Below, one piece after another: positions 1-41,409 of a stretch of DNA of 41,409 nt; position 1 is the stretch's first letter; every line of letters begins with the position of its first letter. A program made the translations under genes and the position numbers. The DNA is from Actinomycetota bacterium (GTDB lineage Bacteria > Actinomycetota > Actinomycetes > JAKEEW01), in NCBI GenBank assembly GCA_046725875.1, contig JBKOZJ010000007.1, positions 1 through 41,409 of the forward strand, written 5' to 3'. The notes under the pieces are model-generated. The model did not search any database. It was not told the DNA's origin and was given only the letters and a program-made list of their open reading frames with translations.

Positions 1-62
1 ATACCGATCGGCCTTGCCGGGGGGGTAACTGGAGGTCGGTCGGTCATACCGGGCCGCGGCGC

Positions 63-230
63 GGTCGAACGATCAGGCAATGTGCCGAAGCCGTGAGTTT
101 TGTAGTGATAGGGATCGAGCAATGTGCCAGGACCGTGACGAGGACGGCCAATTCGTCAAGGTCTCAGCACATTGCCCGATCCCGATCGCTCGGAAACTCA
201 CGGTCCTCGCACACGGCCTGATCCTCGACC
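63..230. repeat. Long imperfect inverted repeat (arms 63-141 and 153-230) built from 2 forward and 2 reverse copies of a ~27-nt unit
   Basis: The left arm ggtcgaacgatcaggcaatgtgccgaagccgtgagtttt...gggatcgagcaatgtgccaggaccgtgacga aligns to the reverse complement of tcgtcaaggtctcagcacattgcccgatccc...aaactcacggtcctcgcacacggcctgatcctcgacc, with an 11-nt loop. Confidence 0.9.
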
Positions 231-394
231 AGCCTGGCCGCAGCGCCGGCACTCGCAGCGGGGATGCAGGGACGTTGGACTGCTCCGGAGTCGACCGCGC
301 ACCCGGCGCCAACGCGGCTGGCTGAGGAGGAGACGCTGCTTCCGAGACTTGCGCGTGCTCGGCTTGCAATGGGTCGGCAGGGTGCAGGCGACGC

Positions 395-551
395 GTGTCC
401 GAGCTCTTTTGCGCTGGCCGGGCCCGCGGGTACGCACCCCACGGAAACGCCTCGGCCCGATCCGCTGCCACGTGGCGCTGGTGCCTTCGGCGCCCCGCGG
501 CCTTGCAATGCATCCCGCGGTCCTCCGGCCCGGGTCAAAGACCTCGAACAC
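395..551 (-). repeat. Fold-back (MITE/ERIC-like) element, copy E1
   Basis: Imperfect terminal IR gtgtccgagctcttttg / caaagacctcgaacac. Internal stems 424-436/509-520 and 439-451/489-500. The core 468-506 (minus strand) matches 3417-3455. Confidence 0.75.
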
Positions 552-611
552 TCGCCACTCAGTGTCGGGGAACTCGGGGGCGGGAGGGTTGGCCGGCGCT
601 TTGCGCGAGGG

Positions 612-1829
612 TTAGCTGGCCATCTCCTTCTGGAGATTGCCGTCGATGGCGGCGAGGAACTCCTCGGTGGTCAGCCACGGGGTGCCGGGGCCGACCAGCA
701 GGGCGAGGTCCTTGGTCATCTGACCGGTCTCGACGGTCCGGACGCACACCCGCTCCAGGCTGCGCGCGAACCGTTCGACCTCGGGCGTGCCGTCCAGCTT
801 GCCGCGATGCTGCAGCGCCCGAGTCCACGCGAAGATGGACGCAATCGGGTTGGTCGAGGTCTTCTCCCCGCGCTGGTGCGCTCGGTAGTGCCGGGTGACC
901 GTCCCGTGGGCGGCCTCGGCCTCCACCGTTCGTCCGTCGGGGGTCATCAACACCGAGGTCATCAAGCCCAGCGAGCCGAAGCCCTGGGCAACGGTGTCCG
1001 ACTGCACGTCACCGTCGTAGTTCTTGCACGCCCAGACGAAACCGCCCTCCCACTTGAGCGCCGCCGCGACCATGTCATCGATGAGACGGTGCTCATAGGT
1101 GAGCCTGGCGGCCTCGAAGTCGGCCTTGAACTCGGACTCGAACACCTCGGCAAACAGGTCCTTGAAGCGCCCGTCGTACGCCTTCAGGATGGTGTTCTTG
1201 GTCGACAGGTAGACCGGATAGCCCCGGTCAAGCCCGTACCGGAACGACGCACGGGCGAAGTCGCGGATCGAGTCGTCGAAGTTGTACATCGCCATGGCAA
1301 CGCCGCCGCCGGTGAAGTCGGCGACATCGAACTCCATCGGCGAGCCACCTTCCGCCGGGGTGTACGTGATTGTGACCCGCCCAGGTCCAGGTACGACGAA
1401 GTCAGTAGCGCGGTACTGGTCGGCGTGCGCATGACGGCCGACCACGATCGGCTTGGTCCACGTCGTGATCAGCCGGGGCACGTTCGAGATGATGATCGGC
1501 TCGCGGAAGATGACGCCACCGAGGATGTTGCGGATCGTGCCGTTCGGCGACCTCCACATCTTCTTCAGCCCGAACTCCGCGACTCGCGCCTCGTCCGGGG
1601 TGATGGTCGCGCATTTGACCCCGACGCCGTGCTCCTTGATCGCGTTCGCGGCGTCGACCGTCACCTGATCCTCGGTCGCGTCCCGGTTCTGGATCGAGAG
1701 GTCGAAGTAGAGCAGGTTGATGTCTAGATACGGCAAGATCAGCTGGTCCTTGATGAATGCCCAGATGATCCGGGTCATCTCGTCGCCGTCGAGCTCGACG
1801 ACCGGGCGAGCTACCTTGATCGTGTTCAC
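612..1829 (-). CDS. icd: NADP-dependent isocitrate dehydrogenase (dimeric, eukaryote-like type)
   Basis: [61 protein letters not shown] and [11 protein letters not shown] motifs; GGAG upstream of the GTG start. Confidence 0.97.
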
Positions 1830-1862
1830 GAGGACTTCTCCACGAGACTTAGGGGCGGCGTC

Positions 1863-2819
1863 CTAGAGGTTCTGCACGTCGGACTGCTTGGCACGGACCG
1901 CCTCGGCGGCTTCGTTGAGCGCGGCGAGCTCGCCCGCCGTGAGTTCGGTCGGCACGACTCGCCGTACTCCGGACGAGCCGATCTCGGCCTCTACCCCCAG
2001 GTAGACGCCGCTGATCCCGTACTCACCGTCCACCCATGCGCAGACGGGCAGAATCGCGCCGGAGTCCTCGGCCACCGCTCGCACCATCCGGGCCGCCGCC
2101 GCTGACGGCGCGTAATAGGCCGAGCCGCTCTTGAGCAGCGCGACGACTTCAGCACCGCCGTTGCGGGTCCGGGAGACGAGGCTTTCGATCTCGGTGGAGT
2201 CGAGGAGCTCGGTAAGCGGCCTCCCGTCGACGGTGCACCGCGACGGCACCGGAACCATCGTGTCGCCGTGCGAGCCAAGCGTCAGCGTCTGCACGCTGGC
2301 GATCGGCACGCCGAGCTTCTCCGCCACGAAGTGCGTGAACCTGGCGGTGTCGAGCATTCCGGCCTGGCCCATCACCTGGTTCTCGGGAAAGCCGGTGACA
2401 AGCTGGGTCAACGCGGTCATTTCGTCAAGCGGGTTCGACACGACGACCACCACCGCGTTCGGGGCGTACTTTGCAACGTTCTCCGCGACCTGCCGCACGA
2501 TCTTGGCGTTGACCTCCAGGAGATCCATCCGGCTCATGCCCGGCTTGCGGGGCAGTCCGGCCGTGATGACCACGGCGTCGGAACCGTCGATCACTTCGTA
2601 GCCTTCGCCGCTCAGCCCGGTCGTCTGGCCGACGACCTGCGTCTCGAAGCCCTCGACCGGCCGGGACTGGTTCATGTCGAGGGCGAGCCCCTCCGGCTTG
2701 CCCTCGATGATGTCGGTGAGCACCACGGCCTCGAAGATGTCGTACTCGGCCAGCCGCATCGCGGTCGTCGAGCCGTAGAAGCCGGCGCCGACCACGGCTA
2801 CCTTTCCCTTGCGCGCCAT
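1863..2819 (-). CDS. mdh: Malate dehydrogenase, LDH-like type
   Basis: GAGFYG Rossmann motif, TAGLPRKPGMSRMDLL, VSNPLD, LDTARF, GSHGDTMVP, SAYYAP. Start placed at ATG 2819 after GAGGAG. Confidence 0.95.
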   Translation of the reverse strand: MARKGKVAVVGAGFYGSTTAMRLAEYDIFEAVVLTDIIEGKPEGLALDMNQSRPVEGFETQVVGQTTGLSGEGYEVIDGSDAVVITAGLPRKPGMSRMDLLEVNAKIVRQVAENVAKYAPNAVVVVVSNPLDEMTALTQLVTGFPENQVMGQAGMLDTARFTHFVAEKLGVPIASVQTLTLGSHGDTMVPVPSRCTVDGRPLTELLDSTEIESLVSRTRNGGAEVVALLKSGSAYYAPSAAAARMVRAVAEDSGAILPVCAWVDGEYGISGVYLGVEAEIGSSGVRRVVPTELTAGELAALNEAAEAVRAKQSDVQNL

Positions 2820-2885
2820 GCGGTCGCTTCTCCTCGTACCAGATCCTTGGTAAGTCCGGACGCCGGCGGCACAGCCGCCAGAAAC

Positions 2886-2911
2886 AATTTCTCTCGGTAT
2901 CGAGAGAAATT
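2886..2911. promoter_or_regulatory. Perfect palindrome (11-bp arms), probable operator of mdh-icd
   Basis: AATTTCTCTCG-gtat-CGAGAGAAATT, lying just downstream of a TAGGCT -10-like hexamer (minus strand, 2920-2925). Confidence 0.6.
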
Positions 2912-2955
2912 CGGCTACGAGCCTAGACCACGCAACCGGTGTCGTGCGCGGGCCG

Positions 2956-3279
2956 TCAGGACGGCGGCGGGACAACGAGGGCAAATACCAGCAGGGATGA
3001 GCCGAGCCCAGCCAGCGTGAGGACGTCGAGGAGCCGGCTGCGGACCGCGAGCAGGCCCGCGTCCCGCGCCGGGAGGGCGAGCCGCAGGGCAGCGGCGAGG
3101 AGTACAGACAAGGCCAGGAGCACGGTCCCCCGGCGGAAATGGTTCAACGCCACGACGGACAACGAGGCGGCGACCGCTAGGAGAACGACGGTGATCGGCC
3201 ATTCCCGAGGGAGCCGGAACCGCCGCATAAGTGTCCGCTGCGCATGTCTGGCCCGCGGCCGCGTTGTCGGGCTCGCCAC
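2956..3279 (-). CDS. DUF3017-family small membrane protein
   Basis: HFRRG...ALRLALP..AGLLAVRSRLLDV signature; AAGGAGG upstream of the GTG; usual position near folD in actinomycetes. Confidence 0.85.
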   Translation of the reverse strand: MASPTTRPRARHAQRTLMRRFRLPREWPITVVLLAVAASLSVVALNHFRRGTVLLALSVLLAAALRLALPARDAGLLAVRSRLLDVLTLAGLGSSLLVFALVVPPPS

Positions 3280-3363
3280 TACCTACCTCCTTCGACCGGT
3301 CCAGGTACCGCTCCGGGATCCGGTCCGCAATCAGGCATCGACCCAACCTTCGCGGAGGGCCTA

Positions 3364-3523
3364 GGACGCTGCTGAACAACCGCGCCCGTCGCGAGCGGCG
3401 TCCAGGCGTCGATCCGGCAAGGCCGCAGGGAGGCCAAAGTAGCAGCGCTACATGGGCGACCGAGAACGCCGCCGGGCGGCGCCTGGTCGTCGCGCAGCCG
3501 GGTGGGGTTGTTCAGCAGCGTCC
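3364..3523 (+). mobile_element. Putative MITE / fold-back element, copy E2, with perfect 18-bp TIRs
   Basis: ggacgctgctgaacaacc (3364-3381) is the exact reverse complement of 3506-3523. CTAG lies at the left end, an internal stem pairs 3396-3411 with 3477-3492, and there is no coding capacity. Confidence 0.75.
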
Positions 3524-3532
3524 GCGGCCGGG

Positions 3533-4666
3533 TCAGCGCGCTTCGATCGGCGTCCACTTCTGGTCCCGTTCGCCGATGTACTCGCTATCCGGGCGGATCA
3601 ACCTGTTGTCCAGGTGTTGCTCGATCACGTGCGCGGTCCAGCCCGACATCCGGGAGATCGCGAAGACCGGGGTGAAGAGGTCGGTCGGGATGCCGAGGTA
3701 GTGGTAGACCGAGGCGGCGAAGAAGTCGACGTTCGGGTAGAGGTGCTTCGTGTCGAAGACCGCCTGCTCCATCCGCCGCGACATCTCATAGAAGGTGCGG
3801 TCACCGCGCATGTCCGCCAGCTCCTCGGACATGCGGCGGAGGTGCGTCGCCCGCGGATCCTCCGTCTTGTAGACCCGGTGCCCGAAGCCCATGATCTTCT
3901 TACCGCTGTCCAGCGTGTCCCGTACCCACGGCTCGACGCCGTCGACCCCGCCGGGGATCGCTCGCAGAGTGTTCATGACGGCCTCGTTGGCACCGCCGTG
4001 CAGCGGCCCGCGCAGGGCGCCCATCGCGGCGGTGATCGCCGAGTGCATGTCCGACATGGTCGCCGCGACGACCCGCGCGGTGAAGGTCGACGCATTCATG
4101 GTGTGGTCGGCGTGCAACACGAGGCACTCATCGAAGATTTCTGCGGCCCGCGGCTCGGGTCGGCCGCCGGTGATCTGGAGGAGGAGGTTGCCGGCGATGC
4201 CGAGTGAGGCATCGGGCTCCGGCATGCTGTCCGTAGCGTCCGTGCGGGCCGCCTGGTAGCGGGCCACGAGGATCGGCATCTGTGCGATGAGGCGTACCGC
4301 TTTGCGCTGGTTGGCATCTGGGGACGAGTCCGCCGCGTCCGGGTCGTCGGTCGATATCGACGACACGAGCGTGCGCAGCGCCTCCATCGGGGTGCCGGAC
4401 TTTACGACGTAGGGCAGGACCGCCTCTGTGGTCGGGCCGATCTGCCGCGCGGCGGCCAGTTCCGAGACGAGCGCGTCCAGTTCCGACCGGGTCGGCAGGC
4501 TGCCGCGCACCAGCAGGTTTACGACTTCCTCGAAGGAGGTACGCCCGGCGAGATCATGGATGTCGTAGCCGCGATAGGATAGGCGGCCGGCGGCGCCGTC
4601 GATATCGGAAATCGCGGTCGACGCCGCTACGACATCGGCGAGACCACGAGCTGGCTTGTCGGCCAT
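3533..4666 (-). CDS. Citrate synthase / 2-methylcitrate synthase, short CitZ/PrpC-like type
   Basis: [71 protein letters not shown]. Confidence 0.93.
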   Translation of the reverse strand: MADKPARGLADVVAASTAISDIDGAAGRLSYRGYDIHDLAGRTSFEEVVNLLVRGSLPTRSELDALVSELAAARQIGPTTEAVLPYVVKSGTPMEALRTLVSSISTDDPDAADSSPDANQRKAVRLIAQMPILVARYQAARTDATDSMPEPDASLGIAGNLLLQITGGRPEPRAAEIFDECLVLHADHTMNASTFTARVVAATMSDMHSAITAAMGALRGPLHGGANEAVMNTLRAIPGGVDGVEPWVRDTLDSGKKIMGFGHRVYKTEDPRATHLRRMSEELADMRGDRTFYEMSRRMEQAVFDTKHLYPNVDFFAASVYHYLGIPTDLFTPVFAISRMSGWTAHVIEQHLDNRLIRPDSEYIGERDQKWTPIEAR

Positions 4667-4691
4667 CGCTGTTCCTCCTGGGTTGCGGGAT

Positions 4692-5564
4692 CTAGCCTTG
4701 GTGCCCGACGCCTAGGTCGGCCAGCCGTTCCGCGGCTTCGACAACGTTAGTAAGCAGCATCGCGCGGGTCATCGGGCCGACGCCACCGGGGACGGGCGAG
4801 AGCCAGCCGGCCACCGACGCGACCCCGGGTGCCACATCGCCGACCAGCCCGGCCGGCGTGCGGGTGATGCCGACGTCCACGACCACGCCGCCGGGCCGCA
4901 CCATCTCGGGAGTGATCAGGCCCGGCGAGCCGGCGGCGACGATGAGGATGTCGCCCCGCCTGGTGTGCGCGGCGAGGTCCCTGGTACCGGTGTGGCACAA
5001 CGTCACCGTCGCATTCTCGGTGCGGCGGGTCAGCAGCAGGCCCAGTGTCCGGCCCACGGTGACGCCACGGCCAACCACGACCGCGTCGGCGCCGGCGATC
5101 TCAATCTCGTTCCTGCGCAGCAGCTCGACGATGCCGCGCGGCGTGCCGGGCAACGGCGCCGGCACGCCGAGGACCAGCCGCCCCAGATTCAGCGGATGCA
5201 GGCCGTCGGCATCCTTCGCCGGGTCGACAAGCTCGAGGATGCGCTGGGCGTCGAGATGGCCCGGAAGGGGGAGCTGTACGAGGAACCCGGTGCACGACGG
5301 ATCGCCGTTGAGCTCTCGTACCGCATCCTCGACCTCGGCCTGGGCGGCGGTCGCTGGAAAATCACGGCGGATGCTGGTGATCCCGACCTCGGCGCTGTCG
5401 CGATGCTTTCCGGCGACATAAGCCAGGCTGCCCGCGTCGTCGCCCACCAAGATTGTCCCGAGCCCGGGAGTCATGCCCCGCTGGACCAGCCGGTCGATCC
5501 GCTCCTTCAGCTCACCACGGATTGCCGCGGCAGCCGACCAGCCGTCGAGAGTTTGGGCACCCAC
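4692..5564 (-). CDS. folD: Bifunctional methylenetetrahydrofolate dehydrogenase/cyclohydrolase
   Basis: [40 protein letters not shown]. Start is GTG 5564 or 5582. Confidence 0.95.
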
Positions 5565-5612
5565 AGATACCCAGTCTCCCACCCGTCGCCGGTCTGCGAT
5601 GGCCGGGCGAGC

Positions 5613-7184
5613 TCAGTGAGCGAAGTGGCGGGTGCCTGTGAAGTACATGGTCAGTCGGGCAGTCCGAGCAGCGTCGATCACCTCGGCGTCGCGGACCGAG
5701 CCGCCGGGCTGCACGACGGCTCGCACCCCGGCGTCGACGAGTGCCCGAAGGCCGTCCGCGAACGGGAAGAAGGCGTCCGACGCGGCGACCGCGTCCTTCG
5801 CCCGGTCGCCGGCCCGGTCGACGGCGAGGTGCACGGCATCCACCCGGTTCACCTGCCCCATGCCCACCCCTACCGTGGCGCTGGCCGCGGCGAGGACGAT
5901 CGCATTCGATTTCACTGTGCGTACCGCCCGCCAGGCGAACGCAAGGTCCTGCATGGTCGGCAGGTCTGCCGCGTCACCAGACACGAGGTTCCACCGCGCC
6001 GGCTCGTCACTTGGCACGTCGAGCCGGTCGACGTTTTGTACGAGGAGCCCGCCCGTGATCTGTCGCCACTCGACGGCGGCCGCATCACCACCCGGAGGCG
6101 ACGGGCAGCGCAGCAGCCTGAGGTTCCTCTTCACCTGCAGCACATCGAGCGCGGCCGGCTCGAAGTCGGGTGCACACACAACTTCCGTGAAGACATCGGC
6201 AATTTGCGCCGCGAGCGCCGCGGTCACCGGGCGGTTGGTGGCTATCACGCCGCCGAAGGCGGACACCGGGTCGCATGCGTGGGCCTTCCGGTGCGCCGCA
6301 GCAACGTCGGATGCGACGGCGATCCCACACGGATTGGCGTGCTTGACGATCGCGGCGCACGGCTCTGTGAAGTCATGGGCGGCACGTCGTGCCACATCCG
6401 TATCGACGTAGTTGTTGTAGGACATCGGCTTGCCGCGCAGCAGCTCGGCCCGGGCCAGTCCGTCCGTAGTTGCGTCGTCGAGATAGAGCGCGGCGGGCTG
6501 GTGCGGGTTCTCGCCGTAGCGAAGTGCACCGGACCGGGTGAAGGTGCGGCCAAGGAACCGCGGCCAGTGCCGGGCGTCCGCCTCCGGCGCGGTTGCCTGA
6601 TCGGCGAACCAGGTCGCGACGGCAACGTCGTAGGCGGCGGTATGCGCGAACGCCGCCGCGGCCAGCTCGCGGCGGGCAGCCGCATCGAAGCCACCGGACC
6701 GTGCTGCTGCAACGACGTCGGGATAGCGCTGCGGACTCACAACCACCACAACGCTGCCATAGTTCTTGGCCGCCGCGCGGATCATCGCCGGGCCGCCGAT
6801 GTCGATCTGCTCCACCGACTCGGCCGCAGTCGCGCCGGCGGCCACGGTCTCCCGGAACGGGTAGAGGTTGCAGACCAGGAGGTCGAATGCTGCGAGACCG
6901 AGCTCTTCGAGTTGCCGCACATGATCGGGATTAGCCGTGTCCACGAGCAGCCCGCCGTGCACGGCCGGGTGCAGCGTCTTGACCCGACCGCCCAGAAACT
7001 CCGGAAAGCCGGTCAGGTCCTCGACCCGGACAACCGGTACACCGGCTGCGGCGACGGCCGCCGCCGTCGAGCCGGTCGACACGATCTCGACGTGGGCTTG
7101 ATGCAGCTCCCGGGCAAGCGCTGTGAGGCCGCTCTTGTCGTACACGCTAACCAGGGCCCGGCGGATCGGCCGTACACCACTCAT
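5613..7184 (-). CDS. purH: AICAR formyltransferase / IMP cyclohydrolase
   Basis: [81 protein letters not shown]. Confidence 0.97.
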
Positions 7185-7804
7185 GGGATGGACACCCGCC
7201 TTCCGGAGACGGTCCAGCCTTCGGTGACCATCATGCGCACCGTCTCGACGAGTAGAACCCGCTCGACGGCCTTGATGCGTTCGTGCAGGGTCTCCTCGTC
7301 GTCGCCCGGGAGCACCTCGACCGGAACCTGCGCGACAATCGGCCCGGTATCGACGCCAGCGTCGATGAGTATCACGGATGCGCCAGTGACCTTCACGCCG
7401 TGCGCGAGCGCGTCACGAACCGCATGCGGGCCGGGAAAAGCCGGCAGCAGCGCCGGGTGGGTGTTCAGGGCACGACCGGCGAACTCGGCCAGGAACGCGG
7501 GCCCAGCTAGCCGCATGAACCCCGCCATCACGACGAGATCCGGGAAGTGTGCGGACACCTCGGCCGTCAGCGCCTTGTCCCAGGCCGGGCGGTCCGGGAA
7601 CTCCGACACACCCACGACAAATGTGGGGAGCTCTGCCTTCGCGGCCCGCTTCAATGCGAGAGCGTCCGCGCGGTCGGATCCCACCGCGACAACCCGGGCC
7701 GGGTAGGCCGGCCGGCCGGCCGCGTCGATCAAGGTCCCGAGGAGTGAGCCCGTGCCCGATGCGAGTACGACAACGCGCGCCGGGAGCTCGAGGATCCGGG
7801 TCAT
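7181..7804 (-). CDS. purN: Phosphoribosylglycinamide formyltransferase
   Basis: [46 protein letters not shown] overlap with purH. Confidence 0.95.
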
Positions 7805-7918
7805 CGGGGGTCCCACGTCTCGGCCCCCGCGCCCGTTCGGACACCGTGCTTCCGGGTAGGTTGCGCGCCGTACTGCCTCACGGTCCGCCACGATATCCGG
7901 GCAGGTCGGCAGGGATAT

Positions 7919-9205
7919 TCACCCGCGGTGCGCACGTCTGTCCCGAATAACCCACCGGACGGTGATGACTGAGGCCGCGACGAGAGCCACTTCGATGCCG
8001 GCCGCGGCCGCCGTGCGCCAGGGGGAAGGCCCGACCGTCGCCAGCCGGCCGCTGCCCAGCGGACCGCCGGCCAGAAGCGTGAGTACGAACACCGCGCAGC
8101 CAACCGTTCCCCCGGTGACGACAGCGGTAAAGGCACCGGAGCGCAGCGTGATAGCGGGATGGCGGCGAGCTATGACAGCGCCGGCCGCCGCACCGGCAAT
8201 CAACGGAATGAGCAGGACGAGCGCCGTCGCGCGGGGCGGGACGCCCGGATCCGGCAATGCGCCGAGGACCGGGATGGCCGGAATTGCGCCGAGATCAGTG
8301 ATCCAAGGCGTGACGGCAGTGTCGTTGCCAACGGCGAAACCGGTCCCTACCGCGTAGGAAAGCCCGAACACCACCGCGTTCGGCACGAGCGCGAGGCAGA
8401 GTACGAGCATCGAAACGAGGTCGCCGATCCCGTCGGTAAGGCCCTCGAACAGCGGCCCGCTCCGGCCTAGCTGCGTGAGCTGTGCATAGGCGAAGAGCAG
8501 CGCTCCCCCGGCCAGCAACGTGCCGAGCGCGGCCAGCCCGGCGCGGGCGGCGCTTCGGGCATACGCCATCGTGCTCGCGCCCGGCTCGCTTTCCCGGCTC
8601 CGCTGCAGGAGCCACGCGACGACGTCGCGCGGCCGCCGGCCCGAACCGGCAGCTGCACCGAGCGGCGCGATCACCGACGACAACACGAACGCGCCTGCCA
8701 CCGCCGGCCAGCCGCCGACCCGCGGACCGTCCAGCAGTCGAACGGTCAGCACGGCCAGCCCGGCGAACACGGTGTACATCACGGTCGCGGCGGCCGTGGC
8801 TGCGACCAGAGCGCGGCGGCGGGTAAGCGATGCGCCGTACACCGCTGAGCGCACGCCGCGGAAGACGAGCCAGCCGAGCACGAGCTGGAAGCCCATCGGC
8901 ACCAGGGCGATCCGTCCGGCTGCGCTACTGACGCCGGCGCCGTGTGCGTACAACCATCCCGCGAGGCCCGACCCGAACGTGGCCAGCGGATTCGTCGGAT
9001 CGCCCGCTACCGTCCGGACCGCCCACGCCGCTACCGTACCCAGCAGCGTTCCAGCACCCACTGACCACAATGCGGCGACCGCTCCCACCACCGTGGCCTT
9101 GGGCTGTTCGCCGGGCAGTAGGAGGTCCCGGAGCTTGGGGCGGGTGAGCTTGTCGGCCACCTTCTCATGGTCGGTCCTGCTCTCCCGGGTCACGGGTAGC
9201 GACAT
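7919..9205 (-). CDS. DUF6350 / PerM-like polytopic membrane protein
   Basis: About 10 hydrophobic segments; WLYAHG, PNAVVFGLSYAVGTGF, PAIPVLGALP, GGPLGSGRLATVGP; conserved position between sucD and purN. Confidence 0.8.
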   Translation of the reverse strand: MSLPVTRESRTDHEKVADKLTRPKLRDLLLPGEQPKATVVGAVAALWSVGAGTLLGTVAAWAVRTVAGDPTNPLATFGSGLAGWLYAHGAGVSSAAGRIALVPMGFQLVLGWLVFRGVRSAVYGASLTRRRALVAATAAATVMYTVFAGLAVLTVRLLDGPRVGGWPAVAGAFVLSSVIAPLGAAAGSGRRPRDVVAWLLQRSRESEPGASTMAYARSAARAGLAALGTLLAGGALLFAYAQLTQLGRSGPLFEGLTDGIGDLVSMLVLCLALVPNAVVFGLSYAVGTGFAVGNDTAVTPWITDLGAIPAIPVLGALPDPGVPPRATALVLLIPLIAGAAAGAVIARRHPAITLRSGAFTAVVTGGTVGCAVFVLTLLAGGPLGSGRLATVGPSPWRTAAAAGIEVALVAASVITVRWVIRDRRAHRG

Positions 9206-9268
9206 GGCGTCCGCGGCAACTTTGCAGCGGCAGAGTACGACGAACGTCCGTAACGTGAGGAGCGGGGG

Positions 9269-9844
9269 ATGAACTGGCGAGACCGACGGATCTTCATTGC
9301 CCTCGGGCTAGCCGCGGCTGCCGGGCTGGTGTTCGGCATGCTCCTCGGCGTTTTCGGCGGCGGAAACGGCGGCAGCCCGACCGGCGCGGTCGAGCGGACG
9401 CAGCCACCCAGCCGGCCGGCCGGGTCCGGACAACCAGAGCCGACCGAGGCCACCGCGCCGAGCCCGACCTCTACCGAGTATCCGGACAACGACTTCGGCT
9501 ATTTGACTGGCGTCAAGGACGAAGGCGGTCAGACGGTACTCGTATTCGACCGAGCCACCCTGCTTCGGGGCGAGGCGGCCCGGGAGGAAGCGGAACGGCG
9601 TGGCCAGGAGGCCAACAACGACTTCTTCATCACCAATGAGAGTCGGCGGCGACGTGATCGCGTCGTTTCGGCGGACGCCACCGCCACCGGGAGCCAGATC
9701 CTCACCGGCCAGCCACAATCCACTGCTGTCAGCCTGCAGCAGGTCTACGACTTCGTGCGCGCCCATCCCGGTCAGCTTGCCGTCTATCTTCACTACGACG
9801 AAGCGAACGAGGTCGTCAAGATCGACGAGGTCTACTTCCCGTAG
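9269..9844 (+). CDS. Hypothetical membrane-anchored extracytoplasmic protein
   Basis: N-terminal hydrophobic helix, Pro/Thr/Ser linker, globular C-terminal domain; GC-rich third codon positions; AGGAG upstream. Confidence 0.75.
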
Positions 9845-10748
9845 ACATCACTTCGGTCATGATGGCGCGCATGAGCCGAGCGCTCTCCGACGGCGTCTTG
9901 CCGACCTGGACTCCGACCGCCTCCAGCGCTTCCTTCTTAGCCTGAGCAGTGCCGGCGGAGCCGGAGACGATCGCCCCGGCGTGCCCCATCGTCTTGCCTT
10001 CCGGCGCGGTGAATCCGGCGACGTACCCAACGACCGGCTTGGTCACGTTTGCCTTGATGAAGTCGGCCGCGCGCTCCTCGGCGTCGCCGCCGATCTCGCC
10101 GATCAGAACGATTCCATCCGTGTCCGGGTCGTCCTCAAAGGCAGCGAGGCAGTCGATATGGGTCGTGCCGATGACCGGGTCGCCGCCGATACCGACGCAG
10201 GTGGAGAAACCGATGTCGCGCAGCTCATACATCATCTGATAGGTCAATGTGCCCGACTTGCTCACCAGCCCGATCCGGCCGGGCCTCGTGATGTCGGCGG
10301 GAATGATGCCGGCGTTCGACTCCCCCGGAGTGATGACGCCCGGGCAGTTGGGTCCCACGATCCGAGTGCCCCCGGATCCCGCACTGCCTCCGGTCTTCTG
10401 CGCGTACGCGAAGAACTCCGCGGTGTCATGCACCGGGACGCCCTCCGTGATCACAATGACCAGTGGCACCCCCGCGTCGACCGCCTCGACCACCGCTGCC
10501 TTCGTGAAGGACGGCGGCACGAAGACCACGGACACGTCGGCACCGGTCTCCGCGACCGCCTCCTTGACGCTCCCGAAGACCGGGAGCGTCGTGCCGTCGA
10601 AGTCGAGCAGTTGCCCCGCCTTGCGCGGGTTCGTGCCGCCGACGATGCGGCTTCCCGCGGCGAGCATCCGCTTGGTGTGCTTCGTGCCCTCCGAGCCGGT
10701 CATGCCCTGGACGAGGATCTTGCTGTTCGCGGTCAGGAAGATCGCCAC
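9816..10748 (-). CDS. sucD: Succinyl-CoA ligase alpha subunit
   Basis: [40 protein letters not shown], and the MGHAGA phospho-His motif. Confidence 0.97.
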
Positions 10749-10760
10749 TGTTCTCGTTCC

Positions 10761-11948
10761 TTACTGCGCCGGCGCTGCGGCAGCGAGTTCGGCCGCGCGC
10801 CGCGCGGCCCCGTCCATGGTGTCGACCAACTCGACGATGTCGTGCTCCGCGTCGTCGAGGATGCGCCGGCCGAGCGCGGCATTGTTGCCATCGAGGCGAA
10901 CGACCAGCGGCCTGTTGATCGCTTCGCCGGTGGATTTGAGCATCTCGATCGCCTGGACGATGCCGTTCGCCACCTCGTCGCAGGCCGTGATGCCGCCGAA
11001 GACGTTCACCAAGACGCTGCGCACCGACCGATCAGACAGCACGACCTCCAGACCGTTCGACATGATCTCGGCCGAGGCGCCGCCGCCGATGTCGAGGAAG
11101 TTCGCGGGCTTCACCCCGCCGTACTCCTCGCCGGCGTATGCGACCACGTCGAGGGTGCTCATGACGAGGCCGGCGCCGTTCCCGATAATGCCGACCTCGC
11201 CGTCGAGCTTGACGTAATTGAGGTCCTTCTCCTTGGCCCGCGCCTCGAGCGGGTCGACGGCGTACTTGTCGGCGTATTCCTGGAACAGCTCCGCGTGCCG
11301 GAAGTCGGCATTGTCGTCCAGAGTTACCTTCGCGTCCAGCGCGATGATCTTGCCGTCGCCGGTCTTGACCAGCGGATTCACCTCGACGAGCGTGGCGTCC
11401 TCGGCCGCAAAGACCTGCCACAGCAGCACGAGGATGTCGCCGATCTGGTCCTGCACGTCGGCGGGGAAGTTTGCCGCCTCGACGATCTTGCGGGCCCTGG
11501 CCGGGTCAACCCCGCTCAGCGGGGAGATCGGTATCTTGGCGAGGGCCTCGGGCTTGGTCGCCGCGACCTCCTCGATGTCCATGCCGCCTTCGACCGAGGC
11601 CATCGCGAGGTAGGTGCGATCGGCACGATCGAGAAGGTACGACACGTAGTATTCGGCGGCGATGGTCGCCGTCTCGGCCAGCATGACCTTGCGGACGAGA
11701 TGTCCCTTGATGTCCATGCCGAGGATGTCGGCTGCCTTCGCGGCGGCGTCGTCCGGACCAGTGGCTACCTTGATACCGCCCGCCTTGCCGCGGCCGCCGG
11801 TCTTCACCTGCGCCTTGACAACGACACGTCCACCCAGCCGCTCGGCGGCGGCCTTGGCCTGCTCCGGCGTCTCGGCGACCTCGCCATCCAGCACCGGCAC
11901 GGCATGTCTGGCGAAGATCTCCCTTGCCTGATATTCGAACAGATCCAC
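10761..11948 (-). CDS. sucC: Succinyl-CoA ligase beta subunit
   Basis: [67 protein letters not shown] start at 11948. Confidence 0.97.
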
Positions 11949-12132
11949 GAGCTTTCCTCGAACGTCCGCAAACCGGTTATCGGCCGCGGCCAGCAACGAG
12001 GTGCGCCCGGACCGCGACGCGTTGGATCTGGACATTAACCGGGCGAGGCGGGCCAGCGGTAACTGGGGTCCACCCGCGGCGCCGCATGGACGGCGGCCTC
12101 GCCCGACCCGACACAGCCACGGGGCCCGTTCT

Positions 12133-12825
12133 CTACGCTGCCTTGACGAAGATGTGGGCAGCCATGCCGGTCGCAAGCTCGGCGGTCTCGCCGCCGCTGC
12201 CGACGAGAATCCCGCCCGGAGACAGGGTGGCCGTCACCCGCTCACCGGGCATCGCACCGGCCCGGCGCAAGGCACCCATGACTCGCTGATCCGTTTGGAT
12301 CGGCTCACCGAGTCGGCGGACCGTGACCTTGACGCCACCCTCCTCGGCGACCTCTGGCAACGGCACGACACCGTCCAGGAAATCGTCGGGGCTCACCGCC
12401 TCGCCGAGTTCGTCGAGCCCCGGAATCGGCGTACCGTAGGGCGATTCCTTCGGATGCCCGAGCAGATCGAGCAGCCGCCGCTCTACGGCCTCCGACATCA
12501 CGTGCTCCCAGCGACACGCCTCCGCATGCACGTCCTCCCACTGCAGCCCGATCACATCCACAAGCAAGCACTCGGCGAGCCGGTGTTTGCGCATCACCCG
12601 GGTGGCGTGCGCACGACCTAGCTGGGTCAGCTCCAGGTGGCGGTCGCCGGCAAGGGTGAGCAACCCGTCGCGCTCCATCCGGGCGACCGTCTGGCTTACC
12701 GTCGGGCCGCTCTGCTGGAGCCGCTCAGCGATGCGGGCCCGCATCGGGACGACGCCTTCCTCCTCCAGCTCGTAGATCGTCCGGAGAAACATCTCCGTCG
12801 TGTCGATCAGGTCACTCGCGCTCAT
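12133..12825 (-). CDS. ideR: DtxR/IdeR-family metal-dependent repressor with C-terminal SH3/FeoA-like domain
   Basis: [76 protein letters not shown]. Confidence 0.93.
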
Positions 12826-12957
12826 TCGCTCTCCCAGCTCCCCGGCACTTCCACCGGCGGGCTTTCATTGTCGCTTACCAGGGCAACCGCAAGTCGATCG
12901 TCTAGGACCTCTGGGGCGGGAGGCTTGCCGGCGGCTGATCGGGGTAGCGTCTGCCGG

Positions 12958-13611
12958 GTGACGGACGAGCGTCCAGGCGCTCAGCAGTGGGTGCCCCCCG
13001 GTGCTGATCTGGATCAGCTGCGCGCCGCGGCGAAGGACTGCCGCGGCTGTGAGCTCTACCAGAACGCCACCCAGACCGTGTTCAGCGCCGGAGCTCCGAC
13101 CGCGCGTGTCGTCCTCGTCGGCGAGCAGCCAGGAGACCAGGAGGACCGGCAGGGGCAGCCGTTCGTCGGCCCCGCCGGGCGCCTGCTCGACAAGGCCTTG
13201 ATCGAGGCCGGCATCGACCGGTCGGACGCCTACGTCACGAACGCGGTCAAGCACTTCCGGTTCCGCCAGGCCGGGCCCGGCAAGCGGCGCCTGCACCAGA
13301 CCCCCGACGTCGCTCACATCACCGCCTGCGAGCCGTGGCTCGACGCTGAACTGGCAATTCTCGACCCCGAGGTCGTGGTCATCCTCGGCGCGATTGCCGG
13401 ACGTGCCCTGGTCGGTCCGACCTTCCGGGTCACAAAGCAGCGGGGCACCCTCATCCCGATGCCGAGCCGGGACGACGAGGACTCGGCCCGCAAGAACGCC
13501 TTCATGGTGCCGACCGTCCATCCGTCCGCCGTGCTTAGAGCGGACGACCAGGAAACCGCCTACGCCGGCTTCCTTGCCGATCTCCGGGTCGCCGCCGGCG
13601 TCCTCACCTAG
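12958..13611 (+). CDS. udgX: UdgX-family uracil-DNA binding protein (family-4 UDG fold)
   Basis: CRGCELY Fe-S ligands, VGEQPGDQED, PFVGPAG, TNAVKHF, R-loop KRRLH, HPSAVLR; GTG 7 nt after TAGCGT. Confidence 0.9.
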   Translation: MTDERPGAQQWVPPGADLDQLRAAAKDCRGCELYQNATQTVFSAGAPTARVVLVGEQPGDQEDRQGQPFVGPAGRLLDKALIEAGIDRSDAYVTNAVKHFRFRQAGPGKRRLHQTPDVAHITACEPWLDAELAILDPEVVVILGAIAGRALVGPTFRVTKQRGTLIPMPSRDDEDSARKNAFMVPTVHPSAVLRADDQETAYAGFLADLRVAAGVLT

Positions 13612-13625
13612 CACGATCGAACTGA

Positions 13626-14915
13626 TCAAGGGACCGGATTGCGGGCGTCGTACCCGAGGAAGCCCCGGTAGTGCATGGCGAGCAGCCAGACGCAGGTCAC
13701 GCAGAGCAGCCCGCCGCTGACCGCGGCGAATGTCTCGGTGGACAGCGACGAAACCGTCCCAGCCGTGAAGTCGCCCAGCCGGGGCCCGCCGGCGACGACG
13801 ACCACGAATACACCTTGCAGCCGGCCGCGCAGTTCATCCGGAGTGGCGACCTGCAAGATCGTGTTCCGGTAAACCGCGCTGACCAGATCCGCCGCACCCG
13901 CGATCGCCAGGAAGGTGACCGCCAGCCACAGCCAGCGTGAGAGCCCGAAGGCCGCGATTGCCAAGCCGTACAAGGACACCGCGAGCACCACGGCTAGGCC
14001 CTGGCGGCGGATCCGGCTGGTCCACCCGGAGAACATTGCGCTCAGGACCGATCCGACCGCTAGGGATGCCGTCAGGAGGCCGACGGTGCGGGCGCCGCCC
14101 CCGTACACCTTTGCCGCGAGCGCCGGGAATAGGGCCCGCGGCATCGCGAAGACCATCGCGCATAGGTCGGTCAGAAACGTCATGAGGACGTTGGGCCGGG
14201 TCCGGAGGAAGCGCAGACCTTCGAGTACGGACCGCAGCCCGGCGCGGCGCCACCGAGGTTGGGACTCTCCGGACGAGCCGGCCGGGCTGGCGGCAGACAC
14301 CATGACGGGCATCGGCTGCCGCTCGGGCGGCATCGGCGGCAGCCGCACCAGCGCGTAGAGGGCGGCCGCGAACGTCGCAACGTCGACCACATAAGCGGCA
14401 CCGAGCCCGAGCCAGCCGATGAGCAGGCCGGCGAGCAGCGGCCCGATCGTGAGGCCGAGCTGGAAGCTGAGCTGCGCCAGCGCGTTCGCCGCGGTGAGCA
14501 GCTCGACCGGGAGCAGCCGAGGGATCATCGCGTTGCGGCTCGGGTTGTTGACGGCGAAGAAGAGGCCCTGCAGCCCGACCATCGTGTAGATGAGCCAGAG
14601 CAGCCGCCAACCGGCGTACCACTGGATCGCCAGCACAAGGCTCGCCGCCGTCCAGCCGGCTGATGCCGCGATGGCGAGCAGCTTCCGGTCGACCGCGTCC
14701 GCTACCGCCCCGCCGTACAGGCCACCGATCACCATCGGTACGAGTACGACCAGGCCGAGCAGCCCGACGGCGAAGTTCGACTCGGTCATCGCGTAGACCT
14801 GGATGGCGACCGCGATGCCGGTCATCTGCTGGCCGAGCTGCGAGACGGTCAGCCCGAACCAGAGCCGGCGATAGTGCGGTGAGACGCGCAGGGGCCGGAC
14901 GTCGGCGAGTATCAC
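13626..14915 (-). CDS. MFS transporter (EntS/MFS_3-like)
   Basis: 12 TM pattern, [22 protein letters not shown]; the GTG start overlaps the pdxH stop (GTGA). Confidence 0.88.
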
Positions 14916-15571
14916 GGGGCGAGCCGCTCGATGACCCACCCCACGGTGTCGCCGTGTTCGGCCCGGCGGTAGCGCAAACGGTCGTGGAGCCGGCTCTCCC
15001 GGCCCTGCCAGAATTCGACGATGTCCGGGCGGAGCCGGTAGCCGCCCCAGAAGTCGGGCGTCGGCACCTGGGTGCCCGGGGGCCACCGCTTGGCGAGCTC
15101 CGCGAACCGTTCGTCGAGTTCGGCCCTAGACGCGATGGTCGTGGACTGCCTGGATGCCCACGCGCCGAGCTGGGAGTCCCGCGGTCGAGTGCGGAAGTAG
15201 GCGGCGCTCTGCTCCGCGCTAACCCTGCTAACCATGCCGAGGACAGTCACCTGGCGATCGATCGCCTGCCACGGGAAGAGCAGCGATGCATGCGGATTTA
15301 CGGCCAGATCCCGGGCCTTGCGGCTGCGGTAGTTCGTGTAGAACACGAAGCCCGCCTCGTCATAGCCCTTGAGCAGGACGGTGCGGGCGCTGGGCCGCCC
15401 ACGCTCGTCCGCGGTCGCGAGGATCACTGCGTTCGGCTCGGGCAGCTCGGCCTCGGCCGCCGTGATGAGCCAGCGCGCGAATTGTGTGTACGGGTCAGGA
15501 GCGAGATCGGTTTCGCTGAGGCCCGCGCGTCGGTAGCTCCGGCGCATAGCCGCCAGCTCCTTGGTATCCAC
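14912..15571 (-). CDS. pdxH: Pyridoxamine 5'-phosphate oxidase
   Basis: [62 protein letters not shown]. Confidence 0.96.
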
Positions 15572-15816
15572 CACAGCTCCCTCACGTTGCGAGTCACGGC
15601 CACTTCCGTGGCCAAAGCTCGGCGCGCCAGCTGAACGCGTACTCGCGGCACCCATGATCCCGCACCAGCGGCGCGGGATCGGCCGACGGCGATGCTCGAG
15701 CCTTGCTGAGTCACCCGACGCGCGCCTGCTAAGAATGGTGCGGACCGACCGTGTGCTTTCTCGCCGCTGAGATGCCCCACGGGCCGGTAGCACTCGATTT
15801 CGCAAAGGAGCCGTCG

Positions 15817-16911
15817 ATGAGCGAGTCCGACTTCAAGCCCGGCCTCGAAGGGGTGATTGCCTTCGAGACCGAGATCGCCGAGCCGGACAAGGAGGGCGGC
15901 TCGCTGCGCTACCGCGGCGTCGACATCGAGGACCTGGTCGGCCGGGTGTCGTTCGGCAATGTCTGGGGCTTGCTGGTTGACAACAAGTTCAACCCCGGCC
16001 TCCCGCCGGCCGAACCGTTCCCGATCCCGGTCCACTCCGGTGACGTGCGGGTGGACGTACAGAGCGCAATCGCAATGCTGGCGCCCGCCTGGGGGCTGCG
16101 CCCGCTGTACGACATCGACGACGTTCAGGCACGTGACGACCTCGCGCGAACTGCCGTGATGGTCCTGTCTTATGTCGCCCAGTCGGCTCGCGGTCTGGGC
16201 GTGCCGATGGTGCCGCAAAGTGAGATCGACAAGGCGCATACCATCGTCGAGCGATTCATGATCCGTTGGCGGGGTGAGCCCGATCCACGGCACATCAAGG
16301 CCGTGGACGCCTACTGGACGTCGGCGGCCGAGCATGGCATGAACGCCTCGACCTTCACGGCCAGGGTCGTGGCATCGACCGGCGCCGACGTCGCATCCTG
16401 CCTCTCGGCCGCGGTCGGCGCGATATCCGGGCCGCTACACGGCGGTGCTCCCGCTCGCGTATTGCACATGATCGAAGAGGTGGAGCGCACCGGGGACCCG
16501 GTCGGCTACGTGAAACAGGTCCTCGACGCGGGCGAGCGGCTGATGGGCTTCGGGCACCGGGTCTACCGGGCCGAGGATCCGCGGGCGCGGGTCTTGCGGC
16601 GGACTGCTCGGGATCTCGGCGCGCCGCGTTACGAGGTCGCATCGGCATTGGAGAAGGCCGCCTTGGAGGAACTGCGCGCCCGCCGGCCGGACCGGGTACT
16701 GGAGACCAACGTGGAGTTCTGGGCGGCGATCGTCCTCGACTTCGCCGAGGTGCCATCGCACATGTTCACGGCGATGTTCACCTGCGCGCGTACGGCGGGT
16801 TGGAGCGCCCACATCCTCGAGCAGAAGCGCACCGGCCGGCTGATCCGCCCGTCGGCCCGCTACGTCGGCCCCGGCCCACGCAAGCCCGAAGACGTTGAGG
16901 GCTCCCTCTAG
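15817..16911 (+). CDS. citA: Citrate synthase 2 (actinobacterial CitA type)
   Basis: [73 protein letters not shown]; divergent from pdxH as in other actinomycetes. Confidence 0.93.
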
Positions 16912-16923
16912 CACGTCATCGGG

Positions 16924-17455
16924 TCAGAGCCGACGACCCATGAGGTAGACCGTCGCATCGCCGGCCGGGAAGCGGTCGGTCAGGATGTGCCACCCACGTC
17001 TCTCGTACAGTCGGCGGGCCGGCTCCGCCGCCGGATTGCAGGCGAGGATCCCGGTCGGCGCAGGCGTCCCCGCGATCAGCAGATCGTGCACCAGCATGCC
17101 GAGCCCTCGGCCTTGTGTATGCGGGTGTACAGCGACGTGGACGATCTCAAGGCAACACGGGCCGAGCCACCGTCAACCTCGTAAGGCTCGAGGGCGGCGG
17201 CGACGCGGTCACGCCACCAGTCGCCAGGGTGGGCCAGCACCGCGAGTCCGACGCCGGCAGGACGCCCGTAATCGTGGACGAGAACCAGGCGGAGACCGTC
17301 GCGTTGGCGCGAGTACCGCTGGACCCGCTCTCGGAACGCTGCCGCCTGGTCAGGCCCCTCGTTGTACGGCGGTCGGCGAATGCGGCGAGGTAAACCGATT
17401 GAGCGTCGTCGAGCAGATCCGCACGCGGCTCGTCGATCAGTAGGCGCGCCACCAT
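16924..17455 (-). pseudogene. GNAT acetyltransferase split by two -1 frameshifts (~17372 and ~17171); possibly intact with sequencing errors
   Basis: Restoring one C at each site gives ...VYLAAFADPPYNEG...DWWRDRV...RWLGPCCLEIVHVAVHPHTQGRGLG...PARRLYERRGW...RL*, including acetyl-CoA motif A (QGRGLG). Confidence 0.85.
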
Positions 17456-17494
17456 GTGCCCATCAAAGCGGTCTGTCGGCCGGCGCGTGCGGTC

Positions 17495-20473
17495 TCAGGC
17501 CGGCGGAGCGAGAGTTGCGGCCAGGGCCTCGGCGAGGTGGATGGCTCGGCGGCTGGTGGCGTGGGCGATCTGGAGGCGGCAGGAGAAGCCGTCCGCGATG
17601 ACAAGAGCGTCCTTTGGCGCAGCGCGCACGGCCGGCAACACCGCGAGCTCGCCAACCGCCATCGACACGTCGTAGTGCTCGTAGCCGAAGTTGCCCGCAA
17701 GCCCGCAGCAGCCGCCGTCCAGCACGTCGGCGTCGATGCCGGCCCGCCGCAGCACGTCGGCATCGGCGTCGAACCCCAGCACCGCGTACTGATGGCAGTG
17801 GCGCTGGACCAGCGCCTTCCGCCCCGCTGAGCCCGCGGGATCAGATGCCTCGACCGGCAGATCCTCCGATCGATCAGCCGTTGCCGCCGCCCGCTCTGGC
17901 CAGTACGGAGCGTAGGAGGTCAACAGCTCACTCAGCGTCCGTATTGATTGCGCAAGCCGTACGGCCCGCGGGTCATCTGGCAAGAGCTCGACAGCATCAC
18001 CGCGGAGCGCAGCCGTACAGCTCGGCTCGAGACCCAGGACCGGGAGGCCATCATCAAGCGCTGACTCCACGATGTCGAGCGACCCGCGCAGTACACGCCG
18101 AGCGAGGGAAAGCTGACCGGTCGAAAGATAGGTGAGCCCGCAACACACCGGTCGATCGGGCAGGCGGACCGCGAGCCCCGCCGAGCGCAGCACCGCCAGC
18201 GCGGCCGCCCCGACCGAGGGGGTGAAGTAGTTCGTGAAGGTGTCGGGCCAAACAAGCACCGGCTGGCGCTGCGCACCCTCCGGCGGCTGCGCGCCGGCTC
18301 CATTCGTGGACTGTTCGAGCCGATCAGGGCCGAGCCCCTCGCCGCCGACCCGATGGTCACCGGCAACGTCGACTACCGCCGCTTCTCCCGGCCCGTACTC
18401 TCCGAGAAACGAGGTTCGGGCGATGCGCGGAAAGGGTCGGGCGGGCGTGCTGCCGGCCATCGCCGCAACGACCCGGGCACCGATCCGCGACGCAAGCACG
18501 GCGTTCACCAAACCAGGCGTGCGCGAGGCAAGACGCAACCACTGCGGCAGCCGACCCAGCGTGTAGTGGGCGCGCGGCCGCAGCCGCCCCCGGTAGTGGT
18601 GGTGCAAGAACTCCGCCTTGTAGGTCGCCATATCCACGCTCACCGGGCAGTCCGACAAGCAGCCCTTGCACGCAAGGCACAGGTCCAAGGCATCGCGCAC
18701 CTCCGCCGAACGCCAACGGTCGGCGACCAGGTCGCCGCGCAGCATCTCGGCGAGCAGCCGAGCCCGCCCCCTCGTGGAATGCCGGTCGTCGTGGGTGGCA
18801 CGAAACGACGGACACATCACTCCGCCCGACTCGATGCGGCAGGCGGCCACCCCGACACATCGGCGCGTGGCCCGGGCGAGGTCGCCGCCATCTGCGGCCA
18901 ACGTCAGCCCAGCCGGCCGGGGCACCCGGGCCGGCCCGGCGACCCGCAAGTCGGCATCGAGCCGCCCGGGCCGGACCGCAGCCCCCGGGTTCAACTCGCC
19001 CGCCGGGTCCCACACCGCCTTGAATGCGGCGAACATGTCGACCACCGGCCGGCCGAACACCCGCTCGTTGAGCTCGGCCCGCGCCTGACCGTCACCATGC
19101 TCGCCGGATGGGACGCCCCCGTGTGCGACGACCAGATCGGTCGCGGCCTCGATGAACTCGCGGAACCGGCTCCGCCCGGGCGTACTGAACAGGTCGAAGT
19201 TGATGCGAACGTGCACGCATCCCTCGCCGAAATGGCCGTAGACCGAGCCGCTCAAGCCGTACTCGGCGAGCAGCGCCTTGAACTCGCGCAGATAGGCACT
19301 GAGGCGCACAGGCGGTACGGCGGCGTCTTCCCAGCCCGGCCAGGCCTCGGCCTCCCCTCCGCCGGGCAGCCGGGGGCGGGTGGCCCACCCGACGCCGTGC
19401 TCGCGCAGCTGCCACAGCGCGCGTTGTCGGTCCGGCTCGGTCACGATCGTGTACGCCAACGCAGCCGCCTCGGTTGCGGCCCGCCGAGCGGCCTCAGTCG
19501 CCTCGGCGACCGACGAGCCGCCGAACTCGGCATACAGCCAGCCGTCACCATCCGGTAGCTCGGGGGGGCGCGCGGGGACGCTGGCAATGAGCGCACGCTC
19601 CATCCCTTCGACCGCGAGCGGGCCGAGTGCAACGACAGCGGGGGCGGCATCGGCCGCGGACAGCTCGTCGGGATAGCCGAGTACGGCAAGGACACGAACG
19701 GCCGGCACCTCGACAAGCCGTACTGTCGCGCCGAGCACGACCGCACAGGTTCCTTCCGTACCGACAAGGGATCGCGCGACCTGGACGCCGCGCTCGGGTG
19801 CCAACCAGTCGACCTGGTAGCCCGAGCAGCGACGCGGTAGTTGCGGCAGGCCGGTGCGAATGAGCGCGAGATGGTCCCGCTGGAACTGCTCGAGCCCGTT
19901 ACGCAGAGGTCCAGCCCGGGTCGAGTCCAGGCCGGCCGCGACGGTAACCCGCTGCCCGTCGTAGAGCAGGACGTCGAGCTCCTGCACGTTCTCGGCGGTG
20001 TTCCCCCAGGCCAGGGAGTGCGCCCCGCAAGCGTTGTTGCCGATCATCCCGCCGATCGTGCAGCGGTTGTGCGTGGAAGGGTCGGGCCCGAAGGTCAACC
20101 CGTGCCGGGCGGCCGCGGCACGAAGATCGTCGAGGACTAGGCCGGGCTGGACCCGGGCCAGCCGGGCCGCCGGATCGATCCACTCGATCCGACGCAGGTA
20201 CCTTGAGGTGTCGATGACGAGCCCACGACCGGTTGCCTGACCGGCGACGCTGGTCCCGCCGCCCCGCATAGACACGGGCACATCGCGGGCCCGGGCAGCC
20301 GCTACCGCCGCAATGACGTCGTCCGTTCTAGCCGGAATGACGACCCCAACCGGCACATGCCGGTAGTTGGAGGCGTCCGTCGCGTAGAGGGCTCTGGTTC
20401 CGGCGTCGAAGGCCACCGTCCCGTCGACGGCGACCCGCAGGGCTCGCTCCAGCCCCCGTAGGTCAACGCCCAC
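17495..20473 (-). CDS. FAD-binding and Fe-S-binding oxidoreductase (GlcD/GlcF fusion, YdiJ-like)
   Basis: YATDASNY, RGGGTSVAGQ, FGPDPST, GTEGT, SGEHGDG, RCVGVAAC..MCPS, LDLCLACKGCLSDCP, CCG motifs. Confidence 0.92.
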   Translation of the reverse strand: MGVDLRGLERALRVAVDGTVAFDAGTRALYATDASNYRHVPVGVVIPARTDDVIAAVAAARARDVPVSMRGGGTSVAGQATGRGLVIDTSRYLRRIEWIDPAARLARVQPGLVLDDLRAAAARHGLTFGPDPSTHNRCTIGGMIGNNACGAHSLAWGNTAENVQELDVLLYDGQRVTVAAGLDSTRAGPLRNGLEQFQRDHLALIRTGLPQLPRRCSGYQVDWLAPERGVQVARSLVGTEGTCAVVLGATVRLVEVPAVRVLAVLGYPDELSAADAAPAVVALGPLAVEGMERALIASVPARPPELPDGDGWLYAEFGGSSVAEATEAARRAATEAAALAYTIVTEPDRQRALWQLREHGVGWATRPRLPGGGEAEAWPGWEDAAVPPVRLSAYLREFKALLAEYGLSGSVYGHFGEGCVHVRINFDLFSTPGRSRFREFIEAATDLVVAHGGVPSGEHGDGQARAELNERVFGRPVVDMFAAFKAVWDPAGELNPGAAVRPGRLDADLRVAGPARVPRPAGLTLAADGGDLARATRRCVGVAACRIESGGVMCPSFRATHDDRHSTRGRARLLAEMLRGDLVADRWRSAEVRDALDLCLACKGCLSDCPVSVDMATYKAEFLHHHYRGRLRPRAHYTLGRLPQWLRLASRTPGLVNAVLASRIGARVVAAMAGSTPARPFPRIARTSFLGEYGPGEAAVVDVAGDHRVGGEGLGPDRLEQSTNGAGAQPPEGAQRQPVLVWPDTFTNYFTPSVGAAALAVLRSAGLAVRLPDRPVCCGLTYLSTGQLSLARRVLRGSLDIVESALDDGLPVLGLEPSCTAALRGDAVELLPDDPRAVRLAQSIRTLSELLTSYAPYWPERAAATADRSEDLPVEASDPAGSAGRKALVQRHCHQYAVLGFDADADVLRRAGIDADVLDGGCCGLAGNFGYEHYDVSMAVGELAVLPAVRAAPKDALVIADGFSCRLQIAHATSRRAIHLAEALAATLAPPA

Positions 20474-20554
20474 TCAGGTATTGTCCCGGTCGGTCGCCGG
20501 TGGCTTCACGGCCCCAGGCCCGGGGATAATGGCGGTCCTGCGTGCCGTCAGTGA

Positions 20555-21805
<1,251 letters not shown>

Positions 21806-21846
21806 TGCACACGTGGGCACAGGAAGAAAGGAGCGGCTCGAGGTCG

Positions 21847-22776
21847 ATGGAAAGTGGCGGGGCGGTGGGGCACCACGGGCACGCTGTGGGCGTCGCCCGG
21901 GCGGCCGCCCGCTATCGCCCGCGGCTGCTCATCGCGTTCCTCCTGGCCGCGGGGTTCCTGCTCGTCGAGGCCGTGGTCGCTCTCGCGAGCCGGTCGCTCG
22001 TGCTGCTGTCCGACGCCGGTCACATGTTGACCGACGTGGTCGGCGTGGGAATGGCGCTTGCGGCGATCACCGTCGCCTCGCGGCCCGGTAACGGTCGCGG
22101 CCGGCGGACTTTCGGCCTCTACCGGCTCGAAGTGCTCGCGGCGCTCGCCAACGCAGTGCTCTTGTTTGCGGTTGCCGGCTACGTGCTCTGGGAGGCGGTG
22201 CGCCGGCTCGACAGCCCGATCGAGGTTCCGTCGGCGCCAATCCTGGCGATCGCTGGTGTGGGTCTCGTCCTCAACCTGGTCAGCTATCTGCTGCTCAGGC
22301 CAGGCGCCCGGGAAAGCCTCAACGTCCAGGGCGCGGCGCTCGAGGTGCTGGCCGATGCGATCGGTTCTGCCGTCGTTCTCGTCGCAGCCGTCGCGATCGC
22401 CGTCACCGGATGGGACTGGATCGACCCGGTGGCGGCCATCGCGCTCGGGGTCTTCATCCTGCCCCGGACCGCCCGCCTCGCCGCGCGCGCGTTGCGGGTG
22501 CTGCTCCAAGCTGCGCCGCCGCACATCGACCTGGCGGGAGTACGGGCCGATTTGGCTGGGATCCCCGGCGTGCTCGACGTACACGACCTGCACATCTGGA
22601 CGCTCACATCCGAGATGGAGGTGGCAACGGCTCACGTAATGATCGGCCGCGGCGCCAACTCACACGCTGTACTCGATCAGGCGCAGGAACGCCTGCGCGA
22701 GGGGCACGGAGTCGAGCACGCGACCCTTCAAATCGAGCCCGCCGACCACAGCGGCTGCGACGAAATCGGCTGGTAG
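21847..22776 (+). CDS. Cation diffusion facilitator (CzcD/ZitB-like)
   Basis: LLSDAGHMLTD, RTFGLYRLEVLAAL, DVHDLHIWTLTS, HATLQIE. Start uncertain (21805, 21847 or 21865). Confidence 0.92.
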   Translation: MESGGAVGHHGHAVGVARAAARYRPRLLIAFLLAAGFLLVEAVVALASRSLVLLSDAGHMLTDVVGVGMALAAITVASRPGNGRGRRTFGLYRLEVLAALANAVLLFAVAGYVLWEAVRRLDSPIEVPSAPILAIAGVGLVLNLVSYLLLRPGARESLNVQGAALEVLADAIGSAVVLVAAVAIAVTGWDWIDPVAAIALGVFILPRTARLAARALRVLLQAAPPHIDLAGVRADLAGIPGVLDVHDLHIWTLTSEMEVATAHVMIGRGANSHAVLDQAQERLREGHGVEHATLQIEPADHSGCDEIGW

Positions 22777-22851
22777 CACCTCCGCCTTCGCAGTCGTTCT
22801 CATGGGAGCGGCGGGGGCCGAGCTCCGCCTGCTCGGCGGGTTCCGGTCCGG

Positions 22852-24480
22852 TCAGAATGCATGCCGCCGGCGCATCCGCCGCGGCCGAGCGTCGGGATCG
22901 AAGATCAGCCGGTAAATGGGGTCGGCCCAGACCGCCTGCAGCCGGCTGACCGGCGCCGGCCGGTGCTCGCGCGCCTGGCCCGCGGGTCGTGGTCCGCGGC
23001 GCCCGCCGGCGTGCCAGGCGTCGAGGGCGGCCGCGGTGTCTCGCCAGAGGTCGAACGCCGCGGTCGGGTCGAGCAACGCCGGATCGCCGGGGGCTCGGCC
23101 GAGGTGTTCGCCCCACACCTGCAGCCGCAGGTCGCGTGGAAGCCGGCGCGCGCCGTCGCCGTACCCCGACAGTTCGCGCGGCTCCCGCTCGTCAACCGTT
23201 GGATCCACGACGGCGCAGGTCAACTCGCTGTCACTGGTCCAGGAGCGACGGTTGAAGTTGTCCGAGCCACAGGTGAACCACACGTCGTCGACGATGCATA
23301 TCTTGGCGTGGACGTAGACGGGAACGCCGGCGCCGTTCTCCAGGTCATAGATTCCCACCCGGTCCGGGGCGGTCTGCTGCAGCAGGCGCATCGCCTGGAT
23401 CTGACCGAGCCGGTTCGGTGGCCCGCTGAGCCGTCCGTCGTCGTCCGGATAGCGCGGAACCACCGCGATCACCCGCAACTGTGGGGAGCGCTCGAGCGCC
23501 CGGCAGATGCCGCGAGCGACTGGCTCTGACCACAAGTACTGGTCCTCCACATAGATGAAGCTGTGGGCGCGGCGGAACGCCTTGGCGTAGGCGCGGGCAA
23601 CGCTGCGCTCGCCGTCTGGTGCGAACGGGTATCCGGGCCGCTTGCGACCGTAGGTGCGCAGCACCTGCACGGCGTGCGGTCCGGCCGGGGGAGGGTCGGG
23701 GAATCGTTCGGGCAGCGGCTTGGGGTGGCGCGGCATCCGGGCCAGCCGATGCACCAGCATCCGGTACGGGGTCCGCCGGTCCAGCGGATGCCTGTCGTCC
23801 CACCGCTCGACAAACGTACGCAGCAGGTCACCGACCACCGGCCCGTGTACCTCCAGGGCGGCGTCGTGCCAGGGGGCGCGGTCGCCATACCGGTGGTCGA
23901 TTGGTTGCTGCTGCGGATCTCCCCGGTGCTCGGCGTCGTCGCGGCGGCCATGGCAGAGGTCTATGCCGCCGACGAAGCTCACGTCCCGGTCCGGCTCGCC
24001 GCGGTGCCTGATGACGAAGAGCTTCTGGTGATGCGAACCGAACCGCCGCACCCGCTGGTCGAGCAGCACCTCGGCGCCCGTCTCGTTGAGCTCCGCGCCG
24101 AGCCGCTGGTTCTCCTGCGAGCTGAAGCTCAGATGGTCGGAGTGCGAGCGCCACAGCAGCCCGCGCACCTCCACGCCGGCACGCGCGAGATCGCGCAGCA
24201 GGTCGCCCACCGCTGGGCCGTCCGGGAGCAGCCTTTCGTCCGCGTCTCCTCGCCAGTCGGTGAAGTAGACCCGGTCGCCGGCGCGCAACCCGCGCAGCTC
24301 GTCGTGGAGGCGGCGGAAGTAGGTGACGCCGTGGACCAGCGGCCGCACGAGGTTTCCCTCCACCCAGGACCGTCCCGGCTCACCGACTCGGTCGATGTCG
24401 GTCGCTGGGTTGCCCCGCTCGTCCGGACTTAGGAACCAGCCTTCCGCCGCACTGTCGGCCCTTCTCGCCATCGACTTCAT
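22852..24480 (-). CDS. Phospholipase D superfamily protein
   Basis: Two HxK motifs (SHHQKLFVI...GGIDL and VYVHAKICIVDD...GSDNFNRRS); WHD and YVEDQY motifs. Confidence 0.9.
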   Translation of the reverse strand: MKSMARRADSAAEGWFLSPDERGNPATDIDRVGEPGRSWVEGNLVRPLVHGVTYFRRLHDELRGLRAGDRVYFTDWRGDADERLLPDGPAVGDLLRDLARAGVEVRGLLWRSHSDHLSFSSQENQRLGAELNETGAEVLLDQRVRRFGSHHQKLFVIRHRGEPDRDVSFVGGIDLCHGRRDDAEHRGDPQQQPIDHRYGDRAPWHDAALEVHGPVVGDLLRTFVERWDDRHPLDRRTPYRMLVHRLARMPRHPKPLPERFPDPPPAGPHAVQVLRTYGRKRPGYPFAPDGERSVARAYAKAFRRAHSFIYVEDQYLWSEPVARGICRALERSPQLRVIAVVPRYPDDDGRLSGPPNRLGQIQAMRLLQQTAPDRVGIYDLENGAGVPVYVHAKICIVDDVWFTCGSDNFNRRSWTSDSELTCAVVDPTVDEREPRELSGYGDGARRLPRDLRLQVWGEHLGRAPGDPALLDPTAAFDLWRDTAAALDAWHAGGRRGPRPAGQAREHRPAPVSRLQAVWADPIYRLIFDPDARPRRMRRRHAF

Positions 24481-24708
24481 GTGCCCGAGTCGCGCGCCGC
24501 CAACCCGGGCGATCTCGCTCGGGTCCGGCAAGGCTGCTCGGCACACCACCCGCCAGTACGACGAGATCTTGGTGCCCGAGGACGCCGTGTCATTTGATGT
24601 ATTGGCGAGCGCTACGCGGGGGCGCTGAGAAGCTCGCGGCCCTCCCGAAGTCGCCAGCCGTGGGTATCCGGAGAGCCTCAAGCGTCGCGCCGCGGGCGAG
24701 ACACGGTT

Positions 24709-24745
24709 TGTCGGACGCCTTCGCTATAATCGAACGTGAGTTCGA
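24709..24745 (+). promoter_or_regulatory. DNA-damage promoter: PafBC (RecA-NDp) motif plus LexA SOS box
   Basis: TGTCGG-N10-TATAAT (24709-24730) overlapped by TCGAAC-GTGA-GTTCGA (24730-24745). Confidence 0.88.
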
Positions 24746-24763
24746 GGTGGAGAGGGGGTCGTC

Positions 24764-26202
24764 ATGTGGGACACACCGGCGGAGAGCCTCGCCGTCGACT
24801 GCTGGGGGTCGGTGTGGGAGCTGGGGCGGCGCAGTGGCCGCCGAGCCGGTCGAGCCGCTGTCGGCGCCGCCGGATGATCCCGCCGATCTTTCGGGCCTGG
24901 AGGGGATGCCGCCCGGGGCGGCGTTGGCCGCCCTGCTCGCCGGCGTCACGCCCGCCGAGACCCCCGACCGGGATCTGGTCGAGGTAATGGCCGCCGCGGA
25001 GCGGGTGGCCCGGTGGGCGTCGGCGGTTCAGGTCGACGCGGTCGCCGAGCTGTCCGCCGCCCGGCGTTCACCCCCGCCCAGCCGCGCAGCCCGCGCGACG
25101 AGCTGCGCTCGGCCGGCGCCCAGGTCGCGGTGGAGCTGCATTTGGCTCCGGCGACCGGTGAGCAGCGGGCGTGGATCGCGCGCTGCCTGGCCGAACAGCT
25201 ACCCGCCACCCTGGCCGCGCTGCGCGCCGGGGCGATCGACTACCGGCGCGCGGCGGCGATCGCCGAGGTCGCGGCCTCGCACGGCGGCCCGATCGCCCGC
25301 GCGGTCGAGGCCACGGTGCTGCCCAAGGCCGGGCAGCGCACGATCAGCCAGCACCGGATCGCGATCGACACGGCGCTGCTCGAGGTCGCGCCCCGCACCG
25401 CCGAGCAGCGGCACACCGACGCCGCGGCCGGCCGCAGGGTGGTGCACTACCCCACCGGTGACGGCATGGCCGACACCGTCGCCACCCTCACCGCCGACGG
25501 GATGGCCACCCTGCGCACCGCACTGGACGCCGCCGCCGACGCGATCAAGACCGCCACCCGGGGCGAGACCCGCACCCTCGACCAGCTCCGCGCGGACGCC
25601 CTGGTCGAGATGGCCCGCCGCTCCCTGACCACCGGATGGCTGGCCGGCGACACCGGACCCAGCGGCCGCCGGCTCGCCACCCAGCAGGGCCGCCGCCCGC
25701 ATATCCAGGTCACCGTCCCGTTCTCCACCCTGATCGGCATCGACGACCACCCCGGGCACCTGGACGGCTACGGCCCGATTCCTGCCTCGGTCGCCCGGCG
25801 GATCGCCGCTGACGGCGTGTGGCGGCGGCTGCTCACCGGCCCCGTCAGCGGCCGTCTGCTCGACTACGGCACCAGCACCTACCAGCCCCCCGCCGACCTT
25901 CGCGACTATGTGATAGCCCGCGACCGCACCTGTGTGCTCCCAGGCTGCCGGCAACCGCCCGCCGCTGCCAGATCGACCACACCATCCCCCACCCGGCCGG
26001 GCCCACCGCAGCCTGGAACAACGGCCCGCTCTCCGGCGGACACCACATCCTCAAAACCCACCACGGCTGGCAGCTCGACCAACCCCACGCCGGCGACTTC
26101 ATCTGGACCAGTCCGGTCGGCAAGACCTACCTCCGCCTCCCCGAACCCATCGGCCCCATCCTCGACCTGGACGACACCAGTGACAGCGCCGACGATCCAT
26201 GA
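24764..26202 (+). pseudogene. DUF222 + HNH protein (13E12-repeat-like), with frameshifts at ~24825, ~25055 and ~25957
   Basis: LPATLAALRAGAID, RTLDQLRADAL, VTVPFSTLIG..GHLDGYGPIPA, YQPPADLRDYVIARDRTCVLPGC, then in another frame RRCQIDHTIP...GPTAAWN.GPLSGGHHILKT. Confidence 0.85.
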
Positions 26203-26215
26203 CGGCCAGCGTGGA

Positions 26216-27877
26216 TCACCGACCGTACGAACTCAAGTGATCGTCTATCTCGCCGCTCTTGCCGATGCCGTGACCGAGGGCACGCCGGGCCGCTTCCCGG
26301 AGGGCGTGATCCGGAGCGGATGGGGGCAGGATCGCGGCAACGTGAGCGTCCGGGCGGATGAGCCAGGTTTCGCCATCACGGAACCGAAGTGCCGTGCGTA
26401 GGGCGCCGGTCGCGTCGATTGCGCCGATGGAGTACGACCGGGCGGGCGCGTCGGTTACCTGCTTCAGCGCACGGTCGACCTCGAGCGGACCCGCCGTGGT
26501 CAGGGCGAGCAGCCCGTCCCTGGCGATCTCGCGAAGCCGGCTCGCCTCCGGTCGCTCGGCGACCGCGATCGGAACGTCCGGCACGAGGACACCGGGAGCG
26601 GCCGGTGACGCCGCCCCACCTGGCGGCCGGGTGGGCTTTGGCCGGCTCCGATCCGGCGTGGTCAACGGGGAGTCGGCGTACCAGAAGGGCTCGGCAAGCC
26701 GACCGGAGTTCACTCGCGATCTGGCCTCAGGATCACCCAGAGCGGCGCGGAGTGCGGCCTCTCGCGCGGCCCGCTCGGCTCGGTCGTGCGGGACGAGGAA
26801 CTGCATGGTTGCGTTGGTCACGTCCAGGTTCTCGAGGGCCGCCGCATGCCGTTCCGAGTGGTAGGACTCGAGCAAGCCTTCCGAAGCCCAGCCATGGAGT
26901 ACGAACGCGAGCTTCCATGCGGCGTTCTCCGCGTCCTGGATGCCGGAGTTGAGGCCACGGGCACCGAACGGAGCCATTAGATGCGCGGAATCGCCGGCCA
27001 GGAGCACCCGGCCGACCCGCATCCGGTCGACGCAGCGGGAGTCGAAGCGGTAGACCGAGCGCCACAGGAGCTCGTACGGCGCCTCGCCGACTATCTGCCG
27101 GATCCGTCGGTCGAGCCCGCCGGACCGGTCCTCGGCGTCGAGGTCGAAGTCGGGCGGCACCTGCCAGTCGATGCGGTAGGTGGAGTCGGGGCAGGGATGG
27201 ATCAGCACTTGCCGCCCCGGATTCCAGTCAGGGTCGAAGTAGAACCGGCGCTCCGCCTCCCATCCGGGCAGCGAGCAGCGGATGTCACAGATCAGGAAGT
27301 GGTCGTCGAAGGCCGATCCGTCGAAGGAGACGCCGAGAGCGCGGCGGAGCGCATCGGCCCGGCCGCCGGCGCACACGAGGGCGTAGGCCCCGCGGGTCAC
27401 CTCGCCGTTGTTGGTCGAGCACAGCACCGTCACCCCCTCGCCATCCTGGTCGACCGAGGTGACCTCATGGCCCCACTTTGTCTGGATGAGCGCTGCAGCA
27501 GAGACCTGCTCGGCAAGGATCTGTTCTGTCCGCGACTGCGAGATATTGACGAATGGCGGGAAGGGCGACTGTCCGGGATCGCGAAGGGTTAGCGTGAACA
27601 GCTCATGCTCGCGCCAGTAGGTTCGCGCCGTCTGCCACGTGACGCCCTCCGAGGCGATCGGTCGACCCGCGCCGACCGACGCCCAGATGTCGAGGACGTC
27701 ACGATGCTGACAGATGGACCGCGAGCCGGCGACCCGCCGGCTGGTCCGCCGCTCGAGCACGACGACTGGTACCCCCCAGCGCGCGAGGAGCAGTGCCGCG
27801 CTCATCCCAACCGGCCCGCCACCGACCACGATCACGGGCTGCGCTCCCCTGCCGCTGGGCTCGTTCAGTCCGGGCAC
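26216..27877 (-). CDS. FAD-dependent monooxygenase (MhpA/PheA-like aromatic hydroxylase)
   Basis: VGGGPVG, GRVLLAGDSAHLMAPFGARGLNSGIQDAENAAWKLA, LLESYHSER, LIRPDAHV. Confidence 0.92.
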   Translation of the reverse strand: MPGLNEPSGRGAQPVIVVGGGPVGMSAALLLARWGVPVVVLERRTSRRVAGSRSICQHRDVLDIWASVGAGRPIASEGVTWQTARTYWREHELFTLTLRDPGQSPFPPFVNISQSRTEQILAEQVSAAALIQTKWGHEVTSVDQDGEGVTVLCSTNNGEVTRGAYALVCAGGRADALRRALGVSFDGSAFDDHFLICDIRCSLPGWEAERRFYFDPDWNPGRQVLIHPCPDSTYRIDWQVPPDFDLDAEDRSGGLDRRIRQIVGEAPYELLWRSVYRFDSRCVDRMRVGRVLLAGDSAHLMAPFGARGLNSGIQDAENAAWKLAFVLHGWASEGLLESYHSERHAAALENLDVTNATMQFLVPHDRAERAAREAALRAALGDPEARSRVNSGRLAEPFWYADSPLTTPDRSRPKPTRPPGGAASPAAPGVLVPDVPIAVAERPEASRLREIARDGLLALTTAGPLEVDRALKQVTDAPARSYSIGAIDATGALRTALRFRDGETWLIRPDAHVAAILPPSAPDHALREAARRALGHGIGKSGEIDDHLSSYGR

Positions 27878-27969
27878 ATCCGCAGCCTAGGAGAACCTGC
27901 TCGGGCCTGCGTGAGCCGTTCAGCCTCTCCCATCCGAACCAGGAACGCGATGAGATAGGAACGATGATG

Positions 27970-27999
27970 AGGAGGAGGAGGAGGAGGAGGAGGAGGAGG
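27970..27999 (+). repeat. Perfect (AGG)10 microsatellite
   Basis: Read directly: atgatg-(agg)x10-cccatg. Confidence 0.95.
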
Positions 28000-28002
28000 C
28001 CC

Positions 28003-28347
28003 ATGGACGTCCAGCAAGTGATCGCGCAGGCCCGAGACGCGATCACGGTGAAGCGGGTATACGGAGACCCGTACGAGAAGAACGGCGTGACCGTGATCCC
28101 GGCGGCCGCAGTGCAGGGTGGCGGAGGCGGTGGCGGCGGGAAGGGTCCGGAGGGCCAAGGGGAGGGCTCTGGGAGCGGGTTCGGTTTGACCGCCCGGCCC
28201 GCAGGCGCGTTTCTGATCCGCGGAGACGAGGTCGCCTGGCGCCCGGCTGTGGACGTGAATCGGATCGTCCTCGGTGGCCAGTTCGTCGCGGTCGTCGCCC
28301 TGCTGACCATCCGGGCGATTGTCAAGGCCCGGATAAAGGCGCGGTAG
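28003..28347 (+). CDS. YtfJ/GerW-family protein
   Basis: VKRVYGDPYEKNGVTVIPAA.V.GGGGGGGG...GSGFGL.ARPAGAFLIRGDEV.WRPAVDVNR plus a C-terminal hydrophobic helix. Alternative in-frame starts at 27964/27967. Confidence 0.88.
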   Translation: MDVQQVIAQARDAITVKRVYGDPYEKNGVTVIPAAAVQGGGGGGGGKGPEGQGEGSGSGFGLTARPAGAFLIRGDEVAWRPAVDVNRIVLGGQFVAVVALLTIRAIVKARIKAR

Positions 28348-28360
28348 CGGCCGACACATA

Positions 28361-29332
28361 TCAGGCCGCTTCGTCCTGGAGCGCGTCCCAGACCTCGCGG
28401 TCGCGTTCAACGGTCCAGACGCGCGGCCAGTCGAAGCCGTCAAGCTCGTCCCAGAGTCGCTGCACGTTAAACGGCATGCAATGCTCGAAGATCGGCCAGG
28501 AACCATACGTCGGCGCAAGGGCGGCACGGGCCGCTAGGAACGCATCTTTGAGCGTGCCATCGGCCGCGTGGACTGCACCAACCTCGCGTTGCATGACGGC
28601 GAGAAAGTCCTTGGTCTGCGAGATGGCCGCGCCGATCCCCTCCGCCCCGTACACAACCGGGCCGCGACCGCCCACCAAGGCCTGCGCGCCGAACGATGCG
28701 ACCCGGTCGAGCGTTCCTGATGCCCAGTCACGGTGGAAGGCATCACCGGTGTAGAGCGCCGCCTGCGCTTCGACAAGGTCGCCGGCGAAGAGCACCCCCT
28801 GTCGCGGCAGCCACGCAACGATGTCGCCCGCGGTATGCCCTCGACCGCAGTAGGTCAACACGAGCTCGCCGCGGTCGCCACCGAGGTCGATGGCGAGGCG
28901 GTCGCCGAAGGTCACCGTCGGCCAAGTAAGACCCGGGATCGACCCCGGATCTTTGAACAGCCGCGGCATCCGGGCAAGTTCGCTGGCCCAGTCTTGTGCC
29001 CCCCGCTCGGCAACCAGATACCGGGTCATGTCGTGGGCTACGACCGCGACCGCGTCGAAGGCAGACGCCCCGAGGGTTCGTACGGCGTGGTAATGCGAGA
29101 GCACCAGATAACGCACCGGCTTGTCGGTGTGCTCGCGCAGGCGCGACAGCCACTCCCGCGCGGCCGCCGGGGTGGCCCGCGCCTCGAAACAGACGACGAA
29201 GTCGTCGCCCTCGACCGCACCGACGTTCGGATCGCCCTCCGCGGTTAGCGCGAACACACCCTCATCGATGACCTCCAGCGTCTCGGCCTTCTCGGCAAGA
29301 TCGGCCGACGACGCGAACGGCTTGACGCCCAT
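28361..29332 (-). CDS. MBL-fold metallo-hydrolase (cyclase-like)
   Basis: LTAEGDPN, VLSHYHAVR, GRGHTAGD, LFAGDLVE, IFEHCMPFNV.R, PRVWTVERD. Confidence 0.9.
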   Translation of the reverse strand: MGVKPFASSADLAEKAETLEVIDEGVFALTAEGDPNVGAVEGDDFVVCFEARATPAAAREWLSRLREHTDKPVRYLVLSHYHAVRTLGASAFDAVAVVAHDMTRYLVAERGAQDWASELARMPRLFKDPGSIPGLTWPTVTFGDRLAIDLGGDRGELVLTYCGRGHTAGDIVAWLPRQGVLFAGDLVEAQAALYTGDAFHRDWASGTLDRVASFGAQALVGGRGPVVYGAEGIGAAISQTKDFLAVMQREVGAVHAADGTLKDAFLAARAALAPTYGSWPIFEHCMPFNVQRLWDELDGFDWPRVWTVERDREVWDALQDEAA

Positions 29333-29390
29333 AACTGCAGATTAGGACGATGAGCCGACCCAGGCCTCCACTCGGGAGGTGGTCTGAGGA

Positions 29391-30452
29391 CTATTTCGGC
29401 TTCCGCCCGCTCTTGGCTACGCGGTAAAGCCCGTAGAACATGGCTCCCGACGCAACGAGGGCCAGCAGGTTCCCGCCGACCCCCCATGGCGAGCTCTCCT
29501 CGCTTCCGGAGCCGCCGTCAGATCCGCCGTTCGACTCGGCCGCTGCGCCGCTTGCGGCTGGCTTGGGTAGCGCGCTGGTGGGCAGCGGCACCTGCCAGAC
29601 CTCGCTGTTGGCACCTTCCGAGCCGACGAGCAGTGACCTGCCATCACGGGCAAAGGTCACCGCCTCGCCCTGCCTCTGGAGCGGCAGTCTGATCCGGGCG
29701 AGGCGGTCACCGTCCGGCGAGTCGTACATATACGCAGAGATGTAGTCACGCAGCACGACGCGCCGCCCGTCCCTGGAGAAGGCGCCGTCGGTAACCGTGG
29801 GCGGCGCGGGTGCGATCCGGCGCAGCACGTTGACATTTGTGGTGCTCAGCTCGTGCATCGGTGGGGCGAGGTAGATCCCGCCGTCCCGGGCTTCCTTCGA
29901 TACGACGTAAATCCGGTTCTCCCGCGGGTCGACGAGGAGGCCTTCGGCATTCCGCGGCCCGTCGTCGTACCGGAAGCGAAACCGGGTCGCCGTAACCGTC
30001 TGGTTCTCCAGCGTCTTAGGCTCGGGAAAGCGATAGACCCAGATCTCCGGCCAGGCGCCGTCGAAGTTGTCCCCGATGTCGCCCACGAACACCGCAGGCT
30101 TACCGTCTTCCGTTTTGCCGACCGCGATGCCCTCCCAGTCCCGCGGTTCCACCCCACGCAGCGTCAAGACTGCCTTGGTCTTGCCGTCCCGGTCCACCGC
30201 GAAGACCCGGGCGCCCGCCTCTGTGTCGTTGTGCGTGTAGACGATGCCCTGGTGCAGCCAGCTGCTGGCCAGCCCGCTCGACTCGACGATCCGGGAGTCG
30301 GCGTAGGTAAAGAGCGCCCGCGGCCCGGTCTGCTGCGCGTAAGCACGCGGCGTAGCGAGGACCGATCCGGCGAGCAACCCCAGACCGGCCGTGAGAAACG
30401 CGGCAAGTGGCAAGAGGCGGCGCCGCCCGTCTCCGACGGTGATCGTGCCCAC
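29391..30452 (-). CDS. Secreted beta-propeller-like protein with C-terminal membrane anchor
   Basis: Signal peptide; ESSGLA, YTHND, DWEGIAVG, VGDIGDN, NAEGLL, TDGAFS and QGEAV repeats; C-terminal TM helix with basic tail. Confidence 0.8.
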   Translation of the reverse strand: MGTITVGDGRRRLLPLAAFLTAGLGLLAGSVLATPRAYAQQTGPRALFTYADSRIVESSGLASSWLHQGIVYTHNDTEAGARVFAVDRDGKTKAVLTLRGVEPRDWEGIAVGKTEDGKPAVFVGDIGDNFDGAWPEIWVYRFPEPKTLENQTVTATRFRFRYDDGPRNAEGLLVDPRENRIYVVSKEARDGGIYLAPPMHELSTTNVNVLRRIAPAPPTVTDGAFSRDGRRVVLRDYISAYMYDSPDGDRLARIRLPLQRQGEAVTFARDGRSLLVGSEGANSEVWQVPLPTSALPKPAASGAAAESNGGSDGGSGSEESSPWGVGGNLLALVASGAMFYGLYRVAKSGRKPK

Positions 30453-30462
30453 CGGCGGCAGA

Positions 30463-31773
30463 TTACCCGAGCGGTTGCGACTCGCCGTGGTGCCGCGCGT
30501 TGAGAGGAAGACGGTCTTCGAGCAGGGCCGCCAACGGGGGTCGGACATGCCACGCCGCGACCAAGTCCTCGTACTCATCGACGAGCGTCGGCGCGGGCGC
30601 CGCAGCGGTCTGCGCCGCGCGGATAAGCACATTGCGGGGTGTGTGCCGGCTGGCCACGAACTCCACGACCTCCACCCGGTAGCCGACCAGCCGCAGGATC
30701 GCCGCCCGCAGTGCATCGGTCAGGACGTCGGCGTAACGCTCACGGAGGATGCCGTGCCGGGTCAGCAATGTGTAAGGGCGCGGCGCCGGTACCCGCCTCA
30801 GCTGCGCCTGTATGTCGTGATGGCAGCAGGGGGCAGCCATGATGACCGGTGCTTGCCACTGGACGCCGCGAGCGAGTGCATCGTCGGTTGCGGTATCGCA
30901 GGCGTGCAGCGCGAGAACGAGGTCGGGCGTGCCGCCGCTCGGGAACGTGACATTGGCGTCGCCGATCGTTCCCTCGAAAAACCGCAGGTTCTCCGCCCAA
31001 CCGAGCCGAGCAGCGATCTCGGTGTTTCGCCTCCGCGCCTGCTCCTTGACATCCACGCCCACCAGCTCGACGCGGTGCCCGGCTCTGGTCAGGAAGGTGT
31101 ACGCGGCGAACGTGAGGTATGCGTTACCGCAACCCAAGTCCGCGACCCGCAAGGGCTCCCGCCGGGAGAGGTGCGGCAGGACAGGTTCGAGCGCTCGCAG
31201 GAACTCCTCGATCTGGTGGTACTTGTCCCGCCTGTCAGCCTTCACCGCCCCGTCGGCGGTCGTGATCCCAACCGCGTAAAGCATGGGGTCGACCGGGTCC
31301 AGGAGCCGCGGCTTGACCCGGTCGTGCGTTCGAAGCGGCAGCGGCCGCGCTCCGCCCGGCGAATCCGCCGCCGGCAGCCCCGGCGCGAGCTGAGCCGTCG
31401 CGGCTGCGGGGGTGTGGGCGGCCGCGGGTTGCCGGTGGGCCTGGACCTTGCCCTTCTTCGTCACCCGCATCTGAACGGTTTCGCGCAGCGTGTCGAGATG
31501 CCAGCTGCCGAAGGGTTCGCCCAGTAGCTCCTTGATGGCGACCCCGGCCGCCGCCCCGTACTCGAGGTTCTCGGTGAACGCTTGCCGCTCGTTGTAGCGG
31601 ACGATCTGAAGCCGCCGGCCGACCCGAAGGTCCACCGGCCGAAGCTCCACCCGACGCCACCGCGGCGGCATGACCCCGTGCCGCCGCCCGGCGCCGACCG
31701 CCCGGACCAGGCTGTCCGGGTCGGCAAGGGCACGACCCAGCTCGGCGAGCACCTCGTCCAACCCGACCTGCAT
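30463..31773 (-). CDS. Class I SAM-dependent methyltransferase
   Basis: VADLGCGNAYLTFA, LVGVD, ALHACDTATDDALA, APCCHH, EFVASRHTPRNVLIRA. Confidence 0.9.
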   Translation of the reverse strand: MQVGLDEVLAELGRALADPDSLVRAVGAGRRHGVMPPRWRRVELRPVDLRVGRRLQIVRYNERQAFTENLEYGAAAGVAIKELLGEPFGSWHLDTLRETVQMRVTKKGKVQAHRQPAAAHTPAAATAQLAPGLPAADSPGGARPLPLRTHDRVKPRLLDPVDPMLYAVGITTADGAVKADRRDKYHQIEEFLRALEPVLPHLSRREPLRVADLGCGNAYLTFAAYTFLTRAGHRVELVGVDVKEQARRRNTEIAARLGWAENLRFFEGTIGDANVTFPSGGTPDLVLALHACDTATDDALARGVQWQAPVIMAAPCCHHDIQAQLRRVPAPRPYTLLTRHGILRERYADVLTDALRAAILRLVGYRVEVVEFVASRHTPRNVLIRAAQTAAAPAPTLVDEYEDLVAAWHVRPPLAALLEDRLPLNARHHGESQPLG

Positions 31774-31808
31774 GCCAACCAGTGTCGCGCTTCGGCTCCT
31801 CGGGCGTT

Positions 31809-31892
31809 CTAAGCCAGTGCGCCGATCAAGACGATGAGGACGAGCACCGCGAGGGCGGTGGGTATCAGCCACCGGCGCGTCCGCGGGTCCAC
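31809..31892 (-). CDS. Putative 27-aa single-pass membrane peptide
   Basis: GTG start, MDPRTRRWLIPTALAVLVLIVLIGALA*; GC-rich third positions; TAATCT 8 nt upstream. Confidence 0.6.
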   Translation of the reverse strand: MDPRTRRWLIPTALAVLVLIVLIGALA

Positions 31893-31903
31893 AATTCGCG
31901 AGA

Positions 31904-32470
31904 TTAGCCGCCACCGCGACGAGCGGCGCTGTTGGCGAGCTGCCAGGTACCGAGGGTGGTGTATGCGGGGCTGGCGCCGAGCCGACTCTCGATCAGATGC
32001 AGGGAGTCCGCCGTCCACGGCGTCCCGTTGAAATCGGTGAGCGTTTCGACCAGGCGGCGCAGGTCGGACCCGGCACGATTACGACTGCGGGCCAGTGTGA
32101 CGTGGGGACGGAATGGCCGGTTCTCGATGTCGATGCCCGACCGACGCGCGGCGGCCGCAATCGTGGCGGCCAACGACTGCAGCGCCTCGCGGTCTCCGCG
32201 TACCCCCGTCCACAGGACATTCCTGGAGAAGCGCCCGCCACCGGCGAACTCGAGTCGTAGTGGAGGGTGGCGCGCGGCCGCCCGCTTGAGCCGGGCGCGT
32301 AGATCGGGAAGAACGCTCCCGTCTACCTCGCCGAGGAAGGCAAGCGTGATGTGCCACTGATCACGCCTGGACCAGCGCAGGTCCGACCCGTTCCGGCGGA
32401 CCCGGTCGATCTGCCGGGCGATCTCGTCCAGCGCGCCGGCTGGAGGCTGGAGCGCCACGAACAGCCGCAT
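31904..32470 (-). CDS. thpR: RNA 2',3'-cyclic phosphodiesterase (2H family)
   Basis: MRLFVAL start, two HxT motifs (WHITLAFLG and FRPHVTLAR), LIESRL. Confidence 0.92.
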   Translation of the reverse strand: MRLFVALQPPAGALDEIARQIDRVRRNGSDLRWSRRDQWHITLAFLGEVDGSVLPDLRARLKRAAARHPPLRLEFAGGGRFSRNVLWTGVRGDREALQSLAATIAAAARRSGIDIENRPFRPHVTLARSRNRAGSDLRRLVETLTDFNGTPWTADSLHLIESRLGASPAYTTLGTWQLANSAARRGGG

Positions 32471-32483
32471 GGATCGCAGCGTG

Positions 32484-33761
32484 TCAGGCGGCGCTGGCGA
32501 TGTCGACAGAACCGTGCTGCGCCCGTACCCCCACCTGGGGCTGGCTCGCTTGCGGCCGCACCGCGTGCCCTCGGCGACCGGCGAGGGCATATCCGATCAC
32601 AAGGGTCGCCACGAGCGAGATCGCGCCGCCGCCCAGCAGGCTCCAGCGCGGGCCGAACGCCTCAGCCACCGCTCCCACGATCGGCGCTCCGAGCGGCGTG
32701 CCGCCCAGGAACACGATCATGTAGATCGCCATGACCCGCCCACGGATGGCGGCGGTCGCCCCGAGCTGCATCGTGGAGTTCGCCGCCGTGATGAAGGTCA
32801 TTGCCGCGAATCCGGTCGGTACCAGCATGGCGAGGAAGGTCCAGTAGGTCGGCATCAGGCCGCAGGCAGCCTCGAGGAGGCCGAATGCGACCGCCGCGCC
32901 GACCACGAGCCGCAGCCGGGGGCGGCCACGACCGGCGGCGGCCAGCGCGCCGGCGAGCGTTCCGGTCGCGAGCGCGCTTGACAGCAGGCCGAACGAGCCC
33001 GGTCCGCGCTCGAAGACATCCTTCGCGAACAGCGCCATTGTCATCTGGAAGTTGAGCCCGAAGGTGCCGATAAAGAACACCACCAGGACGGTGAGGAGCA
33101 AGGGGGGACGCGCTGCGATGTAGCGCAGCGCGGCGGCGAGCTGTCCCTTGGCCTTGGGCTGCCGCGGCGCGGGCGTCAGTTCCTCCGGCCGCATCCTCGC
33201 GAGCGCGGCCAGGGTCGCGGCAAACGACAGCCCGTTGAGCAGGAAGACCGGACCGGTGCCGACCGCGGCAATGAGCACGCCCGCAACCGCCGGTCCCGCC
33301 AGGCGGGCGAGGTTGAAGGAGGCGCTGTTGAGGGCCACCGCGTTCGGCAGCCGCTCCGCGCCGACGAGCTCCGAGACGAAGGTCTGCCGCGCCGGGTTGT
33401 CGAACGCGGTGACCGTTCCGAGCAGGAACGCAAGGACGTAGACGTGCCAGGCGTTGGCGAGCCCCGAGACGACGAGCAGGCCCAGCGCCAGTGCCACGAC
33501 GCCCATGGCGGACTGGGTAATCCCGAGGAGTCGCCGCTTCGAGTATCGGTCCGCCGCCAGGCCGCCCCAGGGCCCGAAGAGCAAGAACGGGAGGAACTGC
33601 AGGGCGACGGTGAGGCCGAGCGCAGACGCGGAGCCGGTGAGCTGCAGGACCAGCCAGTCCTGGGCCACGCGCTGCATCCACGTTCCGATGTTGGAGACGA
33701 CGGCGGCGCCGAAGAACAGCCGGTAGTTGCGGACGGCCAGTGATCGAAACGTGTAATTCAT
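32484..33761 (-). CDS. MFS transporter (MFS_3-like)
   Basis: FRSLAVRNYRLFF, GTWMQRVAQDWLV, FDNPARQTFVSELV, IRGRVMA; ATGA overlap with the MarR gene. Confidence 0.92.
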   Translation of the reverse strand: MNYTFRSLAVRNYRLFFGAAVVSNIGTWMQRVAQDWLVLQLTGSASALGLTVALQFLPFLLFGPWGGLAADRYSKRRLLGITQSAMGVVALALGLLVVSGLANAWHVYVLAFLLGTVTAFDNPARQTFVSELVGAERLPNAVALNSASFNLARLAGPAVAGVLIAAVGTGPVFLLNGLSFAATLAALARMRPEELTPAPRQPKAKGQLAAALRYIAARPPLLLTVLVVFFIGTFGLNFQMTMALFAKDVFERGPGSFGLLSSALATGTLAGALAAAGRGRPRLRLVVGAAVAFGLLEAACGLMPTYWTFLAMLVPTGFAAMTFITAANSTMQLGATAAIRGRVMAIYMIVFLGGTPLGAPIVGAVAEAFGPRWSLLGGGAISLVATLVIGYALAGRRGHAVRPQASQPQVGVRAQHGSVDIASAA

Positions 33762-34243
33762 GCTGCGGTCAGGCGCTCCAAGATGGGTGTGGCGGCATGC
33801 AAGGTCGCTCGCTCGTCGGGGGTGAGCTCGGCGAGCCGCTTGGTGAGCCACTCGTCGCGCATCCGTCGATCCGCACGGTGGATGGCCAGCGCTTTCCTGG
33901 TGGGACCGACGACCTGCTGCCGGCGGTCGGTCGGATGGGGGGTCCGGGTGATGAGGCCACGCTCCTCCAGCGCGGCGAGGATCTTCGTCATCGACGGCGG
34001 GCTGACCTTCTCATGAGCGGCGAGTTCGCGCGGCGTGAGCTGCTTGTGCCGGTCGAGAGTGCCGAGCACGGCAAGCTGGGTCAGGCTCAGCGTGAAGTCA
34101 GTGCGCTGCTGGCGCAGCCGTCGGGCCAGGCGCATGACCGCGAAGCGCAGAGCGCTGCCCTGGGCGAGGTCTGCCGCCGAGAGCGTTGCCGTTCTCGGCG
34201 GGGATTGCCGAGCGCTGTCCCGCTCGGCGATCGAGGCTTTCAT
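33758..34243 (-). CDS. MarR-family transcriptional regulator
   Basis: VMRLARRLRQQR, TPRELAAHEKVSPPSMTKI, RTPHPTDRRQ. Confidence 0.93.
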   Translation of the reverse strand: MKASIAERDSARQSPPRTATLSAADLAQGSALRFAVMRLARRLRQQRTDFTLSLTQLAVLGTLDRHKQLTPRELAAHEKVSPPSMTKILAALEERGLITRTPHPTDRRQQVVGPTRKALAIHRADRRMRDEWLTKRLAELTPDERATLHAATPILERLTAA

Positions 34244-34244
34244 A

Positions 34245-34263
34245 TCGTTAGTTTACCTAACGA
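34245..34263. promoter_or_regulatory. Palindromic operator over the -10 element of the leaderless marR-MFS operon
   Basis: TCGTTAG-tttac-CTAACGA; on the minus strand it contains TAAACT 6 nt before the ATG. Confidence 0.75.
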
Positions 34264-34379
34264 ACCTATGTATGCGCAACAGGCGAGTGGGGCCGGCGGT
34301 CCTTACCGGGCGACCGTTGCCATCGCAGGATGTGGTGAGCAAGCGGTTCCTCAGATGCTGTGGCCTCAGATGATTGGCC

Positions 34380-35860
34380 TCAGACGTTGAGCAGGCGCTC
34401 GATGGGCTCCAGAGCGAAGTAGATGATGAACAGAACCGAGACGAGCCACATCAGCGGATGGATCTCGGCTGCCTTGCCGCGGGCGGTTTTGATCACGACG
34501 TACGAGATGAAGCCGGCGCCGATCCCGTTCGTGATCGAGTAGGTGAACGGCATGAGCACGATGGTGAAGAAAGCCGGGATGCCGATCTCCGGATCGCTGA
34601 AGTCGATGTTCCGGACCTGCATCAGCATCAGGAAGCCGACCACGACGAGCGCCGGCGTCGCCGCCTCGGACGGCACCACCTGCACGAGCGGGGTTAGGAA
34701 CATCGCGCCGACGAAGAGCAGTCCGGTGACGATGCTCGCCAGCCCGGTCCGGGCGCCCTCGCCAACGCCGGCCGCCGACTCGATGTAGGTCGTATTGGAC
34801 GAGACGGATGCTGCACCGCCTGCGGCGGCCGCCGCCGAGTCCACCAGCAATACCCGGTCGGCGCCGGGGAGATCGCCGTTCTTGTCGAGCAGGCCGGCTC
34901 GGCGCCGACACCCGTGATCGTTCCCATGGTGTCGAAGAAGTCGGCGAGCAGCAGAGTGAGAATGAACAGTAGCCCGGCGATGACGCCGACCTCGGCGATC
35001 CCGCCACCCAGCGAGAACTGCCCGATGAGGCCGAGGTCCGGGCTCGCCGTCACTTCGTCCGGCCAGGATGGAACGGTGAGCCGCCAGCCGTCCGGATTGG
35101 TCTCCGCGTTGTACGCCCCGATGTCGGCGATCGCCTCGATGATGATGGACAGGATCGTGCCGCCGATGATCCCGATCAGGATCGCGCCCGTGACCCGCTT
35201 GGCGACCATGATCGCGATAGCGATCACGCCGATCACAAAGACGAGGATCGGCCAGCCGGAGAGGCTTGATGTGCGGCCGAGCTGCAGCACCGGCGTGCCG
35301 GGCTGGACAAAGCCGGCATCGACGAAGCCAATGAGCGCGATGAACAGGCCGATACCTACCGCGATCGCGGTCTTCAGGTCGGTGGGAATGGCGCGGAAGA
35401 TGAGGCCGCGCACGCCGACCAGGACCAGCACGGTAATCGCGAGGCCCTCGATCACAACCAGGCCCATCGCGTCCTCCCAGCTCATCCGGCTGGCGAGGCT
35501 GAAGGTGACGAACGCGTTGAGGCCCAGGCCGGTCGCGATCGCGAACGGATACCGCCCGACGATTCCCATCAAGGTGGTCATCACGGCGGCGACCAACGCC
35601 GTCGCCGCCGCCACCAACGGAATGGCAGCGGCAGCACCCGTTTGGTCACCCAGGAACTGGCCGTCCGTGTCGGCCACGGTGCCGATGATGATCGGGTTGA
35701 GCACCACGATGTAGGCCATGGTGAAGAAGGTGGCCAGGCCGCCGCGGACCTCGCGGCCTACCGCGGACCCGCGTTCGGAGATCTTGAAATAGCGGTCCAG
35801 GCCTTCCTGCGTCGGTCTGGGTTTTTCCGGTTCGGCGACGGTCGAGGTGTCCGTACCCAT
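34380..35860 (-). CDS. NCS2/AzgA-family purine permease, with one frameshift at ~34898
   Basis: TFFTMAYIVVLNP, GLGLNAF, DFFDTMGT, then SSNTTYIESAAGVGEGARTGL and MPFTYSITNGIG. Adding one G restores EAGLLDKNGDLPG. Confidence 0.9.
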
Positions 35861-36080
35861 TGCATGCTCCCTCTACGAGGCGGAACAGCGAGGTGATACC
35901 GCCGGAAGGGCGGGTTCAACGCCGCCCTTCGGCCGTTCTTTGGGGGTAGGTACGCCGGGCAGCCCGCGGCGTGCGGTCCGAGCGTGCCAGATTATGCACA
36001 TGCCATCCGGAAGCCACGCCGACCCTCGTTCTCGGGGCACGCCGGACGTGGCCGTCATGGGAATCGCCTAACCTCGTGAC

Positions 36081-36449
36081 ATGGCGAGGCGCCCCAGGTA
36101 CGACCGCATCGAGCCGTGGCGGCCGCCAGAGCCGCCGGAGGCCGCCCGACCGGAGCGGCGGAGCCGATCTCACGCCAAGCCGGGCTCTGACCCCGCCGAG
36201 ATTGGGAGCGAGCCGGTCGATGTGGATGGGGTGGCTGTCATCACGGTCGGCACCATCATGTGGGCGATTGCGTTCGTCGTCTTGCTGCCTTTCCGCGCCC
36301 GGCTGGCGGATCATGGGCAGGAGTGGTGGCTGTGGACCTGTGTAGCGGGCGTCGGCCTGGGATTGTGGGGAATCTACCTCTGCCGGCGCAGGCGAGACCG
36401 GCTCACCGCGCAGCGCCGCACCGCTAGCAAGGGCGCATCGGGCTCGTAG
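36081..36449 (+). CDS. DUF2530-family membrane protein
   Basis: VITVGT.MW, WWLWTCVAGVGLG; usual neighbour of DUF3027 and NCS2. Confidence 0.85.
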   Translation: MARRPRYDRIEPWRPPEPPEAARPERRSRSHAKPGSDPAEIGSEPVDVDGVAVITVGTIMWAIAFVVLLPFRARLADHGQEWWLWTCVAGVGLGLWGIYLCRRRRDRLTAQRRTASKGASGS

Positions 36450-36478
36450 CCTGCGGCAGCAGGGGCTGCAAGCGTCGA

Positions 36479-37243
36479 CTAACCCTCCAGATAACCGAAC
36501 TCGTCGACGACCTCCGGAGCGGTCTTCGGCGGGGTTGGCATCACCGCGGCCTCAGAGTGTGCACCGCATCCGTGATCGAGCGACACGACGTGGCCGTCGC
36601 TGGGCGAGAACTCGTTTGCGCACACCCCGAAACCGCGTCCGAGGACCCCGCGCAAGCCGACGAAGAAGCCGCAGGTCGAACACCGGGCCGGCGCGGCCTT
36701 TGCCATCGGCGTGGCTGGTCCGCCCGCGCCTGAATACCAGCGCTCGGCGGCGAGCGTGGCCCCCTGCCGGGAGAGCACTCGCGGCCGCCCGATGCCGAGC
36801 TCGTGCGCGACCGGAGCCCGCTGGGCGAACTCGGCGGGCTCCTCGTCCGCTCCGGTATAGCCGGGCTCGAGCCGCTCGTCGTCGGCGCGGGTCGGCAGTA
36901 GATCGCCCGGACGGAGGTCGCCCGGGCGCAGGCGCTCGCTCCATGGCACCCATGGCGGGGCCAGGAGCGCATCCGGGCCGGGCAGCAGAACCATCTCATC
37001 GACGGTGACGGTCTTCGACCGGGCCGCTCGGGCAACGGTGACCGCCCAGTGCCAACCGGCGTAGCCGCGAGACCGACAGTCAAAGTAGTGCGTGAGGACC
37101 CGATCGTCGTCGGCCGTGACCCCGAGATGGTCGCCGACCTGATCGCCGCCGCCGACCTCTAGCGCAGCCGAGCGGGCCAGATCGACGGCGTCTGCGCACC
37201 GGGCATCGACGGTCGGCGTTCGGCTCCGGCTCGTGGTCATCAC
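36479..37243 (-). CDS. DUF3027-family protein
   Basis: GYAGWHWAVTV, LLPGPDALLAPPWVPWSERLRPGDL, CSTCGF, FGVCANE.SP.DGHVVS.DHGCGAHSE. Confidence 0.92.
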   Translation of the reverse strand: MMTTSRSRTPTVDARCADAVDLARSAALEVGGGDQVGDHLGVTADDDRVLTHYFDCRSRGYAGWHWAVTVARAARSKTVTVDEMVLLPGPDALLAPPWVPWSERLRPGDLRPGDLLPTRADDERLEPGYTGADEEPAEFAQRAPVAHELGIGRPRVLSRQGATLAAERWYSGAGGPATPMAKAAPARCSTCGFFVGLRGVLGRGFGVCANEFSPSDGHVVSLDHGCGAHSEAAVMPTPPKTAPEVVDEFGYLEG

Positions 37244-37334
37244 GGCCACGATTCTTACCTACATCCACCCGTACCCGCGAATCGGCTGGCGTCGGAACGT
37301 TCGCCGCCCCAGCCCGGTCGGGCAGGATTGGAAT

Positions 37335-38756
37335 GTGAGCGATGACTTCGGCCGCGGGAGACCCGACGGCACGCAGCGCGCTCTCGAGGTGGCCAAGTCG
37401 AGCGCGATCTCAGTCGCGCGGTTCAGCGGTCGGGCGGCCAAGGGCACGGCGCGCCGAATCAACCGCGCCACCCGTGCGGGCGGGGCCGGCGAGTCCGGGC
37501 TGGCCAAGGTCATCGAGCTGCAGGCCGTGCACTCAGCGGGCGACGCCCTCGTCGCGGTGTCGCTGGCGGGCACGCTCTTCTTCGACGCGCCGCTGGGCGA
37601 GGCCCGCGGCAAGGTCGCGCTCTACCTGCTCATCACAATGGCACCGTTCGCCCTGGTCGCCCCAGTCATCGGGCCGCTTCTGGACCGGCTGCGGCACGGC
37701 CGCCGCTGGGCGCTGGCCGCGACGATGCTGGCCCGGGCATTCCTCGTCTGGATCATGGCCGATGCAGTCACGGGCGGGCTTGCCCTTTATCCCGCCGCCT
37801 TCGGCGCCTTGGTCGCATCGAAGGCGCAAGGCGTGTTGCGGGGCGCCCTAGTTCCTAGGCTGTTGCCGCCATCTACCACCCTGGTCAGGGCGAACGCGCG
37901 CGTCTCGCTCGCGGGCACCGTCGCGATGCTTGTCGCCGGGCCGATCGGGGCGGCGATCGCGTGGATCGGCCCGCAATGGTCGCTGCGGACCGCCTTCGTG
38001 GTCTTCATCGTGGGCATGGTCCTCGCCCTGAAGCTGCCACAACGCGTCGACGCCCCGGCGAGCGACGGAGAAGAACACGAACCGGAGCGCCCGGGCATCG
38101 GCGAGGTCGTCGGTAGGCCACACGGCGTCTCCGGCGGAGTGGTCATGGCGTTGCGGGCGAACGCCGCGTTCCGGGCCCTCTCCGGATTCCTGATCATCTA
38201 TCTCGCGTTCCTGCTCAAGAGCCAGCCGCTGGAGGGGGTGTCGATTCCGGCGATATACGGACTGGTGGCGGGCGCCGCCGGCATCGGTAGCTTCCTGGGT
38301 ATCGCACTTGGCTCGAAGCTGCGGGCCCGCTCGCCCGAGCGTGTGATCGTGATGCTGATGATCCTGGAGACGCTCGCGATGGGGGCGAGTGCCTTCTGGT
38401 ACGGCGTGATCAGCGTGATAGGGGTCGCCGCCGTGGCCGGCTTCGGCCAATCCCTCGGCAAGCTTGCGCTGGATGCGCTCGTCCAACGTGACGTAGCCGA
38501 GGTGGTCCGCGCGTCGGTGTTCGCCCGGGTTGAGACGCTGCTCCAGCTCACCTGGGTGCTCGGCGGCTTCGCCGGCATCGTCCTGACTCTGTGGCGGGCT
38601 GTCGGTGGCGACCTCGGCTTCGGCTTGGCGGCGGTCGCGATGGCGGTTGGATTCGTCTTCGTGATGCGCGGGCTGGCCAGGTCGCGCCGGAATCGCCGGT
38701 CGGCGGGAAGATCGGCGCTCGAGGCGGCCATGCTCCCCGGCTCTCAGGGCCAGTAG
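37335..38756 (+). CDS. MFS-type membrane protein
   Basis: GAGESGLA, VSLAGTLFF, ARGKVALYLLITMAPFALVAP.IGP.LDR, FARVETLLQLTWVLGG. Confidence 0.88.
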   Translation: MSDDFGRGRPDGTQRALEVAKSSAISVARFSGRAAKGTARRINRATRAGGAGESGLAKVIELQAVHSAGDALVAVSLAGTLFFDAPLGEARGKVALYLLITMAPFALVAPVIGPLLDRLRHGRRWALAATMLARAFLVWIMADAVTGGLALYPAAFGALVASKAQGVLRGALVPRLLPPSTTLVRANARVSLAGTVAMLVAGPIGAAIAWIGPQWSLRTAFVVFIVGMVLALKLPQRVDAPASDGEEHEPERPGIGEVVGRPHGVSGGVVMALRANAAFRALSGFLIIYLAFLLKSQPLEGVSIPAIYGLVAGAAGIGSFLGIALGSKLRARSPERVIVMLMILETLAMGASAFWYGVISVIGVAAVAGFGQSLGKLALDALVQRDVAEVVRASVFARVETLLQLTWVLGGFAGIVLTLWRAVGGDLGFGLAAVAMAVGFVFVMRGLARSRRNRRSAGRSALEAAMLPGSQGQ

Positions 38757-38766
38757 CGCCCTGGAT

Positions 38767-39144
38767 CTATGCCTGAAGGTCGTCGGCCACGGCGCGAAGA
38801 ACTGCCGCGATCTTGCCCGAGTCCGGAGGATACTTTCCGCGCCGCAACGAGTTCGACAGCCCGTCGAGCAGCTTGATCAAGTCCTCGACGATCGGCACCA
38901 TCTCGTCCGGCTTCTTGCGCTGGGCCTTGGCGAGCGACGGCGGTGCCTCGAGCACCCGTACGGCCAAGGCCTGATCTCCGCGACGCCCTTCAGCGACGCC
39001 GAACTCCACCCGTTGTCCTGGCCGCAGGGCCGGACTGCCCGGTGGGAGGGCGGACGAGTGTACGAAGACATCAGAGCCGTCGTCGCGGGAGATGAAGCCG
39101 AAGCCCTTCTCAGCGTCGAACCACTTGACCTTGCCGGTTGGCAC
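38767..39144 (-). CDS. Cold-shock domain protein with actinobacterial C-terminal extension (CspB-like)
   Basis: [39 protein letters not shown]. Confidence 0.94.
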
Positions 39145-39332
39145 CAAAACCCCGTTCAGATCGAGTCCTGCGTCCCGCCAGGTGCACGGACCATCCTGAC
39201 GGCCTGAGGGCGTGCCCGGAAAATCCGACCGGTCGTGGCCCTCTTCGGCCGCCATTCTCCACGCGCGCCCCCCAAGGCTACCGATGCGGTTTGCCCAGCC
39301 CAAGCCGAATCCACCCCACCCCAGGTGATCAA

Positions 39333-40199
39333 CTAGCGAAGGGTCGCGGCGCGCTGTCCGCGCAGCGCCTCGTTCATCGAGCCGGACCGGAAACCCCGCA
39401 GGTCGACGGTGACCTCGGCGAAGCCGACGGCCCGAACGGCCTCCGCCACCCGCGAGCTCCTCGTCACCCGATCGACCAGCTCCCGGTCGACCTCGATCGT
39501 CGCCCGATCGCCGCCGAGGTCACGTACCCGGAGGTTGACGACCGGGATCGCGGCCGCGGCAAGGACCGTTCGCACCGCCGCCTCGGCTCGCTCCACCCGC
39601 GCGAGAGCCGCCGAGGTGATGCTGATGCCGTACGCGATCCGACTGGACAGGCAGGCCGCCGCCGGCTTGTCCCATGTACTCAGTCCCCAACGACGCGACG
39701 CCGCACGCACGTCGGCCTTGGTGAAGCCGGCATCGCGCAGTGGTGTCAGCGCGCCGCGTTCGGCGGCGGCGCGAATGCCGGGCCGGAAGTCTGCAACCGC
39801 GTCGTCGTGGTTCGTCCCGGTGACGACATCGGAAAGATGGAGTTGGGCGGCAAGCGGCGTGAGGACGTCGAGCAGTTCGGCCTTGCAGAAGTAGCATCGG
39901 TTCCCGGCGTTCGCCTGGTAACGGCGGTCCTCGAGTTCGCGCGTATGCGGCGCGACGTGGCGGACAGAGAGGCCGTGCGCAAACCGCCGTGCCTGGTCGA
40001 ACTCCGCGGCCGGCAGGCTCGGTGAGACCGCCGTCGCGGCAACCACATTCTCCGGCCCCAATGCTCGCGCCGCGGCAGCAAGAACGAACGCCGAGTCGGC
40101 TCCGCCCGAGAACGCCACAAGCACCGACCCGAGCGTCTGCAACCGCTCGTCGAGCTCAGCCAGCTTGCGATCGAGCGCGGCCTCATCTACTCCCCGCAC
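39333..40199 (-). CDS. larE: LarE-family ATP-dependent sulfur transferase
   Basis: PP-loop [20 protein letters not shown]...[27 protein letters not shown]. Confidence 0.92.
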
Positions 40200-40307
40200 G
40201 CCTCAACCCTAGTGACGCGCCCTGGCCGCACTCGCCCGAGCACCCCGGGCCTGCCTCGCCTTTGTGATCGGTGTGTGGAACGCGAACGTGTGGGAAGAGA
40301 CATCGGC

Positions 40308-40625
40308 ATGGTTAGGTACGGATACCGCACCAGACGAGATGCGGCCGACGACGTCGGGTGGGGCATCGCCTCGCTCGTCTGGCTGCTCGCTGTGGTGGCC
40401 GCCGCGTTTCTCATTATCTACATCATCCTCGTGCTCTTCGAGGCAAACCCCGCCAACGACCTGGTCGACTTCATTCACGATGTCGCGGTCAAGCTGGCGT
40501 GGGTATTCCGTGATCTATTTGAAGTCGACAACCGCAAGCTAGAGATTGTGCTCAACTTCGGGCTTGCCGCCCTCGTCTACCTCGCGGTCGGCCGGGTCGT
40601 CGCCCGTGCACTGAACCGCATCTAA
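40308..40625 (+). CDS. Small membrane protein
   Basis: Two hydrophobic segments; FEANPANDLV, FRDLF, LNFGLAALVYL. Confidence 0.8.
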   Translation: MVRYGYRTRRDAADDVGWGIASLVWLLAVVAAAFLIIYIILVLFEANPANDLVDFIHDVAVKLAWVFRDLFEVDNRKLEIVLNFGLAALVYLAVGRVVARALNRI

Positions 40626-40646
40626 ACCCACCGCCTCCGCACCCGG

Positions 40647-40675
40647 ACATCCCCGCCCAAAACGAGCGGGGATGT
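40647..40675. terminator. Hairpin between convergent genes
   Basis: ACATCCCCGC-N9-GCGGGGATGT, a perfect 10-bp stem with no long U-tract. Confidence 0.6.
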
Positions 40676-40692
40676 TCGTATCCGCGGGTTCG

Positions 40693-41409
40693 CTATCGTG
40701 ACGGGGCGCCGCTGCTTCTCGAGAACAACTTGAAGAGGAGGTAGCCGGCGGCGAGAAAGCCCGCGACCCACGGCCACGATCCGAAAAACTCGCGAAGTGA
40801 GTCCATGGCTCGGTCGAAGCGGTCCCCGGTCGTGCCGGACCGGCTATGCGTCAGCCAGACGACGAAGATGCCCGCCCCGAGTGTAAGAGCCGGAACGAGG
40901 GCAATGGCGACGCCCTTCTCACGCTCGTTCCACACCTTTGACATCAAGGTGAGGCCGACCGCGACGATGAAGCCGAGGTAGCTGAGCACCAACGTTCCGA
41001 CCGTGTAGAAAAGTAGGGCTGCGATCTCCAGCAGGTTGCGGCCACGGAACACCCCGATCGGATTACCGGCCGTCGTCCGTGGCCGGCGGTAACGCGCCGG
41101 CGTCTCGCCAGGGCGCGACCCACGCGACCCGCGTGAGGTCCGTACTCCTCGGAGCCAGGGCGGGAGGTTGCGGCCACCTTCGCCGTCACCATCGGGCGAT
41201 ACGTCGGGAACGACGAGACCGGTGTATGCCGGAACGCTGTCCTCCGACTGATTGGACACGACCGAACGCGCCAACAACACCTCGGCCGGACCAAGCTGGG
41301 CAATGACGCGGGCCACTGGCGTGCCGCGAGCACGTTCGGACTCGATCCGCGCGCGGACGTCCTCGACCAGCTGTACTCGGTCCAGCGGCGCAAGGCGGCC
41401 CTGGGCCGC
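40693..41409 (-). CDS. Membrane protein, 5' end outside the window; HAAS-like N-terminal helical region
   Basis: The frame is open to the window edge (LAPLDRVQLVEDVRARIE...VIAQLGPAEVL) and has four C-terminal hydrophobic segments. Confidence 0.75.
   Translation of the reverse strand, partial: AAQGRLAPLDRVQLVEDVRARIESERARGTPVARVIAQLGPAEVLLARSVVSNQSEDSVPAYTGLVVPDVSPDGDGEGGRNLPPWLRGVRTSRGSRGSRPGETPARYRRPRTTAGNPIGVFRGRNLLEIAALLFYTVGTLVLSYLGFIVAVGLTLMSKVWNEREKGVAIALVPALTLGAGIFVVWLTHSRSGTTGDRFDRAMDSLREFFGSWPWVAGFLAAGYLLFKLFSRSSGAPSR

Follow-up and report, generated by a model that had tools for sequence, protein, structure and literature searches.

MITEs are usually defined by their ends, and their middles are regarded as junk. 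Among other palindromic repeats, REPINs conserve their repeat arms and have a Y1 transposase as partner, and integron attC sites, palindromes of diverse sequence, function as a single folded strand, with a choice of strand. For IS630, a preference for TA within CTAG was reportedly described by Tenzen and Ohtsubo in 1991. Members of the IS630 family duplicate TA and transpose by cut-and-paste of double-stranded DNA, according to the passages of PMC2170065 that deal with them. Among described MITEs, two come close to the elements presented here. RUP of Streptococcus pneumoniae is a 107-bp MITE that has been attributed to IS630-Spn1, as set out in the RUP section of PMC2229807. In the sections of the same article on the Correia elements (NEMIS) of Neisseria, the long form equals the short form plus 50 bp of internal sequence that include an IHF site, and hairpins formed by the transcripts have been proposed as targets of RNase III cleavage (PMC2229807). 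Correia elements are thus a precedent both for a functional middle and for action at the RNA level. Here we analyze two fold-back elements, E1 and E2, in a window of 41,409 nucleotides from an Actinomycetota bacterium (contig JBKOZJ010000007.1 of assembly GCA_046725875.1), and we compare them with these systems.

Results

A first-pass annotation of the window had described two rod-like hairpins, and folding places both at the coordinates given in Table 1. E1 folds better on the minus strand (-101.8 kcal/mol, z -4.5, versus -87.1 on the plus strand), and E2 on the plus strand (-128.9, z -9.5, versus -108.2 on the minus strand). Both are non-coding and belong to a size class of ~160 nt; the inverted repeat of E2, I3, is 31 nt long and 87% complementary. 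The neighbors also agree with those named at first (E1 sense to icd, E2 antisense to its flanking genes): E1 follows an Iso_dh gene in the sense orientation, 53 nt after its stop, and E2, flanked by a citrate synthase gene and a DUF3017 gene, is antisense to each of them. The match reported between the two centers is likewise present, with 30 of 39 nt (77%) shared between the reverse complement of 468-506 and 3417-3455. By itself such a 39-nt match is weak in DNA of 68% G+C; what makes us regard it as real is that the complete core is present in full E1-type copies at other places in the genome (C9, C61, C186). The decayed core of E1 itself is missed by the core covariance model R1 at E<=0.01.

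Table 1. Coordinates of the E1 and E2 elements and of their parts within the window
Feature	Position	Strand	Basis
E1, decayed copy of the "E1" arm family	395..551	-	fold; nhmmer match 390-559; alignment with the C61, C9, C186 and C18 copies
Core remnant in E1	468..506	-	30/39 match to E2; 5' motif kept, 3' motif lost
CTAG, left edge of E2	3361..3364	.	TA 3362-3363 is the presumed duplicated target
E2, intact fold-back MITE, "E2a" arm family	3364..3523	+ (core-bearing strand)	fold; 94% identical full-length copy at C15
E2 left terminal inverted repeat	3364..3381	+	part of inverted repeat I3; same ends at C15, C84, C149, C22 and C139
Core module: closing stem P1, 9x9-nt conserved internal loop, hairpin P2	3406..3481	+	model R1, 70.9 bits, E 1.8e-13
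Core 5' conserved strand GGCAAGGCCGCAG	3416..3428	+	sequence
P2, variable covarying hairpin of the core	3429..3460	+	pair counts on alignment A1
Core 3' conserved strand CGAGAACGC	3461..3469	+	sequence, model-aligned copies
E2 right terminal inverted repeat	3506..3523	+	inverted repeat and ends common to other copies
E2 right-hand CTAG partner, mutated	3524-3527	.	sequence

A multi-copy family had been predicted, and more copies were indeed found in this genome and in its relatives. With nhmmer, 21 non-overlapping E2-type places and 14 E1-type places were detected in the genome, and E2 has about 12 further full or partial copies there beside the one at C15. In both families CTAG borders the intact copies; in the other E2a/E2b copies the left flank is CTAG and the right one CTAG or CTAA, and at both edges of E1 the CTAG is mutated. 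The termini had been called unrelated, with the middle conserved rather than the ends, unlike in ordinary MITEs. The ends of E1 and E2 do differ and the center is the conserved part across families, but each arm family keeps its own ends, and the "unrelated termini" are therefore those of distinct MITE families with one common cargo.

Comparison of orthologous loci, a check proposed by the first-pass annotation, revealed presence/absence polymorphism. The spacer between the citrate synthase and DUF3017 genes has no element in 6/6 family relatives, and none of the same six has such an element past the Iso_dh gene. G003, a genome of a sister genus, carries three 158-160-bp insertions whose sites are empty in one or both of its congeners G005 and G006; CTAG or CTAC stands at the empty site and CTAG-element-CTAG at the filled one, a pattern in which a 4-bp CTAG duplication is indistinguishable from a TA duplication. 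For E1 and E2 themselves, target duplication is presumed from the flanking CTAG pattern of their families. Short, non-coding and ending in terminal inverted repeats, the elements have the build of IS630/Tc1-mariner MITEs, and the three filled-versus-empty comparisons in the sister genus add insertion at TA, preferably in CTAG, with its duplication.

An autonomous IS with the same ends was found for the E1-type arms, in G006 and not in this genome. Among the five DDE_3 matches of G006 is a 1150-bp IS encoding a 367-aa IS630-family transposase (NF033545, 249 bits, cut-off 100), whose ends, inside CTAG, match the E1-type arm over ~36 nt; the E1 family is thus the arm family whose ends match an IS630-family IS. 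Just ~46 nt of this IS are non-coding, and the core is therefore not IS-derived. This genome (89% completeness) yielded no intact IS630 transposase gene, the best match scoring 27 bits, below the cut-off. A search for a partner IS with E2-type ends returned MITE-sized pairs and solo ends only, both across 41 genomes and in this genome. With a TA/CTAG target duplication and a matching autonomous IS for E1-type arms, the mobility of E1 and E2 looks ordinary, and their cargo is apparently undescribed.

The core runs from GGCAAGGCCGCAG through a covarying hairpin to CGAGAACGC, and a short stem closes it. Among 61 model-aligned copies, chosen independently of the motif, at least 95% of the distinct rows retain GCAAGG. 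In P2, changes on both sides occur at all 11 pairs (86 sequences), and the length between the two motifs spans 18-46 nt among the matches listed, limits that are set by the search pattern. The core stems covary, as a folded element selected for its structure had been expected to do, by pair counts on 86 non-redundant cores with the structure supplied by hand (alignment A1): 76.4% of the cells pair versus 27-45% with slid partners, both sides change in 262 cells versus at most 126 with slid partners, and the observed score was reached by none of 500 shuffles, copies inside one family not being independent in these statistics. The 22 "invariant" columns of A1 are so by construction, the sequences having been picked with the pattern. 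Of 119 pattern matches listed, nine chance matches without paired flanks (L104, L152, L157, L163, L178, L184, L200, L201, L203) and three irregular stretches (L139, L193, L218) were left out of A1 and of the mismatch counts. RNAalifold run on a MAFFT alignment gave a 4-pair artefact alone, because the hairpin was not aligned by structure. Two orthologous pairs show how the parts change: in one, which uses the unpublished genome G046, the 75-nt core has 1 change versus ~13 in the arms, several of them compensatory, and in the other there are 7 changes in ~160 nt and none in the loop strands.

The exact two-motif pattern matched at least 119 stretches, with named Frankia assemblies among the sources; in a control on five genomes, the backward pattern had 0 matches versus 17 for the forward one. 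The core is found in MITEs with unrelated arms across Actinomycetota and in TA-flanked MITEs of gut Clostridia, and its distribution is patchy: of the other genomes sampled, 10 of 150 in the phylum have it, as do 2 of 120 in a Clostridial order. An undescribed actinobacterial family had been proposed. The first half of this proposal is supported, as no RNA family in Rfam 15 matched, either at gathering score over the whole window or, in 5045 bases of 6 loci that represent the two phyla, at E<=1, but the presence of the core in Clostridia takes it beyond Actinobacteria. With blastn, E2 had no match among plasmids (72,556 records) or phages (50,697 records), and a viral contig collection had 0 matches to the exact pattern. 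A full-text literature search, with subscription journals and ISfinder outside its scope, returned nothing on this core or on actinobacterial IS630 MITEs. Three sequencing runs are listed for positions 1-4700 of the window, all of soil DNA and with small shares.

Pairing was said to be strand-specific, with G-U mismatches only on the strand bearing GCAAGG. "Only" overstates the case, since on that strand the arms of E2 have three G·T-type mismatches and one of A·C type, and those of E1 four and one; the direction of the bias, however, holds widely. Over 70 elements, arm mismatches on the core strand amount to 243 of G·T type versus 69 of A·C type, with a G·T excess in 63 elements, the reverse in 3 and a tie in 4. 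Counted per independent arm family, the excess is seen in 27 of 32, the reverse in 1 and a tie in 4, so that the asymmetry does mark one strand, and the core strand is also the better-folding one at 64 of 72 loci. The bias in 27/32 arm families points to selection on one folded strand. G·T wobbles stabilize DNA hairpins too, and for this reason the asymmetry cannot separate RNA from single-stranded DNA.

Two further measurements concern orientation. The position of the core relative to neighboring genes does not favor sense co-transcription: for resolved copies with co-directional neighbors, as judged with a crude GC3-based gene caller, the ratio of sense to antisense is 1:5 in this genome, 0:7 in G094 and 4:4 in G003. 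Orientation relative to GC skew is heterogeneous between genomes, the core strand being the C-rich strand of the 8-kb flanks in 18/22 cases in G094 (p 0.004), 15/22 in this genome and 13/24 in G003, and no reading rests on skew.

Discussion

E1 and E2 are probably IS630/Tc1-mariner-type MITEs and, as part of the same claim, elements maintained as one folded single strand. On this reading, IS630/Tc1-mariner-family transposases mobilize elements of both types in trans, with insertion at TA, by preference within CTAG (frequently a TAG stop codon), and duplication of the TA. The outer ~36 nt of a MITE are the inverted repeats of such an IS630-family IS, as seen for the E1-type arms, and between the arms lies a cargo of ~75 nt that is absent from the IS. 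This cargo combines a conserved internal loop of 9x9 nt (GGCAAGGCCGCAG / CGAGAACGC) with the stem that closes it and a hairpin that varies freely. The same cargo is found in MITEs of two phyla, and its arm sets there are several and unrelated. We infer that the shape of the element is kept as one folded single strand, in which the internal loop, brought together by the two helices, may be a binding platform.

More tentatively, the ~75-nt core could be an undescribed, widely dispersed structured module, in which two helices clamp a conserved internal loop and which is selected as one folded strand. MITEs of IS630 type that differ in their ends would then have captured it, or passed it among themselves, repeatedly and in at least two phyla. 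As to the form of that strand, our preference is a guess, and a rather doubtful one: it might be RNA produced by read-through of neighboring genes. Such an RNA would affect transcript processing or stability, as with Correia or ERIC hairpins, and its loop would bind a conserved host protein; both of these are again guesses.

It is somewhat unlikely that the fold is active as single-stranded DNA and not RNA, during replication or at a step of the element's own spread. The core strand has no sense preference relative to neighboring genes and is C-rich in the flanks of G094 (18/22, p 0.004) and of this genome (15/22), and the two motifs are adjacent in the folded form only, at any hairpin length, all of which would suit a single DNA strand. 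However, the skew bias is absent in G003 (13/24), no Y1/HUH transposase gene was found in this genome (PF01797: 0 matches), and IS630-family transposition, in the account given in PMC2170065, is cut-and-paste of double-stranded DNA.

We consider it unlikely that these are plain MITEs without functional cargo, whose arms are re-copied at the DNA level by hairpin-templated repair or template switching and whose core is shared through recent exchange of middles. Deletion derivatives formed at short direct repeats, such as a 65-nt mini-element at C28, and a distribution as patchy as that of any mobile DNA are consistent with such a history. Re-copying gives perfect arms, however, and no preference for G·T over A·C, whereas the bias is present in 27/32 arm families. 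Both loop strands are also kept across arm families and two phyla, with an intervening hairpin that is free in length and sequence; the core changed less than the arms in the two orthologous pairs; and, by eye, none of the 33 core-oriented copies listed has a flipped core.

It is improbable that the core stands on its own as a new kind of structured RNA (a ribozyme, an aptamer or a polymerase decoy), with the MITE as its vehicle and the long arms incidental. A strongly conserved symmetric internal loop between two covarying helices, the lack of a match in Rfam for the whole window and for the 6 loci, and tandem arrays of arm-plus-core units with 84-100-nt spacing would all agree with this. Against it, no promoter or terminator is conserved alongside the core, because the arms differ between families, and by eye no promoter-like hexamer in the arms is conserved between arm families. 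Nor was a single-copy "home" locus found beside a particular gene, or, by eye, a hammerhead-type motif.

That these hairpin-shaped, intergenic, multi-copy elements are REP/REPIN-like and moved by a RAYT (Y1) transposase is extremely improbable, this identity being contradicted by the empty-site and IS data, with a CTAG target duplication and a matching IS630-family IS instead, and by the lack of a Y1 gene, as PF01797 has 0 matches in this genome (89% completeness) versus a match in 6 of 14 control genomes.

Should the core be a module selected as one folded strand, it would be more than spacer DNA: a cargo, either selfish or exploited by the host, that has its own molecular partner (a protein, a polymerase or a nuclease). 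The middle of these MITEs is conserved across arm families and phyla, its stems covary and the wobble bias is strand-specific. Were the module to have such a partner, it would define a class of structured element that is both new and abundant, present in Actinomycetota of soil and in Clostridia of the gut, and core-bearing MITEs would lend themselves to asking what benefit a non-coding transposon draws from cargo. On the practical side, these repeats occupy stop codons and operon interiors and break metagenome assemblies, and a model of them aids annotation.

Among known systems, REPINs resemble these elements as hairpin-forming repeat doublets scattered between genes, but here conservation lies at the tip, the partner is an IS630-family enzyme of the DDE type and no Y1 gene was found. 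An attC site conserves the base of its hairpin and is recombined by an integrase, whereas here the tip is conserved and the element transposes into TA. ERIC (IRU) repeats of enterobacteria are, in Table 1 of PMC2229807, imperfect-palindrome intergenic repeats of similar size with TA at their termini; a resemblance to E2 had been suggested by the first-pass annotation, but a blastn search with E2 (word 11) in 20,395 records of complete E. coli genomes gave nothing at E<=0.01, a weak test for a match of ~30 nt. RUP is likewise non-coding, multi-copy and targeted to TA, with ends like those of an IS630-family IS taken as its mobilizing partner (PMC2229807). The RUP section of that article reports no structure or function motif, whereas the elements studied here have a conserved covarying center, several arm families and a range of two phyla. 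Correia elements are TA-flanked MITEs with inverted repeats as well (PMC2229807, in the part devoted to them), but their middle is read as a protein site on double-stranded DNA, whereas the middle described here makes sense only when folded and is strand-biased.

Results

Three long fold-backs lie at the start of the window, at about 60-235, at E1 and at E2, and the energies of all window folds are lower than those of dinucleotide shuffles. The centres of E1 and E2 are identical at 30 of 39 positions. The first-pass annotation of both as fold-backs with a common centre is confirmed. E1 lies 53 nt downstream of the stop codon of an Iso_dh-family gene, to which it is sense, and E2 is flanked by genes for citrate synthase and a DUF3017 protein, antisense to both. 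E1 is decayed, its edges being mutated on both sides and the 3′ half of its core gone, and it was not detected in a scan with R1, our covariance model of the core. The remaining fold-back, adjoining E1, is a member of a separate MITE family, a 154-nt near-perfect palindrome (z of -13) whose ends start with GATC and whose arms each contain the end motif a second time, internally. This family counts 13 full copies and does not contain the core of E1 and E2.

Three rounds of nhmmer on the source genome assembly (3.76 Mb in 197 contigs, of which the window is C7; 67.6% G+C, completeness 89%) bore out the proposal that further copies exist, with 21 non-overlapping E2-type and 14 E1-type places. The E2-type copies form two sets with a common inner part and different ends, and a third kind of end is found on the E1-type copies. 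Intact copies of all three arm sets are bounded by CTAG, with CTAA as an alternative at the right edge. The first-pass claim of unrelated termini stands between E1-type copies and the two E2-type sets but not within an arm family: full-length identity between E2 and a copy on contig C15 is 94%, so ends are conserved inside one arm family, as in any MITE.

Several smaller structures accompany these copies. A 65-nt mini-element consists of only the two E2-type ends and is a deletion derivative, as the point where they join coincides with a short direct repeat found in both E2 arms. A second small hairpin module (45-70 nt, with a GAAA-like loop on a G/C stem) has an insertion point that differs by MITE copy (left arm, right arm and once within the core) and may be a tiny mobile unit in its own right. 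Tandem arrays with 84-100-nt spacing repeat the left arm and core before a single right arm (loci L105, L109, L118 and L073/L077). Just past the Iso_dh stop, at the place that E1 takes in the source genome, locus L238 (genome G006) carries a 15-nt CTAG-bounded string built of both MITE end motifs, and L237 (genome G003) a CTAG-bounded mini-palindrome of about 50 nt; both may be footprints of excision or copies with internal deletions.

Locations of the repeat elements and modules, with folding energies in kcal/mol
Feature	Location	Fold, plus strand	Fold, minus strand
E1	window 395-551	-87.1	-101.8
E2	window 3364-3523	-128.9	-108.2
GATC-ended MITE	window 71-223; contigs C121, C125, C62 (two copies), C6, C8, C69, C60, C57, C101, C10, C114		
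Mini-element of E2-type ends	source genome (G000) C28:4726-4790		
Second small hairpin module	source genome (G000) C84:16073-16281, C149:5132-5338, C185:1580-1800; loci L072, L075, L084, L088		

E1 and E2 are both absent from syntenic spacers in the six other genomes of the family. E1-type copies occur by the dozen in a sister genus, with at least 26, at least 34 and at least 19 core matches per genome, lower bounds from the 40 candidates scored in each. Empty orthologous sites, a check suggested at first pass, are present for three insertions of 158-160 bp in G003, the sites being empty in G005 and/or G006. Sister-genus sites read CTAG or CTAC when empty and CTAG-element-CTAG when filled. IS630 reportedly prefers CTAG, a finding attributed to Tenzen & Ohtsubo in 1991. 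The empty and filled sites fit both this preference and the TA duplication of the IS630 family. The duplication is a described trait of IS630-family elements (PMC2170065).

A candidate partner is found among five DDE_3 matches in G006. One is a 1150-bp element with CTAG at its bounds. It encodes a 367-aa transposase of the IS630 family (NF033545 score 249 bits, cut-off 100) with DDE_3 and HTH domains. The E1-type MITE arm matches the ends of this IS over about 36 nt, and another G006 IS of the same kind adjoins a MITE, a single CTAG being common to both. Only about 46 nt of the 1150-bp IS are non-coding, and the MITE middle therefore does not come from it. The 89% complete source assembly gave only a sub-threshold DDE_3 match, and a search of 41 genomes revealed no IS bearing E2-type ends. 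The mobility of E1 and E2 is ordinary, that of an IS630-type MITE.

The centre common to all three arm sets comprises a short closing stem, GGCAAGGCCGCAG, a hairpin and CGAGAACGC. Across one genome per species, exact matching of both motifs at a permitted spacing of 18-46 nt gave at least 119 stretches, 9 of which lie inside genes and were set aside as chance hits. By record title, the hosts among the matches listed are mostly uncultured Actinomycetota (Frankiaceae, Micromonosporaceae, Mycobacteriales, Acidimicrobiia, Streptosporangiaceae), and Clostridia are also present (Oscillospiraceae, Ruminococcaceae and others). Five Clostridial genomes contain 1-8 pattern matches each, 17 in total, and none of the backwards pattern; the Clostridial core hairpin sits within a MITE roughly 330 bp long that has inverted repeats of its own and TA on either side. 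Distribution of the core is patchy: among 150 other genomes sampled from the phylum, R1 matches 10 (7 of 10 within one family, and at least 29 copies in one genome), and among 120 others from a Clostridial order it matches 2. Four R1-matching genomes (G046, G062, G091 and G163) are flagged as unpublished. Rfam gave no match, in keeping with the suggestion of an undescribed family, and neither did plasmids, phages, E. coli genomes or viral contigs. Among 33 listed copies, judged by eye, no core is flipped.

The proposed covariation of the core stems was recovered in A1, an alignment of 86 non-redundant cores with a structure supplied by hand and 22 columns invariant by construction. Under the given structure 76.4% of cells are paired, versus 27-45% with slid partners; double-change cells number 262 versus at most 126, and the structure score was equalled by none of 500 shuffles. 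The core hairpin varies freely in length and sequence, so the two loop strands are juxtaposed only when folded. A second alignment, A2, of 61 copies recovered by similarity or R1 independently of the motif, retains GCAAGG and most of both loop strands and also contains variant loop pairs. In three genomes only (variant cores L260, L261 and L267), base six of the 5′ loop strand changes from C to A together with base four of the 3′ strand from A to G; these positions lie opposite each other, so a non-canonical pair may form.

Discussion

The fold is better on the core-bearing strand than on its complement at 64 of 72 loci. When the 5′ arm of each element was aligned with the reverse-complemented 3′ arm, both strands being treated alike, the arm mismatches of 70 distinct elements, as read on the core strand, were 243 of G·T type versus 69 of A·C type (3 versus 1 in E2, 4 versus 1 in E1). 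G·T is in excess in 63 elements, with 3 reversed and 4 tied, and in 27 of 32 unrelated arm families, with 1 reversed and 4 tied (sign test, 2e-7). DNA-level re-copying between the arms can account for their complementarity, but it can explain neither the G·T bias nor the conserved loop strands. The bias across arm families supports selection on one folded single strand, RNA or single-stranded DNA, as inferred at first pass.

The G·T bias is compatible with RNA and with single-stranded DNA alike and does not distinguish them. Neighbour orientation, counted with a crude GC3-based gene caller of our own, argues against a simple RNA reading. The core strand has no preference for sense to neighbouring genes; co-directional neighbours are sense or antisense in ratios of 1:5 in the source genome, 0:7 in G094 and 4:4 in G003, and numerous copies have divergent or convergent genes on their two sides. 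Of the two strands of the flanks, the one that carries the core is C-rich at 15/22 copies in the source genome, 18/22 in G094 and 13/24 in G003, a heterogeneous picture. For the 22 G094 copies (L279-L298), the C-rich-strand bias in 8-kb flanks is 18/22, yet gene orientation is 11:11, and the bias is absent in G003.

Orthologous copies allow core and arms to be compared. A core-bearing element kept in two species of a single genus (L260 in G046, L261 in G176) lies between putative genes for ribosomal proteins S14 and S8, assigned solely from translated gene ends, and is antisense to both. The pair, which depends on the unpublished genome G046, differs at 1 core position versus about 13 arm positions, where several of the changes are compensatory. 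An arm of this element seems to provide a Shine-Dalgarno-like stretch ahead of S8. A second orthologous pair has 7 differences in about 160 positions and none in the loop strands.

A conserved, strand-specific core common to several MITE families in two phyla appears to be undescribed. In kind, RUP is the nearest known counterpart of these IS630-type MITEs, and the E1- and E2-type elements may work in like manner to Correia elements.
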